This document shows, piece by piece, positions 1 through 64,000 of a stretch of 64,000 bases of DNA. The translations under genes were made by a program, and so were the position numbers. Position 1 is the first letter of the stretch; every line of letters begins with the position of its first letter. Source of the stretch: Flavobacteriales bacterium (lineage in GTDB: Bacteria > Bacteroidota > Bacteroidia > NS11-12g > UBA955); contig CANMCY010000002.1 of NCBI GenBank assembly GCA_947496375.1, positions 53,082 through 117,081 on the forward strand, given 5' to 3'. The notes beneath the pieces are model-generated. The model saw only the letters and a list, made by a program, of their open reading frames with translations. It ran no database searches and had not been told where the DNA came from.

Positions 1-109
1 GACGAATATCGGCAAGGGCCACCAGCTCGGCATCCGGGTTGCGTACAATCATTTCTGCGTGACGCTTTCCTATGTGCCCGGCACCAAGAACTGCAAATTT
101 TACTTTCAT
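1..109 (-). CDS. Gfo/Idh/MocA family oxidoreductase, N-terminal fragment (continues beyond window)
   Basis: Minus-strand ATG at 109..107 reads MKVKFAVLGAGHIGKRHAEMIVRNPDAELVALADIR. This is the Rossmann GxGxxG N-terminus typical of Gfo/Idh/MocA dehydrogenases. It overlaps the upstream ABC transporter stop by 4 nt (ATGA). Confidence 0.55.
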   Translation of the reverse strand, partial: MKVKFAVLGAGHIGKRHAEMIVRNPDAELVALADIR

Positions 110-1839
110 GTGTTGTAAGGGGTTAAATGCCTGTTTTCTAACGTATATACAGAATCGCAAATGTCGAAAACTTTTTCGCGATGCGCAATAATGATGAGGG
201 TTTTACCGAGATTTTTTAAGGCAAGCAGGTGAGAAAACAAGATTTTCTCTGTGGCATCGTCCAGCGCACTGCTGGGTTCATCCAGAATCAGCACCTCGCT
301 GTTGTGGTATATGGCCCTTGCCAGCGCTAGTCTCTGTTTTTGCCCTTCACTCAGCCGGGAACCATGATCCCCAACCTCCTCTTTGAGTATGTCGCCGGCG
401 GCTTCAGGCCAGGTAAAGGCGGCCATATCCAGGGCCTTCAGCATCCGGGATTCTTCCTTTTCCTCAGACCCAAAAACCACATTATCTGCGATGCTTCCAT
501 TGATGATGTAAGGATCTTGACCCAAATAGGAAAATAATTCCAGGGCACTGTGCTGCTCATCCATTTTCAGATCATCCACGATTACCTCACCGGATGCGGG
601 CTGATAATAACCCATCAGCAGCTTCACCAGCGTAGATTTCCCGGCACCGGAAATCCCTCGGATACCAACACACTCACCTTTGCGAATGCTAAGGTTCAGG
701 TTGCTGATAATTTCAGGTTTATCGCTAAACGCAAAATGAATGTCTTTCATCACTATTTGCTGTTTAAACGTACTGATATTTTTCTGTATATGGGACTTTT
801 CAGCCACCACCGGCCTAAGCTGTTCATAGGTGTATGCACTCAATTTCAGGTGCATTAAACTCTGCAAAACGCGGTTGGCAGCGGGCAACATTCTAAACAC
901 TGCAATGGCAAACAGCGCAGCCAGGGCGCGCACCTGACCTATATTATCACTGGAGAAAAAATAGGCATAAATCACCAGCAGGGTAATGCCCATCAGCGCT
1001 ATCATTTCGTTCACCCTGAACGGCAATGTCTGCAGGTTGATAGCACGAATTCCGCTTTCGGAAAAACCCCGGAAATGCCGCAGCATTTTTTCACGGAAAT
1101 AATCCTCCGCACCATGGGTGATAATATCAGTGAAACCACCACTGCCGTAGTTAATTTCCCGCAATGCCCTGTCTCTGAATTGTGCTCCGGCCTCGCCCAG
1201 TTCTGTAATTCGCCTTCGCGCAAACCGATTCACCAGAAAAAAACCACCGCCAATCAACCCGACAATGAGAAAAAAGATGAACGGATTGTACCAGGTAAAA
1301 AATGCGGTAAGCAGCACCACAATGGCCATTTCACTCATGAGGGTCAGATACGGGATGTAGCTTCCGGAAACGAAATAAAACGGCGAAAAGAACACCACTT
1401 CGTTAAACCCGGGCCCATCGTGATTGAGGCGGTCGTAGGATCGGTCCTGAAAAACACGGCTATAAGCCCGACCGGAAAGACTCAGCGCAATTTCAGAAGC
1501 GGTTTTACGAATGTATTGCTGCAGAAAAAATGCCAGTATTCCTTTCACCAAAAAAAAGAAAAGAATGATGATGATAAGGGTTTTCAGAAAATTGGCCTCA
1601 GAAGTAAATCCCAGCTGGTGGAAGATAAACCTCAACTTGCTGCTTTTTTCCAGAAAAGAATGGTCCAGTGCCAGCATTAATACGGGAACCATACTTCCCA
1701 AACCAATGATATCCGCAAAGGCAAGTAAGGTCTGACCGAAAATAATCAACCGGGTTCTGCCCTGCTGCACCGGTGTGAGCAATTGCCTGAAACCCCTGTG
1801 GGCGGTGATGATAATTTGCCTTGCGTTCAATGAAGGCAA
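106..1839 (-). CDS. ABC transporter, fused permease/ATP-binding protein (type I exporter, MsbA-like)
   Basis: 577-aa ORF with an N-terminal multi-TM region. The C-terminal ABC ATPase carries Walker A GISGAGKST, the signature LSEGQKQRLALARA and Walker B ILDEPSSALD. Confidence 0.85.
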   Translation of the reverse strand: MPSLNARQIIITAHRGFRQLLTPVQQGRTRLIIFGQTLLAFADIIGLGSMVPVLMLALDHSFLEKSSKLRFIFHQLGFTSEANFLKTLIIIILFFFLVKGILAFFLQQYIRKTASEIALSLSGRAYSRVFQDRSYDRLNHDGPGFNEVVFFSPFYFVSGSYIPYLTLMSEMAIVVLLTAFFTWYNPFIFFLIVGLIGGGFFLVNRFARRRITELGEAGAQFRDRALREINYGSGGFTDIITHGAEDYFREKMLRHFRGFSESGIRAINLQTLPFRVNEMIALMGITLLVIYAYFFSSDNIGQVRALAALFAIAVFRMLPAANRVLQSLMHLKLSAYTYEQLRPVVAEKSHIQKNISTFKQQIVMKDIHFAFSDKPEIISNLNLSIRKGECVGIRGISGAGKSTLVKLLMGYYQPASGEVIVDDLKMDEQHSALELFSYLGQDPYIINGSIADNVVFGSEEKEESRMLKALDMAAFTWPEAAGDILKEEVGDHGSRLSEGQKQRLALARAIYHNSEVLILDEPSSALDDATEKILFSHLLALKNLGKTLIIIAHREKVFDICDSVYTLENRHLTPYNT

Positions 1840-1897
1840 AGGTACGTCGATAAATGGATTTTGTAAATTATGCCCTTTTGTGAACCTTTGCAGTGAA

Positions 1898-2860
1898 ATG
1901 CAGAAAGAAACTGTTTTGGTGATTGGTGCCTGCGGACAGCTGGGTACTGAGCTTGTGGAAGCCCTTAGGGGTATTTATGGCGAAAATCATGTGGTGGCCA
2001 GCGATGTGAAAAAAAGCGATAATGCCGTTTTTCAGACCGGCCCATTTGAAACACTCGATATTTTGGATAAACCCCGGCTGCTGGAAATACTGGAAAAGTA
2101 TAAACCCACCCAGGTGTATCATCTGGCAGCCCTGCTCAGTGCAACGGCTGAAAAAATGCCTGAATTTGCCTGGAAACTCAATATGGACGGTCTTTTTCAC
2201 CTGCTGGATGCAACCCGCGATACCGGCATTGTGAAAAAAGTGTACTGGCCCAGCAGCATTGCGGCTTTCGGGCCGAACACCCCAAGGTTCAACACCCCGC
2301 AGTATGGCGCCATGGATCCAACCACGGTTTACGGCATCAGCAAACTGGCGGGTGAATTGTATGCACAATACTATTTCAACCGCTGGGGCGTAGATACCCG
2401 CTCATTGCGTTATCCCGGGCTGATTGGCTATAAATCAGCTCCCGGCGGCGGCACTACCGACTATGCCGTATCCATCTACCACGATGCACTTACCACCGGC
2501 AAACACCACTGTTTCCTAAAACCCGGCACCATATTGCCCATGCTGTATATGCCCGATGCGCTGAAAGCCACGCTTGACATTATGCATGCGCCGGCAGAAA
2601 AAGTAAAAATCCGAAGCAGCTACAACCTGGCGGGCATGAGTTTTGGTCCGGAAGAAATTACGGCGGCCATTCAAAAGCACATTCCCGGATTTGAGAGCAC
2701 CTACGAACCCGACTACCGACAGGCCATTGCCGATTCATGGCCCGCCGTGATAGACGATAGCAGGGCCCGCGAAGACTGGGGCTGGAAACCCGATTATGAC
2801 CTCGACAGGATGACAGCAGATATGTTGGAAAACCTGAGGAAGTTGAGAGTTAATAGTTGA
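1898..2860 (+). CDS. NAD-dependent epimerase/dehydratase family protein, probable SDR-type L-threonine 3-dehydrogenase
   Basis: N-terminus VLVIGACGQLGTELVEAL (Rossmann motif) and catalytic YGISK (YxxxK). About 320 aa from the ATG at 1898; the listed ORF extends upstream from 1775. Family assignment is solid; the specific substrate is inferred. Confidence 0.6.
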   Translation: MQKETVLVIGACGQLGTELVEALRGIYGENHVVASDVKKSDNAVFQTGPFETLDILDKPRLLEILEKYKPTQVYHLAALLSATAEKMPEFAWKLNMDGLFHLLDATRDTGIVKKVYWPSSIAAFGPNTPRFNTPQYGAMDPTTVYGISKLAGELYAQYYFNRWGVDTRSLRYPGLIGYKSAPGGGTTDYAVSIYHDALTTGKHHCFLKPGTILPMLYMPDALKATLDIMHAPAEKVKIRSSYNLAGMSFGPEEITAAIQKHIPGFESTYEPDYRQAIADSWPAVIDDSRAREDWGWKPDYDLDRMTADMLENLRKLRVNS

Positions 2861-2864
2861 CAGT

Positions 2865-3420
2865 CTACAGTTGATAGTCTGTCCGTGCCTGAATAAGGTT
2901 GACCGTTTTTAGGTTTATTATTTTACACTTATTGTAGCTCCATAGGAGCGAAATATTACTAGCGCCGAAGGCGCGGCATATCGATGTTGTTTCTGCCAAT
3001 ATGCGACCCCCTTCGGGGTCGAGCATTCCATGCGCCGTTCCGGCTAGAGATGTTTGACCCCTTCGGGGTCAGCGCTGCAGGCGTTGTTCAAAAAGACAGG
3101 GGGGTTCTGCCAATAGGACTCGGTAGCCACCATAAATAGTCGTGACCCCGAAGGGGTCAAACATCTCTAGCCCCGTAGGGGCGACATTGGGAATTCTACA
3201 GATAGGTTTAGGAAACAGCCATGTAGCCAGGAACAACCCATCCAAGGTTGGGGTTGCATCGGTATTAAAAGCCAGACATGGAATTTTAAATATAGTTTCG
3301 GTATTAACCATGTACAAGCAGGACCCCAACGGGGTTATACATCTCTAGCCCCGTAGGGGCGAAAAAATCGACCCCGGAGGGGTCGTACAAACGAGGATGA
3401 ATTTTGTGGTCTGTGGGCAT
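2865..3420. repeat. Cluster of GC-stem/tetraloop hairpins with internal inverted and direct repeats
   Basis: Hairpins include gaccccttcggggtc (x2), gaccccgaaggggtc, agccccgtaggggcg (x2), gaccccaacggggtt, cgaccccggaggggtcg and gcgccgaaggcgcgg. ggctagagatgtttgacccc (~3036-3055) is the inverse of ggggtcaaacatctctagcc (~3153-3172). catctctagccccgtaggggcga is directly repeated at ~3163 and ~3340. Confidence 0.8.
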
Positions 3421-3661
3421 GCCAACCACGTTTCTATGGATGAGAAAACGTATATGCCTGAATTAAAGTGCTGCAAGTATGGTAATCGCCCCTTTAAAAA
3501 ACAACAATATAAACATTTTTATTCGTAGATATTTATTATTTTTGTGGTGCGGGGTTATTGAACTACATTTTCCTTGGTGCGCTCAAGTGATTAAATATGA
3601 ATTTCATTTCGGGTCAATGCTGTTATCCCAATAACCTTTCGACTGATATAATTCAACCTAC

Positions 3662-4525
3662 ATGGAACTGGCGTTACAAAACATAGAAAGTAGAATTTTT
3701 AACCTACGTGGCCAACAGGTAATGCTGGATAGTGATTTGGCAGAAATGTATCAAACAGAAACGAAATACATCAACCGGGCTGTACATAGAAATCCAAGTC
3801 GGTTTCCGTCAGCTTTTGCCTTTCAACTTACTGATGATGAATGGAAATCTTTAAGGTTCCAAATTGGCACTTCAAGAGCAACCCATGGTGGCAGAAGAAA
3901 AGTCCCTACCGTTTTTACCGAACAGGGTGTATCCATGCTATCGGCGGTTCTTAATACAGCAGTGGCCATTGATGTAAGCATCCAAATCATACAAGCCTTT
4001 GTAGCCATGCGCAGAACCTTGGGTAACTTACATGGCCTCTTACAACGCCTGGAGGGTTTGGAAATTAAGCAATTACAAACCGATAGCAAACTGGAGTTGA
4101 TATTGAGTGCTTTAGAAACCAATACCTCACCCAAACAAGGTGTTTTTTTTGAAGGACAGCTGTTTGATGCCCATGTATTTGCCAGCGACATTATTAAAAA
4201 AGCGAATAAGAGTCTGATATTAATTGACAACTATGTAGACGAAACCTCACTGTTGTTGCTCAGTAAGCGAAAAAAAGGCGTTAGCTGCACCGTGCATACC
4301 CATCTGCGTCCTGTATTGAAAAAAGACTTGGAGAAACACAACCAACAATATCCCAGCATCAATATCATTGAAAACAGTAGCAGTCATGACCGATTTTTAA
4401 TCATTGATAATTCTCACCTATATCACATTGGCGCTTCGCTGAAAGATTTGGGTAATAAATGTTTCGCCTTCAGCAGAATGGATGATGTTTTGGGTGATAT
4501 AAAAATGAAATTATTAAAAGTCTGA
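3662..4525 (+). CDS. ORF6N domain-containing protein (KilA-N-like DNA-binding N-terminus), C-terminal domain unknown
   Basis: N-terminal ~110 aa (RIFNLRGQQVMLDSDLAEMYQTETKYINRAVHRNPSRFPSAFAFQLTDDEW...GGRRKVPTVFTEQGVSMLSAVLNTAVAIDVSIQIIQAF) matches the ORF6N family that is abundant in Bacteroidota accessory regions. Confidence 0.7.
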   Translation: MELALQNIESRIFNLRGQQVMLDSDLAEMYQTETKYINRAVHRNPSRFPSAFAFQLTDDEWKSLRFQIGTSRATHGGRRKVPTVFTEQGVSMLSAVLNTAVAIDVSIQIIQAFVAMRRTLGNLHGLLQRLEGLEIKQLQTDSKLELILSALETNTSPKQGVFFEGQLFDAHVFASDIIKKANKSLILIDNYVDETSLLLLSKRKKGVSCTVHTHLRPVLKKDLEKHNQQYPSINIIENSSSHDRFLIIDNSHLYHIGASLKDLGNKCFAFSRMDDVLGDIKMKLLKV

Positions 4526-4632
4526 ATACAAAAAAGAGAACCTAAAAATGAGGGGGCTTGGAATGTGTTAAAAGAAAAATAGCGCGTTCCGCCTTTTCCC
4601 ATCTCTAACATTTCTGTATTACCTTTACCCTC

Positions 4633-5820
4633 ATGTCCGCCGGTGCCATTACCCGCAGCATCTGGGTGCTTTCCCTGGTGAGCCTGTTTACCGACATGGC
4701 CTCTGATATGCTCTACCCCGTGATGCCCGCATACCTTCGCAGCATCGGATTTAGCGTGGCCTTTATCGGGTTGCTGGAAGGCATTGCTGAAGCCGCCGCC
4801 GGACTGAGCAAGGGCTACTTCGGCTACTGGAGCGATATGAGCGGAAAACGCCTGCCCTTTGTGCGACTGGGCTACACCCTCAGCGCGCTTTCCAAACCCC
4901 TTATGGCCGCCATGACTTTTCCTTTGTGGATTTTCTTAGTACGCACCCTCGACCGGCTGGGTAAGGGCATGCGCACCGGCGCCCGCGATGCCATCCTCGC
5001 TGATGCCTCTACCGATGGTAACCGTGGTAAAGTTTTTGGCTTCCACCGCAGCATGGATACCGTGGGTGCAGCACTGGGACCGGCTCTGGCACTGATATGG
5101 CTGTATTTTCGTCCCGGAGATTACATCCCCCTGTTTTTTATCGCCTTCCTGCCGGGCATCATCTCCGTGCTGCTGTTGTTTACCCTCAAAGAACAAAACA
5201 ACCTTGCCCCGCAAGGCAAAACCATCACCTTTAGTGACAGTATGCGATGGCTCAAAACTGCAACGCCCGCATACCGCACCCTGTTATGGGGTCTGCTGCT
5301 GTTTGCCTCCATCAACAGCGCTGAAATTTTTCTGTTGCTTCGCGCCAAAGATCTGGGCATGAGCGACGCCGGCGTTGTAGGACTCTACATTTTCTTCAAC
5401 CTCATTTTTGCCCTGCTGGCCTATCCCCTCGGTCGCCTCTCCGATACCATGGGCATGAAACGGATTTTCCTATTGGGACTGGCCCTGTTCGCAATCACTT
5501 ACCTGGGCATGGCCCTGCTTAGTTCCACTACTGCCATCATTGCGCTGTTCTTTGTTTATGGGGGATTTGCTGCTGCCACCGACGGACTTGCGAAGGCATG
5601 GATTAGCAAGGTGTGCGGCCCCCGTGAAAAAGCCGTAGGACTGGGCACATTTGCCGGGCTGCAAAGTCTGTCGTTGCTGCTGGCCAGCGTTTGGGCCGGC
5701 TTGCTGTGGGATATCGCAGGCCCTATGACCGTTTTTCTGCTGACCGCCGGCCTAAGCATTCCCGTGGGTTTGTATTTCCTGTTGAAGGTGAAGGAAATCG
5801 ACCCGACCGAAAAACCTTAG
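4633..5820 (+). CDS. MFS transporter
   Basis: 395 aa with about 12 predicted hydrophobic helices and MFS-like loop motifs (GxLSDRxGxR-like: GYWSDMSGKR, and later GRLSDTMGMKR). Confidence 0.75.
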   Translation: MSAGAITRSIWVLSLVSLFTDMASDMLYPVMPAYLRSIGFSVAFIGLLEGIAEAAAGLSKGYFGYWSDMSGKRLPFVRLGYTLSALSKPLMAAMTFPLWIFLVRTLDRLGKGMRTGARDAILADASTDGNRGKVFGFHRSMDTVGAALGPALALIWLYFRPGDYIPLFFIAFLPGIISVLLLFTLKEQNNLAPQGKTITFSDSMRWLKTATPAYRTLLWGLLLFASINSAEIFLLLRAKDLGMSDAGVVGLYIFFNLIFALLAYPLGRLSDTMGMKRIFLLGLALFAITYLGMALLSSTTAIIALFFVYGGFAAATDGLAKAWISKVCGPREKAVGLGTFAGLQSLSLLLASVWAGLLWDIAGPMTVFLLTAGLSIPVGLYFLLKVKEIDPTEKP

Positions 5821-5876
5821 TCATCTGTGTTTGCTGCGGATTTATAAAAATAACTTGTGAATAATATTACAAGTTG

Positions 5877-5884
5877 TACATTTG
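5877..5884 (+). promoter_or_regulatory. Bacteroidota sigma-A -7 box (TACATTTG, TAnnTTTG consensus) for the PKD lipoprotein gene
   Basis: Motif read directly from the sequence. The ATG at 5907 lies ~23 nt downstream. A 6-bp inverted repeat acttgt...acaagt sits just upstream. Confidence 0.45.
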
Positions 5885-5906
5885 TAATACAAAAAATACT
5901 AATATC

Positions 5907-6620
5907 ATGAAAAACATTAATATTTTACTTTTTGCATCTATGTTGTCACTATGTTTTGCTACAGCATGCAAAAAAGAAAAGGCGAAGCTGCAGCCAGTTG
6001 CTGACTTTATTTATTCAGGTAACAATATCCCGGCTCCTTGTACCGTTACATTTAACAATATCTCTACAAATGCTTCCAGTTACACATGGGATTTTGGAGA
6101 TAATAGCACATCGAGTCAGAAAAGTCCACAGCACACCTACTCAATGGGTGGCGTATACACTGTAAAATTGACCGCAACCGGTGAAGGAGGTTCTAATACT
6201 ACTTCAAAAACGGTTAACATTCAAAATGCACCAACAAAATGCTTCATAAAATCAGTAACTCTTAATGCAATGCCATTTACGGATGGAGCTGGTGCTGGTT
6301 GGGATCCCTTTGATGGACCAGATGTTTTTATACAAATTAAAAATGATGCTGGAACTATCCTTTTTGATGCTACTTCGGCAAGAAAAGAAAATATAGTATC
6401 CACCAATTTACCGATAAAGTGGAATATTACTACTCCAATTGAAGTAACACCCTTGAATGTTAGAAGGAATATTTATTTATACGATTTTGACTCGTTCGAT
6501 CCCAATGATTTAATTGGAGGAGTTGGCTTTTTCCCAAGTTCATTTACTGCGGGCTATCCAAATAGCGCAATGGTTACTTATCAGGGTGTAACTTTTGTTT
6601 TAGAATTACAATGGCAATAA
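5907..6620 (+). CDS. PKD domain-containing lipoprotein
   Basis: Lipoprotein signal MKNINILLFASMLSLCFATAC. PKD-like segment YTWDFGDNSTSSQKSPQHTYSMGGVYTVKLTATGEGG. Confidence 0.65.
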   Translation: MKNINILLFASMLSLCFATACKKEKAKLQPVADFIYSGNNIPAPCTVTFNNISTNASSYTWDFGDNSTSSQKSPQHTYSMGGVYTVKLTATGEGGSNTTSKTVNIQNAPTKCFIKSVTLNAMPFTDGAGAGWDPFDGPDVFIQIKNDAGTILFDATSARKENIVSTNLPIKWNITTPIEVTPLNVRRNIYLYDFDSFDPNDLIGGVGFFPSSFTAGYPNSAMVTYQGVTFVLELQWQ

Positions 6621-6692
6621 AATACTATGGGGTTGGATTTTAGCCGCAGTGTATTTTGAATTAATGGTTTTCAAAACTGTTACCTTTACAGC

Positions 6693-7472
6693 ATGAAAAA
6701 CCTAAAAACAGCCCTTGTTACCGGTGCTTCGGGAGGCCTGGGACTTGAATTTGCCCGACTGCTGGCGGCAGACGGATACCGCGTTGTGCTGGTGGCACGC
6801 AATGAATCTGCCCTGAGGGATGTGGCTTCAGAACTGCAATCGCTGTATGGCGCAGAAGCCCACTGCTACCCCACAGACCTCTCCAAACCGGAAAACGTGG
6901 AGACCCTGTTACAACAACTTACATCTGACAACCTTAGCATTGATTGCCTGATCAACAATGCCGGTTTTGGCGATGCCGGCTATTTTCTGGATAAGCCGTT
7001 TTCCATGCACCGGGAAATGATGATGCTGAATATGTTCGCCCTTACCCGGCTCACCCATGCCCTGGCCATGGAAATGAAAGCCAAAGGACACGGCTACATC
7101 CTTAACCTGGCCTCTACGGCTGCTTTTCAGCCCGCCCCGGCCTTCGCACTGTATGCTGCCACCAAATCGTTTGTACTCAGCTTCAGCGAAGCACTGCGCT
7201 ACGAACTGCGTCAATCCGGGGTGAGCGTAACGGTATCCTGCCCCGGCCCCACGGAAACGGCTTTTCATGACCGTGCTGCCACCCGCACTTCCAAAATTAT
7301 GCAAATGGGCATGATGAAACCCGAAGTAGTGGCTGAACAGGCCTATAAAGCCCTTAAAGCCGGCAAAAGAAGGGTGGTTCACGGCTGGCTGAATAAGATA
7401 TTGGCCATGAGCGGAAGCTTTACACCCCGTGACGTGCTTATCGCCACTACGCATAAAATGATGAAGCCGTAA
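6693..7472 (+). CDS. SDR family oxidoreductase
   Basis: Short-chain dehydrogenase motifs TGASGGLGLEFA (cofactor binding), NNAGFG and YAATK (YxxxK). Confidence 0.85.
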   Translation: MKNLKTALVTGASGGLGLEFARLLAADGYRVVLVARNESALRDVASELQSLYGAEAHCYPTDLSKPENVETLLQQLTSDNLSIDCLINNAGFGDAGYFLDKPFSMHREMMMLNMFALTRLTHALAMEMKAKGHGYILNLASTAAFQPAPAFALYAATKSFVLSFSEALRYELRQSGVSVTVSCPGPTETAFHDRAATRTSKIMQMGMMKPEVVAEQAYKALKAGKRRVVHGWLNKILAMSGSFTPRDVLIATTHKMMKP

Positions 7473-7562
7473 AGGGTTGAGTAGGCGAATGGTTTAATCG
7501 TTGAATCCGATTACCGGTTGGCCCGGGAATTCTATGTGTTGCAGTATTATCGAAAAATCGGC

Positions 7563-8033
7563 TTATGCCAGTACATCCCAGGTTCTGTCTGCCAGCAATC
7601 GCACCGTGTGCAGAAATTCTGCAAAAGGCATTTCCTTGCCCCATTCATAGGGCGCCACCATGCTCAGCACCTGGGTGCCATCGTGTTTTTGGTATAGGTG
7701 GTAAATGCCGCCAATCACGGGCTCAAAATTGATGGATGCCTGATAAATGGCATGGCTCACCTCCAATCGCTTTTCTATGTCACGGGCCTGCTGTATCAGC
7801 AGTGCGGCCTGCTTGCGCAGCATGTCAATCTGCTGCTGGGCCTGATGTTGCATGGCCTCATGGGCATTGGCTTTCAGCAGGCGCTTGTCGATGGGCTCAA
7901 TTTTGGGCGAACTCACCGACAGGGCATACGGGGCCTGGCTCAGCTCCCCCTGGTACAGGGCATCCTTGAGGTAATCGGGCCTGTTGTCAATGACTTCGTT
8001 TTCTTCCATGGGCGTATACACTAACAACCACAA
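7563..8033 (-). CDS. hypothetical protein (possibly DUF2452 family)
   Basis: 156-aa ORF with coding-like composition. No motif recognised; the DUF assignment is a recollection only. Confidence 0.4.
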   Translation of the reverse strand: MWLLVYTPMEENEVIDNRPDYLKDALYQGELSQAPYALSVSSPKIEPIDKRLLKANAHEAMQHQAQQQIDMLRKQAALLIQQARDIEKRLEVSHAIYQASINFEPVIGGIYHLYQKHDGTQVLSMVAPYEWGKEMPFAEFLHTVRLLADRTWDVLA

Positions 8034-8046
8034 GGGTCATTTTGTT

Positions 8047-9333
8047 CTAACGCTTACCCCGGGTGTTTTCCAGTCCGTAGCCAATCAGTTCGTCGTAGTT
8101 CATGGTCTGATTGCGGTGGTACATCAAAACCATATAATTGTTCTCTGTTTCGCTATGAGACCCTTCGAAGCGTCTTGTATCCACCGAGCCGTCTGCAGGG
8201 TCGTAAACCGCATAAGAATAGTTGTAGTAGGCCTGTTTTAAGGGTATGACTGCCTCGTAGGTCTTGTTATCGGGATTGTAGAACATTTCACAATCGGGGT
8301 GTATGCGCCAGTCGCTAAGTTCACCGTACACAAATACTTTTTTGTTTTTAAGCTCTTCATCGCTTTTGAGCGTGAAATGCACAAAGCAGTAGTCACCCTC
8401 GGCAGAAGCCCCCGAAGGCAGCGGAATATCCCTGCTAAACAGAAAATAGCGCCCATTGTAATCGGCCCAGTTAAAATAGCGGTCAAAGCGGCGCGTCTGG
8501 TCGTTGATAAGCACAATATGCTTTTGCCCGGCCACATTGAAACGCTGTTTCACTCCGGCAGTACTTTGGCGAAAACTGCGGATGTCGAAAAAACGGAATT
8601 CGTTCAGCCCCTCAAACTGATTGCCTGTCTGGTACTGGTAATTATAGCTGTTACCGGAAATAAACTGAGGTGCCAGCCCGGTATTGGCTGTTATCCATTC
8701 CCCATTGCGGAGTATGACGGCCTTGAGGTCCTGGTAGGGTTTGGGCATAAAGTAATTGTCTGTCAGCACAAAGTTGAAATTCACCTGCTGGTGAGTGGGA
8801 CGAAGTTCTACCTGCGAACTTTGAATGACGGTAAGATCCACACGGCCCTTCATATCCAGTACCACCAGACGACGAGACAGCACAATATCGGTCTCATCAT
8901 AATTGCGGTACACCGTCAGCAGGTAGTTTCCCGAAATTTTCGGCGTGGTATTCGCAGAAGGCACGGGGGCCTCATAGTGCACGAATTTCATTAGGGTACC
9001 GTTGCTGAAAGTAACCGATTCGATGTTTTCGTAGCCCTGTCCGTTCAGGTATTGGTTTTTCTGCAAAGCAGAGGGGTTCCAGAGGGCATCGCAGTGTACA
9101 AGGGTGTATTGATAGTAATCCCGCTCATCAGTAAGCTGATCAAATTCCAGTTTCAGGGAGCCGGCTTCACCCATTTGCACCAGGGGAAAAGGAAATCCCG
9201 AGGTAGAATTTTCCATTTTAACGGTGCGAATGTCTTTCTCATAGATGGCATTGGCATAGCGCAATGCGCTGTCTTTGGTGGCCCAAAGGCAAAAGGGGAA
9301 GAGCAAAAGCAGGCCGGCAACAAAATTTCTCAT
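8047..9333 (-). CDS. hypothetical secreted protein (possibly DUF5103 family)
   Basis: Signal peptide MRNFVAGLLLLFPFCLWA from the ATG at 9333. The listed ORF start at 9399 lies upstream of this signal peptide. Large Tyr/Asn-rich, probably beta-rich domain; no catalytic motif recognised. Confidence 0.45.
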   Translation of the reverse strand: MRNFVAGLLLLFPFCLWATKDSALRYANAIYEKDIRTVKMENSTSGFPFPLVQMGEAGSLKLEFDQLTDERDYYQYTLVHCDALWNPSALQKNQYLNGQGYENIESVTFSNGTLMKFVHYEAPVPSANTTPKISGNYLLTVYRNYDETDIVLSRRLVVLDMKGRVDLTVIQSSQVELRPTHQQVNFNFVLTDNYFMPKPYQDLKAVILRNGEWITANTGLAPQFISGNSYNYQYQTGNQFEGLNEFRFFDIRSFRQSTAGVKQRFNVAGQKHIVLINDQTRRFDRYFNWADYNGRYFLFSRDIPLPSGASAEGDYCFVHFTLKSDEELKNKKVFVYGELSDWRIHPDCEMFYNPDNKTYEAVIPLKQAYYNYSYAVYDPADGSVDTRRFEGSHSETENNYMVLMYHRNQTMNYDELIGYGLENTRGKR

Positions 9334-9874
9334 GCTGTTAATCGTTATTCCAAATGTATGCCAAAAAAAGTATTTTGTAGAGAAGCAAGAGAGGAACACT
9401 AAAGGTTTTAGGCAAATCTGATTGCGAAAAATAATGCATAATTAGCAAAACACATACATAAATACGGGTTGTTTTTTTGTGTGAATTAACACTGACGGCT
9501 ATTTGAGATATGCTTAGACCGCAGAAGGCACGTCATTATTGAATGAAAGCCGATTCATATTCATGAAAGCATTGTATATCAATGTTTTTGCAGTTTGTCA
9601 GCTCCCATATTTATAAAGGAACGCGTACGCACGCGCTACGCATTAATGTAAGGCAAAGTTACTAAATAAACAAATTTTTTTGAAAAATTTTTTGTGAACG
9701 ACTGTGCATAAACAACGGGGCAAAATAATCGTGAAATAGTGGCAATAAAATTTGGATTTTTGGAGATTGTATATTATATTTGTTGTTCATCCCTTTTCCA
9801 ACTTAACGCTAAAACAAAAAACACCACAAAAGTGGCTCCCTCCCCCTTTGTGCTTAAAAAAGAAAAATAATATC

Positions 9875-20842: not shown

Positions 20843-21190
20843 CTACGCCGTGTGGTTGGTGTCCCGCCAATCACTGTTTTAGACAGTCGGGGATGACGCC
20901 AACCGTAGGGTAAATCTATGATTAATCCGTTATTTCACTCCTTCGGAGTTCCGTGTATCGATTATGGCATTTTCTATGAAAATGCCGCTCCTTCGGAGCT
21001 AAGCAAACCCTTTTGCGACCTGTACCGTCGCCGTGTGGTTGGCGTCCCTGCCAATCAATGTTTTAGGTGGTCGGGGATGACGCCAACCGTAGGGTAAATC
21101 TATTATTAATCCGTTATTTCACTCCTTCGGAGTTCCGTGTATCGATTATGGCATTTTCTACAAAAATGCCGCTCCTCCGGAGCTAACACC
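20843..21190. repeat. Two tandem ~182-bp copies of the dispersed hairpin-module repeat
   Basis: Unit runs cgccgtgtggttggYg...cactgttttag...ccaaccgtaggg...cactccttcggagtt...ggcattttcta(tg/ca)aaaatgcc...gctcc(ttcg/tccg)gagc. Copies begin at 20847 and 21029. Further hairpins gccccgtaggggcg and gcgccgtaggtgcggc follow at 21249-21315. Confidence 0.85.
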
Positions 21191-21368
21191 CATGGCTGTC
21201 CGTCGGGCTTCAGGTTCGTATTTCCGACAAACAAGCAGGGCACATCAAGCCCCGTAGGGGCGATATCTTAATAACACCGTCTAATAACCACACCTCAGCG
21301 CCGTAGGTGCGGCATATACAACGCCGATAACGCAGTAAACCTGCTGATATACCTGAAATAGAACTCCC

Positions 21369-21376
21369 TACCTTTG
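21369..21376 (+). promoter_or_regulatory. -7 box TACCTTTG 5 nt upstream of small ORF ATG
   Basis: Matches the TAnnTTTG consensus; the ATG is at 21381. Confidence 0.4.
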
Positions 21377-21380
21377 CACC

Positions 21381-21506
21381 ATGCCAATCCTAAGCACCGT
21401 TTTTGTTGTACTGCAATCCCAGCCCAAACAACCCAATTACTGGCTGCCCATACTCGCCGGAGCCATCATGGGAATAGGCCTGGCCTGGTGGCTGCGCCGC
21501 AGAAAG
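21381..21506 (+). CDS. putative 41-aa hydrophobic small protein (unlisted, below the 60-aa ORF cutoff)
   Basis: ATG ... TAA encodes MPILSTVFVVLQSQPKQPNYWLPILAGAIMGIGLAWWLRRRK. It has one predicted TM helix and a basic C-terminus, and its own -7 box. Confidence 0.3.
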
Positions 21507-21528
21507 TAACCCCTTATAAGAAAAAGCC

Positions 21529-21536
21529 GTATTTTT
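21529..21536 (+). promoter_or_regulatory. -7 box TATTTTTG 9 nt upstream of E1 gene ATG
   Basis: Matches the TAnnTTTG consensus; the ATG is at 21546. Confidence 0.45.
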
Positions 21537-21545
21537 GCACCACAA

Positions 21546-23954
21546 ATGGAAGATGCTGCCAATGCCCCCGCAGCCCTCACAAGGGAAGACTTTCGTAAAC
21601 AGGTACTCCACGATTACCGTATGGCCTGTGAAAGCCGTCAGGCAAGCCTCCTGGGCCGCAAGGAAGTACTGACCGGAAAAGCCAAATTTGGCATTTTCGG
21701 CGATGGAAAAGAAATAGCCCAGATTGCCATGGCCAAAGTGTTTCAAAACGGCGACTGGCGAAGCGGTTACTACCGCGACCAAACCTTTATGTTTGCCCGT
21801 GGCATGAGCACCGTGCAGCAGTTTTTTGCCCAGCTCTACGCCGACCCAGACACTGACCGCGAACCCGCCAGCGGAGGTCGCAGCATGAACGGACACTTCG
21901 CCACACGCCTGCTCGATGATCAAGGCAACTGGCTGCCCCAAACCGACCGCCCCAACTGCAGCGCCGATATCTCTCCCACCGCCGGACAAATGCCACGCCT
22001 GCTCGGTCTGGCACTGGCCAGCAAATTATACCGCGAAAACACCGCCCTGCACGGCTTCACCGACTTTTCCCTGAAAGGCAATGAAATCGCCTTTGGCACC
22101 ATTGGTAACGCCAGTACCAGCGAAGGCATTTTCTGGGAAACCATGAACGCCGCCTGTGTCATGCAGGTGCCGCTGCTCATGAGCGTGTGGGACGATGGAT
22201 ACGGCATCTCTGTACCTGCAAAATACCAGACAGCCAAAGAAAACATATCACGCCTCCTGAGCGGTTTTCAGACCGATAAGTTTGGACAGGGCATGGAAAT
22301 ATTTACGGTAAAAGGATGGGATTACGCCGAGCTCTGCAAAGTGTATAAACAGGCCGCCGACGTTTGCCGTCAAAAACATACCCCCGTGCTGGTGCACGTT
22401 ACCGAGGTTACCCAGCCCCAGGGCCATAGCACCAGTGGTAGCCACGAGCGCTACAAAAGCAAAGAACGCCTGGAGTGGGAACAGGAATATGACTGCATCA
22501 TAAAAATGCGCGAATGGCTTATTGCCAATGATTTGGCCACCGGCGAGGAAGCCGACGCCATTGAGGCGGAAGCCACCCAAAGCGTACGCGAAGCCCAGAA
22601 AGCGGCCTGGACCTCATTTCTGGGAAGCATCAAATCAGAGGTTGCCGGTTTTTGTAACATCATCAATACCCTGGCAGCTCAGGGAGTAGCTACCGCAGAA
22701 TTTGCAGAACTCAGCGCCGGTTTGCAGAGCAAATCAGACCCCCTGCGTAAGGATATTGGCAATGCGCTGCATAAAGCACTGCGCCTTACCGCATCACTCG
22801 ATGCACCCCAAAAACAATCCCTGCTTACCTATTACCGCGAGTTTACCGATTTAAACCACAACCGATACAGCAGTCATTTGCACAGCCAAAGCCCCGGCAA
22901 TGCGCTGTCAGTGCCCGAGGTTCTACCTGTATTTGGCGAGGAAACCGTAGACGGATACATGGTGGTTCGCACCTGCTTTGATGCGGCCATGCAAAGAGAC
23001 CCCAGGGTTTTCGCCTTCGGTGAAGACGTGGGCAAAATCGGAGATGTAAATCAGGGCTTTAGCGGCCTGCAGGAAAAATACGGAGAGCTGCGTGTAACCG
23101 ACAAGGGCATACGAGAATGGAGCATTGTGGGTGAAGGCCTTGGAGCTTCCATGCGTGGCCTGCGACCCATCGCCGAAATTCAATACCTCGATTACCTGCT
23201 CTATGCGCTGGAGGTAATGAGCGATGATATTGCCACCCTGCAGTACCGAAGCAAGGGCGGACAAAAAGCACCGGTGATTATCCGCACCCGCGGACACAGA
23301 CTTGAAGGCATCTGGCACAGCGGCAGCCCCATGGGAACCATCATCCATGCGGTGCGTGGCATGCACGTGTGTGTGCCCCGCAACATGACCCAGGCCGCCG
23401 GCATGTACAATACCCTGCTGAAAAGCGATGAACCTGCCCTGGTGGTGGAATGCCTGAACGGATACCGCATTAAGGAAAAACTCCCCTTGAATATGGATGA
23501 GTTTACCGTGCCTTTGGGACGTCCGGATACCCTGCGCTATGGCGAACACGCAACCCTGGTAACATACGGAAGTTGCTGCCGCGTTGCCATGGAAGCCGCA
23601 GAAATGCTGGCTGAACATGGCATTCGCCTGGAAATTATTGACGTGCAAACCCTGCTGCCTTTTGATGTGAACCACCTGATCGTGGAAAGCTTAAAGGAAA
23701 CCAATCGCCTGGTGGTATTGGATGAAGACGTACCCGGCGGTGCATCGGCATTTATTTTGCAACAGGTACTGGAAAATCAGCATGGTTATCAATACCTGGA
23801 TAGCGCACCGCTCACCATCACGGCACAACCACACAGACCTGCCTACGGCACCGACGGTGACTACTTCAGCAAACCCGGCGCCGATGAAATCTTTATGAAA
23901 ATATATGCCATGATGCATGAGGCAGACCCTGCTACCTGGCCTGCTTTGGTATAG
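21546..23954 (+). CDS. 2-oxoacid (alpha-ketoacid) dehydrogenase E1 component, fused alpha/beta subunits, TPP-dependent
   Basis: 802 aa. The N-terminal half resembles the E1-alpha TPP-binding domain and the C-terminal half resembles E1-beta (transketolase-like Pyr and C-terminal domains). This fusion is common in Bacteroidota. Confidence 0.8.
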   Translation: MEDAANAPAALTREDFRKQVLHDYRMACESRQASLLGRKEVLTGKAKFGIFGDGKEIAQIAMAKVFQNGDWRSGYYRDQTFMFARGMSTVQQFFAQLYADPDTDREPASGGRSMNGHFATRLLDDQGNWLPQTDRPNCSADISPTAGQMPRLLGLALASKLYRENTALHGFTDFSLKGNEIAFGTIGNASTSEGIFWETMNAACVMQVPLLMSVWDDGYGISVPAKYQTAKENISRLLSGFQTDKFGQGMEIFTVKGWDYAELCKVYKQAADVCRQKHTPVLVHVTEVTQPQGHSTSGSHERYKSKERLEWEQEYDCIIKMREWLIANDLATGEEADAIEAEATQSVREAQKAAWTSFLGSIKSEVAGFCNIINTLAAQGVATAEFAELSAGLQSKSDPLRKDIGNALHKALRLTASLDAPQKQSLLTYYREFTDLNHNRYSSHLHSQSPGNALSVPEVLPVFGEETVDGYMVVRTCFDAAMQRDPRVFAFGEDVGKIGDVNQGFSGLQEKYGELRVTDKGIREWSIVGEGLGASMRGLRPIAEIQYLDYLLYALEVMSDDIATLQYRSKGGQKAPVIIRTRGHRLEGIWHSGSPMGTIIHAVRGMHVCVPRNMTQAAGMYNTLLKSDEPALVVECLNGYRIKEKLPLNMDEFTVPLGRPDTLRYGEHATLVTYGSCCRVAMEAAEMLAEHGIRLEIIDVQTLLPFDVNHLIVESLKETNRLVVLDEDVPGGASAFILQQVLENQHGYQYLDSAPLTITAQPHRPAYGTDGDYFSKPGADEIFMKIYAMMHEADPATWPALV

Positions 23955-25017
23955 ATTTTTTGCGCAATTGCAATAAGTTGTTTACCCATATAAACAATGC
24001 AATAATGCTTGTTTTATATAGTAGCGCCCAGCGATAACTGTCCTCTCGCTTTGGTATTATAATCATAACTCCAAGAAGTAATACTATTCCAACTATATAG
24101 GTAGTATAGTATGACTTGGTTACGCAAAATTTAATATGAAATAAAACCAAAATGATAATTAATATCATCCATTCAATTAAATTAATAATATATACTACTA
24201 AATAATCATAATAAATCCGCTGATTAAAGCCCATTATTTGTAGCTTCCTTAACCCATATATCAGTGGCTGATGATGCAGCTTCATTCTTTCAGCAGATAT
24301 ATTTTGTTTTCGTTTGACAAACTCCGTAAACCTGAGTGTCTCTATGTTTTTATTTTTAATGAGTAACAGTAATTTCTCTAATAGCAATAAATCACTTTGC
24401 GTATTGATCTGGTAAGGATGAATTAACAAAACCAGCACCCCTCCAAAGTAATGTTTGCCATTAATTTGATCAATCGCATCCTGCACAGAATAACAGGTGG
24501 CGGGCAGGTACAACATATCCGAATTGCTTCTATCGCCAAACTCATTGGCAGAAATCATGTATAACCCATTTTCTCTTAGTAGCTCCAAGGTTCTTTTATC
24601 ATACGCATTCCAGGGTGGCGCAAAACACAGCGGATAAATTCCATATTCATTGAGGGTATCTGTTCCGGCCCTGACCTTTTGACGCATTAACCAATAGGGT
24701 ATATTTTTAAATTCACCTTCTGTTATTTTTTTATGCCTGTATCCATGCATAATAATTTCAATTTGTGAATGAAAATACAGGGTGTCGGGATGCTGGGCTT
24801 GAAGGAAAAGTTGAGGATTGCAAGGAATCATTCCTACATTGACGGCAATATTATGTTTGATAAATAGCCGTAATATTTTTTTGGTAGCACTGTCCGAATC
24901 TAAATAGCAGTCATCTAATCGGAACACCATCTGCAACTTGCTTTTTGCATGGGTGGCATGATTGGCAAAAACGCACACAGCCAGACAAAACACATATCGT
25001 AAAATGACCCTATTCAC
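23932..25017 (-). CDS. polysaccharide deacetylase-like (DUF2334-type) protein with C-terminal transmembrane segments
   Basis: Signal peptide, then MVFRLDDCY (the RLDD motif of NodB/DUF2334 deacetylase folds). The last ~120 aa are very hydrophobic and AT-rich. The gene's 3' end overlaps the E1 gene 3' end by 23 nt. Confidence 0.45.
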   Translation of the reverse strand: MNRVILRYVFCLAVCVFANHATHAKSKLQMVFRLDDCYLDSDSATKKILRLFIKHNIAVNVGMIPCNPQLFLQAQHPDTLYFHSQIEIIMHGYRHKKITEGEFKNIPYWLMRQKVRAGTDTLNEYGIYPLCFAPPWNAYDKRTLELLRENGLYMISANEFGDRSNSDMLYLPATCYSVQDAIDQINGKHYFGGVLVLLIHPYQINTQSDLLLLEKLLLLIKNKNIETLRFTEFVKRKQNISAERMKLHHQPLIYGLRKLQIMGFNQRIYYDYLVVYIINLIEWMILIIILVLFHIKFCVTKSYYTTYIVGIVLLLGVMIIIPKREDSYRWALLYKTSIIALFIWVNNLLQLRKKSIPKQAR

Positions 25018-25088
25018 CGAATTTACCGAGCAATTTACACATCCAATTTCAATTTTTGGAATATTTTCATTTAATTTGAATTTACCCT

Positions 25089-25559
25089 ATGCATAAATTA
25101 TTTTTCCATCTGTTGACCATGCTGTTTTGCACAACGGCAATTGCACAACAATCTGTTAATTCCGGCGGAGGAACTGCCACCGGTTCAGGCGGGGTGGTTA
25201 CCTTCACTACCGGACAATCTTCCTTTACCGTAGCCGATGGCACGGGCGGAAGCAGCAGTGCGGGCGTTCAGCAGGCGTACGTGATTACACCGACAGGAAC
25301 CCTGAATACGAACCTTGATATCGCGGTAAAAGTATTTCCAAACCCCACCGCTCACTTGCTGCAAATTGAGACCGGAAACCACATAGAACTGCGCTGGCAA
25401 TTGCTGGATGTTTCAGGCAAACAGGTGCAGTCCGGAAAAATAAAAAATGGGAAAGCTACGCTGGACATGGCATCCTACGCCCCAGGAAATTATCGGTTGA
25501 CCATTTGGCAAAAAAGCAATCGCTTACAAACTTTCAGCATACTAAAGAATACGCTGTAA
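25089..25559 (+). CDS. small T9SS C-terminal sorting domain protein
   Basis: Signal peptide MHKLFFHLLTMLFCTTAIAQ, a Gly/Ser/Thr-rich linker, and a C-terminal KVFPNPTAHLLQIE...GNYRLTIWQ CTD. Confidence 0.6.
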   Translation: MHKLFFHLLTMLFCTTAIAQQSVNSGGGTATGSGGVVTFTTGQSSFTVADGTGGSSSAGVQQAYVITPTGTLNTNLDIAVKVFPNPTAHLLQIETGNHIELRWQLLDVSGKQVQSGKIKNGKATLDMASYAPGNYRLTIWQKSNRLQTFSILKNTL

Positions 25560-25669
25560 AATAATATAGGCAATCTTAATCGTAATATTACGATAGATAA
25601 ATTAAGAACCTTATCAATCCCCTCATAAAAAAACTGGCATCGCAAACTGCTACCTATGGTTTAACCACC

Positions 25670-27094
25670 ATGGTGGGTCGATTGCTCAATTTTCTGCTGG
25701 TTCCGCTGTACACAGCTTCCCTGGGGAAGATAGATGAATATGGGCAGGTAAACGTGATGTTTAGCTATGCCGCCTTCATCGCAGTGATTGCGGCCTTCGG
25801 ACTGGAAACCGGTTTTTTCAACTTTGCCCGTAAAAAAGATGAATACAAACCCGAAAAGGTGTTTTCTACAGCCGTCATCGCGCTACTCTGCTCGGGATTT
25901 CTGTGGTTGCTGCTGGGCAATTTATATTCAGAGGGTTTAATGCGCATGGCCGGCTATCCCTCCAAGCCGCATTATGCGGTTTGGTTTACAGCCATTCTGG
26001 CAGCGGATGCCATTTCATCGCTGGGATTTGCATGGCTGAGGTTTACCGAACGGCCCTGGCGGTTTGTGCTGGTGCGTTCTATTAACATTGCGGTGAATAT
26101 CGGATTGAATCTTTTCTTTCTGTGGGGTTGCCCGCTATTGTTAGCAAAGGGTTATACCTGGATAAATTCAGTGTATGACCCCGCCCGATTGCTGGAATAT
26201 ATTTTCCTCAGCAATCTGGTTGCATCCCTCGTCACCCTGCCTCTGCTGGGCCGTGTCTGGATTAACCTGAAATGGGGCTTTGATTTCGGGTTATTTAAAA
26301 AACTGCTGATATACAGTCTTCCCATGGTTGTGGTAGGACTGGCCGGCATGATCAATGAGACCCTTGACCGCATTTTGCTAAAGAAAATACTTCCCGTCAA
26401 TGCAGGGGATTACGAAGCAGGTATATACGGAGCATTCTACAAGCTCAGCATGGTTATGACCTTGTTTGTACAGGCATTTCGATTTGCCGCAGAACCATTT
26501 TTCTTCAAGCAGGCGGAGAGTGACAAGGCCCCTCTCACCTACGCCCGGGTAATGTCTGTTTTTGTGTATGTATGCGGCTTTATTTATGTATCTACCCTGG
26601 CCTGTCTGCATTGGCTGGCACCCTTGCTCATCCGCAAACAGGACTATTTCACCGATGCCCGTGGCATGCAGATTGTGCCGGTTTTACTCATGGCCAACTG
26701 GTTGCTGGGCATTTACTATAACCTGAGCATCTGGTATAAGCTTAGCAACAAAACCACACTGGGGGCCTACACAGCACTGTTTGGAGCAGCCATAACCCTG
26801 ATTGGAAATATCGTCTTCATCCCTGAATACTCATTCATCAGTAGCGCCTGGACCACCCTGGCCGCCTACGGCGGAATGGTACTACTGGGTTACTTCTGGG
26901 GGCAACGGCATTATCCTGTACCCTATAAAAGCATGACCTTGATCAGTATTATGCTGTTTGCAGCCATTTTGGGGTACATGGCCCTTGCTTTTCAGCAAAT
27001 TATTCCGTATATTGCATATCTAACCATCCCCGCCTACCTGCTCGCCGTGTGGCTGGCAGAGGCACCCAGGAATGCTTCTCGTAAAAATCATTAA
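25670..27094 (+). CDS. oligosaccharide flippase family (Wzx-like) polysaccharide biosynthesis protein
   Basis: Multi-TM protein whose N-terminus [27 protein letters not shown] is typical of Wzx-like flippases. The true start is probably upstream at ATA 25625 (see findings); the coordinates given are the conservative ATG-to-stop span. Confidence 0.7.
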
Positions 27095-27506
27095 CCAATC
27101 CGGCAACCCGCTGCCCCAATATCAAACCAGCCACAGTGCCGGCATGGACCTCCATGCGCATTTGTTGGATTCCATCGTGCTGCAGCCGGGAGAAAGAAAA
27201 CTGATTCCTACCGGTTTAACCCTGGAACTGCCGGAAGGCCATGAAGCCCAGATACGCCCGCGCAGCGGGCTGGCCCTGAAACATGGCATTACAGTGCTCA
27301 ATTCTCCCGGAACCATCGATGCAGATTACAGGGGAGAGCTCAAAGTTTTACTGATTAACCTGGGGCAAGAACCCTTTGAGATAGCCAATGGCGAACGCAT
27401 AGCCCAAATGGTTATTGCCCGGCATGAAACCGTGAAATGGATGGTGGCCGAACAACTCACCGAAACGTCCCGTGGAGCCGGTGGTTATGGCAGCAGCGGC
27501 AAGTAG
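27072..27506 (+). CDS. dut: dUTP diphosphatase
   Basis: Motifs [26 protein letters not shown] and ERIAQMVI are characteristic of dUTPase. The gene overlaps the flippase 3' end by 23 nt. Confidence 0.9.
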
Positions 27507-27676
27507 CATAGCCCCTTAAAATGACAAAATCCGGGACGAACCCGGACCTTGTCTGCTATGAAAACTTAATCTACCCCACACAATAAACCACCCAACCTTG
27601 TATTTGTTTTTACCCTGATGATTTTTTTGCAACCTAAGTCACATTACAGGCGAAAATTTTATTGCACCTTTGTATC

Positions 27677-28417
27677 ATGATGAGATTAATGATGTTGTCG
27701 TCATTTGTTTTTGTAGCACTAGGCGCCTGTTCGCAGCAACCTAAACAAAGTGATAAAAAGTCTGTAACGGTTGTAAACCTCAACACCGCTGATTTTGAGG
27801 CCGGTATGAAAAAAACGCCTTCAAAAATTGTGTTGGATGTACGCACCGATGAGGAATTTAATAGCGGACATCTGGCGGGTGCCGTGAATATGAATGTGAA
27901 TGACCCCTCGTTTGCTGACCGTCTGAAACAGCTGGATACCACACAACCCGTATATGTTTACTGTCTGGCAGGAGGACGAAGTGCCCGTGCCGCCGAAATA
28001 CTGAAAGATATGGGATTCCCGGCTGTTTACAACATGGAAGGCGGAATGAGCCGCTGGACCTACGAAAACCGCGCTGTGGAAAGTCCGGGCGGTCAGGCAG
28101 ACAAAGGCATGAAAACAGCAGAATTTAATCAGTTAATTGCCTCCCAAAAGGAAGAGTGGGTTTTGGTCGATTTCTGGGCCAAATGGTGCGCTCCCTGCAA
28201 AAAAATCACCGCTTATTTGCCTGAAATTGAAAAAGAATTTGCCGGTAAAATCAGCATCGTAAAGATTAACTATGACGACAATCCCCGGCTGGTGAAAGAA
28301 CTGGGACTGGACAACGTGCCCTACCTGTTTCTGTACAAAAAAGGCACAGAGCAGTGGAAAAACAGCGGCTACATCGAAAAAGAAGCCCTCAGAGCAGCCC
28401 TAAACAAGGGACTTTAA
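27677..28417 (+). CDS. exported rhodanese-domain / thioredoxin-domain fusion protein
   Basis: Lipoprotein-like signal MMRLMMLSSFVFVALGAC. The rhodanese module (VLDVRTDEEFNSGHLAGAVN...YVYCLAGGRSARAA, active-site Cys in CLAGGR) is followed by a thioredoxin module (VLVDFWAKWCAPCKK). Confidence 0.75.
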   Translation: MMRLMMLSSFVFVALGACSQQPKQSDKKSVTVVNLNTADFEAGMKKTPSKIVLDVRTDEEFNSGHLAGAVNMNVNDPSFADRLKQLDTTQPVYVYCLAGGRSARAAEILKDMGFPAVYNMEGGMSRWTYENRAVESPGGQADKGMKTAEFNQLIASQKEEWVLVDFWAKWCAPCKKITAYLPEIEKEFAGKISIVKINYDDNPRLVKELGLDNVPYLFLYKKGTEQWKNSGYIEKEALRAALNKGL

Positions 28418-29706
28418 TCCTGACTGCGCATAAACCTTACCACACGCCCATCAGCGGTCTGAATCCAATACATGCCCGGTTTTAGCCCGGATATATCCAT
28501 GGCCTGATTATGCTGTATTGTCAACGTCTTGACCGAACGGCCTGAAAGATCTGCAATCCTGGCACTGCCCGTGTAATTAATGAATAAGGTATTTTCAGCG
28601 GGATTGGGCCAAACACTGAGCGGGGCTGTATGAACCGCTGTTGTGCCTGTCGTGGCGCACATCACCCTGTTTAAACGAGACCACATTTGTTCACCCAGCA
28701 GGAAAGGCACATCTCCCAGCTGCCCGGAAGGCGCGTTACCCATGCGAACCATCACCAGCTTTTTGGAAGGCGATACACACACAAATTGCCCGTCTTTACC
28801 GATGCCGGAATACAAATCTTTGGGCGCTGATGGGATGAATGACCCGGGAAAAACATTTTGTAATCCGGGAACCATGTAGGATGTCTTGCCATTCAGCCAC
28901 CAGAGATACCCATAACTGAGATTAAGGTTCTGAGATGTATTGACCATTTGCCGAACATAGCCGGTATCCCCCAGTATGGGTGTTCCATTCCATTTGAAGC
29001 CGTTTTGTGCCAGCAGGCCAAAACGGGCAAAGCTTCTGGCCTTGCTCAAGTAAACATTGTTGTAGCCGGATTTAATCCATAAGCCCGAAATACCGGTTTT
29101 GGTTTGCAGGGTCTGCTGTGTGTATAGATTCATGGTAGAACCGGTGGCATTTTCTATCACCTTGTCCAGAAGGGTGTAAGGCCCATTGTGGTATGCCCAG
29201 CGCGTACCGGGAGGCGCCTTGTACACAAGGCAGGATTTGAGGGTGCAGAAATGATCGGGAACATCGTCATCCAATCCGGTGGTCATGGTAAGATGGTGGC
29301 GCAGCGTAATGGCATCCTCCTGCGCTGATGTAAGACTGCTCCAGCCGCTGCCCAGGTAATCTGCACTGCGATCGCTGATTTTAAGTTTACCATCTTCCTG
29401 GGCTTTCCCAACCAATAAAGAAGTGAGGGTTTTACCTGCCGATGCCCAATACCAGAAGCTATCCTGGGTGAAAGTGCCAAAATATTTTTCCATGGCGATT
29501 TTACCGTCAACCAAAACAATAAATGCCTTGCTATTTTGATTTTGCAGGTATTGGTACAACGGGGCGATACTGTCTGTGCACCAGCCCAGACTTTTAGGGG
29601 AAACCGTATCCCAGAAAGCGGTTTGGTTTACCGGAGGATAGTAGGTGTTTTGCGCTTTAATACCGCCATAAGCCCACAGCAGCATTAACATCAGGAAATA
29701 TCTCAT
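28414..29706 (-). CDS. serine hydrolase (beta-lactamase/transpeptidase-like fold) with T9SS C-terminal sorting domain
   Basis: Signal peptide MRYFLMLMLLWAYGGIKAQ. An SxxK motif sits in WASAGKTLTS. The C-terminus VWPNPAENTLFIN...GMYWIQTADGRVVRFMRSQD is a T9SS CTD. Confidence 0.65.
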   Translation of the reverse strand: MRYFLMLMLLWAYGGIKAQNTYYPPVNQTAFWDTVSPKSLGWCTDSIAPLYQYLQNQNSKAFIVLVDGKIAMEKYFGTFTQDSFWYWASAGKTLTSLLVGKAQEDGKLKISDRSADYLGSGWSSLTSAQEDAITLRHHLTMTTGLDDDVPDHFCTLKSCLVYKAPPGTRWAYHNGPYTLLDKVIENATGSTMNLYTQQTLQTKTGISGLWIKSGYNNVYLSKARSFARFGLLAQNGFKWNGTPILGDTGYVRQMVNTSQNLNLSYGYLWWLNGKTSYMVPGLQNVFPGSFIPSAPKDLYSGIGKDGQFVCVSPSKKLVMVRMGNAPSGQLGDVPFLLGEQMWSRLNRVMCATTGTTAVHTAPLSVWPNPAENTLFINYTGSARIADLSGRSVKTLTIQHNQAMDISGLKPGMYWIQTADGRVVRFMRSQD

Positions 29707-29805
29707 GTATGTAATTAGACGCAAATATCTGTAAAAGGTTTAATCAGACCGGCAGGTTTCCCTACTATTGTTCAAACCAATCGCCGGTGTTTTCTTTGCA
29801 GCAGC

Positions 29806-30612
29806 ATGTACGAATTTCACGGCGATAAGAACCGCTACTTTGAACTCACCCGAAAAGTTACCGAAAACCACATCATCCCATTTCTGAAGGAAACCGGGGC
29901 GTGGAAAGAGGATATGCGGGTACTGGAGATTGGGTGCGGTGAAGCCGGCGTACTCAAGGCCTTCTCCGACTTGGGATGCCAAACGTTTGGCATAGAGCTG
30001 GAAGAATCACGTCTGGGGTTTGCGAGACAATTTATGCAAGCCGAACTTGAAGCCGGCAAGGTGGCTTTTTTGAACAAAGACATATACGATGTGGATGTGC
30101 AGGCAGATATCGGACAAACCTTTGATCTTGTGATACTGAAAGATGTGATTGAACACATTCCCAACCAGGAAATGTTCATGCCCCAGCTGCATAAGTTTTT
30201 ATCACCCGGCGGATCTGTATTTTTTGCATTTCCACCCTGGTGCATGCCTTATGGCGGTCATCAGCAGGTATTACCCGGGAAAATGGCTTCCAAAATGCCC
30301 TGGTATCATCTGTTACCGGGTCCTGTTTATCCGCTGGCGCTGAAACTGTTTGGGGTGAATGCTTCCGGCATCAGAACCATGAAGGAAATTCGGGATACAG
30401 GCATTTCCATCAACCGATTCTTACGCATCTGCAAAAAGGCCTGTTTTAAAGAGCAGGCAAGGCGTTTTTACTTGTTTAATCCGGTGTATGAATACAAGTT
30501 TGGCATCAAACCCCGCAGGCAAAATGCCATCATCGCCAACATACCATGGCTGCGCGATTTTGTGACCATGGGGGTGTATTTTGTGGTGGTACCTGAAAGT
30601 AACACGCACTAA
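29806..30612 (+). CDS. class I SAM-dependent methyltransferase
   Basis: Motif I VLEIGCGEAG and an acidic post-I residue. 268 aa. Confidence 0.7.
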   Translation: MYEFHGDKNRYFELTRKVTENHIIPFLKETGAWKEDMRVLEIGCGEAGVLKAFSDLGCQTFGIELEESRLGFARQFMQAELEAGKVAFLNKDIYDVDVQADIGQTFDLVILKDVIEHIPNQEMFMPQLHKFLSPGGSVFFAFPPWCMPYGGHQQVLPGKMASKMPWYHLLPGPVYPLALKLFGVNASGIRTMKEIRDTGISINRFLRICKKACFKEQARRFYLFNPVYEYKFGIKPRRQNAIIANIPWLRDFVTMGVYFVVVPESNTH

Positions 30613-30661
30613 TCAGCTTGAAATTTCGTTAATTAACACAGCAACAATGATTGCAAAGTAT

Positions 30662-30669
30662 TATATTTG
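30662..30669 (+). promoter_or_regulatory. -7 box TATATTTG upstream of first DUF6089 gene
   Basis: Matches TAnnTTTG; the ATG at 30686 lies 17 nt downstream. Confidence 0.4.
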
Positions 30670-30685
30670 CCTTTTAACAGCGGTC

Positions 30686-31600
30686 ATGAGAACAGCCAAA
30701 ATCTTTCTTTTTTGCACTCTTTCCCTTTTGATGGTGCCTTTGCAGGCCCAGAAAAAACTGTTTAAGGGCAAGCCCATAGAATTCGGTGGCACCATTGGTG
30801 TATCAAACTACATGGGTGATTTGGCCAAAGCAGTAGCAGTGCAGGAATTCAATCCCATGGGTGGGTTAATTTGCCGTTTCAACTTATCTGACTGGGTTAC
30901 CCTGCGCGGCAATGCGCTATTCGGTCAAATTAGTGGTGATGACAAAAACTTCGCCGATAACGATGCGTTTCGCAAACAGCGCAACCTCAATTTCAAGAGC
31001 AATATTGTGGAGTTTGGCGGTACAGTAGAATGGAATTTTAAAGGATTTGGAGAAACACAGAATGCCAATCCCCGCTCCCCTTTTCTCTTTGCCGGTGTCG
31101 CTGTGTTTAAGTTCAACCCCAAAACCCAGTTTAAATACATGCCCACCGACCCCAACGGGGTTGCATTGCATGGTACCGATCTTCAGAAATACGACAATCA
31201 GTGGATAGAATTACAGCCCCTCGGAACTGAAGGTCAGGAAACTACCAAATACAATGATCGACGCCGCTATGCGCTCACACAGATAAGCATTCCGATAGGT
31301 ATGGGCTATAAACAGCAATTCAATGGCGTGTGGGCTTGGGGTGTGGAACTTGGTGTACGCAAAACGTTTACCGATTACCTGGATGATATAAGTCTGGATT
31401 ATGTAGACAATCAAATCGTGGGTGGAAACAGCGGTTCTTTGGCTGCTGCACTGAAGGACAGAGGTCCGGAACTGGGTTATCAAAATTTTGACAATGGCTT
31501 AGGTCGTGGAAATTCGGCCAATAAAGACTGGTATATGTTTCTAAACTTTACCATTACAAGAAAAATCGTTGGTGGTAAAACCATTTGTTTCCAGTTTTAA
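30686..31600 (+). CDS. DUF6089-like outer-membrane beta-barrel family protein (paralog 1)
   Basis: Signal peptide MRTAKIFLFCTLSLLMVPLQAQ. GxxxGVSNYMGDL and RKTFTDYLDD motifs are shared with the next gene. Synteny with uppS-bamA is conserved in Bacteroidota. Confidence 0.55.
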   Translation: MRTAKIFLFCTLSLLMVPLQAQKKLFKGKPIEFGGTIGVSNYMGDLAKAVAVQEFNPMGGLICRFNLSDWVTLRGNALFGQISGDDKNFADNDAFRKQRNLNFKSNIVEFGGTVEWNFKGFGETQNANPRSPFLFAGVAVFKFNPKTQFKYMPTDPNGVALHGTDLQKYDNQWIELQPLGTEGQETTKYNDRRRYALTQISIPIGMGYKQQFNGVWAWGVELGVRKTFTDYLDDISLDYVDNQIVGGNSGSLAAALKDRGPELGYQNFDNGLGRGNSANKDWYMFLNFTITRKIVGGKTICFQF

Positions 31601-32417
31601 CGCTGGAAGAAAAAAAATTGCATTGATTGTCGCAACCTGTTTTGCGATGGGACCCCTTATTTGTCAGAAATATTTTAGCGGTAGATTTGAAATGGGCCTG
31701 GGTGCGGGTGTTTCCAATTATCACGGAGATTTAGAGCACGGTACCTTCTACAAGCATTTTCATCCCTCCGGCATGTTATTCAGTCGGTATAACCTGAGCA
31801 GCTATTTTTCGTGGAGAAATCAGCTGGCTTACCTGAAAGTAAGTGGTTCTGATGCCGGTGTTAAGGCCTATTCCAATCGCAATTTTAACTTTCAGTCTGA
31901 TATCTGGGAAATGAGCAGTACGTTTGAGTTCAATTTTCAGGCCTTCGGCACCAACGTAAATGATGAACGCTGGACCCCCTACTTCTATTCAGGGTTAAGC
32001 TTTTTTGTATTCGACCCCACACGCCTTGACAATGAGGATATCAACCTCAGAAAACTGCGCACGGAAGGGCAGAGCAAACCTTACTCCAGACTGCAGCCGT
32101 CAGTTCCCATTGGGTTTGGCGTTAAAACCATGCTTAATCCCACCCGAAATCGCGGTGTTTGGGTGCTTGGGGTTGAGGGGTGCTGGCGCAAAACCTTTAC
32201 TGATTACCTCGACGATGTGGGCGGTCTTTACCCGGATTATAAAACCATGGTAGACAAGCAGGGACTTGCCTCTGCGCAATACAGCCATGCCCAGACACTA
32301 AACGGCCAGCCTTTCACACCCGCAGGAACCATGCGCGGTGATGAACATTTAAGGGATTGGTTTTATTTCATCGGATTTACGGCATCTTACCGATTTACAC
32401 CCTTAATTTGCAGATAA
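31569..32417 (+). CDS. DUF6089-like outer-membrane beta-barrel family protein (paralog 2)
   Basis: Paralogous to the previous gene (GAGVSNYHGDL, RKTFTDYLDD). No in-frame ATG lies upstream of the signal peptide, so the start is apparently the TTG at 31569. Confidence 0.5.
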   Translation: MVVKPFVSSFNAGRKKIALIVATCFAMGPLICQKYFSGRFEMGLGAGVSNYHGDLEHGTFYKHFHPSGMLFSRYNLSSYFSWRNQLAYLKVSGSDAGVKAYSNRNFNFQSDIWEMSSTFEFNFQAFGTNVNDERWTPYFYSGLSFFVFDPTRLDNEDINLRKLRTEGQSKPYSRLQPSVPIGFGVKTMLNPTRNRGVWVLGVEGCWRKTFTDYLDDVGGLYPDYKTMVDKQGLASAQYSHAQTLNGQPFTPAGTMRGDEHLRDWFYFIGFTASYRFTPLICR

Positions 32418-32424
32418 TAAACCT

Positions 32425-33183
32425 GTGGCACAGAAAGAACTATTATCCCACATTGATACCCAACGGATCCCGAAACATGTAGCCATTATCATGGATGGCA
32501 ACGGACGTTGGGCTAAAAAGCAGGGCTTTCTGAGAATTTTTGGCCACCGACAGGGCGTAGATACTGTGAGGAATGTGGTAGAAACGGCGGCAGAACTGGG
32601 GGTTAAGTACCTCACATTGTATGCTTTTTCTACCGAAAACTGGAATCGCCCCAGAACTGAAGTCAATGCGCTGATGCAACTGCTGGTAGACAGCATCAAA
32701 AAAGAAACCCCTCGCCTGATGCAAAATGGCATCCGAATGGAAACCATCGGAAACATGGAGCAACTGCCGGCCGGGTGTAACCAAACCCTTAGAGAAACCG
32801 TTGAAGCTACAAAAGACAATGATCGCATGACCCTGATACTGGCATTGAGCTACAGCGGCAGATGGGATATTATAGAAGCCGTGCGCAAGATTGCCGCCCG
32901 TGTGCAAAGCGGAAATCTGGAACCGGAGAACATTGGAGAAGAAGATTTGAACGCAGCGCTGAATACCGCGAAATACCCCAATCCCGATTTATTAATCAGA
33001 ACCAGCGGGGAACAGCGAATCAGCAATTTTCTGTTGTGGGAAATTGCCTACAGCGAAATTCATTTTACCCAGGTACTGTGGCCGGATTTTTCAACCGAAG
33101 ATTTTTATAAAGCCATCATTGACTACCAAAGCAGGGAACGCCGCTTTGGAAAAACAGGAGAACAAATACGGCAGGTGATATGA
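32425..33183 (+). CDS. uppS: isoprenyl transferase (undecaprenyl-diphosphate synthase)
   Basis: Motifs HVAIIMDGNGRWA, LTLYAFSTENWNRP and RTSGEQRISNFLLWE identify a cis-prenyltransferase. Confidence 0.92.
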   Translation: MAQKELLSHIDTQRIPKHVAIIMDGNGRWAKKQGFLRIFGHRQGVDTVRNVVETAAELGVKYLTLYAFSTENWNRPRTEVNALMQLLVDSIKKETPRLMQNGIRMETIGNMEQLPAGCNQTLRETVEATKDNDRMTLILALSYSGRWDIIEAVRKIAARVQSGNLEPENIGEEDLNAALNTAKYPNPDLLIRTSGEQRISNFLLWEIAYSEIHFTQVLWPDFSTEDFYKAIIDYQSRERRFGKTGEQIRQVI

Positions 33184-35750
33184 GAGCGGCATTGCTATTG
33201 ATAGGGCTTATGGTGGCTGGGAACACGGGTGCACAAACCACCGATACCTCCCGTTTTTTTAAGTGGTATGACTATAATTTCACAGAGCCCGAAGAATTTG
33301 TCATCAAAAATATTCTGGTGGAAGAGTCCGATAACAAACCCATCCAAAAATCGCTGGTGGTGGTGTATTCAGGCCTAAGCATCGGACAAAAAATTAAAAT
33401 TCCAGGTAATGACATACCCAATGCCATTGATAATCTATGGAAACTAAGCTACTACAGTGATATTCAGGTTTACATGCGCGTTACTGAAACCGGTGGTGTA
33501 AAAAACCTTACCCTGAATTTTGTAGTCAAAGAACAACTTCGTATCAATGGACATCGTTTCCCGGGGTTGAGCAACTCTCAGGCCAAAAACCTCAAGGAGG
33601 AAGCCGGATTGAAGCGGGGAATGTACATAACCCCAAACCTGATCAATAAAACCCGGTCCAAAATAGTTCAATATTACCGCGACAAGGGCTATTACAATGT
33701 TTCAGTGAAGTTTAATCGCCTGCCTGCTGCAGACGAAAAATCCGGCAAACCCATGCCCGGCTTTGAAAATTTCGATATTTTGGTTGACAAAGGTCCGAAA
33801 GTAAAGGTGTATGATTTTGCGTTTCATGGCAATGAAAAATTAACCGATAAGCAACTTCGACACGCCATCAAAAAACTCAAGCGCAGGTACCATAAGGTAA
33901 ACATCTTTGCCTCTTCCAAATACATTGAGAGTAAGTTTGAAGAAGAAAAAGACAACATCATCACCGGATATTTGTCCAAAGGATTCCGCGATGCGCGAAT
34001 ACTCAAAGACAGCATAGCGCTGGTCAACCCCAAAAGAGTAGTCGTTCATATTGATTTGTTTGAGGGCAGCAAATACCATTTCAGAAATATCGTTTGGAAA
34101 GGCAATACCAAATACAGAAGCGGTTTCCTTGATACCGTACTGGGTATCAAAAAAGGGAATGTATTTAATCAGACCCAGCTGGATGAACGGCTTGGAACCG
34201 TCAATACTACGGGTGTATTAGACATACAGAGTCTTTACATGGATGACGGCTACCTGTTTTTCCAGCTTACCCCTGTGGAGACAGGTGTTTTCAACGATTC
34301 CATAGACCTTGAAATTCGCATCAATGAAGGCACTCAGGCCAAGGTAGGCCGCATCTCATGGGCCGGTAACACCAAAACCACCGACAAGGTAATTTTGCGG
34401 GAAATACGCACCAAACCGGGCGATATTTTCTCCAGAGCTGAAATCCAGCGAACTATGCGCGACCTGGCGGCCATCGGATTATTCGACCCCCAGCAACTCA
34501 ACGTGAACCCCAAACCTAACCCCGCTGACGGAACGGTCGATATTGACTATAAGCTGGTAGAAAAACCCTCCGACCAGATTGAATTATCCGGTGGCTGGGG
34601 GGGCAATGCCTTCACCCGCAGAGCCACACTTATAGGCACCGCCGGTGTAACATTAAATAACTTCAGTACCCGACAGCTGCTACACCCCAAAAACTGGAAT
34701 CCCGTGCCCACCGGAGACGGCCAGAAATTATCCATTCGCGCCCAAAGCAATGGCTCCAACTACCAAGGGTATAATTTCAGTTTCACAGAACCCTGGTTTG
34801 GCGGTCGCAAGCCCAATTCTTTCTCGGTGAGCCTGTTCCGCACCATCAATGCTTTTGACTTTAGGCAAAGAACCGATCCCAATAGGAAGTATTTTATGAA
34901 TACCGGCATGAGTGTGATGCTGGGCAAACGCCTGAAATGGCCTGATGACTTCTTTAATCTGCAGTATATTTTCAGCTTTCAGCAATACAAAATGCAAAAC
35001 CTTACCGGCGGTTTTTACGGATTTCCGGGGGGATTCAATGGTACTAGCTACAACCCTTCACTGCAGGTTATCCTAACCAGAAGCTCCGTTTCAGATCCTA
35101 TTTTCCCCACCAATGGCAGTACACTTACCCTCAGCGCACAGGGAACCCCACCTTTTTCGCTCATGCGCAAAACAGAAGTATCTCAGTTAACCCTGCAGGA
35201 AAAATACAAATGGGCTGAATTTTACAAGTGGAAAGTAGACATGGAGTGGTTTACGCCCATCAGCAAAAAACTGGTGCTGATGAACAAAGCCCGATTTGGA
35301 TTCCTGGGCTATTACAACAAACAAATGGGAACCACATTCTTCGAGCGATTCCAGGTAGGAGGTGCCGGTATCTTTGGTTTCAACATTGCAGCCGCTGAAA
35401 TTATTTCGCAGCGTGGCTATGATAACTACTCGGTTTCCGCTACCGCCACGGGCAGTGAAGCCGGTGCCCCCATTTTCAATAAGTTCACCACAGAATTGCG
35501 TTATGCCATCACCACCGGTCAAACGGCTACCGTATACACCCTCGCCTTTCTGGAGGCCGGTGACGCATGGAACAATGTGCGCTCCTATAATCCCTTTCAG
35601 TTGAAACGTGCTGCCGGGGTAGGGGTACGCTTGTTTATGCCCATGTTTGGACTTATAGGACTGGATTTTGCCTATGGATTTGATTACCGGCAGGTGCCCA
35701 GAAGCGGAAAACCGGGACAGGTCCACTTCTTTATCGGTCAGCAGTTTTAG
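33180..35750 (+). CDS. bamA: outer membrane protein assembly factor BamA
   Basis: 856 aa with a signal peptide, multiple POTRA-like repeats and a C-terminal Omp85 beta-barrel. It follows uppS, which is the conserved arrangement. Confidence 0.9.
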   Translation: MRAALLLIGLMVAGNTGAQTTDTSRFFKWYDYNFTEPEEFVIKNILVEESDNKPIQKSLVVVYSGLSIGQKIKIPGNDIPNAIDNLWKLSYYSDIQVYMRVTETGGVKNLTLNFVVKEQLRINGHRFPGLSNSQAKNLKEEAGLKRGMYITPNLINKTRSKIVQYYRDKGYYNVSVKFNRLPAADEKSGKPMPGFENFDILVDKGPKVKVYDFAFHGNEKLTDKQLRHAIKKLKRRYHKVNIFASSKYIESKFEEEKDNIITGYLSKGFRDARILKDSIALVNPKRVVVHIDLFEGSKYHFRNIVWKGNTKYRSGFLDTVLGIKKGNVFNQTQLDERLGTVNTTGVLDIQSLYMDDGYLFFQLTPVETGVFNDSIDLEIRINEGTQAKVGRISWAGNTKTTDKVILREIRTKPGDIFSRAEIQRTMRDLAAIGLFDPQQLNVNPKPNPADGTVDIDYKLVEKPSDQIELSGGWGGNAFTRRATLIGTAGVTLNNFSTRQLLHPKNWNPVPTGDGQKLSIRAQSNGSNYQGYNFSFTEPWFGGRKPNSFSVSLFRTINAFDFRQRTDPNRKYFMNTGMSVMLGKRLKWPDDFFNLQYIFSFQQYKMQNLTGGFYGFPGGFNGTSYNPSLQVILTRSSVSDPIFPTNGSTLTLSAQGTPPFSLMRKTEVSQLTLQEKYKWAEFYKWKVDMEWFTPISKKLVLMNKARFGFLGYYNKQMGTTFFERFQVGGAGIFGFNIAAAEIISQRGYDNYSVSATATGSEAGAPIFNKFTTELRYAITTGQTATVYTLAFLEAGDAWNNVRSYNPFQLKRAAGVGVRLFMPMFGLIGLDFAYGFDYRQVPRSGKPGQVHFFIGQQF

Positions 35751-35891
35751 GTCTGCGGTTTATTCTTGTAATAGTTTATTGGTTTTTCAATTACCCAAAC
35801 CCGTTACTCATCTATCGGCATTGACTGCATCGTGGTTTTTCAAGGCAATTGCCAACAAATAAATATACGGAAAAAAACTGACAATTCCTAA

Positions 35892-37427
35892 TTAAATGTC
35901 AAATTTGATGCCCTGAGCCAGCGGCATTTTGCCGCTATAATTAACGGTATTGGTTTGTCTGCGCATGTAGTTTTTCCAGGCATCGCTTCCGCTTTCGCGG
36001 CCACCGCCGGTTTCTTTTTCACCACCAAAAGCACCCCCGATTTCTGCTCCGCTGGTTCCAATGTTGACATTGGCAATGCCACAATCGCTTCCGGCTGCCG
36101 ACAGAAAGGTTTCCGCTTCTGAAAGACTTTCGGTGAAGATGGCACTGCTTAATCCCTGCCTCACATCATTTTGCATGGTGATGGCCTGCTCAAGCGTGTT
36201 GTATGACATCACATACAAAATGGGCGCAAACGTTTCTTCCTGAACGATGTGATAATGGTTTTGGGCCTCGGCCAGGGTGGGCTGCACATAGCAACCGCTT
36301 TCATGCCCCTCCCCATTCAATACTTTTCCGCCAAACAGTATTTTGCCTCCCTCTGAATGCAGTTGTGTGAGTGCATGGCTATAGGCATTTACGGCTGCTG
36401 CATCAATCAGGGGTCCCATCAGATTGGTTTCGAGGAGCGGGTTTCCGATGGTGACCTGCGCATACGCCTTTTTCAGTTTGTCAACGAAGCTGTTATAAAT
36501 AGATTGGTGTATAATGACACGACGGGTGGTGGTGCAGCGCTGTCCTGCAGTTCCGACAGCACCAAACAATACCGCACGCAATGCCAGATCCTGGTTGGCT
36601 TTGTCGCTCACAATGATGGCATTGTTGCCTCCCAGTTCCAGCAAGGTTTTACCCAGTCGGGAACCCACCACCTCTGCAACGCGTTTGCCCATTCGGGTGC
36701 TTCCTGTGGCACTAACCAGTGCAATGCGCCTGTCGGATGCCATTCTTTCACCCATCTCCCTGTCTCCCTGCACGATACTAAAAACGCCTTCCGGCAACTG
36801 ATGAGCCATCAGCACTTTCCTTATAATATGTTGAACCGCCGCTGCAGAAGCCGGTGTTTTTTCACTGGGTTTCCATATACACACATCGCCGCATACGGCT
36901 GCCAGCATCGCGTTCCAGCTCCATACTGCTACCGGAAAATTGAAAGCCGAAATAATGCCCACTACACCCAATGGATGCCATTGTTCAAACATGCGGTGGC
37001 CCGGCCTTTCACTTTGCATGGTTAATCCATACAACTGACGGCTCAGTCCCACGGCAAAATCACAGATATCAATCATTTCCTGCACCTCGCCCAATCCTTC
37101 CTGCAAACTTTTACCCATCTCATAGCTCACCAGGGCACCCAGATTTTTCTTGTTTTCACGAAACGCCTCACCTATTTGCCTTACAATTTCTCCACGGGCA
37201 GGAGCCGGCATGGCACTCCATACTGGAAAAGCCGCTTCGGCGCGCTTCATCACCGCTTCATATTCAGTTTCTCCGGCCAATACCAATGTGGTGATTTTTT
37301 TGCCATCCACAGGACTCATAATATCGCGGGTGGATGTTCCCAGTGCCGTTAACCATTGGGTGCCTGAGGAGGCGCTTTCCAGCTGTGGGCCTATGCCCAG
37401 TGCTTTCAGTACGAGTTTGATGTCCAT
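35892..37427 (-). CDS. aldehyde dehydrogenase family 7 (L-aminoadipate/piperideine-6-carboxylate semialdehyde dehydrogenase-like)
   Basis: GEVQEMIDICDFAVGLSR...SERPGHRMFEQWHPLGVVGIISAFNFPVAVW closely parallels the ALDH7/antiquitin signature region. Catalytic Cys and Glu contexts are present. Confidence 0.8.
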   Translation of the reverse strand: MDIKLVLKALGIGPQLESASSGTQWLTALGTSTRDIMSPVDGKKITTLVLAGETEYEAVMKRAEAAFPVWSAMPAPARGEIVRQIGEAFRENKKNLGALVSYEMGKSLQEGLGEVQEMIDICDFAVGLSRQLYGLTMQSERPGHRMFEQWHPLGVVGIISAFNFPVAVWSWNAMLAAVCGDVCIWKPSEKTPASAAAVQHIIRKVLMAHQLPEGVFSIVQGDREMGERMASDRRIALVSATGSTRMGKRVAEVVGSRLGKTLLELGGNNAIIVSDKANQDLALRAVLFGAVGTAGQRCTTTRRVIIHQSIYNSFVDKLKKAYAQVTIGNPLLETNLMGPLIDAAAVNAYSHALTQLHSEGGKILFGGKVLNGEGHESGCYVQPTLAEAQNHYHIVQEETFAPILYVMSYNTLEQAITMQNDVRQGLSSAIFTESLSEAETFLSAAGSDCGIANVNIGTSGAEIGGAFGGEKETGGGRESGSDAWKNYMRRQTNTVNYSGKMPLAQGIKFDI

Positions 37428-37629
37428 TATAATACAAAGTTAGTGTTTATAGGGTATTCAGCGATGATTTGAAGCAAAAAATAGCCATGACAAAGGGTTT
37501 CAAGCTGACCAAAATCCTGAAATGCGGATAAAATGTGGATTACAATCAGGTGCATAATGACCAAAACACTTGTGGGGATGGGTTAATCATGTCTTATTTA
37601 GCGGCACAACCTTTAAAACAAAATATATC

Positions 37630-37905
37630 ATGAACAAATCAGAACTCATCGACGCCATCGCAGCCGGTTCAAAACTGACCAAGGCTGACTCAGGCAAAGC
37701 TCTTGATGCGGCTATCGACGCCATCAGCAAATCACTGAAAAAAGGTGACAGCGTTACCCTCGTAGGTTTCGGTACCTTCTCAGTAGGCAAGCGTGCTGCC
37801 CGCACCGGCCGTAACCCTCAGACTGGTAAGAGCATCCAGATCAAAGCTAAGAAAGTTGCTAAGTTTAAGGCTGGCGCCACCCTGGCTGCTACCGTAAACA
37901 AGTAA
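37630..37905 (+). CDS. HU family DNA-binding protein
   Basis: 91 aa; [11 protein letters not shown]...[26 protein letters not shown] is the canonical HU/IHF fold sequence. Confidence 0.9.
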
Positions 37906-37925
37906 TTCTTACTTGAAGATTTTAA

Positions 37926-37952
37926 AAGCCCGGTTAACCGGGCTTTTTTTAT
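37926..37952. terminator. Rho-independent terminator after HU gene (also 3' of convergent DMT gene)
   Basis: aagcccgg-ttaa-ccgggctt followed by a T7 run. Confidence 0.8.
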
Positions 37953-38884
37953 GCCTTTTCTGTTGGTTTATTGATAATCAGATAGATTCCTGCAAGGGAA
38001 AATAGTAATCCCACAATCATATTCCAGGTGATGGGCTCGTTTTCTACAATCCCCCAAGCCACCGCCACCACCGGAATGATAAAGGTATTGGTGCTGGCCA
38101 CCAGCGCCGAAGTGTGTTTGATAAGGATATTAAACGCAATCATGCTCAATGCACTGCCTACCACACCCAGAACGGCAAGGTAACCCAAGGCCACCCACGC
38201 CTTCTCAGGCGATGCATTCCAGTGATCCAGGATACCCGTAATCATCAGCACCATGAAATACATACTTCCCATGAAGAAAAAGGGATAGGCCGTTTTTACC
38301 ATGGCCGGCAGGTGATGAAGTTTATGTTTGATAAGGTTAATATTATAACCGTACATCATGGCAGCTGCGGTAACCATCAATACTCCCACAGGATTAATGG
38401 ACTGACCTGAATGAAATATAAAACCCGGTGCCAGCAATATAATTGCACCCAGAATACCCAATACCACGCCAATGAGCCCATTGCCGGTGAACCGGTCCTT
38501 GAAAAACACAACGCCCAGTAATAGGGTAAACATGGGGGTAAATGCATTCATAATGCCACTTAACCCACTGGGAATTAGGGTTCCGGCATAACTAAACAAA
38601 AAGGCAGGAATGCCATTGCCAACCAAACCAGACATGAACAGAAAATAGTAATCACCGGATGTCAGTTTTACAGGGTTTCCGGAAATCTCCACTTTGCGAA
38701 AATTTCTTCCCATACTGTATTGAAAAACCCAGGGCAACAATACCAGCCCTGCCAGAAACTGCCGCAGGCCTGCCACCTGAATGGGCTGAAAAACCTCAAG
38801 TCCGCGCTTGATAAGAATAAACGAACTGCCCCAGATACCGCCCAGTAAAACAATAATGATCAGAGGCCACCTGGATTTTTTCAC
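37949..38884 (-). CDS. DMT (EamA) family transporter
   Basis: Ten hydrophobic helices, two EamA-like halves, 311 aa. Confidence 0.7.
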   Translation of the reverse strand: MKKSRWPLIIIVLLGGIWGSSFILIKRGLEVFQPIQVAGLRQFLAGLVLLPWVFQYSMGRNFRKVEISGNPVKLTSGDYYFLFMSGLVGNGIPAFLFSYAGTLIPSGLSGIMNAFTPMFTLLLGVVFFKDRFTGNGLIGVVLGILGAIILLAPGFIFHSGQSINPVGVLMVTAAAMMYGYNINLIKHKLHHLPAMVKTAYPFFFMGSMYFMVLMITGILDHWNASPEKAWVALGYLAVLGVVGSALSMIAFNILIKHTSALVASTNTFIIPVVAVAWGIVENEPITWNMIVGLLFSLAGIYLIINKPTEKA

Positions 38885-38988
38885 GGTGCAAAGGTAAATC
38901 CTGATGCAGGTTGTAGATCTTTGTGTGTTAAAATAAAATCTGACAAATACCTGAGGGTTTTATACCGAAATTTGTTGTCTGTAATACA

Positions 38989-40929
38989 ATGTTGCGTTTT
39001 ATACCGGTATTAATAGCGTTAATCGTCAAGTTTACAACTGCACAGGCACAGGGGGTAGTTCCTGACGCCCTGCTTTGCGCAGAAAAACAAAACCTGGAAA
39101 ATCGACTTCATTTTAGGGTAAATCCCAACATTTACCACGGGTATAACATTCATTACCACAAACTTAATTTTCGCATCAATCCCAAGCGCAACGGGTATCT
39201 TAAAGGTTCGGTATTCAGCTACTTCACCCTAGAGAAAGACGCAGACAGCATTGGCTTTGATATGAAGTTCTTTCTGCAAACCGACAGCGTACTTTACAGG
39301 GGCTCCAAGATTCGTTTTAGCCGCGCCTCTGATGTGCTTTTTGTGCATAAGCCGGGCGGATGGAAGGCCGGAACCTCCGATTCCATCACCATTTTTTATC
39401 AGGGGAACCCCGCGTTGTATGGCGGAACGGGCTACTACGTCTATGATTTTCATGCTACCGGACCCAGTGTGCATACCCTAAGTCAGCCCTACGGCGCCTA
39501 TTACTGGTGGCCCTGCAAGCAGACCCTTTCAGACAAAATTGATTCTTTAGACATGGTGGTGAGTACCCATTCCGATTTTCGGGTTGCCGGAAATGGCCTG
39601 CTGATTTTGGATCAGAAAATGGATGATACCACCCGCATTTTTCACTGGAAACACCGCTATCCCATTGCAACATACCTGGTAGCAACCGCCATTACCAATT
39701 ACGAAGAATTCAACCAGTACGCCACATTTCATAACCGCACCGATTCGCTTTTGGTACAGAATTATGTATTTCCGCAAAGCAAAACAGATTTAATGCGCGA
39801 TGCAGCGCCCATTTTACCCATGTTGCGCCTGTTTGACAGTCTTTTTGGCGAATATCCCTTTGTGAGAGAAAAGTATGGCCACGCCCAGTTTACCTGGGGA
39901 GGCGGCATGGAACACCAAACCATGAGCTTTATGGTAAATTTTAGCTTTGATCTGATGGCACATGAACTTGCCCACATGTGGTTTGGTGACAAAGTGACCT
40001 GCGGAAGCTGGCGCGATTTATGGCTGAATGAGGGATTTGCCACCTACTTAACGGCACTGAGCTACCGATACCTCAAGCCACGAACCGAGTATTTAAGGAT
40101 TATGCGAGAAATCCGCGATGCAGTAACCGGAGTGGATGACGGCAGCATTTTCCCAAAAGACACCACCCAGGTTAATCGCCTTTTCAGCGGGCGCCTTACC
40201 TACAATAAAGCCGCTTTTGTGCTGCACATGCTGAAAGTGAAAGTCGGTGATTCTGCGTTTTATAATGCCTGCCGCAAGTTCCTGACCGGTCCGCGCGCCT
40301 ATGGCTTTGCAACAACCCAAGATTTACAAACGCTGATGGAACAGGAGTCCGGACAAAACCTGGATACTTTTTTCCTGCGATGGTATATGGGGGAAGGGTT
40401 TCCGTACCTAAACATCAACTGGGTGCAAAAAGGTTCTTCCATGCAGGTGACGGTGAAACAAAGACCCTCTCACCCATCTGTGCCGTTTTTTCAAGTTCCC
40501 GTACCCATTTTATTCCAGGGTAATAACCGGGACACCCTCATCACCCTTATGCCCAACAAATTGGAGCAAACCTTTGCTTTATCATTGCCATTTGCTGTAG
40601 ACACGGCCCAATTCGATCCAAACGTAGATGTACTGGCCAAAACATCCCTTGGGGGCATGAATCAGGATAAAACCCTCAAAGACTGGGTGGTCATCAAGGG
40701 CAATCCTGTTACCACGCGATATCTTGAACTGGCAACCCTGAATCTAAAAATTGAGAAAATGGAAATTTTCAATATTAATGGGCAAAAATGCATGGAAACC
40801 GGTGCAGACTTCTTGCATATTCCCGGAAAAAATGCTATATTTGATATTGGTGTATTGTCAGTTGGCACCTATGTGACCAAAATCACGGGAAACAACCAAC
40901 AAACAACCTTAACTTTTGTTAAATTATAA
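38989..40929 (+). CDS. M1 family metallopeptidase with T9SS C-terminal sorting domain
   Basis: HELAHMWFGD (HEXXH) plus WLNEGFATY (the second zinc-ligand Glu motif of M1/aminopeptidase N). Signal peptide present. The C-terminal ~80 aa form a T9SS CTD (...FNINGQKCM...GTYVTKI). Confidence 0.8.
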   Translation: MLRFIPVLIALIVKFTTAQAQGVVPDALLCAEKQNLENRLHFRVNPNIYHGYNIHYHKLNFRINPKRNGYLKGSVFSYFTLEKDADSIGFDMKFFLQTDSVLYRGSKIRFSRASDVLFVHKPGGWKAGTSDSITIFYQGNPALYGGTGYYVYDFHATGPSVHTLSQPYGAYYWWPCKQTLSDKIDSLDMVVSTHSDFRVAGNGLLILDQKMDDTTRIFHWKHRYPIATYLVATAITNYEEFNQYATFHNRTDSLLVQNYVFPQSKTDLMRDAAPILPMLRLFDSLFGEYPFVREKYGHAQFTWGGGMEHQTMSFMVNFSFDLMAHELAHMWFGDKVTCGSWRDLWLNEGFATYLTALSYRYLKPRTEYLRIMREIRDAVTGVDDGSIFPKDTTQVNRLFSGRLTYNKAAFVLHMLKVKVGDSAFYNACRKFLTGPRAYGFATTQDLQTLMEQESGQNLDTFFLRWYMGEGFPYLNINWVQKGSSMQVTVKQRPSHPSVPFFQVPVPILFQGNNRDTLITLMPNKLEQTFALSLPFAVDTAQFDPNVDVLAKTSLGGMNQDKTLKDWVVIKGNPVTTRYLELATLNLKIEKMEIFNINGQKCMETGADFLHIPGKNAIFDIGVLSVGTYVTKITGNNQQTTLTFVKL

Positions 40930-40932
40930 AAT

Positions 40933-41709
40933 ATGAAGAACCTCCTTACAGCAACCCTGATCGTCGGTTTCGCCTTTGGATTTCAATCCTGCAAAAAAGA
41001 GCAAAAACCCACCGATGAAGCGCCCAAAGTATTGAAGGGCTTAACGCTCAACATATTACCAACGTGGGAAGGTGCCACCATGGTAACCGGCAAAATGCAA
41101 TACAGCAAGCCCGACGGCGAAGTTTTGCAGTTGCGCACCTGGGGTATGATTCTGGCCAAACTGGCTTTGGTAAAAAGCGACAATTCCCTCGTAATGCTTG
41201 GTGATGGCTATCAATGGGTGGATGTGGCCAGTGGCCGACTCTCTTTTAACTACCCCGACGTTCCTGTTGGCACGTACAAAGGCATTCAGTTTCAGCTGGG
41301 TCCCGATTCTGCTGCAAACCATGGGGATCCAAACCTATGGCCCTCCAATCATCCGCTCAACGCAAATTTATCCGGTTTGCACTGGGGATGGTCCGGTGGT
41401 TACATTTTTCAGGCGTTTGACGGTGAATTTAAGGATAGTGCCTCTGCTACTGTTACGAAGGGATTCTCTTTTCACACCGCCGGCAATGTGTTCAACCAGC
41501 TGTTTTTTATGCCGTTTAATTTTGAGCTAGCGGGTACACCCAAAACCGCTGTGCTGGAGTTTAAGGCAGATGAATTTTTCAAAAACCCTATCGAACTGCA
41601 TTTGAAGGACAAATCTGTTTCTCATAGCACAGGTAATGACGAAAAAACGCTCATGAGTAAGCTGATTGGCAATGCCTCAGATGCGTTTTCTGTAAAAAGC
41701 GTTAACTAA
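40933..41709 (+). CDS. MbnP-like lipoprotein (partner of di-haem peroxidase)
   Basis: Lipoprotein signal MKNLLTATLIVGFAFGFQSC; Trp-rich 258 aa. It is positioned 2 nt upstream of a MauG/MbnH-like di-haem cytochrome c peroxidase gene, the typical MbnP-MbnH arrangement. The family assignment rests on synteny and size, not on a recognised motif. Confidence 0.45.
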   Translation: MKNLLTATLIVGFAFGFQSCKKEQKPTDEAPKVLKGLTLNILPTWEGATMVTGKMQYSKPDGEVLQLRTWGMILAKLALVKSDNSLVMLGDGYQWVDVASGRLSFNYPDVPVGTYKGIQFQLGPDSAANHGDPNLWPSNHPLNANLSGLHWGWSGGYIFQAFDGEFKDSASATVTKGFSFHTAGNVFNQLFFMPFNFELAGTPKTAVLEFKADEFFKNPIELHLKDKSVSHSTGNDEKTLMSKLIGNASDAFSVKSVN

Positions 41710-41710
41710 A

Positions 41711-42835
41711 ATGAAAAAAGGCTTTTCGGGGCTCTTTATAATAATTGTCGTTGCGGTATTGTTTAATTCCTGCCGCAAAGACCCGTCTCTGCCCGAAGAG
41801 AAGACTCCCTATTCTGTCACCTACATAAACCCCAGAAGCATCTTCCCGGAAAAGTACGGCATGCCGGCCTTACCTGCCGATAACCCCCTCACGGAAGAAG
41901 GGGTTTATCTAGGAAGAATGTTGTTTTATGATCCGGTTCTGTCGATTGATAGTACCGTTTCATGTGCCGGTTGTCATGCTCAACAAAACGCATTTTCCGA
42001 TCCAAAGCCCTATTCTACCGGGGTTTTTGGGTTAACAACCAACCGCAATGCTCAGCCACTGTTTAATTTGGCATACAGCCGGGTTTTCTTTTGGGATGGC
42101 CGTCAGAAAACGCTGCGCGAACTGGCATTAGAGCCCATTCAGGCCCACAATGAAATGGCCATGACGCTGCCCTATCTTCGCAAGCGACTTGCATCTATTC
42201 CCCGGTACCGTGATGCGTTTAATAAGGCATTTGGAAGTGAGCCCGATGTATTTAACATGACGCTGGCCCTTGAGCAGTTTCTGCTTACCATTGTGAGTAA
42301 AGATTCACGCTTTACCCAAATGTGGCCGGGCAATTTCAACATCCTTACTCAGGAGGAAAAAACAGGGTTGCAACTTTTCAACGGTCTAGTCGATGAAGAC
42401 CCGGTAACAGGCGCACTGCGCGGTGGTGCAGACTGTTTTCACTGCCATGGCAGCGTATTTGCCCAGGCGAATAATCCCAATTTTGGAGGCATTGCAAACA
42501 ATGGACTGGATGCAGTAATTACCGATAAAGGATTTGGGGGCATTACCGGAAAAAGCACCGATATCGGAACATTTAAAACACCTTCACTGCTAAACGTTGG
42601 CCTCACCGCACCCTATATGCACGACGGACGCTTTGCCACACTGGATGAGGTAATTGACCACTACAGCGACCAAATAAAATTCAGTTCCCCAAACCTGAAT
42701 CCCCAGATTAAGGTGCATGGCCCTAAACAGCGTCTGCTGACAACCCAAGAAAAAGCCGCACTCAAGGCGTTTCTCCTCACCATGACCGATACGGTATTCA
42801 CCAACAACCCGGCGTACAAGAATCCGTTTAAATAA
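41711..42835 (+). CDS. di-haem cytochrome c peroxidase family protein (MauG/MbnH-like)
   Basis: Two CxxCH haem motifs (CAGCH and CFHCH) in 374 aa with a signal peptide. Confidence 0.8.
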   Translation: MKKGFSGLFIIIVVAVLFNSCRKDPSLPEEKTPYSVTYINPRSIFPEKYGMPALPADNPLTEEGVYLGRMLFYDPVLSIDSTVSCAGCHAQQNAFSDPKPYSTGVFGLTTNRNAQPLFNLAYSRVFFWDGRQKTLRELALEPIQAHNEMAMTLPYLRKRLASIPRYRDAFNKAFGSEPDVFNMTLALEQFLLTIVSKDSRFTQMWPGNFNILTQEEKTGLQLFNGLVDEDPVTGALRGGADCFHCHGSVFAQANNPNFGGIANNGLDAVITDKGFGGITGKSTDIGTFKTPSLLNVGLTAPYMHDGRFATLDEVIDHYSDQIKFSSPNLNPQIKVHGPKQRLLTTQEKAALKAFLLTMTDTVFTNNPAYKNPFK

Positions 42836-42838
42836 GGT

Positions 42839-45517
42839 TTAGTAACTCAGTACGGGCCCCAGCCATCTTTCTGCTTCCTGTAAAGTCCAACCCTTGCGGT
42901 TTGCGTAATCCTGAACCTGGTCTTTTCCTATTTTTCCCAAACCAAAATACTGACTTTCAGGGTGTGCAAAATAAAATCCGCTAACCGCTGCAGCAGGCAA
43001 CATGGCCATACTTTCGGTGAGGGATATTCCCGCGTTTTCGGTGGCACTGAGCAATTTGAATAACGTTGTTTTTTCGGTGTGCTCGGGGCAGGCGGGATAA
43101 CCCGGTGCAGGACGAATGCCCCGGTAATTCTCACGAATCAGGTCTTCGTTGCTGAGGGTTTCAGAATGCGCATAACCCCACCACTGCGTGCGGACCTCGC
43201 GGTGCAGGTATTCGGCGAAAGCCTCTGCCAGCCGGTCGGCGAGGGCCTTGGCCATGATGCTCTTATAGTCATCGTTTTCCTTGTCATATTGGGCCACCAG
43301 TTCGTCTGTACCAATACCTGCCGTAACAGCAAAGCCACCCAGGTAATCAGTTACACCGCTCTCTTTTGTTGCGATGTAATCTGCCAAAGAAATATTGGGA
43401 ATGCCACCGGCCATTTTGCGCTGCTGACGCAGGAAGTGGAAGGTGTCCAGCGCCTGCGTTCTTGCTTCATCCGCATATACAGTAACGTCTTCATCCTTAC
43501 TGCCGGCAGGATAAATGAAAATAACCCCTTTGGCCTGCAGGCGGCTGTGCTGAATGATTTCTTCCAGCATTTCGTTGGCATCGGCAAACAACCGTCGTGC
43601 TTCTTCGCCCACTATGCTGTCTTGCAAAATATTGGGGTAGCGGCCTGCCAGTTCCCATGTCTGGAAGAAAGGCGTCCAGTCTATGAATTCGCGGAGTGTG
43701 TTCAAATCCGCACTCACGGTTTTCACCCCGGTGAATGCAGGTTTTTCGGGGATATAGTCAGTGGCTGATGTTTGAAAACGGTTGGCCCGGGCTTCATTCA
43801 GGGTTAGCAGTTGTTTATCGCTTTGTCTGCGGGCGTGATCAGCCGCCATGCGCTCATATTCCTCGCGCAATTGCTGTTCGAAACCGGGTTTGGTTTCGGG
43901 ATTTAAGAGATTTCCTGCCACAGGCACACTGCGACTGGCGTCCAGCACATGCACTACCGGATGCTTGTATTTGGGTGCGATTTTAACCGCTGTGTGCACT
44001 TTGCTGGTTGTGGCTCCGCCGATAAGCAAGGGCGTATTCATGCCCAGACGCTCCATTTCGGAGGCCACGTGCACCATTTCATCCAGGCTGGGTGTAATCA
44101 GGCCGCTAAGGCCGATGATATCGGCGCCCCATTCGCGGGCTTCTGCCAGGATTTTATCCGTGGGCACCATTACACCAATGTCTTTTATCTCGTAGTTATT
44201 GCAGGCCATTACCACGCCCACAATGTTTTTACCGATGTCGTGCACATCGCCTTTTACGGTAGCCAGCAATATTTTACCCTGAGCCCTCGCACCGGGATTG
44301 GCCGCTTTTTGCGCCTCAAGGTAAGGTTGCAGATAGGCAACGGCTTTTTTCATCACACGGGCGCTTTTTACCACCTGCGGAAGGAACATTTTTCCTTCGC
44401 CAAACAAATCTCCCACCACATTCATGCCGTCCATCAGCGGGCCCTCAATTACTTTAAGGGGTTCACCCAGTTTCTGGTGGGCCTCTTCGGCATCTTCCTC
44501 AATAAATTCGGTTATCCCTTTAATCAAGCTGTGGGTGAGACGTTCTTCCACGGTTCCTTTGCGCCATTCAGCTTCTTCAACGGTTTCTTCTTTTTTGGCT
44601 TTTACGGTTTCGGCAAAGGTTACCAGCCGCTCGGTGGCGTCTTCCCTTCGGTTCAGCAGCACATCCTCCACCCGCTCCAGCAATTCCTTGGGAATCTCGT
44701 CATACACCTCAATCATACCGGCATTCACAATACCCATATCCAGTCCGGCTTTGATGGCATGGTACAGGAATGCACTGTGCATGGCTTCGCGCACAACATC
44801 GTTGCCTCGGAAACTGAATGAAATGTTTGAAATACCGCCGCTTACGCGCGCTCCCGGCAGATTCTGCTTTATCCAGCAAGTGGCTTCAATAAAGTCGACG
44901 GCGTAATTATTATGTTCATCTATGCCGGTAGCAACAGTCAGGATATTGGGGTCGAAAATGATGTCATAGGCGGGAAAACCGGCTTTTTCTGTAAGAATTT
45001 TGTAGCTGCGTTCGCACACTTCAATCTTGCGTGCGAAGGAATCGGCCTGTCCGGTTTCATCAAATGCCATTACCACCACGGCGGCTCCATATTTGCGAAC
45101 CTTTTTGGCCCTTTTAATGAATTCCTCTTCTCCGTCCTTCAAACTTATGGAATTTACAATGCCCTTGCCCTGCAAGCATTTCAGACCCGCTTCAATGACC
45201 TCCCATTTGGAGGAATCAATCATTACCGGCACACGGCTGATATCGGGTTCAGAAGCAAGTAAATTCAGGAAAGTAACCATGGCAGCAGGTCCGTCTAGCA
45301 TGCCTTCGTCCATGTTCACATCAATCACCTGAGCGCCGTTTTCCACCTGCTGTCGGGCAACATCCAGCGCAGCGTTGTAATCTCCGGCCAGAATGAGTTT
45401 GGCAAATTTGCGGCTGCCGGTAACATTGGTTCTTTCGCCAATATTCACAAAATTGGTCTCGGCGGTAAGGGTAAAGGGCTCAAGGCCGCTGAGTCTGAGG
45501 GTAGGAACAATGTGCAC
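42839..45517 (-). CDS. metH: methionine synthase (cobalamin-dependent) lacking the N-terminal homocysteine-binding domain
   Basis: Begins directly with the pterin-binding (methyltetrahydrofolate) domain, [15 protein letters not shown]. The B12-binding cap and DxHxxG ([14 protein letters not shown]) follow, then the C-terminal AdoMet reactivation domain. It is 892 aa, against ~1230 aa for the full-length enzyme. Confidence 0.85.
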
Positions 45518-45669
45518 TTGCCGTAAAATTGAACTGCAAATTTCGGGTTTTTCAATGGAATTCTAATATATTCACATAATTGACGTATCTTTGTGGAACA
45601 AATGGGGTTAAGTTTCCCTGAATCTTTTACACAACGATATCTGTCACACCCCGCATTCAAACCGTATTA

Positions 45670-47394
45670 ATGACTAAATTTAAAGAACTGGGCTTAGACC
45701 CTGAATTTCTGCTTGCCCTTGAAAAACTGGGCTTTGAAACGCCCACGCCGGTGCAGGCCCAAGCAATACCTGCACTATTAGAAGAAAACACCGATCTGGT
45801 GGCCCTGGCGCAGACAGGAACCGGAAAAACTGCTGCTTTTGGCCTGCCTTTGTTGCAAAAACTGGAATTTTCCGGATTTACCGAAGGGTTGGTACTCGCT
45901 CCCACCCGCGAGCTTTGCATGCAAATCTCACGCGATCTGGAAACCTTTGCGGCTTTCAAGCCGGGTGTGAGCATTGTGCCTGTGTATGGCGGTGCCAGCA
46001 TACGCGATCAAATTTCTCTGCTGAAACGCGGAGCCAATGTGGTGGTAGCCACCCCCGGCCGATTGATTGACCTATTGGAAAGAAAAGCCGTTCACCTGGA
46101 TCAGATTAGGGTGATTGTGCTGGACGAAGCCGATGAAATGCTGAACATGGGCTTTCAGGAAGATATTGACCATATTCTGTCGCATGCTCCCAAAGAGCGT
46201 CAGACCTGCCTGTTCAGTGCCACCATGCCTCCCGAGGTGCGCAATATATCCAAGCGATACATGCACAATCCCCGGGAAATTAGTCTGGCGGCCAACACCT
46301 CCAATGCCAATATTGAACACCACTATTACGTGGTAAGGGAAAAGAACCGTTACGAAGCTGTTAAACGCATTCTGGACGTTGTTCCGGATGTGTATGGCAT
46401 CCTGTTCGCCCAAACCCGGAGTTTGTGTCAGGAATTGGCTGAAAAGCTCATCCACGATGGCTACAATGCCGATTCACTGCACGGTGATTTAAGCCAGGCG
46501 CAGCGCGACAAGGTGATGGGGCGTTTTCGTAATAAAAACCTCAATGTACTGGTAGCTACTGACGTGGCTGCACGCGGCATTGATGTGAGCGATATTACCC
46601 ACGTAATCAACTACAGTTTGCCCAACGAACTGGAAGTATATACCCACCGAAGCGGCCGTACAGCCCGTGCCGGCAAAAAAGGTATTTCCATCAGCATCAT
46701 AGGGCAGCGCGATCTGCAGAAAGTGCATCGCCTGGAAAAAATGACCAAGGCGCGTTTCACCCAGATGCAGGTTCCTGCAGGAGATGACGTGGTAAGGGCT
46801 AAATTTTCGCACTTTGTTGATGAACTCGCAGCGGAAGAGCCCGATCAGCAGAGCATTCATGCTTATCTCAGCATTTTCTATGAGAAGATGAAGAAAATCA
46901 CCCGTGAGGAGCTGATTGAAAAACTGGCCAGTCTTGAGTTGCGCAAATTCATAGAGTACTATGAAGGCGCTTCCGATATAAATGATATGTCTTCAGGGCG
47001 CAGAGAGCGCGGCAATGAAGGCGGAAACGGTCAATTTCAAAAATTCTTTTTATCGGTTGGAGAACTGGATGGTTTCGACAAGAAAACCATGCTCCGCTGG
47101 CTGAATGATTGTGGTTTGGGCAATGTAGATTTTGGCAAAATCAGAATTCACCGCACACATACTTTTGTGGAAGCCGATCAGGATAGCACACAACGCATCA
47201 TGGACACCCTTAACAATGAGAAGGTGAACGATCGTAAGGTTAGGGTTGAACTGCAGGGCATGTCTGAAGACGGATTTACCAAGCGCAAAAAGCCCGGTGA
47301 TAAAGGCAAACCCGGAGATTTTGAAAAACGCGGTTATTACAGCAAAGGCAAAGACCAGGGCGGCGACAAGAAAAAGTTTAAAAAACGGTACTAA
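45670..47394 (+). CDS. DEAD-box ATP-dependent RNA helicase with C-terminal RNA-binding extension
   Basis: Q motif, AQTGTGKT, PTRELCMQI, DEAD (VLDEADEM), SAT and HRSGRTAR motifs. A C-terminal DbpA-like domain and a Gly/Lys-rich tail follow. Confidence 0.92.
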   Translation: MTKFKELGLDPEFLLALEKLGFETPTPVQAQAIPALLEENTDLVALAQTGTGKTAAFGLPLLQKLEFSGFTEGLVLAPTRELCMQISRDLETFAAFKPGVSIVPVYGGASIRDQISLLKRGANVVVATPGRLIDLLERKAVHLDQIRVIVLDEADEMLNMGFQEDIDHILSHAPKERQTCLFSATMPPEVRNISKRYMHNPREISLAANTSNANIEHHYYVVREKNRYEAVKRILDVVPDVYGILFAQTRSLCQELAEKLIHDGYNADSLHGDLSQAQRDKVMGRFRNKNLNVLVATDVAARGIDVSDITHVINYSLPNELEVYTHRSGRTARAGKKGISISIIGQRDLQKVHRLEKMTKARFTQMQVPAGDDVVRAKFSHFVDELAAEEPDQQSIHAYLSIFYEKMKKITREELIEKLASLELRKFIEYYEGASDINDMSSGRRERGNEGGNGQFQKFFLSVGELDGFDKKTMLRWLNDCGLGNVDFGKIRIHRTHTFVEADQDSTQRIMDTLNNEKVNDRKVRVELQGMSEDGFTKRKKPGDKGKPGDFEKRGYYSKGKDQGGDKKKFKKRY

Positions 47395-47425
47395 ACAATA
47401 AGGGCTTGCCCCTTGTTTGTTAGGG

Positions 47426-48115
47426 GTGAAACATTTTGTTATTGCCGGCGGAAGCCATGGTATTGGGCTGGAAATTGTTCAGCAATTGCTGAACCAAGGG
47501 AATAAAGTAACCTGCATCAGTCGCACGGCGCCTGGCATTGCACATGAAGCGCTAAACCATATTGCCCACGATTTTTCTCAGCCATCAGAATTGCCCGCGA
47601 TAGATGGCCCCATTGATGGCGTGGCGTATTGTCCAGGCAGCATCAATTTAAAAATGTTCCGGAGCTTAAAGCCCGAGGAATTTCAGCAGGATTTCGACCT
47701 AAATGTGATGGGAGCGGTTCGGTTGTTGCAGAAACTGCAATTAGGACTGAAAGCCGTTCCGGGTTCGTCGGTAGTGCTTTTCAGCACGGTAGCCGTGCAG
47801 CAGGGCATGGCCTTCCACAGCAGCATTGCGGCCGCCAAAGGCGCCATTGAGGGGTTAACCCGCAGTTTAGCGGCGGAATGGGCCCCTTCTATTCGTGTTA
47901 ACGCCATTGCGCCGAGTCTGGTGGAAACGCCACTTTCGGCCAAATTGCTATCCAGTCCGGAAAAGGCCGAGGCATCGGCCAAACGCCACCCGCTGGCGCG
48001 TGTGGGCAGGCCTGAAGACATTGCCTCGCTGGCCGTTTTTCTGCTGGGTGATAAAAGCGGCTGGATTACCGGCCAGGTGATGGGGGTAGATGGGGGGATG
48101 TCGGCACTTCGTTAA
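47426..48115 (+). CDS. SDR family oxidoreductase
   Basis: GGSHGIGLEI cofactor motif, with catalytic Ser, Tyr and Lys in AKGAIEGLTRSLA. Probable GTG start at 47426 (MKHFVIAGG); the listed ORF begins at the TTG at 47417. Confidence 0.75.
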   Translation: MKHFVIAGGSHGIGLEIVQQLLNQGNKVTCISRTAPGIAHEALNHIAHDFSQPSELPAIDGPIDGVAYCPGSINLKMFRSLKPEEFQQDFDLNVMGAVRLLQKLQLGLKAVPGSSVVLFSTVAVQQGMAFHSSIAAAKGAIEGLTRSLAAEWAPSIRVNAIAPSLVETPLSAKLLSSPEKAEASAKRHPLARVGRPEDIASLAVFLLGDKSGWITGQVMGVDGGMSALR

Positions 48116-48179
48116 AAATTAATTGGTTTTTTAATAAAACCCTTTATCTAAATGCATTTCATGGGTGTATTTTCGCCCC

Positions 48180-49607
48180 ATGAAACTCACGGTTTGGGGT
48201 GCAGCACAGCAGGTTACCGGCAGCAAGCATTTATTGGAATTGCCCGGTGGCACGCGGGTGCTGGTGGATTGCGGCCTAGACTATGATAAACGCAGTGAGT
48301 TTGAAGAACGCAACAGCCGTTTTCCTTTTGATCCCAAAAGCATTGATTTGCTGATATTGACGCATGCCCACATCGACCACAGTGGCAATGTTCCCAACCT
48401 GATCCGTCAGGGTTTTAGCGGTAAAATATTGTGTACACCGCCTACACTGGAGCTCAGCGACTACCTGCTGCAGGATAGTCTGAATATACAGCGCATGGAA
48501 ATTGCCGCTAAGATGAAGGCGCTGAAGCGTAAACACAATAAAAAAGGAAAACACTACGGTGGCAGCGAGCCTCAGCCGCTGTATGCCCGCAAGCACATAG
48601 CGGACATGCTGGACATGGCCCTGCTGATGGAATACGGACACAAATACGAATTCAACGAAGAACTCAGCGTAGAGTTTCTGCAGGCCGGACATATTTTGGG
48701 TGCCGGCAGTGCGGTGCTGCATGTGAAAACACCCGAAGGTGTTAAAACCATTGGTTTTACCGGAGATCTGGGCAATTACCAAAGCAAACTGGTGCCCGAC
48801 CCACAACCCATGCCTCAGCCGGATTATATCATTTCCGAAAGCACTTACGGGGGCCGGAATCATGTGGTTTCGCCCATGCGTGCAGAAGAAGAACTGCTAA
48901 AGCATGTGCAGGAAACCTGCGTGGAAAAGGGCGGTAAGCTGGTGATTCCCGCGTTTAGTGTGGGGCGCACACAGGCCATTATTTTCACACTGAATCAGCT
49001 TTACAGGGCGGGCAGGTTTCCCAATGTAAAGGTGTTTACGGATAGTCCTTTGGCCATTCGCAGCACCTCGGTATATCAGCATAATGTAGACCACCTGAAT
49101 GAGGAGGCGGCTGCATTTCAGAAGCAATATGGCTCATTGTTTGATTTTCCGCTGTTGCATGTGGTGGAACACGAAAGAGAAAGCGATTTACTGAGCGTAT
49201 TGCCGGAGCCCTGTGTGATTATCTCCGCAGCGGGTATGGTAGAGGGAGGCAGGATTCAGATGCACGTGAGAAACAATGTGGGCGATGCACGCAACACCAT
49301 ACTGATAGCCGGTTTTTGTGCCGAGGGAACGCTGGGACACCGCTTGTTGCAGGGGCAGAATTTTGTGGAGATTAACTACAAGCAAAGGCCTGTGCGTGCG
49401 GATATCAGAAGAACGGATGCATTTAGCGCCCACCCGGATCATGCGGGTCTGTTGAAATACCTAAAAGCCAGTGCGGGCAAGAATACCCGAGGAATATTCC
49501 TGGTGCACGGAGATGCCCGTCAGATGGAGCAACTGGCTGCCGATGTAGATTTCAGCCGCGCTATTATCCCTGTAAAAGGCCATAGCTACAACCTGATGGA
49601 GATGTAA
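48180..49607 (+). CDS. MBL-fold metallo-hydrolase, beta-CASP ribonuclease family
   Basis: The HxHxDH motif (LTHAHIDHSGN) and downstream beta-CASP motifs are present. 475 aa from the ATG at 48180. Confidence 0.75.
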   Translation: MKLTVWGAAQQVTGSKHLLELPGGTRVLVDCGLDYDKRSEFEERNSRFPFDPKSIDLLILTHAHIDHSGNVPNLIRQGFSGKILCTPPTLELSDYLLQDSLNIQRMEIAAKMKALKRKHNKKGKHYGGSEPQPLYARKHIADMLDMALLMEYGHKYEFNEELSVEFLQAGHILGAGSAVLHVKTPEGVKTIGFTGDLGNYQSKLVPDPQPMPQPDYIISESTYGGRNHVVSPMRAEEELLKHVQETCVEKGGKLVIPAFSVGRTQAIIFTLNQLYRAGRFPNVKVFTDSPLAIRSTSVYQHNVDHLNEEAAAFQKQYGSLFDFPLLHVVEHERESDLLSVLPEPCVIISAAGMVEGGRIQMHVRNNVGDARNTILIAGFCAEGTLGHRLLQGQNFVEINYKQRPVRADIRRTDAFSAHPDHAGLLKYLKASAGKNTRGIFLVHGDARQMEQLAADVDFSRAIIPVKGHSYNLMEM

Positions 49608-49654
49608 CCTCTGTGTCCGAAGTTGGTAGACTTCGTGAAGCGGTGTAACTTTTC

Positions 49655-50290
49655 TATGCCACTCCTACGGAGTTGAGGATTCGTTTTGCGGCTGTGTTAT
49701 TAATATATCACCCCTATGGGGCTTTATGTGCGTTGCTTGCAGGCAATACGAACCTAAGACCCACCTTGCAGCACATTTCAGCTCCGTAGGAGCGGCATTT
49801 TTATAGAAAATGCCATAATTGATACACGAAACTCCGAAGGAGTGAAATAGCGGATTAATCATAGAGTTTCTATGCCGCACCTACGGCGCTGAGGGGACGT
49901 TTTCAGGCGGTGTTATTACTATGTCGCCCCGATGGGGCTTATGCGTCCTGCTTTTAGAAAACACAAACCTGACGTAAACCGGCAAGCCATGCATTTCAGC
50001 TCCGTAGGAGCGGCATTTTAATAAAAAACGCCATAATGGATACACCAAGCGCCGTAGGTGTGACATAACGAGCCAATAACCTTCACAGCGGCTGTCACCC
50101 TCCGGTTTGCGGCCTCCCAAAATGCCTAAAACAGTGATTGGCGGGGACGCCAACTACACGGCGACGGTGTAGGTCGCACAAGGGTTTGTATTAGCTCCGA
50201 AGGAGCGGCATTTTTATAGAAAATGCCATAATCGATACACGGAACTCCGAAGGAGTGAAATAACGGGCATCCGACGCCGCCACACAGCCG
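49655..50290. repeat. Array of >=3 copies (reverse orientation) of the dispersed hairpin-module repeat
   Basis: agctccgtaggagcggcatttttatagaaaatgccataattgatacacgaaactccgaaggagtgaaatagcggattaatcatagagtttc is the reverse complement of the unit at 20900-21000. Further copies lie at ~49997-50065 and ~50111-50290, the latter including the ctaaaacagtgattggcggggacgccaactacacggcgacgg module. Confidence 0.85.
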
Positions 50291-50354
50291 GATTCTCTTC
50301 TTTAACCATTACCTTATAAGTATGCCCCCTTAAGGCCTTGGCAGGGTTGCCTTT

Positions 50355-50843
50355 TCAGACCACCATCCTTCTAAAAAATGACCTAAACTGCCGCGTTTTG
50401 CGGAATTCAGCAAAGACCTCCTCCGGGATTGCATAAATATCAATGTGTTTATCATACAACGCATTATAAATGTATATCACTTCATCAAAAGTAAGTGGGG
50501 GTTTAAACTCCTGTATCTTAGCTATTACCTCCGCTGCCACCAGCGGCGCATGCATCGCTTCCCTGACCTTGCGGGCGGCAGCACGGCGGTACCATTCGGA
50601 GCGGATGGGTTCATCATAAATAAAATAATGCGTCAAGCCCTCCGTCTGACTATCCAATAGTCTGTCCATATTCTCTTCGCTAAAACAACCCAGTGAACGC
50701 AATTCCTTTTGCAATGCAAAAATCTGGTGTAGCTGTTTCATGAATTCCTGCGGCGGATAACGCATATCACCCTGCCGGTTTTTCGCTTTAAGTTTCAAAT
50801 AAACATCCAGGTATTTATCAATAAAAAAACCCTTGTTTTTCAT
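50355..50843 (-). CDS. hypothetical protein
   Basis: 162-aa ORF with coding-like composition and no signal peptide. No motif recognised. Confidence 0.4.
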   Translation of the reverse strand: MKNKGFFIDKYLDVYLKLKAKNRQGDMRYPPQEFMKQLHQIFALQKELRSLGCFSEENMDRLLDSQTEGLTHYFIYDEPIRSEWYRRAAARKVREAMHAPLVAAEVIAKIQEFKPPLTFDEVIYIYNALYDKHIDIYAIPEEVFAEFRKTRQFRSFFRRMVV

Positions 50844-50999
50844 GGCTCAATTGCAATATAAGGAATTTGGACCAAAAAGTCAAGAGAAATCGGTCTGTGC
50901 CTTTGCAGAAAAGCAATTCCAAATCATACCCGGCACTGATGTCTGTCACACCGCACGCAACAGGCCCAAAACAACTTTGCAGTTCTAATAATAAAGCAA

Positions 51000-53900
51000 A
51001 TGAAATCACAAAGAACTACATTGTTAATCATGGCCTTTGCCTTCTCCATTTTTCAGGTGAAGTCGCAGAAGGTACTGCAAGACTGGAATGCCTACGTGGC
51101 TTCCAAAAATACCAGTGGCACCGGATTGGTGGACTTGGTACAAGGCGGGGTGGAAAAAGCCGGCCAAACCTATCATTACTCAGGCCCCGGAAGGGTGCTG
51201 TCAGTTCAGGTAGAAGGCGATAATCCGGGGTTGATTTTTGCCGTTCCCCTGCGTGTCAGCATATTTAGCGTTGACAACAACGGCCGCCCTGTAGCCGAAA
51301 TCGCGGGGCAAAATGCGAGTTTCCAGCCCTGGGAAAATTCCATTCAGGTTAGCTTTTCGGGCGGTGTAACCGTCAGTACGCCATTTGCCCTGGTAATAGC
51401 ACTGCGCAGCATTGCCTATCCCGGACAAACCTTCCGCTTGAAATATACCGGCGATGGAGAAGGCAAAGGGCGCGACCTGGCATCCATGGCGGGCACTACC
51501 ACCGGAGGAAACTGGAGCAGTGCCAAAAACAGTTTTGGCAGAGATGGAGATTTCTACCTCATTCCCCGCATGTCTCACGACATCACCTCCGGTTTTAGCG
51601 TAGCCGGAAACTGCATTGCTACAGGCACTGCCCTGAATTTTACCAATAAATCCATGTTCTCCCGCGATAGCATGTTCAATTTATTGCGGTGGAGCGGATA
51701 TACAGGATCGGCCAAACTCTACACATGGCAATTTGGAGACGGTAATACCTCCAACCTGGAAAACCCAAGCCACACTTACACTTCAGCCGGAGGGTATACG
51801 GTAAAGCTCATCACCACGCTTGTGGGATGGAACGGAAGCAAATCCGACACGTCTATGCTAAAAGTATCAGTGGGGCTGTCGGTGGCTGTTTCGGTACAGG
51901 GAAATCTCAACTGCAACGGGCAATCCAACGGCAGTATAACGGCCTCCGCCAATGGCGGCACACAACCCTATCAGTATAGTCTTGACGGGTTTAATTATCA
52001 GTCATCGCCTAATTTTACCGGTCTTGCTGCCGGCCCTTTTACGCTGTATGTGAAAGACCAACTGGGATGTACAGCTACCAACGTTTTCACCATCACACAA
52101 CCCACAGCCATTACATTCGGCAGTATATTAACCAGCAATGCCAGCTGTAACAATGCCGATGGAGCCATTCTGGCCACCGCAAGCGGAGGTACCGGAACTT
52201 TGCAATACCGCGTGGATGCAGGTGCATGGCAGGGTACCGGCAGTTTCTCCGGCCTTGCCTGGGGGCCGCATATTTTGTCTGTCATGGACGGAAATATGTG
52301 CATCAACTCCACCACCGTGGTTATAGACAATTTCTCTTCCCCCACGCTCAGCGTAAGCTATAACAATGTAAGCTGCAATGCAGGAAACGACGGCAGCATC
52401 ACCCTCACTTCCACCGGAGGCACGGGTGCGGTGCAGTACAGCATCAACGGAGGATTATCCTATCAGTCAAGCGGCGTATTTACCGGATTATCAGCGGGCA
52501 AATACAGCGTGCTGGTGAAAGACGTGGCGGGTTGCGGTCAGGGCGAGGTGGTTACCCTCAGCCAGCCCGGTGCCATCAGTTACCAGGTAAGTACCCGCTC
52601 CGCTACCTGTTTTGCCAAAGCCGATGGCGAAATTCATGTTTCCGGTGCCATTGGCGGTATCGGCAAATTATCCTACAGCATCAACGGCCTGAACTATCAG
52701 TCCGGACCTGATTTTTATGCGCTGCTTGGCGGCACCTACACCTTGTATGTGAAAGATGTGGCATCCTGTGTGGTAACCAAAAGCGTTACTGTTGCTCGTC
52801 CCGCAGACATTACGGCTACCTATTCCCTTACCCAGGTGAATTGCCATGGCAGCAATAACGGAACCATTCTGGTTAATGCTGCAGGAGGTACACCACCCTA
52901 TCAATACAGTCTGAATGGTGCAGGATATCAGCCCACCGCCCAGTTTGTGAATGTGGGTGCAGATACCTGGACGCTGGTAGTGAAAGATGCCAATCAGTGT
53001 ATGGACACCGGCACAGCTATCATAACCCAGCCCGCTCTCATTGTGCCTGCTATTGCATCCACCAATTCAACCTGCGGCAATGCAAACGGCAGTCTGCTCA
53101 TAACCGCCAGTGGAGGCACAGGCACCCGCTACACCTACAGTCTGGATGGAACCACGTTCCAAAGCTCCGGTCTGTTCAGCGGTAAGAGTTCCGGCACTTA
53201 TGCGGTATCCGTAAAAGATTCTGTAGGGTGCATAGTTACTACCACCGGCGATATTCAGGATTCCAACGGGCCCAGTTTCGGCAGCATCAGCAGCACCAAT
53301 GTTACCTGCAATGCAGGCAACGATGGTACCATCACTGTAAACAGCGTGTCCGGCGGTTCCGGAACCATCGAATACAGTCTCACCGGGGCCAGCTGGCAGA
53401 CATCCAATCGTTTTGCGGGTCTGTTGGCAGGGAACTACAATGTGCAGGTTCGCGATGCCAATGGATGCATTTCGCAGAGCCAGACCATTGTTATCAGTCA
53501 GCCGGCTGCCATCAGCATCAGCAGAACCCTCACCCATGTGCGCTGCAATGGCGAAAGCGATGGGTCTGCAGTTATCATGGCCTCCGGCGGTGCCGGCACA
53601 CTGGCCTACAGCATCAACGGTGGCTTTAGCTGGCAATCGTCCAATACGTTCAACAATTTAAGCGCCGGCAACTACACCATCATGGTGCGCGATGCCGGGG
53701 GCTGCATGGGCAGTACCAGTTTCACCATCAACGAAGCTGCCGGTATCACCGCATTGCTGAGCATTCTGAACATTCAATGCCATGGTGCGGAAAGTGGTGA
53801 AGTATCTTTTACCGCATCAGGCGGAAAAGCGCCCTACCAGTATAGCATTGGCGGTGCCTACCAAAGTTCGGGCAGGTTTACCGGATTGGGTGGCGGCAAC

Positions 53901-54671
53901 TACCTGTTCTTCATTAAAGATGCCAACAATTGCGTCAAAACCGGTGAATTCACCATTGTTGAACCCGCGGCCCTCACCGTGAATGCCATTGCGGCTGATG
54001 TGAGCTGTGCAGGCGGAAACAATGGGGTGATCAACCTGAGCGTAAGCGGCGGCATTTCACCCTACACCTATGATTGGTCGAATGGAGCCAACACAGAAGA
54101 TATTTTCAACCTCCGGGCCGGAACCTACACGGTCAACATCACCGATGATTACGGTTGCAGGGAAAGCAGAAGCTTCACCCTGGATCAGCCCGACCAGCCC
54201 ATTGTGATTAACGGCGTAGTGGTAGATGGCAACGGCACCCTGGGCAGCGTAGACATTACGGTAACCGGTGGCGTAACCCCTTATCGCTTTTTATGGTCAA
54301 ACAATGCCACTACCGAAGACATTGGAGAGTTATTGCCCGGCAACTACACGGTAACGGTAACCGACGCCAATTCCTGTGTAGCTACTTCCACCTTCACGGT
54401 GAAGGTGAGCACAGGGGTAGACAAGGCACAGCTGGAAAAAGCGGTGAAACTCTATCCCAATCCGGCTACAGCGCTAGTTAATCTATCGGTGGCGGGCTAC
54501 AAAGCAGACAAGGTGTACATCATCAACACCGATGGCAGAATGGTGTATGAAACCACCCCTGTAGAAAGCACGGTGAGCATTGACACGCGGACGTTTGCGG
54601 CCGGCATATACACGGTGATTGTGCGCTCGGGTGATACCCAGACGGCCTTGCATCTTGTGATCGAAAAATAA
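51000..54671 (+). CDS. SprB-repeat and PKD-domain containing T9SS cargo protein
   Basis: Signal peptide, then one PKD-like segment (YTWQFGDGNTSNLENPSHTYTSAGGYTV). About 12 tandem SprB-type repeats follow (C..G..NG.I......GGT.PYQYS..G..YQ.S..F.GL.AG.Y...V.D..GC). C-terminal T9SS CTD (KLYPNPATALVNLSV...GIYTVIVRSGDTQTALHLVIEK). Confidence 0.8.
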   Translation: MKSQRTTLLIMAFAFSIFQVKSQKVLQDWNAYVASKNTSGTGLVDLVQGGVEKAGQTYHYSGPGRVLSVQVEGDNPGLIFAVPLRVSIFSVDNNGRPVAEIAGQNASFQPWENSIQVSFSGGVTVSTPFALVIALRSIAYPGQTFRLKYTGDGEGKGRDLASMAGTTTGGNWSSAKNSFGRDGDFYLIPRMSHDITSGFSVAGNCIATGTALNFTNKSMFSRDSMFNLLRWSGYTGSAKLYTWQFGDGNTSNLENPSHTYTSAGGYTVKLITTLVGWNGSKSDTSMLKVSVGLSVAVSVQGNLNCNGQSNGSITASANGGTQPYQYSLDGFNYQSSPNFTGLAAGPFTLYVKDQLGCTATNVFTITQPTAITFGSILTSNASCNNADGAILATASGGTGTLQYRVDAGAWQGTGSFSGLAWGPHILSVMDGNMCINSTTVVIDNFSSPTLSVSYNNVSCNAGNDGSITLTSTGGTGAVQYSINGGLSYQSSGVFTGLSAGKYSVLVKDVAGCGQGEVVTLSQPGAISYQVSTRSATCFAKADGEIHVSGAIGGIGKLSYSINGLNYQSGPDFYALLGGTYTLYVKDVASCVVTKSVTVARPADITATYSLTQVNCHGSNNGTILVNAAGGTPPYQYSLNGAGYQPTAQFVNVGADTWTLVVKDANQCMDTGTAIITQPALIVPAIASTNSTCGNANGSLLITASGGTGTRYTYSLDGTTFQSSGLFSGKSSGTYAVSVKDSVGCIVTTTGDIQDSNGPSFGSISSTNVTCNAGNDGTITVNSVSGGSGTIEYSLTGASWQTSNRFAGLLAGNYNVQVRDANGCISQSQTIVISQPAAISISRTLTHVRCNGESDGSAVIMASGGAGTLAYSINGGFSWQSSNTFNNLSAGNYTIMVRDAGGCMGSTSFTINEAAGITALLSILNIQCHGAESGEVSFTASGGKAPYQYSIGGAYQSSGRFTGLGGGNYLFFIKDANNCVKTGEFTIVEPAALTVNAIAADVSCAGGNNGVINLSVSGGISPYTYDWSNGANTEDIFNLRAGTYTVNITDDYGCRESRSFTLDQPDQPIVINGVVVDGNGTLGSVDITVTGGVTPYRFLWSNNATTEDIGELLPGNYTVTVTDANSCVATSTFTVKVSTGVDKAQLEKAVKLYPNPATALVNLSVAGYKADKVYIINTDGRMVYETTPVESTVSIDTRTFAAGIYTVIVRSGDTQTALHLVIEK

Positions 54672-54691
54672 TCATTGTATTTTTTGTAAGA

Positions 54692-54726
54692 GCCCGCCGT
54701 CAGCAATGATGGCGGGTTTTTTTTGT
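54692..54726. terminator. Rho-independent terminator after SprB-repeat gene
   Basis: agcccgccgtca-gcaa-tgatggcgggt (one mismatch in the stem) followed by a T8 run. Confidence 0.65.
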
Positions 54727-54868
54727 GGGCTGCCCGAAGCATCCCTACTTCGAGGAGCAGTAGGATTCAATCATTGGTGAAAACTTCCTATGTTTGTAAT
54801 AGTAGGAAAAAACTTGCAGTATAAATGAGTTACAAGCTATTTAAATAAAAAACCAGAATATAAAGAAT

Positions 54869-56074
54869 ATGACACCAGTGACCTTAAATAATTTAAATAT
54901 AAAACGCATATTTAGACAAATTTTCTTTTTAATCATTAGCTTGTTAATAGCAGGTAAAGGTATGGCTCAACATACTTATGGAAGTTATTATACCAATGAT
55001 GCTCTAGTAAATTTTATAAAGTCCGGAAATAAAAAAGATAGTTCCGCCATAGTTATGGTGCCTGGTCTTAACTTAACTTCCTATATTTTCTTTACTACAC
55101 CCGACCACAGAAAAGGATGGGCTGAATTATTCGCAGACAAAGGATATGATGTGTACATGGTAAATGATCCAAAATATGATTTCGCAACTGGTGGTATAAT
55201 TGCCCCTTTTAGTGTGCCAATTAACGGAAAGCCAGCTACGCCGGGATTAGAACAAGCATGGCAGTCTGACATTTGGAGGCGATGGGGATTTGGAACTTCT
55301 CAAGGTATTCCCTACGCAGATGCACAATTTCCTACAGACTCTTTTGCTAATTTCACATTAAACTATCCTTATGTGGGTACATCTGCTAAACTTTTTGAAA
55401 ATGCTATTAGTGCTGTAATAGATTCAATAAAAGGCAAGGTATGGTTATTGTCACATAGCGCAGGAACTCAGGCAGCAGTTTTAGCCGCACACCAAAAGAA
55501 AGCTAAATTGAATGGCTTTATTCTTGTTGAACCCGCAGGACCACCAGATAGTGCTGACTTTCCGGATTTTAATGGATTGCATATGTTTGGCGTTTATGGC
55601 GACTATATAACTTCCCGAAATCAAACGAGCAGAAAGGTGGCTGTGGAGACAATATCTGTTAAATTTCAAAATGCAGGCGGCATTTCTGATGTAGTATCAC
55701 TACCAGAGGATTCTTTGGTTAAAGGGAATAGTCACCTAATGATGCAAGATAAAAACAGCAAATATGTTTTCAATATAATCGAGCATTGGCTGCAGCAATT
55801 TAGCAATAATACAGTTGGAATTGAAAGTAAATTTAATAATAATATCAGCATGAACCTTTACCCAAATCCAACAGGAAATGAAATTTGGGTGGAGAATAAC
55901 TCAAGGGATATTATTGAATACAGCATTTATTCAATGGATGGAAGATTATTACAAGAATCTTCAGTTTTAAATCAAAAAATTGATTTATCTAATTTACCTA
56001 ATGGTTTATTGTTCATCAAATTAAAACAGAAAGAACAAGTAATAATAAAAAAAATAATAAAAAACGGATTATAA
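54869..56074 (+). CDS. alpha/beta hydrolase with T9SS C-terminal sorting domain (AT-rich gene)
   Basis: Signal peptide and a nucleophile-elbow-like LSHSAG. C-terminal CTD LYPNPTGNEIWVEN...GLLFIKLKQ. GC content is visibly lower than in flanking genes. Confidence 0.6.
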   Translation: MTPVTLNNLNIKRIFRQIFFLIISLLIAGKGMAQHTYGSYYTNDALVNFIKSGNKKDSSAIVMVPGLNLTSYIFFTTPDHRKGWAELFADKGYDVYMVNDPKYDFATGGIIAPFSVPINGKPATPGLEQAWQSDIWRRWGFGTSQGIPYADAQFPTDSFANFTLNYPYVGTSAKLFENAISAVIDSIKGKVWLLSHSAGTQAAVLAAHQKKAKLNGFILVEPAGPPDSADFPDFNGLHMFGVYGDYITSRNQTSRKVAVETISVKFQNAGGISDVVSLPEDSLVKGNSHLMMQDKNSKYVFNIIEHWLQQFSNNTVGIESKFNNNISMNLYPNPTGNEIWVENNSRDIIEYSIYSMDGRLLQESSVLNQKIDLSNLPNGLLFIKLKQKEQVIIKKIIKNGL

Positions 56075-56380
56075 CAGCAGCCTGGTGTCATGCGGGTTCG
56101 TTAGTTAGGAAAGTTCCGTCTACCAATGTAATTTTATTGAAAGCAGCGTATCCTAACAGCAGTCTGGTGTCACAGCCATGCCCTCCCGCTGCCCCTTATT
56201 TCGAACAACAAATCATGGTTGCGGTGAAAACCCAAATTATTCGCCGCATTTTTGCGGTGATTTTTTATTGCTTCCGCCGCTACCCGCTACCCGAAGTCTC
56301 CCGACTTCGGGTAGCCCCCACCAAAATCATGCTGCTAACAATCCCCCATTCGCCCTATCTTTGCATCACTAAATCAGGGC

Positions 56381-58273
56381 ATGAGCGATCCCATCAAGCA
56401 CGAATGTGGTGTGGCCTTCATTCGGTTGCTAAAACCCCTAAGCTATTACCGCGAAAAATACGGAACACCCCTCTACGGCCTCAGACAACTGCAGTTTCTG
56501 ATGACCAAACAACTCAACCGGGGCCAGGATGGAGCCGGCATTGGCGTGGTGAAACTGGATCCGGAATACGGAGCGCGCTACCTGGCCCGCAAACGCAGTG
56601 CCAGCAAATCTGCCGTTACCGATATTTTTGATGAAGTGGCCTATGAATATGCCCGGCTAAACGACACCATCAGAAAAAATGATGAGGCCCTGAAACAGGA
56701 GTATCCTTACGCGGGCGAACTGCTGCTGGGGCATTTGCGGTATGGCACCTACGGTGGAAACAGCTTGGAAAATATTCACCCCTTTCTGCGCCAAAACAAC
56801 TGGATGGCCCGAAACCTGATGCTGGCCGGCAACTATAATGTTACCAATGTGGATGAGCTTTTCCAGACCCTGATAGACCTGGGACAGCAGCCCAAAGAGA
56901 AAAGCGACAACGTGCTGATGCTGGAAAAAATCGGGCATTTTATTGATGAAGAAAACCAGCGCCTGTTCAGTATTTTCAAAAGCCAGGGACATACCAACCG
57001 GGAAATTACCGATAAAATAAAAACGGAAATGAACCTGGTGAACGTGCTGAAACGGTCATTTAAAAATGTTGATGGCGGTTTTAACATGGTCGGATTGCTC
57101 GGACATGGCGATGCCTTTGTGATGCGCGACCCCGCCGGAATACGCCCCAGTTTCTGGTACGCCAATGATGAAGTGGTGGTGGCTGCCTCAGAACGCAGTG
57201 CCATACAGACGGTGTTTAACACCAAAATAGAAGAGATTCGCGAACTTGGCCCCGGAAATGCCCTGATGGTGCGCAAAAACGGCGAATACTCCGAAGTAAA
57301 TATTCTGGAGCCGGTAGCCAAACGCAGCTGCTCCTTTGAGCGCATTTACTTTGCCCGTGGCAACGATGCCGATATATACGCCGAACGCAGAGAACTGGGC
57401 AGACTGCTCAGCCATACCATCAGCGACAGAATCGGCTACGATTTTGAAAATACCGTGTTCTCTTACGTTCCCAATACCGCAGCCACTGCATTTTATGGAC
57501 TCATTGACGGGGTACACGAAATTATCCGCGAAAAACAGGCCGAAGCCATTGCCAAAATTGATGTAGCAAGCGATGGTGAGGCATTAAAACGCATCCTGGA
57601 CTGGAAACCCCGCAGAGAGAAAATCCTCGTGAAGGATGCCAAAATGCGCACCTTCATCACCAACGACAATGACCGGGAAGTGATGGTGGGCGGTGCGTAT
57701 GATGTTACCTACGGCACCATAAATCCGGGAACCGATACCTTGGTCATCATGGATGACAGCATTGTGCGGGGCACTACCCTCAGAACCAGCATTCTGCGCA
57801 TCCTGGACCGCTTAAAACCCAAGAAAATCATACTGGTTTCCTCCTCACCTCAAATCCGCTACCCGGATTGCTATGGCATAGACATGAGCCGCCTGGGCGA
57901 TTTTGCCGCTTTTCAGGCAGCCGTGCATATCCTGAAAGACAAAGGGCAGGAATCCTTGCTGGATGAGCTTTACCTAAAAGCCAAGACCGAAATAATAAAA
58001 CCTGCTGAGGAACAGCGCAACATCATTCAGGATTTATATGCCGGTATGAGTGATGCCGAAATCAGTCTGAAAGTAGGGGAAATGGTGCGCCCTGTCGACC
58101 TGAATGCTGAGCTTGAAATCGTGTATCAGAGCGTAGAAAACCTGCACAAAGCGTCACCCAAACACGAAGGTGATTGGTATTTCACAGGCAATTACCCCAC
58201 TCCCGGCGGCACCAAAGTAGCGAATCGATCCTTCCTGTATTTCATGGAAGGCCGAAAAGAAAGAGCGTATTAA
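56381..58273 (+). CDS. purF: amidophosphoribosyltransferase-like class II glutamine amidotransferase (long Bacteroidota PurF form)
   Basis: An N-terminal Cys follows the Met-containing propeptide (MSDPIKHECGVAF) and forms the Ntn glutaminase domain. A C-terminal PRTase-type fold with DDSIVRGTT follows. 630 aa. Confidence 0.7.
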   Translation: MSDPIKHECGVAFIRLLKPLSYYREKYGTPLYGLRQLQFLMTKQLNRGQDGAGIGVVKLDPEYGARYLARKRSASKSAVTDIFDEVAYEYARLNDTIRKNDEALKQEYPYAGELLLGHLRYGTYGGNSLENIHPFLRQNNWMARNLMLAGNYNVTNVDELFQTLIDLGQQPKEKSDNVLMLEKIGHFIDEENQRLFSIFKSQGHTNREITDKIKTEMNLVNVLKRSFKNVDGGFNMVGLLGHGDAFVMRDPAGIRPSFWYANDEVVVAASERSAIQTVFNTKIEEIRELGPGNALMVRKNGEYSEVNILEPVAKRSCSFERIYFARGNDADIYAERRELGRLLSHTISDRIGYDFENTVFSYVPNTAATAFYGLIDGVHEIIREKQAEAIAKIDVASDGEALKRILDWKPRREKILVKDAKMRTFITNDNDREVMVGGAYDVTYGTINPGTDTLVIMDDSIVRGTTLRTSILRILDRLKPKKIILVSSSPQIRYPDCYGIDMSRLGDFAAFQAAVHILKDKGQESLLDELYLKAKTEIIKPAEEQRNIIQDLYAGMSDAEISLKVGEMVRPVDLNAELEIVYQSVENLHKASPKHEGDWYFTGNYPTPGGTKVANRSFLYFMEGRKERAY

Positions 58274-58282
58274 AACAAACGG

Positions 58283-58735
58283 TTACTTGCCAAGCTTCAT
58301 CCGCTTCCAGGTATCGGTTCTTCCCAGCGCCTGAACGCCAATATAACCGCGGATGTCCAGGGTGTTGTTATCCTTCATTTTGATAACAGACTTGTAGGTG
58401 CTGCCGTTTTCAGGGTCGTAAATGGTACCGTCACCCCACTCATCATTGTCTTTGTAATTGAAGTCTTTTAAAATCCGGTAACCTTTCAGCGGTACGGTTC
58501 TCATTTTTTCATCCGGGTTGTTTTTATCCACCTTGGGTTTACCATTGGCGGGATCTACGGGCTCTTTCAGCCAAACTATTTTTCCGTAATACTTGGTGCC
58601 GATTTTTTCAATCTTTACACCGGCCTTTCCGCTTCCGGATTGCCATACACCCAGCAAACGGTCGCCATTGGCGGGGGCAAAAGCCATGAGCAGGCACATC
58701 AGTGCGGCGCCCATTACAATACTGATTTTTTTCAT
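58283..58735 (-). CDS. DUF2147 domain-containing exported protein
   Basis: Signal peptide, then GVWQSGSGKAGVKIEKIGTKYYGKIVWL ... GTIYDPENGSTYKSVIKM, as seen in Bacteroidota DUF2147 proteins. Confidence 0.55.
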   Translation of the reverse strand: MKKISIVMGAALMCLLMAFAPANGDRLLGVWQSGSGKAGVKIEKIGTKYYGKIVWLKEPVDPANGKPKVDKNNPDEKMRTVPLKGYRILKDFNYKDNDEWGDGTIYDPENGSTYKSVIKMKDNNTLDIRGYIGVQALGRTDTWKRMKLGK

Positions 58736-58740
58736 ATAGA

Positions 58741-59244
58741 TTAGTCTTTTAAGGTAAATTCAAAGGTTAACCGGGCCTTCAGTTCAAAAGGCACTTCCCT
58801 GTCTTTTTTTGGAGTCAAATCGCATACCAAAAATTTCTCTTTGCTCTTGAAATGCTCGGCAAGATCAGCATCACCCGCCGGTTGTGCACTAAAAGTATTT
58901 TGGGCAGACATCGGGTTTTGAACGGCAATTTCCTTGGCTTTGCTGTCGCCACCGGCCATCATATTGAGGGTAAGACTTCCAAAATCTGCAAATCCGGTAG
59001 AATCGGTGGTGGAAAATCCGGCTGAAATCAGCTTTACCCCTTCAATATTGGCTTCTGTGGCATGGTGTTTTTTCAGAAAAACAGTGAGTTCATCCGTGAG
59101 CTGGTGCTGCAGTGATTCGGGTGAAGATTCAAAGAAAGGACCCTCACTCCGAAAGGTGATATCCAGTGTGAGATTGTCTTTGGTTTGTTTGCCGCAGGCG
59201 CTGAACATCAGCATTCCGGCGAATAAATACAGTATTTTTTTCAT
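58741..59244 (-). CDS. hypothetical lipoprotein
   Basis: Lipobox signal MKKILYLFAGMLMFSAC. 167 aa. Confidence 0.5.
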   Translation of the reverse strand: MKKILYLFAGMLMFSACGKQTKDNLTLDITFRSEGPFFESSPESLQHQLTDELTVFLKKHHATEANIEGVKLISAGFSTTDSTGFADFGSLTLNMMAGGDSKAKEIAVQNPMSAQNTFSAQPAGDADLAEHFKSKEKFLVCDLTPKKDREVPFELKARLTFEFTLKD

Positions 59245-59246
59245 AG

Positions 59247-60359
59247 TTAAGGACTTACAAGATTGATAGAGAACATAATATACGGGGCATTACCCGCTTT
59301 GTTTTCCATGAGATATGGCTGCTTGCCAACGGGTCCACGGAAAAACTCTTTTTCATCTAAATTAAAGGCAGTGTTGATGCGGTATCCGGCCTGAAGACTC
59401 ATCCAGATGAACCCGGAAAGGGATTTTTCATAGGTAAAGCGCAGTCTCGCTTCCCCGCGGCGTAGCTCCGAATCGGTTCTATTGGCAATAGCCGAGCGCA
59501 TAAAATAGGTTTGACCCTCCAGCTCATAACCAAACAACAGTAGGTTTCTGGAATTGAAGGTTCTGCGAACGGCTGCCCTTGCGGGAAACAATGCTTCAAT
59601 CCCCCATTTGCGGTTGGGATAGGTATAATTATAAAACAGCACCGGTACATAGTTGAGTTCGCCAACCCGGTAGGTGCGCGAAATACCCAAACCCCACTGC
59701 AGTCGGTCATGCGGCCGCTTTCCATAGATTACGGCGCCCGAAACCCGGGTCTTACCCAGGTAATCTCCAACCTCGCCTATTCCAAAATTCCCGTTCACAT
59801 CACCCTGCAACTGCGCAAGCACAAAGCGTTTGGCATCCAGCGGAACAAACAATGTAGTGGCGAGTCCGGCACTGGTTAACCCCTGATTCAACGCATTGGT
59901 GAAATAATCGGTATTTCGAAGGACCATTGTGGTTGGGTAGTCTGTTCCCCTGTAGTTGTTTTGAAGATAATTCCCCGCAACCGTCCAGGTAAGGCGGTTT
60001 TTGGAAATCACAGGAATATTGAAGCCCAGTCTCAATCCCTGACTGCCTTTCGTGAAAAGGGTACCGGTGGTATCAGAGGCTACCTTTGGGAATGAGGGCA
60101 TAATTTTCATGCTAATGTCATACGCACCCTGCACATCATACCCAATGGTGATGAGTTTTTGAGGTGAAAGATCGAAAATCTTGGTACTGGCCCAGGGAGC
60201 TGCAGCACTTTCCTCCGGAACCAGGTTATCATACATGGAAAAATCCTCTGCAGCTGCGGTGGTGTCTGTCGGAACAATCAGGGTATCGGTCTGGGCAAAC
60301 AGCGAAGTACCGAAGAATATGAAGGTTAAAAAGGCCGAATTTCTCATGAAAAAATGCAA
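59247..60359 (-). CDS. hypothetical outer-membrane (probable beta-barrel) protein
   Basis: Signal peptide ...FFGTSLFAQ. Alternating hydrophobic beta-strand-like pattern with a C-terminal aromatic-rich end. Confidence 0.45.
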   Translation of the reverse strand: MHFFMRNSAFLTFIFFGTSLFAQTDTLIVPTDTTAAAEDFSMYDNLVPEESAAAPWASTKIFDLSPQKLITIGYDVQGAYDISMKIMPSFPKVASDTTGTLFTKGSQGLRLGFNIPVISKNRLTWTVAGNYLQNNYRGTDYPTTMVLRNTDYFTNALNQGLTSAGLATTLFVPLDAKRFVLAQLQGDVNGNFGIGEVGDYLGKTRVSGAVIYGKRPHDRLQWGLGISRTYRVGELNYVPVLFYNYTYPNRKWGIEALFPARAAVRRTFNSRNLLLFGYELEGQTYFMRSAIANRTDSELRRGEARLRFTYEKSLSGFIWMSLQAGYRINTAFNLDEKEFFRGPVGKQPYLMENKAGNAPYIMFSINLVSP

Positions 60360-60428
60360 ATTGGGGCATTTTTATCAATAATCAAAGGGATAATGGATAA
60401 AAACCTTTGTAAATTGTTACACAAAACT

Positions 60429-64000: not shown

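Follow-up and report, generated by a model that had tools for sequence, protein, structure and literature searches.

The intergenic DNA between an epimerase gene and an ORF6N-domain gene carries a cluster of nine GC hairpins, which are probably REP-like units. They would be members of a small palindromic repeat family scattered between the genes of this freshwater member of the Bacteroidota; in related bacteria the family brackets genes of an IS200-type Y1 transposase. The ORF6N gene is probably a separate gene of the candidate anti-phage family PDC-S05. All positions refer to a stretch of 64,000 nucleotides, which as a whole is called the window below (Table 1).

Table 1. Positions of the hairpins, repeat units, related clusters and adjoining gene in the window.
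Feature	Position	Strand	Basis
Intergenic region, epimerase stop codon to ORF6N start codon	2861..3661	.	ORF list, sequence, L082-L084 alignment, L173 comparison
Hairpin GCTCC-ATA-GGAGC	2937-2949		
Hairpin GCGCC-GAA-GGCGC	2962-2974		
Hairpin CGACCCC-CTTC-GGGGTCG	3004-3021		
Hairpin TGACCCC-TTC-GGGGTCA	3055-3071		
Hairpin TGACCCC-GAA-GGGGTCA	3143-3159		
Hairpin GCCCC-GTA-GGGGC, two copies	3170-3182 and 3348-3360		
Hairpin ACCCC-AAC-GGGGT	3323-3335		
Hairpin CGACCCC-GGA-GGGGTCG	3369-3385		
Two head-to-tail 25-nt units, AGCTCCATAGGAGCGAAATATTACT and AGCGCCGAAGGCGCGGCATATCGAT	2936..2985	+	Consensus matches; 25-nt whole-unit indel in L082-L084, L173
GACCCC-type unit, CGACCCC-GAAG-GGGGTCG with tail CATATTGGCAGA	2992..3021	-	
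GACCCC-type unit, hairpin 3055-3071 and tail 3042-3054; left arm of inverted repeat	3042..3071	-	
GACCCC-type unit TGACCCCGAAGGGGTCAAACATCTCTAGCC; right arm of inverted repeat	3143..3172	+	
AGCNCC-type unit AGCCCCGTAGGGGCGACA...	3169..3193	+	Consensus match
65-nt direct repeat, copy 1: double-hairpin unit with 23 nt upstream	3120..3184	+	
65-nt direct repeat, copy 2: last 23 nt identical to copy 1	3298..3362	+	
GACCCC-type unit with AAC loop, GGACCCCAACGGGGTTATACATCTCTAGCC	3321..3350	+	
AGCNCC-type unit AGCCCCGTAGGGGCGAAAAAATCGA	3347..3371	+	Consensus match
GACCCC-type unit CGACCCCGGAGGGGTCGTACAAACGAGG	3369..3398	+	
Conserved AT-rich leader of ORF6N gene	3400..3661	+	Near-identical in L082-L084, L173
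Gene for 287-aa ORF6N protein	3662..4525	+	Pfam, PADLOC HMM, AlphaFold2, Foldseek, homologue alignment
Second cluster: two consensus units, directly after gene ending at 17547	17552..17650	.	
Third cluster: 184-nt composite repeat twice in tandem, and single units	20844..21330	.	
Fourth cluster: seven consensus units, including three copies of a 74-nt composite	49650..50270	.	

The non-coding gap measures 801 nt, and its hairpin-bearing part, at the 5′ side, approximately 450 nt. An earlier note on this DNA had given a non-coding stretch of 560 bp, which is correct for the presence of hairpins and incorrect for the length. It had counted eight or more perfect GC hairpins, and nine were found within 2937-3385; it had described them as tetraloop hairpins, which holds only for 3004-3021 with its four-base loop (CTTC); the other eight loops are triloops closed by C-G. 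The two repeats that it had reported are real. The inverted repeat, given as ∼28 bp, is 30 nt long and 100% complementary (3042-3071 and 3143-3172, 71 nt between the arms) and, as single-stranded DNA, folds with z = −7.6. The 23-nt direct repeat is exact (3162-3184 and 3340-3362, spacing 178) and forms the 3′ part of a 65-nt direct repeat that is 78% identical between its copies. Both 23-nt copies lie upstream of the ORF6N gene, with 155 nt of non-coding DNA between them. Mobile-type repeats make up the hairpin stretch, as had been suggested.

A unit consists of a 13-18-nt GC hairpin and a tail of ∼12 nt, usually ending in TA(G), and comprises ∼25 nt in all. The stem of 5-7 bp closes on CC/GG around a purine-N-A triloop. 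Two sub-types of the same hairpin-plus-tail design are present at 2937-3398, AGCNCC-GWA-GGNGCG and (C/T)GACCCC-GAA-GGGGTC(G/A). Flanking conservation resides in the 3′ tail with its TA(G) end and is weak on the 5′ side of the stem; GTAG is found inside the loop-stem junction. The repeats described above are built from these units. A tandem pair with a period of 25 nt occupies 2936..2985, where related strains carry a third unit. The 30-nt inverted repeat is a head-to-head, REPIN-like doublet of units with the 71 nt as spacer, and no second copy of this doublet occurs in the window. The unit at 3169..3193 begins at the TAG that closes the tail of the preceding unit. The 65-nt direct repeat is a duplicated double unit. 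Its 23-nt part had been likened to a duplicated insertion site; a target-site duplication was rejected because the gene has both copies on one side and because strains differ in how many copies they carry. The AT-rich leader forms the 3′ ∼260 nt of the intergenic region and contains TATTTTTG at 3537-3544, which, read from the sequence, fits the Bacteroidetes −7 promoter element TAnnTTTG and is a candidate promoter element.

Hairpins were counted in the window as stems of at least 5 bp ending in CC/GG with a loop of 3-4 nt. This yielded 34 hairpins, compared with approximately nine in first-order Markov simulations, and the excess was concentrated in four intergenic clusters. The 18-nt consensus AGCNCC-GWA-GGNGCG-RCA fits four of the nine hairpins at 2937-3385. 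With at most two mismatches, the consensus AGCNCCGWAGGNGCGRCA was matched 17 times in the window (0.09 expected), each time in intergenic DNA. The motif had been regarded as distinct in sequence from the larger repeat family of the window, a distinction that is lost since those four hairpins match the consensus of the copies at ∼17.6, 21 and 50 kb. The third cluster contains four consensus units altogether, and the fourth adjoins geneA (50355-50843, minus strand) on its 3′ side. GACCCC-type units are found within the window at the epimerase locus only, which is a point against the REP-like reading.

Covariation in the stems was evaluated on sites picked only by CCGWAGGNNNGRNAY, the stem itself not being selected on, and the stems do covary. 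Three Watson-Crick pairs in the outer stem were present at 13 of the 18 window sites (0.3 expected), and four further sites were complete with G.T; several different compensated arm combinations were observed. For sites at the transposase loci described below, the corresponding number was 82 of 90.

The density of the family is 2.7 per 10 kb in the window and 4.7 per 10 kb in the closely related L173, where consensus copies are also found at other sites. The family is almost absent (0-1 copies) from congener epimerase loci and from sister-species MFS loci (L170, L174), which overlap the window gene order only in part. Three short-read contigs (L001, L002 and L084) end inside the 2937-3385 cluster. 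A literature search found no papers with the hairpin sequences. A phage origin of the hairpins was rejected, the consensus occurring in only 17 stretches of 2.9 million viral contigs.

The link to a transposase was provided by a congener (L011), in which three such hairpins separate the epimerase gene from a downstream 165-aa Y1_Tnp gene (PF01797, E = 1e-25) at the orthologous site. Related transposases form a clade of 150-165-aa Y1/HUH proteins across Bacteroidota. In 80 metagenomic loci carrying relatives of the L011 protein, hairpin density was 8.2 per kb in the interval from −300 to +150 around the gene versus 0.5 per kb elsewhere; intergenic hairpin density was 8.5 per kb near the transposase gene versus 0.78 per kb elsewhere. 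Other ORFs in the same loci (n = 86) were used as controls. Of 56 transposase genes, 39 were flanked by hairpins at both ends and 55 at one end or more; the corresponding numbers for the 86 control ORFs were none and 12 (transposase versus control ORFs, Fisher p = 7e-22). The loop reads GTA or GAA on the upstream side and TAC or TTC on the downstream side, so that the two flanks are inverted. Stems include GCTCC, GCCCC, ACCCC and CGACCCC, and the tail design is common to these units and those of the window. From the bracketing of Y1/HUH genes by this module and the 17 intergenic consensus copies of the window, we infer that the cluster is probably a REP/RAYT-like array.

Several points stand against this REP-like reading. 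The 64-kb window holds no Y1 transposase gene, and the L011/L090 transposase has hairpins upstream only. The L011 protein passes the IS200/IS605 model NF033573 (61.3 bits, cut-off 55) and fails the REP_Tyr_transpos model NF047646 (21.5 bits, cut-off 80). Its best solved relative is IS608 TnpA, and its signature (DHIH / WQ / Y-x3-Q-x2-HH) is that of subclass 1.2. In the published classification, the only systematic survey, this subclass is listed without REPs and without IS-like ends, and as low-copy and not insertion-sequence-like in behaviour (PMC6006769).

With regard to mechanism, the units would be non-autonomous elements that are processed as single-stranded DNA hairpins by an IS200-type Y1 transposase, by analogy with the processing of REPs by RAYTs and of IS608 ends by TnpA. 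The array may grow and shrink by insertion of a unit beside an existing TAG-ending tail or, as a second route, by slippage or recombination between units. A wider proposal is advanced tentatively, as a possibility: an undescribed REP/RAYT-like system of Bacteroidota, in which ∼25-nt units (5-7-bp GC hairpin, purine-N-A triloop, 12-nt tail with a terminal TAG) would serve subclass 1.2 Y1 transposases as cognate substrates. New copies would be inserted immediately 3′ of an existing TAG-ending tail, giving rise to head-to-tail arrays with a period of 25-37 nt that mark rearrangement junctions. An HUH transposase would then have been domesticated a second, independent time, with its own REP population and outside the class-2 RAYTs.

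Alternatively, the hairpins may be RNA elements selected by the host and kept in place as mRNA 3′-end stabilisers, terminators or insulators that separate the epimerase transcript from that of ORF6N, with no transposase involved. The purine-N-A loop is on the mRNA-sense strand in seven of the nine units, G.T pairs occur in four window copies and only on that strand, and the clusters are positioned after gene ends, all of which would suit such a role; stabilisation of upstream mRNA is an established effect of classical REPs (PMC3733652). On the other side, no + strand intrinsic terminator (hairpin plus U-tract) was found in 2700-4800, where the three predicted sites (2.4 expected) are all on the − strand. 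Rfam gave no matches in the window at gathering thresholds, and for 2800-3700 only sub-threshold matches (E ≥ 0.1); no tRNA or tmRNA genes were found, and sigma-70-like promoter sites were not enriched. For elements that evolved in place, neither the conservation of the tails nor so strong and specific an association with Y1 genes would be expected, and the abundance of the family is species-specific. RNA elements without a transposase are considered unlikely, although an RNA-level role could coexist with a mobile origin of the hairpins.

Polymorphism between strains involves whole units. An indel of one 25-nt unit distinguishes L082-L084 and L173 from the window, and a 178-nt segment is present in one copy in L082-L084 and in two copies in L173 and the window. 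The second unit of the window is a hybrid of L173 units 2 and 3, and the one copy present in L082 is a hybrid formed from both 65-nt copies of the window. These indels look like products of recombination or slippage, and no excision or insertion event was seen among the strains compared. The ORF6N gene is unchanged between strains with one or two repeat copies. The tandem period of 25 nt, the indels of whole units and the hybrids would also be expected from a local satellite in which a short palindromic seed had been multiplied only by replication slippage and unequal recombination, its likeness to hairpins elsewhere being convergent. Slippage, however, cannot disperse copies, and the consensus with its tail is found in four intergenic places scattered over 64 kb and at further sites in L173. 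Taken with the Y1-gene association across 80 loci, this leaves a purely local satellite highly improbable.

Comparison with related genomes, which had been suggested for this locus, revealed that it is not conserved in the genus. In three congeners (L004, L005 and L008), the epimerase gene is followed by geneA (window 50355-50843, reversed), geneB (17173-17547, reversed) and block 11614-6672, also reversed. The gene order in the sister species is DUF179 | MFS → SDR. As the locus is not conserved in these relatives, the hairpins and the ORF6N gene are lineage-specific junction DNA, and the hairpin array at 2937-3398 marks a chromosomal rearrangement junction. The synteny comparison covered three of the four window clusters (2937-3385, 17552-17650 and 49650-50270), and all three are at junction positions. 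A single-inversion model cannot explain the difference from the congeners. The window lacks the DUF179-side genes of the sister species, which points to a more complex history. Between 17.6 and 49.6 kb, comparison with L173 gives no grounds for concluding an inversion, the matching stretches being shared repeat units only.

The downstream gene had correctly been assigned an ORF6N domain (PF10543, aa 11-96; E = 7e-32, 110 bits, gathering cut-off 27.8). This KilA-N-like DNA-binding domain is followed by a long helix (coiled coil, aa 100-152) and a PLD-fold domain (aa ∼157-285). The PADLOC HMM for PDC-S05 (PDLC04869) matches residues 4-277 of 287 with E = 3.9e-113. The AlphaFold2 model has a mean pLDDT of 80, reaching 84-91 at residues 171-260 (the PLD-like core) and lower at the two ends of that domain. 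Foldseek against the PDB returned NucT (6ehi), Nuc (1byr), Zucchini (4ggj), PLD1/2/3 and Tdp1 (E 1e-5 to 6e-4). The C-terminal motif H242-D-R244-x4-D249-x7-G257-A-S259-L-K261 departs from the canonical PLD motif HxK-x4-D-x6-GSxN, with arginine in the place of lysine. None of its H, R, D, G, S and K residues varies among 46 homologues, and the pattern HxR-x4-D-x7-GxSxK was present in 117 of 120.

Four of the five homologues looked up on larger contigs are in defence contexts: one lies inside a type I R-M operon (L178), one has an Eco57I-like enzyme as its neighbour (L177), one is placed between BREX and McrBC (L088), and one adjoins DarT and an integrase (L087). Islands and some viral contigs contain homologues. 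For the latter, a single-sequence scan found no close ORF6N-PLD relative, and a profile scan returned ∼11 full-length or near full-length homologues (44-49% identical), two partial ones and many matches to the N-terminal domain alone. One PDC-S05 representative lowered the plating efficiency of T7 and T5 in E. coli ∼1000-fold; the experimentally tested member is a RhuM-domain protein and does not have the ORF6N-PLD architecture (PMC12881386). GC content is 37-42% in the ORF6N gene versus 50-57% in the flanks, in agreement with its earlier description as accessory DNA. On these grounds it appears to be an independent, horizontally acquired accessory gene and a member of the candidate anti-phage family PDC-S05.

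The gene is outside any hairpin-bounded element. Eight loci with ORF6N homologues elsewhere were checked for hairpins. None of the present hairpins was found by hairpin scan in L087-L089, the two reported for L087 being in or beside other genes and having unrelated stems, and there was no consensus match in L087, L088 and L176-L178. The suggestion that the cluster and the gene are one small inserted element or remnant, with the 23-nt repeat as target-site duplication, would suit lineage-specific DNA between two ancestral blocks, the low GC of the gene and the presence of homologues in islands and some viral contigs, but it retains very little probability and is already largely refuted: the repeat copies are upstream and do not bracket the gene, sequence and hairpin scan gave no hairpins downstream of it, it stays the same whether strains have one or two copies, its homologues at the other checked loci are without such hairpins, and three other window sites carry hairpins without ORF6N.

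REP/RAYT systems are best understood in Proteobacteria. If the REP/RAYT-like reading is true, the domesticated single-strand transposase with resident mini-elements extends to another phylum and another enzyme class. The ∼25-nt unit provides a very small, well-defined substrate for biochemistry, for example single-stranded AGCCCCGTAGGGGCGACAGGTATTTAGAA or TGACCCCGAAGGGGTCAAACATCTCTAGCC. The units also flag rearrangement junctions and strain-variable sites, and owing to them metagenome assemblies of the lineage break at such loci. For PDC-S05, a widespread candidate defence family whose genes often lie within R-M operons, the adjacent gene provides a clear domain description: ORF6N, coiled coil and a PLD fold with HxR variant.

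Of the known systems, the REP/RAYT systems of Proteobacteria (REPtrons, BIMEs, REPINs) resemble the present units in consisting of many copies of a short palindrome outside genes, in clusters or as inverted pairs, with lineage-specific abundance and positions at gene ends and rearrangement points. The inverted flanking of a single HUH Y1 transposase gene is shared as well, at related loci and not in the window. Unlike in described REPs, stems are shorter (5-7 bp), the whole unit of ∼25 nt is at the short end of the range (∼20-40 nt), and a TA(G)-ending tail 3′ of the hairpin is found in place of an unpaired 5′ GTAG or CGTC tag. The associated enzyme differs from RAYTs in being of IS200-type subclass 1.2 and in failing the NCBIfam REP-tyrosine-transposase model.

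IS200/IS605 elements resemble the system in their enzyme, as judged by NF033573 and IS608 TnpA. The right end of IS608 has a hairpin and a short linker, a geometry similar to that of these units. Unlike in IS608 or ISDra2, the flanking hairpins are mutually inverted and not on the same strand, and hairpin units are dispersed without a transposase gene. The CGTC-tagged REPs of Bacteroidetes are likewise intergenic palindromic repeats from the same phylum; their stems measure 8-9 bp and have A-T pairs at the first positions, their loops comprise 4-5 nt and their tail is CCA, and they were found to flank no transposase gene (Di Nocera et al. 2013, PMC3733652). Identity with them was rejected, as stem length, loop size, tail and the absence of a transposase association all disagree.

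The ORF6N protein resembles PDC-S05 in its full-length HMM match and in homologues in or beside R-M, BREX, McrBC and DarT loci; unlike the defence-embedded homologues, the present gene stands alone between housekeeping genes. In the predicted model, the C-terminal fold resembles the PLD nucleases Nuc, NucT and Zucchini and also TrmBL2 (Foldseek E 1e-5 to 3e-8). It differs from the nucleases in its HxR-x4-D-x7-GxSxK motif, at an identity of 12-16%, and catalysis is only putative. The full plan of DNA-binding N-terminal domain, long helix and PLD-like C-terminal domain is shared with TrmBL2, an archaeal chromatin protein.

Counted from the epimerase stop codon, 801 non-coding nt precede the ORF at 3662-4525, which encodes an ORF6N-domain protein. 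Nine perfect hairpins with stems of 5-7 bp ending in CC/GG were found in the first 450 nt of this gap. The hairpins, the inverted repeat and the 23-nt direct repeat described in the earlier note were recovered both on reading 2400-4800 and by a repeat finder, which also placed the 23-nt repeat as the end portion of a 65-nt repeat with 78% identity. The loops had been called tetraloops; eight of the nine are triloops, the remaining one being 4 nt long. As single-stranded DNA, the inverted repeat is much more stably folded than its shuffles (z = -7.6). Hairpins of this type number 34 in the window against ~9 in Markov simulations, the surplus being made up by four intergenic clusters. Coordinates are listed in the table.

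Coordinates of repeats and genes, tail examples, and contexts of ORF6N-protein homologues (window positions unless a locus is named)
Feature	Position or locus	Description
NAD-dependent epimerase/dehydratase gene	1898-2860	PF01370 match
Hairpin clusters	2937-3385; 17552-17650; 20844-21330; 49650-50270	
Perfect inverted repeat, 30 nt	3042-3071 / 3143-3172	arms 71 nt apart
Exact direct repeat, 23 nt	3162-3184 / 3340-3362	
Tail example		GGAGC-GAAATATTACTA-G
Tail example		GGGGT-CAAACATCTCTA-G
Tail example		GGAGC-GGCATTTTTATA-G
Composite repeat, 74-184 nt	20844-21192; 17586-17630; 49780-49853; 49998-50071; 50193-50266	AGCTCC unit, 9-bp AT-rich hairpin (GGCATTTTC-TAT-GAAAATGCC) and ACTCC-GAA-GGAGT unit; two tandem copies at ~20.9-21.2 kb
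Separate 71-nt repeat beside hairpin clusters	19773-19843; 20844-20914; 21028-21098	CGCCGTGTGGTTGGCGTCCC...CCAATCA..TGTTTTAG...GACGCCAACCGTAGGGTAAA; similar sequence at ~17640-17680 and ~50120-50180
geneB	17173-17547	
geneA	50355-50843	minus strand
ORF6N-protein homologue	L178	within type I R-M operon, hsdM-X-hsdS-hsdR
ORF6N-protein homologue	L177	adjoins Eco57I-like enzyme
ORF6N-protein homologue	L088	BREX on one side, McrBC on the other
ORF6N-protein homologue	L087	adjoins DarT and integrase
ORF6N-protein homologue	L176	no obvious context

The hairpins are members of a family with covarying stems, dispersed through the genome in intergenic DNA. An 18-nt consensus derived from aligned copies, AGCNCC-GWA-GGNGCG-RCA, matches the window 17 times with at most two mismatches (0.09 expected). 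Four matches lie inside the array (at 2936, 2961, 3169 and 3347); the others are found at 17.55-17.6 kb, 20.98-21.3 kb and 49.66-50.2 kb, every one between ORFs. The other five hairpins of the array form a second sub-type with the same layout, (C/T)GACCCC-GAA-GGGGTC(G/A), and, contrary to what had been proposed, the motif is not distinct from the larger family. Stem positions 4 and 12 are paired as T:A (eight copies), C:G (four), G:C (one) or G:T (four). For a non-circular test, sites were chosen by loop and tail alone (CCGWAGGNNNGRNAY), leaving the outer stem unselected; three Watson-Crick pairs were formed in 13 of 18 window sites (0.3 expected by chance), and four more are complete with G.T.

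Each unit consists of a hairpin and a tail of ~12 nt, usually ending in TA with G as the next base. In tandem arrays, the TAG at the tail end is the start point of the next hairpin, which accounts for the spacing of 25 nt at 2936-2985 and for the paired units at 3143-3193 and 3321-3371. Two GACCCC units set head to head make up the 30-nt inverted repeat, and duplication of a double unit gives the 65-nt direct repeat.

The order epimerase, hairpins, ORF6N is kept in four related genomes, L082-L084 (ORF6N protein 98% identical) and L173 (a 729-kb contig with ~94% nucleotide identity), which differ from the window in whole units. A third 25-nt unit follows window position 2978 in all four, while the 65-nt segment is present once in L082-L084 and twice in the window and L173. 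Further indels among strains have short repeats at their bounds; stems are kept and loops vary (e.g. GAA, ATA, GTA). The second unit of the window seems to combine units 2 and 3 of L173, and the sole 65-nt copy in L082 likewise resembles a hybrid of both window copies. Recombination or slippage explains these strain differences, rather than observed transposition. Abundance is species-specific: the consensus occurs 2.7 times per 10 kb in the window and 4.7 times in L173, and is nearly absent from the surroundings of the epimerase gene in congeners and of the MFS gene in sister species, loci that share the window's gene order in part only. Short-read contigs begin or end within the cluster, as expected for multi-copy DNA.

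Other differences were seen among the same strains. Nucleotide identity of L082 to the window is ~88% on the epimerase side (1-1050) and ~94% on the ORF6N-MFS side (997-4127), a step which suggests a recombination boundary inside the hairpin cluster. In L084, 74 nt made of three repeats containing GGCATGCTGA are inserted into the ORF6N leader (~346-429), and 32 nt are deleted between TCTGCCA repeats. Window 13694-17207 (~3.5 kb) corresponds to 280 nt in L173, with 94-95% identity on both sides, and is a further strain-variable segment.

The array also lies at a synteny breakpoint. In congeners L004, L005 and L008 the epimerase gene is followed by geneA (reversed), geneB (reversed) and window 11614-6672 in reverse. 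Identical boundaries across the genus, which the earlier note would have counted against its reading, are not observed. Sister species (MFS protein 88% or 78% identical) have DUF179(-) | MFS -> SDR, and ORF6N is absent from these MFS loci. From these gene orders, the hairpins and ORF6N are lineage-specific junction DNA. Such junctions hold each of the three clusters, out of four, that were compared (2937-3385, 17552-17650 and 49650-50270), and L173 departs from the window directly past the cluster that follows geneB.

GeneA and geneB, adjacent and convergent in L004 and L005, are separated in the window by ~32 kb (17650-49650) with hairpin clusters at both ends sharing the composite repeat in opposite orientation; this stretch may represent an island or have resulted from rearrangement mediated by repeats. 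A PKD-domain gene (5874-6620; 248-aa ORF, GC ~36-38%) separates MFS from SDR in the window. It is missing from L173 and from the sister species L170 and L174, where SDR directly follows MFS, and is probably a separate recent insertion.

Hairpins and ORF6N gene had been taken as one module. None of these hairpins was found at the ORF6N-homologue loci checked, and the gene with its leader has a GC content of 37-42% against 50-57% in the flanks; gene and hairpins thus adjoin each other without forming a single element. The protein comprises an ORF6N domain (aa 11-96), a helix of 50 residues and a C-terminal domain which, in an AlphaFold2 model of the protein (mean pLDDT 80), matches the PLD-family fold, with hits to NucT, Nuc, Zucchini, PLD1-3, Tdp1 and FAM83. 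The full-length model resembles the archaeal chromatin protein TrmBL2 (E = 3e-8); no sequence relatives were found in the PDB. The motif H242-x-R244-x4-D249-x7-G-x-S-x-K is invariant in 46 homologues and was found in 117 of 120, but catalysis is uncertain because arginine replaces the canonical lysine. A full-length match to the PADLOC HMM PDC-S05 (E = 4e-113) identifies the protein as a member of this known candidate defence family, of which a representative with a RhuM domain lowered T7 and T5 plating ~1000-fold (PMC12881386). Bacteroidota homologues number thousands, mostly on short contigs; contexts were read for five on larger contigs (table). IMG/VR contigs classed as viral (L179-L191) yielded ~11 ORF6N-PLD homologues of full or nearly full length (44-49% identical), plus two partial homologues. 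Many further viral matches cover the N-terminal ORF6N domain alone, indicating a DNA-binding domain common to phage anti-repressor-like proteins, with the PLD fusion rarer there. In L173, a 738-nt segment separating ORF6N from MFS includes a 149-aa ORF (7442-7891; no match in Pfam on record or NCBIfam) and corresponds to 70 nt in the window (4517-4587), so that variability extends to the 3' side of the ORF6N gene.

The hairpin family is strongly tied to a clade of Y1 (HUH) transposases. Scanning a genome collection with the epimerase protein yielded 80 loci from uncultured freshwater Bacteroidota. At one of these, L011 (epimerase 93% identical), three such hairpins and then a 165-aa ORF matching Y1_Tnp (PF01797, E = 1e-25) come after the epimerase gene. 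The motifs DHIH, WQ and YIQRQEEHH of this ORF are the signature motifs of 'subclass 1.2' in the survey by Quentin et al. 2018 (PMC6006769), which describes the group as low-copy and without IS200-like ends and gives no REPs for it. The protein passed the NCBIfam IS200/IS605 model and failed the REP-tyrosine-transposase model; the closest solved structure is IS608 TnpA, and Y-x3-Q-x2-HH is present in 118 of 120 homologues.

With this protein as query, 80 metagenomic loci were obtained. Hairpins of the form NNNCC-loop-GGNNN occur at 8.2 per kb from -300 to +150 of the Y1 gene, compared with 0.5 per kb elsewhere (8.5 and 0.78 per kb for intergenic DNA only). Both sides were flanked in 39 of 56 Y1 genes and in 0 of 86 control ORFs (other ORFs of >=120 aa from the same loci), and at least one side in 55/56 and 12/86, respectively (Fisher p = 7e-22). 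Loops are GTA or GAA upstream and TAC or TTC downstream, meaning that the flanking units are inverted with their tails toward the gene. Stems include GCTCC, GCCCC, ACCCC, GTCCC, ATCCC and CGACCCC, among them both sub-types of the array, and tails such as GCGACCTGTTTGTAGAA, GTGAAATTATTATAGAA and ACGACATATCGGTAG follow the plan of the window units. At certain loci the arrays are long and run head to tail; in L098, eight or more units of 27 nt lie upstream of the Y1 gene and an array with a 37-nt period lies downstream. This layout is the REPtron arrangement, with an IS200-type enzyme and far smaller palindromes.

The Y1 enzyme would recognise the hairpin as single-stranded DNA and cut close to the tail end, and arrays would grow by insertion behind a TAG-ending tail. 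C-G-closed G-N-A triloops, the stability of which is known from d(GCGAAGC)-type hairpins, may favour stable DNA mini-hairpins.

In a limited literature search no description of these hairpins was found. The CGTC REPs reported from Bacteroidetes differ from them in having stems of 8-9 bp and no link to a transposase. In contrast to IS200/IS605 elements, the two flanks are in inverted orientation and dispersed units occur where the gene is absent. The system would work like REP/RAYT but lacks two of its defining features, a GTAG/CGTC tag on the 5' side and an enzyme of the RAYT class.

Follow-up and report, generated by a model that had tools for sequence, protein, structure and literature searches.

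REP, BIME and REPIN-RAYT systems of Proteobacteria are built from short, GC-rich, imperfect palindromes that are highly repeated, intergenic and grouped in alternating orientation into larger mosaics. In a REPtron, a single-copy HUH-Y1 gene is bracketed by inverted copies of the same palindromes, which are also present far from the gene. By definition, REPs carry a conserved tetranucleotide, GTAG or CGTC, at the hairpin foot (PMC3733652), and REPINs are associated with RAYT Groups 2 and 3 only (bioRxiv 10.1101/2021.07.10.451892). Insertion sequences of the IS200/IS605 type encode enzymes of the same Y1 class, which have an HUH motif and use a catalytic tyrosine; these elements are multi-copy and carry small imperfect hairpins, co-oriented on the two sides, beside the gene. 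The IS608 and ISDra2 enzymes work on single-stranded DNA. MITEs such as Correia, ERIC and RUP are intergenic, measure 100-200 bp, have terminal inverted repeats, fold as one long hairpin and derive from DDE-type parents with target duplications. The Acido-Lenti-1 motif is listed in Rfam as an sRNA (RF01687) and was rated a probable RNA by its discoverers (Weinberg et al. 2010, PMC2864571).

We analysed a 64-kb stretch of Flavobacteriales DNA (the window) together with fragmentary MAG contigs. We consider the repeats in this window to be REP/BIME-type (REPIN-like) repeats of uncultured freshwater Bacteroidota, on which a single-copy IS200-like Y1 enzyme would act in trans (probability about 0.7).

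Self-BLAST and a repeat search tied four intergenic loci (approximately 17549-17676, 19771-19846, 20844-21316 and 49653-50268) together as one repeat family, with 73-98% arm similarity among the copies and the last locus in opposite orientation. Tandem Repeats Finder reported a tandem array at 20846-21186 (period 184, 1.9 copies, 93% matches). Perfect NNNCC-(GNA/TNC)-GGNNN hairpins occurred 19 times versus 0.43 ± 0.56 times in dinucleotide shuffles, and 18 of the 19 fell inside repeat loci. Hairpins with the conserved tail gave 28 regex matches versus 0.8 ± 0.9 by chance, the unit-sense loop being GTA or GAA in 18 of them; about 22 tailed units are spread over five intergenic loci of the window. 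These searches and shuffles confirmed what the initial annotation had described as a dispersed repeat family, intergenic in all copies and in opposite orientation near 49655-50290. Where it counted eight copies, our census yielded three full and three half elements B and five A modules at the four loci, plus a related cluster at 2937-3400 (Table 1). A scan of the window for tRNA and tmRNA genes found none.

In the mini-hairpin from which the family is built, CC/GG closes a stem of 5 bp, the 3-nt loop is G-N-A and a conserved 3' tail reads G-R-Y-A-T-A. Co-oriented units pair as doublets 49-50 nt apart. Two inverted doublets, that is four units with their tails outward and a spacer of ~65 nt between the doublets, form element B (~205 bp), which has sharp ends and 20-nt inverted termini. 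When 21 B copies, drawn from the window and from 13 contigs, were aligned, their ends proved abrupt at TTATGYCGCACCTACGGCGCT...AGCGCCGTAGGTGCGGCATA, and the conservation boundaries in alignments A1 (13 copies) and A3 (21 copies) lie at TTATG...GGCATA. Module A is a second, palindromic module, often joined to B in arrays of the type A-B-A-B. The natural unit is the ~205-bp element B and not the 184-bp tandem period: the unit of ~180 bp proposed before is a composite of module A and the 5' half of element B, and the locus end then set at 21190 cuts an element B (21114-21316) mid-way. The hairpins had also been described as having variable tetraloops, which none of them has. The GC-rich hairpins have 5-bp stems and a triloop in which the centre base alone varies, and in the GGCATTTT hairpin a stem of 8 bp encloses a loop of 5 nt; a hairpin scan set to 4-nt loops missed the 3-nt loops and revealed nothing of relevance. 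The loops, triloops with one free base, do not support selection on secondary structure as proposed from this pattern. In the alignment 96.4% of cells are paired, but covariation is thin, with changes on both sides in just three pairs, all from two allelic end variants. With so few independent compensatory changes, the data cannot separate RNA structure from DNA structure. In RNAalifold, B is foldable as one long hairpin.

Table 1. Repeat features in the window (positions in the 64-kb stretch).
Feature	Position	Strand	Evidence	Units and contents
Related mini-hairpin cluster, not element B	2937..3400	.	Hairpin and repeat scans	GCTCC-ATA-GGAGC; GCGCC-GAA-GGCGC+GGCATA; GCCCC-GTA-GGGGC x2; GACCCC-GAA-GGGGTC
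Element B, 5' half	17549..17633	+	nhmmer B profile, model positions 10-111	Unit H1' GCACC-TAC-GGCGC 17558-17570; GGCATTTT hairpin; unit H2' GCTCC-TTC-GGAGC 17609-17621
Module A, short form	17646..17676	+	A-profile match; DNA fold -8.3 kcal/mol, z = -3.4	Hairpin TTGGCG-TCCT-CGCCAA
Module A, long form	19771..19846	+	A-profile match, 76.7 bits; DNA fold z = -2.2	
Module A, long form, first unit of 184-bp tandem	20844..20919	+	A profile, Tandem Repeats Finder; DNA fold z = -3.0	
Element B, 5' half	20929..21008	+		ACTCC-TTC-GGAGT at 20937; GGCATTTT hairpin; GCTCC-TTC-GGAGC at 20987
Module A, long form, second tandem unit	21026..21103	+	A profile; DNA fold z = -3.2	
Full element B, ~205 bp	21114..21316	+	B profile, 225.8 bits; ssDNA fold z = -2.7, both strands	5' doublet: inverted ACTCC-TTC-GGAGT 21121-21133; GGCATTTT/AAAATGCC hairpin 21150-21170; inverted GCTCC-TCC-GGAGC 21171-21183. 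3' doublet, after ~65-nt spacer: GCCCC-GTA-GGGGC + tail GATATC 21249-21267; GCGCC-GTA-GGTGC + tail GGCATA 21298-21316
Full element B	49653..49850	-	B profile, 203 bits	Both termini ACTCC/GGAGT variant
Full element B	49869..50069	-	B profile, 224 bits	
Module A, long form, 3' half diverged	50093..50166	-	A profile, 76.5 bits	
Element B, 5' half	50187..50264	-	B profile, unit regex	

The half element at 17549..17633 begins 3 nt past the stop codon of the upstream ORF; in strains L060 and L006 the orthologous site holds a full B. The short module A at 17646..17676 abuts the uvrB stop codon at 17677. The long module A at 19771..19846, an imperfect palindrome of ~60 nt, lies just past the stop of the ORF at 19860-20660 and ~65 bp before the true start of uvrB, which was taken from a 100%-identical protein (P0001, 676 aa) and is located 21 codons downstream of the ORF start. 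For the diverged module A at 50093..50166, the whole module gave a fold z of -0.3 and the short local hairpin alone folds. The cluster at 2937..3400 displays perfect 30-nt inverted arms (3042-3071 / 3143-3172); it showed no match to B or A, and a comparison of region 2860-3660 with all loci revealed no relatives.

Searches of other sequences detected the family well outside the window. A B-specific 34-mer was found in five freshwater Bacteroidota MAGs, often at contig ends, and the terminal 21-mer of B in 58 metagenome contigs and 0 viral contigs; the plasmids and viral contigs searched gave no match to the repeats. In strains 96-99% identical to the window, the number of B elements and the cargo genes vary at both uvrB-flanking loci. 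The interval separating uvrB from the E1 dehydrogenase gene holds a 266-aa ORF, a PIN toxin-antitoxin pair or no cargo, and modules A in direct orientation bound the variable cargo gene. In a relative whose UvrB is 88% identical, the uvrB-flanking place is taken by a repeat-free spacer of 277 bp. The search for a clean pair of filled and empty sites among conspecific strains revealed mosaics and indels only. An inversion was seen relative to the L069 group, and L090 has the arrangement of the window.

No transposase was nearby according to the initial annotation, and this held for the window: a Pfam scan of 20 ORFs detected none and tblastn found no Y1 gene. To find a partner gene we screened 120 ORFs located within 500 bp of a hairpin in public contigs against Pfam, with no prior assumption. 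The commonest family among them was Y1_Tnp, with six members and a best E-value of 1e-27. For the reverse test, homologues from Hydrotalea, Alkalitalea and two freshwater lineages were combined with the loci from the hairpin scan, which gave eight Y1 loci from six lineages of Bacteroidota and Acidobacteriota. The Y1 genes encode 147-159 aa with the motifs DHVH and YIxNQxxHH (e.g. YIHNQERHH) and are flanked by two units per side in opposite orientations. Where the contig covers both flanks, the two nearest upstream units are in sense orientation at about -72 and -22, while downstream the nearest units are antisense at +12 to +56, with a second one at +61 to +144 in most loci. The exceptions are L025, which ends inside the gene, and L081, whose -22 unit is mutated and was missed by the scan. 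The spacing of the units around the gene is the same 49-51 nt as inside B; their tails face inward around the gene and outward in B, and mere deletion of the gene from a REPtron would therefore not yield B.

The upstream synteny of the Y1 gene is identical across relatives of 82-95% identity (all contigs of P0122 and P0124), and the homologue P0205 is found at one place in a complete 4.78-Mb genome; the gene thus looks fixed and single-copy. Homologues 68-76% identical to the query come from sources named as Chitinophagaceae (Hydrotalea, Niabella), Alkalitalea and Flavobacteriales. Within the same MAGs, copies of B are present away from the Y1 gene (L001 versus L002; L007/L009 versus L008). 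The genome of the window would presumably carry the Y1 gene as well, outside the window.

The nearest solved structures to the Y1 protein are the TnpA proteins of ISDra2 and IS608 (PDB 2XM3, 2A6M). It passed the NCBIfam model transpos_IS200 (68.9 bits, cutoff 55) and failed the RAYT model REP_Tyr_transpos (30.4 bits, cutoff 80). A search for the RAYT motif Y..NP in all loci revealed nothing because the enzyme has YIxNQxxHH instead. The protein belongs to the IS200 class, and its motifs match TnpA-Y1 subclass 1.2, for which the only published survey reported no associated REP (PMC6006769). The unlinked RAYT-like gene that the initial annotation had suggested looking for has a counterpart in a Y1 gene bracketed by units in related genomes, but this gene is of the IS200 class and not a RAYT.

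The comparison with REP, BIME and REPIN-RAYT systems showed the same short, GC-rich, intergenic and highly repeated palindromes, grouped in alternating orientation into larger mosaics such as the two inverted doublets of B. The single-copy HUH-Y1 gene bracketed by inverted palindromes in related genomes and the repeats far from it correspond to a REPtron. On the other hand, the hairpin is much smaller (5-bp stem and triloop), its foot bears no GTAG or CGTC tag but a 3' G-R-Y-A-T-A tail with G-T-A in the loop, the units form 50-nt-spaced doublets and a ~205-bp four-unit composite, and the enzyme lies outside the RAYT clade. The CGTC-tagged REPs of Bacteroidetes (PMC3733652) were rejected as an identification; they have 8-9-bp stems and 4-5-nt loops. 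With IS200/IS605 elements the system shares the Y1 class, the HUH motif, the catalytic tyrosine and small hairpins beside the gene. It differs from them in a single-copy gene that is syntenic across relatives, inverted hairpins on the two sides, the lack of a tnpB gene and repeats that far outnumber the genes. No partner was found for module A.

In Acidobacteriota, the unit flanking the Y1 gene is the Acido-Lenti-1 motif. Its 3' hairpin and the preceding UAUGCCG correspond to the B terminus TATGYCG-CACC-TAC-GGCG-CT, whereas its 5' hairpin of 8 bp is missing from the window elements. The gathering score is reached in the soil loci L019, L020, L025 and L036, and such full-scoring copies flank the Acidobacteriota version of the gene. 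No Rfam family matched anywhere in the window at the gathering threshold; at an E-value threshold, matches were at chance level apart from partial ones to Acido-Lenti-1 (13.2 and 12.8 bits versus a gathering score of 37, model positions 25-45 only). The repeats could instead encode small structured RNAs or act in cis as RNA elements such as terminators or mRNA stabilisers, with selection on RNA and an incidental Y1 link. This partial match to a probable RNA, the conserved G-T wobble positions, as in GCGCC-GTA-GGTGC, and several copies directly downstream of genes agree with such a role, which we nevertheless regard as unlikely. The window score of 13 bits falls far below 37, which also counts against the small-RNA family considered in the initial annotation. 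Copies are found in either orientation, and the intergenic regions that hold them may be convergent, divergent or co-directional; no T-run follows the hairpins, and the RNAalifold covariation term amounts to only -0.51 kcal/mol. Because B is almost symmetric, any single transcript with a wobble pair at one terminus has an A-C mismatch at the other. Inverted copies of Acido-Lenti-1 themselves flank Y1 genes, and the motif also forms tandem arrays that lack spacers. In the literature examined we found no link between Acido-Lenti-1 and a transposase. The 64-bp-period arrays in L020 and L057 were considered as CRISPR and rejected, as all 64 bp are repeated and there is no variable spacer between copies.

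Three further explanations were considered. A conventional MITE, that is a deletion derivative of a DDE-type IS moved by cut and paste via its 20-nt terminal inverted repeats, would account for the length, the inverted termini and sharp ends of B and for the TA dinucleotides at both borders (TTAT...CATA), and B resembles Correia, ERIC and RUP in size, intergenic position and folding. However, no target-site duplication was discernible beyond the bases of B's own inverted repeat, no DDE transposase was found among the 120 flanking ORFs, the recurrent neighbour being the Y1 HUH enzyme, and the termini are copies of an internal unit of which single copies, doublets and other mosaics also exist; we hold this origin to be rather improbable. 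Host sequences that are immobile, such as sites for protein binding or nucleoid structuring or hot spots of recombination, and that spread only through local duplication and homologous recombination, needing no enzyme of their own, would fit the strain comparison, where all differences are indels, truncations and mosaics or recombination at loci already carrying repeats, and where repeats coincide with synteny breakpoints and a variable cassette. Against this stand the occurrence of the ~205-bp element in unrelated genomic contexts in several MAGs and a unit shared across phyla that is always accompanied by the same enzyme family in an invariant arrangement, for which local duplication alone is hardly sufficient, and we give this explanation little credence. 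The cargo that varies among near-identical strains between direct A modules could further suggest attC-like sites of an integron-type cassette system. In attC sites the arrangement is R''(AAC)...R'(GTT), the reverse of the polarity GGTTGG...CCAACC of module A. Only one cassette is present, and it lies between housekeeping genes; the window ORFs tested included no integrase, and the cargo loss in L046 is explained by A-A homologous recombination; integron attC was rejected on polarity and context and is very improbable.

The evidence thus points to the initial suggestion of REP/BIME-like elements or sites for an unlinked enzyme, as units bracket the Y1 gene in relatives. A domesticated HUH enzyme of the IS200-like kind probably acts on the repeats in trans and may mobilise them. 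In this mechanism, the units would fold on single-stranded DNA, the presumed substrate, and be recognised by the single-copy, chromosomally fixed Y1 enzyme encoded elsewhere in the genome. The enzyme would nick and rejoin DNA beside the units and so copy or maintain the elements in trans, as is thought for RAYTs with REPs and REPINs. After seeding, the arrays would evolve mainly by recombination between copies, which would leave tandem mosaics and truncated copies and would add or remove flanked genes. More tentatively, and with somewhat less than even confidence, we propose that a Y1 enzyme of IS200-class subclass 1.2 (Y-x3-Q-x2-HH) was domesticated in Bacteroidota and Acidobacteriota independently of RAYTs and maintains its own population of mini-hairpins with G-N-A triloops, with Acido-Lenti-1 as its REP and B as the Bacteroidota form.

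The foremost example of a lasting partnership, passed on vertically, between a bacterial host and the remnant of a mobile element is that of REPs and REPINs with their RAYTs, which is documented almost entirely in Proteobacteria and with two RAYT groups only. Here, in Bacteroidota and Acidobacteriota, the same architecture surrounds an enzyme of another class, the IS200-like one, which, if true, would add a further partnership of this kind outside Proteobacteria. Y1 subclass 1.2, for which the published survey found no repeats, would gain a candidate substrate that is testable with oligonucleotides. The Acido-Lenti-1 "sRNA" looks like a DNA repeat of the Y1 system, and its Rfam entry may need rereading. 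The repeats break metagenome assemblies of common freshwater Bacteroidota and mark sites where close strains diverge in gene content and order.

Tandem Repeats Finder detected a period of 184 bp (1.9 copies, 93% matches) at 20846-21186, and a repeat search with self-BLAST linked 17550-17677, 19773-19843 and 20846-21316 to each other and to 49651-50268 in inverted orientation, with repeat arms 73-98% alike. Perfect NNNCC-(GNA/TNC)-GGNNN hairpins occurred 19 times in the window vs 0.43 +/- 0.56 times in dinucleotide shuffles, and the repeat loci contain 18 of these 19. The repeats reported in the initial annotation are thus real, and their intergenic placement holds for every locus. The flanking genes in the table, from uvrB to that of the SprB/T9SS protein, place the window in Bacteroidota.

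The ~180-bp unit and the "variable tetraloops" proposed at the same time had to be revised. The 184-bp period is a composite, and the flagged interval 20843-21190 consists of a second palindromic module (A), half of the natural unit (B), another A and a full B cut off after 77 nt. Alignments of 13, later 21, copies from the window and public contigs delimited B to ~205 bp, with conservation ending abruptly at TTATGYCGCACCTACGGCGCT (left) and AGCGCCGTAGGTGCGGCATA (right). The termini are 20-nt inverted repeats, each itself a hairpin; the stem of the GGCATTTT hairpin is 8 bp long and its loop 5 nt. Each B holds four copies of one unit type, which on the sense strand has a 5-bp stem ending CC/GG, a loop mostly of GTA or GAA and a G-R-Y-A-T-A tail (GCGCC-GTA-GGTGC-GGCATA; GCTCC-GTA-GGAGC-GGCAT; GCCCC-GTA-GGGGC-GATAT). 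The GC-rich hairpins have 3-nt loops, and the loop variation is that of the one centre base of an odd palindrome. Units form co-oriented pairs at a spacing of 49-50 nt (21121/21171 and 21249/21298); within a B, one pair is inverted relative to the other, with tails facing outward.

Module A (CGCCGTGTGGTTGGCGTCCCCGCCAAYCA...) is either a hairpin of ~30 nt or, in extended form, a palindrome of ~75 nt. It may be part of a separate, older family of hairpins, since similar GGTTGGTG-TTGT-CACCAACC hairpins occur in ~100-bp tandem repeats downstream of uvrB in a more distant relative (L092:7150-7480; GCA_044224315.1, UvrB 84%). Mini-hairpin units of the type found in B also crowd an 800-bp intergenic region whose neighbours are an epimerase gene and an ORF6N-domain gene (2937-3400); neither B nor A nor any of the fetched loci matched it.

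Repeat elements, flanking genes and related loci (window positions unless a locus is named)
Feature	Position	Strand	Remark
Full B	21114-21316	+	copy alignment
Full B	49869-50069	-	copy alignment
Full B	49653-49850	-	copy alignment
B 5' half	17549-17633		
B 5' half	20929-21008		
B 5' half	50187-50264		
Module A	17646-17676		
Module A	19771-19846		
Module A	20844-20919		
Module A	21026-21103		
Module A	50093-50166		
Cluster of similar units, not B	2937-3400		perfect 30-nt inverted arms 3042-3071 and 3143-3172
uvrB	17677-19707	minus	flanks repeat loci
E1 dehydrogenase gene	21546-23954		flanks repeat loci
beta-CASP nuclease gene	48165-49607		flanks repeat loci
SprB/T9SS protein gene			flanks repeat loci
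uvrB to E1 dehydrogenase, window			A, 266-aa ORF (19860-20660), A, half B, A, B
uvrB to E1 dehydrogenase, L006	3830-4480		PIN toxin-antitoxin pair instead of 266-aa ORF
uvrB to E1 dehydrogenase, L060	9618-10285		PIN toxin-antitoxin pair instead of 266-aa ORF
uvrB to E1 dehydrogenase, L046	3022-3240		cargo absent, B count +1
uvrB to E1 dehydrogenase, relative with UvrB 88%			277-bp spacer, entirely repeat-free
Acido-Lenti-1 (RF01687)	L019:183-228, 905-950, 1082-1127		
Acido-Lenti-1 (RF01687)	L025:687-732		
Acido-Lenti-1 (RF01687)	L020:4002-4367		

The family reaches beyond the window: a 34-nt B-specific pattern revealed 10 stretches, several at contig ends, in five MAGs of freshwater Bacteroidota, and the 21-nt B terminus matched 58 metagenome contigs. 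No viral contig carried this terminus, and B had no match in the plasmid collection. Synteny with the window extends to one MAG contig (L003/L006), at 92-95% identity, and the metagenome matches L046 and L060 are conspecific (96-99% identical). Many other terminus matches are high-GC soil or peat contigs, in which the units are arranged as inverted doublets or in tandem with a 64-bp period and score above gathering for Rfam Acido-Lenti-1; for this family the window's best score was only 13 bits, below gathering. Rfam lists Acido-Lenti-1 as an sRNA. Because its copies bracket IS200-like Y1 genes in inverted orientation at the soil loci and its 64-bp-period arrays lack a variable spacer, it looks like a REP-type DNA repeat of the Y1 system described below, not a free-standing sRNA.

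All 120 ORFs within 500 bp of the hairpin in the matched contigs were translated and compared with Pfam, and Y1_Tnp was the most frequent family (6 members, best E = 1e-27), with three 159-aa proteins adjoining B in freshwater Bacteroidota (L002, L008, L053) and three 147-aa proteins on soil contigs (L019/L023, L025). The RAYT-like gene envisaged earlier thus has a counterpart beside the repeats in relatives, namely a Y1 (HUH) gene of the IS200 class (NCBIfam transpos_IS200 68.9 bits, cutoff 55; RAYT model 30.4 bits, cutoff 80). The closest solved structures are ISDra2 and IS608 TnpA, and the motifs DHVH/DHIH and YIHNQERHH/YIQNQEAHH are the signature of TnpA-Y1 subclass 1.2, described by Quentin et al. 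(2018) as present in few copies, mainly in cyanobacteria and Bacteroidetes, and lacking REP (PMC6006769). The Bacteroidota protein has 6466 homologues at E <= 1e-10, the named ones at 68-76% identity coming from Hydrotalea and Niabella (Chitinophagaceae), Alkalitalea and Flavobacteriales; named homologues of the soil protein are from Acidobacteriota.

In a reverse test, DNA around four homologues was fetched and scanned for units, giving, with the loci of the hairpin scan, 8 Y1 loci from 6 lineages. At loci with both flanks, the closest two units upstream lie at about -72 and -22 and run in the sense direction; downstream, the closest ones are antisense, at +12 to +56, with a second at +61 to +144 in most loci. 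L025 stops inside the Y1 gene and has no downstream flank; L081 carries a mutated -22 unit, which the scan overlooked. At the soil loci the flanking units are bona fide Acido-Lenti-1 matches, inverted across the gene. The Y1 gene looks fixed and single-copy: its neighbours are identical among 82-95% relatives, it has a single place in one complete 4.78-Mb genome, and contigs with the freshwater version all end 70-550 bp past it, as expected if a high-copy repeat comes next. B also occurs on contigs without a Y1 gene in two MAGs. This matches a REPtron in architecture: the Y1 gene is fixed and bracketed by its repeats, further copies of which lie elsewhere.

The repeats coincide with strain-level indels and synteny breakpoints. 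The B/A mosaic at the uvrB 3' site differs between the window, L046, L060 and L006, although its outer borders are identical in all four, and among strains 94-99% identical the uvrB/E1 dehydrogenase interval holds a cassette-like variable gene edged by A copies (the 266-aa ORF of the window has no Pfam or NCBIfam match). In relatives with 93% UvrB identity (L069-L079) the beta-CASP gene lies immediately upstream of uvrB; in the window an inverted arrangement separates the two by 28.5 kb, and A/B arrays of opposite orientation occupy both junctions (19771-21316, 49653-50268). L090 shares the arrangement of the window. A clean gain of B at a formerly empty site was not found among near-identical strains. 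A low-GC block (about 41%; 13694-17206), missing from the syntenic MAG contig L006 and present in L060, has genes for a thiol-activated-cytolysin-like protein (14735-15844) and a protein with a GYF_2 domain (15835-16605). The SDR and beta-CASP genes are separated by 62 bp in the window (48104-48166) vs about 3 kb in the closely related MAG contig L003 (2272-5293); L069 has a 154-aa ORF in this place.

The initial annotation also proposed selection on secondary structure. Palindromy is strongly maintained: of the cells that make up the five local helices in the alignment of 21 copies, 96.4% are paired, vs 35-50% with partners slid by 1-3 columns. The data are compatible with RNA as well as with DNA structure. 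Most helix pairs are invariant, and the only three changed on both sides all trace to the terminal unit, which has two alleles (GCACC/GGCGC and ACTCC/GGAGT). The RNAalifold covariation term is -0.51 kcal/mol. As single-stranded DNA, B forms local hairpins on either strand (z = -2.7 for both). An RNA gene or cis-RNA family seems doubtful, as the conserved G-T of one terminus becomes an A-C mismatch in the other on any single strand, which argues against one functional transcript. Among DNA mini-hairpins, those with C-GNA-G triloops are exceptionally stable, which fits a single-stranded DNA role of the unit-sense strand.

A DDE-type MITE is unlikely: no duplication was visible beyond the inverted termini of B, and no DDE partner was found among the 120 flanking ORFs. 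Integron-like attC sites would have another polarity and context. Immobile, recombination-prone host sites could account for the mosaics; they cannot explain the cross-phylum link to a single enzyme. The evidence best supports REP/BIME-like repeats that a domesticated IS200-class HUH enzyme would service in trans. The anatomy of the repeats, their spread, their association with the Y1 gene in a set geometry and their turnover are all observed. We infer that this enzyme would act on the unit hairpins in single-stranded DNA and so mobilise the repeats, and that the arrays would later evolve via recombination.

The system would work like REP/BIME-RAYT systems; however, it departs from two features that now define them: its units lack their GTAG or CGTC tag (PMC3733652), and its Y1 enzyme falls outside the RAYT clade. 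In the papers searched, REPINs are associated only with RAYT Groups 2 and 3 (bioRxiv 10.1101/2021.07.10.451892). Bertels et al. (2017) described an IS200 "Group 3" without duplicates and with abundant flanking 16-mers (PMC5581495), which may be the same lineage as the Y1 proteins found here, so that the idea was already foreshadowed. The finding sets out no new principle; it is directly testable and useful to specialists in mobile elements and freshwater genomics.

Follow-up and report, generated by a model that had tools for sequence, protein, structure and literature searches.

A polymorphic, probably BIME-like array of mini-hairpin repeats between two convergent genes of a Flavobacteriales bacterium, and the match of its units to the flanks of a Y1 transposase gene in other lineages

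We identified a non-coding mosaic of repeat modules at positions 49651-50266 of a 64,000-nucleotide stretch of a 232-kb Flavobacteriales MAG contig (CANMCY010000002.1; the whole stretch is called the window below). This array is probably a BIME-like cluster of REP-type elements and a hotspot of recombination and copy-number change, with units that match the inverted doublets on either side of a 153-aa, apparently single-copy Y1 HUH transposase gene in various phyla. The evidence comprises the anatomy of the array, the dispersal of its units in the window, covariation in the hairpin stem, length polymorphism in whole periods, and an oriented association of the units with a Y1 gene in other lineages. 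There is nothing unusual about the array as such; the link of its units to a Y1 subclass reported without REPs may be new.

The array occupies a gap of 747 nt (~750 bp) between the ORF of a beta-CASP hydrolase, in which the Pfam domains Lactamase_B, Beta-Casp, and RMMBL were annotated, and a 162-aa ORF with no Pfam match. An earlier note on this DNA, made from the sequence alone, had described a non-coding repeat array between convergent genes, and this description proved real. Its repeat modules and short GC hairpins were recovered as 3 copies of module B, 2 copies of module A, and 6 inverted-repeat pairs, and the two hairpins that it quoted, cacccctatggggct and gtcgccccgatggggct, correspond to the second hairpins of modules A1 and A2, respectively. 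The parts of the locus were as follows, with modules and linkers given without strand:

48165-49607, + strand: upstream flanking gene, 480 aa, metallo-beta-lactamase / beta-CASP / RMMBL hydrolase (ORF list; Pfam on an identical product)
49651-49724: module A1, two reverse units (direct-repeat family D2, unit scan, and sequence reading)
49725-49779: linker 1, joining A1 to B1
49780-49853: module B1, two forward units and an AT-rich hairpin (direct-repeat family D1 and unit scan)
49867-49940: module A2, two reverse units (repeat family, unit scan, and sequence reading)
49941-49997: linker 2, joining A2 to B2
49998-50071: module B2, two forward units and an AT-rich hairpin (repeat families D1 and I3, and unit scan)
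50072-50192: module C, 121 nt, a lineage-specific palindromic filler with one copy in the array
50193-50266: module B3, two forward units and an AT-rich hairpin (repeat family and unit scan)
50355-50843, - strand: gene on the downstream flank, transcribed towards the beta-CASP gene and encoding a hypothetical protein of 162 aa (ORF list)

The modules follow the order A-B-A-B-C-B, with the doublets of units oriented reverse, forward, reverse, forward, and, beyond C, forward, and with linkers conserved between copies. Module B (74 nt; starts at 49780, 49998, and 50193) is 84-95% identical among its copies, and module A (74 nt; starts at 49651 and 49867) is 81% identical between its two. The reverse units of A1 are ATGCC-ACTCC-TAC-GGAGT at 49656-49673, found by the unit scan, and ATATC-ACCCC-TAT-GGGGC at 49705-49722, read from the sequence, while those of A2 are ATGCC-GCACC-TAC-GGCGC (49872-49889) and ATGTC-GCCCC-GAT-GGGGC (49921-49938). 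Module B1 carries the forward units GCTCC-GTA-GGAGC-GGCAT, followed by T-TTT-ATAG (49781-49798), and ACTCC-GAA-GGAGT-GAAAT (49831-49848), with the AT-rich hairpin at 49794-49814. The corresponding elements are at 49999-50016, 50049-50066 (GCGCC-GTA-GGTGT-GACAT), and 50012-50032 in B2 and at 50194-50211, 50244-50261, and 50207-50227 in B3. The ends of linker 1 are complementary (ATGTGC / GCACAT), the A-linker-B blocks have 20-nt inverted ends (pairs I1 and I3), with the outer units of A2 and B2 complementary over 20 nt at 90%, and A-linker-B is predicted to fold into one long hairpin. Module C holds the hairpins TTGGCG-GGGA-CGCCAA and GCGAC-GGTGTAG-GTCGC.

The claim that the stretch has no plausible ORF also stood. 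The only mechanical ORFs inside it, on the - strand at 49665-49880 and 49881-50153, consist wholly of repeat, and their frame is broken by +1/-1 indels in the alignment with strain L002, so coding potential was rejected. A simple tandem repeat or satellite was rejected as well, since Tandem Repeats Finder reported nothing; the array periods are just ~66% alike, which explains the blank result and makes the array a mosaic and not a satellite. A CRISPR array was rejected on anatomy, as the modules are 74-121 nt long, diverged, and present in both orientations, with intervening sequence that is itself repeated.

The basic unit is an 18-nt mini-hairpin, a G+C-rich stem of 5 bp closed by a GNA triloop and followed by the 3' tail G-R-M-A-T. 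The tail often continues as N-TTT-RTAG, an extension that every B module has in its first unit. The core 18-mer GCTCCGWAGGAGCGGCAT had 13 matches in the window at ≤3 mismatches, compared with 0.04 expected. Watson-Crick pairs filled 94% of the stem positions in a set of 145 units that were non-redundant and anchored on the tail, compared with 65% when partners were shuffled, and stem pair 3 was T-A in 73 units, C-G in 37, and G-C in 28; judging from these aligned sequences, the hairpin is under selection. The predicted fold of the array as RNA was far stronger than that of shuffled sequences (z = -8.4). B1 was predicted to form three hairpins (z = -4.6), and module B folded as DNA gave z = -4.6 and -4.9, with both strands folding equally well. 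The two strands had 11 and 8 G-T wobble pairs, and this lack of strand bias does not single out a substrate strand. No GTAG is found at the 5' foot of the stem; the conserved flank is the 3' tail G-R-C-A-T-N-TTT-RTAG, in which GTAG or ATAG sits ~9 nt 3' of the stem.

The same modules recur at three other places in the window, and a further cluster of related mini-hairpins is found near its start:

2937-3388, no strand assigned: further cluster of related mini-hairpins
17527-17677, - strand: C'-B element on its own, beginning at the stop codon of uvrB
19773-19839, - strand: lone fragment of module C, immediately upstream of uvrB
20846-21321, - strand: second array of the same family, A-B-C-B-C', in the orientation opposite to the first array

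The second array is ~80% identical to 49871-50266 across 400 nt, and the units at 2937-3388 include GCGCC-GAA-GGCGC-GGCAT and GCCCC-GTA-GGGGC-GACAT, along with a 28-nt inverted repeat around GACCCC-TTC-GGGGTC. In the 64-kb window, at least 17 strict units were identified at five intergenic places (the main array and four others) and none inside a long ORF. Module B is also present without module A, as in the uvrB element, and co-directional gene junctions also carry units in both orientations. Clusters of this hairpin family account for the three largest non-coding, ORF-free gaps of the window; one of them, at 2861-3661 (801 nt), is longer than the gap described here, which the earlier note had taken for the largest non-coding stretch.

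We compared 12 orthologous loci, with flanks 0-4% apart and eight distinct haplotypes 2-4% apart, for the copy-number variation that the earlier note had suggested looking for, and found whole-period differences among them. The array had three lengths, 531 nt (A-B-C-B), 747 nt (A-B-A-B-C-B), and ~960 nt (A-B-A-B-C-B-A-B), all alleles coming from metagenome assemblies in which repeats are possibly mis-assembled and the short allele being seen once only. The alleles differ by whole periods of ~215 nt at two separate positions of the array. The additional A copy of the long allele is just 75-81% like A1 and A2, which makes it neither a fresh insertion nor a fresh duplication, and the length alleles are fully explained by homologous recombination, so a transposase is not required for them. 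After uvrB, no length change was found, the length being the same in the one strain recovered.

Further, one short-read contig terminates inside the array, and in relative L003 (81% identity) the array continues into the DNA that adjoins the second, oppositely oriented array of the window, L003 being collinear with array 1 of the window fused to the array 2 side. Module C and the linkers were restricted to the window lineage and L003. The suggestion of a recombination or insertion hotspot is thus borne out by the three whole-period alleles, the contig break, and the array-to-array junction, and the repeat family accounts for both the short-read contig breaks and the strain length differences at the locus.

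An exact 18-mer genome scan returned at least 120 stretches from Verrucomicrobiota, Acidobacteriota, Ignavibacteria, Bacteroidota, and others, compared with a chance expectation of ~35 over the whole collection (our own estimate), and the flanks of the matches held the extended motif and four-hairpin palindromic composites. Foetidibacter luteolus, Niabella, and Hydrotalea were among the matches. No published description of the unit was found in the literature searched, which covered the unit sequence and REPs in these phyla; this does not prove that there is none.

Eight loci selected by pattern had an ORF of 153-163 aa beginning MANT(Y/F)..(I/L)Y, most often MANTYTQIY, and further copies of this ORF were recovered by tblastn. 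It matches Pfam Y1_Tnp (E 1e-23 to 1e-27), and H55 and H57 (HUH), W95-Q96, Y115, Q119, and H122-H123 were invariant in the protein alignment, with YIxNQxxHH as the Y-motif. Most of the eight loci (clearly 5-7) had two forward units upstream and reverse units downstream of the gene. We repeated the comparison without this bias on 80 loci fetched by protein similarity alone. Within 150 nt upstream of the gene, a forward unit was present in 59 of 76 loci and a reverse unit in 7 of 76, whereas just downstream a reverse unit was present in 59 of 78 and a forward unit in 9 of 78, the background density of units being 0.14 per kb per strand. The tail consensus at Y1 loci was G-A/G-C/A-A-T-N-T-T-T-R-T-A-G, to which GGCAT-T-TTT-ATAG in the window is an exact fit.

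The Y1 gene was also identified in contigs labelled Verrucomicrobiota, Ignavibacteria, and Acidimicrobiia. Each of the four protein variants examined had a constant genomic context wherever it was shown, in several samples; two of the four were at one locus, which leaves three distinct contexts, and in two Verrucomicrobia the gene was at a matching syntenic site. The protein fails the NCBIfam REP_Tyr_transpos model (NF047646; 25-41 bits against a cutoff of 80) and passes the IS200 model NF033573 (~66-68 bits against 55), its nearest solved structures are the ISDra2 and IS608 TnpA transposases, and it carries the TnpA-Y1 subclass 1.2 signature, with HuH DH[IV]H, WQ, Y---Q--HH, and a conserved C-terminal tail. 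For the window lineage, tblastn found no Y1 gene in the window or in any of the orthologous loci, a gapped DNA pattern (B-module tail, 30-60 nt, ATGGCNAAYAC) had 0 matches in metagenome contigs, and four abundant freshwater Y1 homologues were all from lineages other than that of the window.

A purely local origin would dispense with a transposase in the lineage altogether: a structured 3' element (a bidirectional terminator or mRNA-stabilising hairpins) would have been tandem-duplicated and spread by recombination, and its likeness to the Y1 flanks would be ancestral or convergent. The sufficiency of homologous recombination for the length alleles and the negative searches for a Y1 gene in this lineage fit such an origin, as do the position of the array between convergent 3' ends, the element that begins at the uvrB stop codon, and the forward units, which were flagged as terminator-like (a stem, then GGCATTTTTA). 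We nevertheless consider it unlikely, as a stem of 5 bp would make a weak intrinsic terminator, units in both orientations also lie at co-directional junctions, and the tail G-R-C-A-T-N-TTT-RTAG has a specificity well beyond that of a U-run and equals the Y1-adjacent tail in several phyla. The earlier note had also proposed a clustered ncRNA locus, in which the array would be a cluster of small ncRNA genes with module B as a three-hairpin sRNA with a U-rich tail, acting as RNA. The strong predicted structure and stem covariation are in its favor, and part of the unit is similar to the 3' half of Acido-Lenti-1, a candidate sRNA in Rfam (RF01687), which scored 44.6-44.9 bits, above threshold, in two Verrucomicrobia unit-bearing loci. 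Its best score in the window, however, was 11.9 bits at 49868-49889 against a gathering threshold of 37, and Rfam over the whole window gave nothing at gathering thresholds and noise only when E was relaxed to 10. The window contains neither tRNA nor tmRNA genes, and the array held neither sigma-70-type promoter sites nor the Bacteroidetes-type TTTG...TAnnTTTG pattern. Both strands of module B fold equally well, and the wobble pairs are without strand preference. Units that occur in both orientations and are inverted around a transposase gene suit a family of DNA elements, and the ncRNA proposal, left unsupported, appears improbable.

Two readings that invoke other mobile elements seem less probable still. 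The A-linker-B blocks could be ordinary MITEs with 20-bp terminal inverted repeats, mobilized by a DDE transposase and inserted side by side, which would agree with the single long hairpin predicted for each block and with outer units that agree within a block (ACTCC-type in A1/B1 and GCGCC-type in A2/B2). But the block edges show no target-site duplication, module B exists without A, the supposed terminal repeat is the Y1-associated hairpin unit itself, and no DDE transposase with these ends was noticed in an unsystematic look among ~230 fetched loci, so we give this reading very little weight. Least credible of all is an origin of the units from ordinary multi-copy IS200/IS605 insertion sequences, whose ends would have decayed into PATE-like derivatives. 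The associated protein does pass the IS200 model and is closest to the ISDra2 and IS608 TnpA structures. In known elements of this kind, though, the left and right end hairpins point the same way on the active strand, whereas here the upstream units are forward and the downstream ones reverse. The four variants keep to fixed contexts, an unsystematic look noticed no tnpB beside the Y1 gene, and subclass 1.2 is reported to be low in copy number and to lack IS properties (Quentin et al. 2018, PMC6006769).

In a BIME-like cluster of REP-type elements, the reading that we prefer, the units would be single-strand DNA hairpin substrates of a Y1 enzyme, presumably encoded in the window lineage as well, which would act on them and seed intergenic copies. 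Once doublets were adjacent, the array could expand and contract by unequal homologous recombination or by slippage between direct copies, and exchange with other arrays would give rise to rearrangements. It would be tolerated at the 3' ends of two convergent genes, where its many hairpins and T-rich tails probably stop or stabilise both transcripts.

We suggest more tentatively, as a reading with somewhat less than even chances, that a pan-phylum REP-like system, so far undescribed, surfaces locally in this array. The subclass 1.2 Y1 protein would be a vertically inherited, low-copy enzyme whose cognate substrate is the near-invariant GNA-triloop mini-hairpin with the tail G-R-C-A-T-N-TTT-RTAG, and this hairpin would have colonised intergenic DNA in Bacteroidota, Verrucomicrobiota, Acidobacteriota, Ignavibacteria, and others. 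To our knowledge, REP/RAYT biology has been worked out nearly all in Proteobacteria. If the pan-phylum reading is true, a second Y1 enzyme-hairpin pairing, sequence-independent of REP/RAYT, would extend this picture to Bacteroidota, Acidobacteria, and the PVC group. Its recognition unit would be unusually conserved, and the hairpin would shape genomes by creating hotspots of copy-number change, breaks in assemblies, and end points of inversions. A unit sequence that stays conserved from phylum to phylum, unlike that of known REPs, would then indicate a host-level and not purely selfish function of the pairing, and enzyme and hairpin together would be a small system in which the recognition of single-strand DNA could be tested. 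The hairpin with its extended tail would also serve as a simple tag for annotating repeats in metagenome-assembled genomes.

The closest parallels are the REP/BIME-RAYT systems and REPINs of Pseudomonas and Enterobacteria, with their many short, imperfect extragenic palindromes of 20-40 nt, seen here as 18-nt units on the scale of the 64-kb window, clusters in alternating orientation, conserved linkers, inverted doublets foldable into one long hairpin, copy-number variation from strain to strain, and a low-copy Y1 HUH gene with inverted flanking units, a gene seen here in other lineages and not found for that of the window. In contrast to those systems, the unit closes its GNA triloop with a stem of only 5 bp, its conserved tag follows the stem as a 3' tail and is not the GTAG (or CGTC) that REPs have at the 5' foot, the partner protein falls in the IS200-like class and outside the RAYT model, and the unit sequence is near-constant across phyla, whereas known REPs vary between genera. 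TIRtrons likewise have tyrosine-transposase (TIRYT) genes between inverted repeats, some of them self-complementary, in dimers or clusters and moderately abundant, but those families bear GGGGWSAS or other sequences and not this hairpin-plus-tail unit (Di Nocera et al. 2013, PMC3733652). Acido-Lenti-1, a candidate non-coding RNA only, was found in Acidobacteria and a PVC phylum (Weinberg et al. 2010, PMC2864571); its 3' half, UAUGCC plus a short G+C hairpin, is similar to a unit in reverse orientation, but its first hairpin is different and its score in the window stays far below threshold.

With IS200/IS605 elements and PATEs the units share a Y1 HUH enzyme and subterminal hairpins that, in those elements, are recognised as single-stranded DNA; here, however, the hairpins are inverted around the gene, the gene is at one fixed place per lineage examined, and the units greatly outnumber it. 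TnpA-Y1 subclass 1.2 is defined by HuH DHxH, WQ, Y---Q--HH, a length of about 148-150 aa, and a specific C-terminal domain, and is listed as "REP: no" with a range of mostly Cyanobacteria and Bacteroidetes (Quentin et al. 2018, PMC6006769). The protein beside the units carries this defining signature, yet oriented hairpin units flank its gene in about three-quarters of the 80 loci, and the contigs labelled Verrucomicrobiota, Ignavibacteria, and Acidimicrobiia lie outside the main range published for the subclass.

The convergent ORFs at 48165-49607 (+) and 50355-50843 (-) are separated by a gap of 747 nt, occupied by a mosaic of hairpin repeats (array 1, 49651-50266) in the order A1-linker-B1-(13 nt)-A2-linker-B2-C-B3, with its doublets oriented reverse, forward, reverse, forward, C, forward. 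A repeat search identified modules A and B, as well as 6 inverted-repeat pairs in the array.

Array 1 and its flanking genes
48165-49607, + strand: beta-CASP ORF (Pfam Lactamase_B, Beta-Casp, RMMBL)
49651 and 49867: module A, 74 nt, 2 copies, 81% identical
49780, 49998, and 50193: module B, 74 nt, 3 copies, 84-95% identical
50072-50192: module C, 121 nt
50355-50843, - strand: second flanking ORF, 162 aa, no Pfam match

Tandem Repeats Finder reported no array here because successive periods are only ~66% alike, and in a related strain, indels of +1 and -1 disrupt the mechanical ORFs within array 1. Both hairpins quoted in an earlier note on this DNA are present, one as the second hairpin of A1 and the other as that of A2; its description of the stretch as the largest non-coding one did not hold, the ORF-free gap at 2861-3661 (801 nt) being longer.

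Every module is built from a common 18-nt unit, in which a three-base loop (GNA in 8 of the 10 array units) sits on a 5-bp stem with C-G as its closing pair and the tail G-R-M-A-T follows, examples being GCTCC-GTA-GGAGC-GGCAT, ACTCC-GAA-GGAGT-GAAAT, and GCGCC-GTA-GGTGT-GACAT. Module B combines 2 forward units with an AT-rich hairpin (GGCATTTT-TATAG-AAAATGCC), and module A comprises 2 reverse-orientation units, the inner ones having the loops ATA or ATC and not GNA. Module B is predicted to fold into three hairpins on either strand (z = -4.6 and -4.9) and A-linker-B into one long hairpin with its outer units matching each other, these being of the same type within each block (ACTCC in A1/B1, GCGCC in A2/B2). 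The whole array folded as RNA gave z = -8.4.

We identified 13 matches to the core 18-mer (up to 3 mismatches) in the window vs. 0.04 expected. All copies of the repeat family in the window are intergenic, and each of its three largest ORF-free gaps is a cluster of the family.

Members of the family elsewhere in the window
20846-21321: second array, A-B-C-B-C', opposite orientation, ~80% identical over 400 nt
17527-17677: C'-B element, starting at the uvrB stop codon
19773-19839: module C fragment
2937-3388: cluster of related mini-hairpins

The last of these lies in 2861-3661, the longest ORF-free gap wholly inside the window, with units at 2962, 3052, 3145, 3170, 3348, and 3371 and the 28-nt inverted repeat CTAGAGATGTTTGACCCCTTCGGGGTCA at about 3053-3080 and 3143-3170. 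Repeat clusters also lie on both sides of a 266-aa ORF at 19860-20660 (-), which sits in a stretch of low G+C content (36%). The contigs that carry an identical gene in other assemblies are only 1.4-1.8 kb long, which points to assembly breaking off in the repeats on either side, and since the corresponding place in the related locus L003 holds a PIN/DUF6364 toxin-antitoxin cassette, 19860-20660 would appear to be a variable cassette site.

The window is part of a 232-kb MAG contig from an uncultured Bacteroidota lineage often encountered in metagenomes. Twelve versions of the array 1 locus, all from metagenome assemblies, represented eight haplotypes with flanks 2-4% apart, and the copy-number variation for which the earlier note had proposed checking the orthologous locus was found there, in the form of three gap lengths.

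Length alleles of the array 1 gap
Short: 531 nt, A-B-C-B, one assembly
Middle: 747 nt, A-B-A-B-C-B, the window and seven other assemblies
Long: ~960 nt, A-B-A-B-C-B-A-B, three independent assemblies

The alleles, all subject to the caveat of metagenome assembly, differ by whole ~215-nt periods at 2 separate places in the array. In the short allele, an A1-type head is joined to an A2-type linker and B2, which is what a deletion through A1/A2 exchange would leave, and the additional A copy in the long allele shares only 75-81% with A1 and A2 and is therefore old and no fresh duplication. A Logan short-read contig matching the window exactly terminates within array 1.

In L003, whose beta-CASP protein is 81% identical, an array again lies 3' of the gene with the modules in the same order as in the window, B'-A-B-A-B-C-B-C', and the array is therefore old. 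Past it, L003 carries a toxin-antitoxin cassette, half an element, and uvrB; positions 1513-6927 are collinear with window 48123-49959 (+) and then with window 21054-17683 (-) by tblastx, and synteny ends directly after uvrB, at the site of the window's C'-B element. This layout is most simply, though only suggestively, read as an inversion or some other rearrangement ending in the window's two oppositely oriented arrays; as an inversion it would span roughly 28 kb.

An exact scan for GCTCCGWAGGAGCGGCAT across one genome per species returned at least 120 stretches, many of those listed holding several matches, vs. ~35 expected by chance over the entire collection by our own estimate. The matches listed belonged mostly to Verrucomicrobiota, Acidobacteriota (Pyrinomonadaceae, Blastocatellia), Ignavibacteria, and Bacteroidota, with some from Desulfobacterales and others, and their flanks contained a longer conserved motif (the hairpin, then G-R-C-A-T-N-TTT-RTAG) and a recurrent four-hairpin palindrome (two forward units, 18-35 nt, two reverse units). 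Among 145 nonredundant tail-anchored units, 94% of stem positions were Watson-Crick vs. 65% with shuffled partners; covariation was clear (e.g., pair 3: T-A 73, C-G 37, G-C 28), and G-T pairs had no strand preference (11 vs. 8). In an Aureispira MAG (L112, about 5534-5700), the bare 25-nt unit GCTCCGTAGGAGCGRCATCTTTAYA is repeated head to tail, so that here the same hairpin plus tail forms a genuine tandem array of short period. Contigs labelled Acidimicrobiia (L029/L077, the former also with a Y1 gene), Bifidobacterium/Bifidobacteriaceae (L020/L076), and Heliobacteriaceae (L096/L113) also held units and composites of the type usual in Acidobacteria or Verrucomicrobia, which could be mis-binning or horizontal transfer. 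The Pyrinomonadaceae chromosome L075 has a group I intron at 4307-4568 (-) (Rfam RF00028, 83 bits), with no relation to the finding.

In eight pattern-selected loci, we identified an ORF of 153-163 aa starting with MANT(Y/F)..(I/L)Y, most often MANTYTQIY, and tblastn recovered further loci with such an ORF. It matched Pfam Y1_Tnp (E 1e-23 to 1e-27), scored above the NCBIfam IS200 cutoff (about 66-68 bits vs. 55) and below the RAYT cutoff (25-41 bits vs. 80), and its closest solved structures were the ISDra2 and IS608 TnpA transposases. The HUH histidines, WQ, and the Y-motif YIxNQxxHH are invariant in the alignment and are the signature of TnpA-Y1 subclass 1.2, described as a low-copy group without IS properties found mostly in Cyanobacteria and Bacteroidetes and entered as "REP: no" (Quentin et al. 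2018, PMC6006769). At least 7,998 homologues were found at E <1e-10, the best-scoring 120 of these being 78-100% identical to the query; the JGI label "RayT" on them is a generic COG name and carries no evidential weight.

The Y1 gene lies amid a four-hairpin composite in the majority of the eight loci, clearly so in five to seven: the stop codon is followed by reverse units, and of the two forward units upstream of the gene, the inner one is typically 5-30 nt away from the ATG. An unbiased test on 80 further metagenome loci, picked by protein similarity alone, gave a forward unit within 150 nt upstream in 59 of 76 loci (reverse, 7 of 76) and a reverse unit just downstream in 59 of 78 (forward, 9 of 78), within 40 nt of the stop in 48 of the 59 positive loci; unit density beyond 500 nt from the gene was 0.14 per kb per strand. 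Beside Y1 genes, the tails have the consensus G-A/G-C/A-A-T-N-T-T-T-R-T-A-G-A-A, and the window tail GGCAT-T-TTT-ATAG-AAA fits it exactly. Four Bacteroidota Y1 variants that were looked up each had one constant gene neighbourhood at all listed places, drawn from several samples, amounting to three distinct contexts, as 2 variants share a locus. Two Verrucomicrobia MAGs carry the gene at one syntenic site (L041 977-1444, L044 5522-5989), directly after a gene ending ...IFDELPVP, which fits vertical inheritance over transposition. At about 2100-2600 in L233/L234 (GCA_019136675.1 and a related ENA contig), at least 10 forward units GCCCC-ATC-GGGGC-GAWAT-CATAATAG with a period of ~58 nt directly follow the Y1 gene and its reverse units. 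Judged from exact-match units, L033 (3921-4379, -; Bacteroidetes MAG Ja_bin-6113) departs from the usual layout, the nearest units seeming reverse upstream and forward downstream. No Y1 gene for the window lineage was found in the window, in orthologous loci, or by a lineage-specific pattern.

Array 1 very probably consists of clustered members of a dispersed family of hairpin repeats, and it likely belongs to the Y1-associated family; the chances are even that the cognate enzyme is both present and active in the window lineage. The units would be putative single-strand hairpin substrates of the Y1 enzyme, whose part was perhaps the seeding of units and not these particular length changes, which require no more than unequal homologous exchange between direct copies. 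A putative role of array 1 as a two-way terminator or 3' stabiliser of the convergent genes is plausible. The Rfam motif Acido-Lenti-1 (RF01687) had no match in the window (best score 11.9 bits vs. a threshold of 37), and only its 3' half is shared with the reverse unit. It exceeded the threshold in 2 Verrucomicrobiia MAGs (L011 5359-5404, L036 246-292), a phylum absent from its original description, each hit adjoining a reverse-type hairpin GCCCC-TGCC-GGGGC.

As a repeat cluster and polymorphism hotspot, array 1 is nothing out of the ordinary. The pairing of the mini-hairpin unit with a subclass-1.2 Y1 protein may be new, as may the fact that the unit is nearly identical from phylum to phylum; a literature search returned no description of either, which is no proof of absence. 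As in REP/BIME-RAYT systems, the hairpins are dispersed, are extragenic throughout the window, form clusters of alternating orientation and inverted doublets, and in other lineages stand in inverted orientation on both sides of an apparently low-copy Y1 gene. Since anatomy and context match that pattern, we read array 1 as a BIME-like cluster. Against this reading, module C and the linkers are lineage-specific, and, unlike in classical REP/RAYT systems, the units lack the 5' GTAG foot, and the partner Y1 protein lies outside the RAYT clade.
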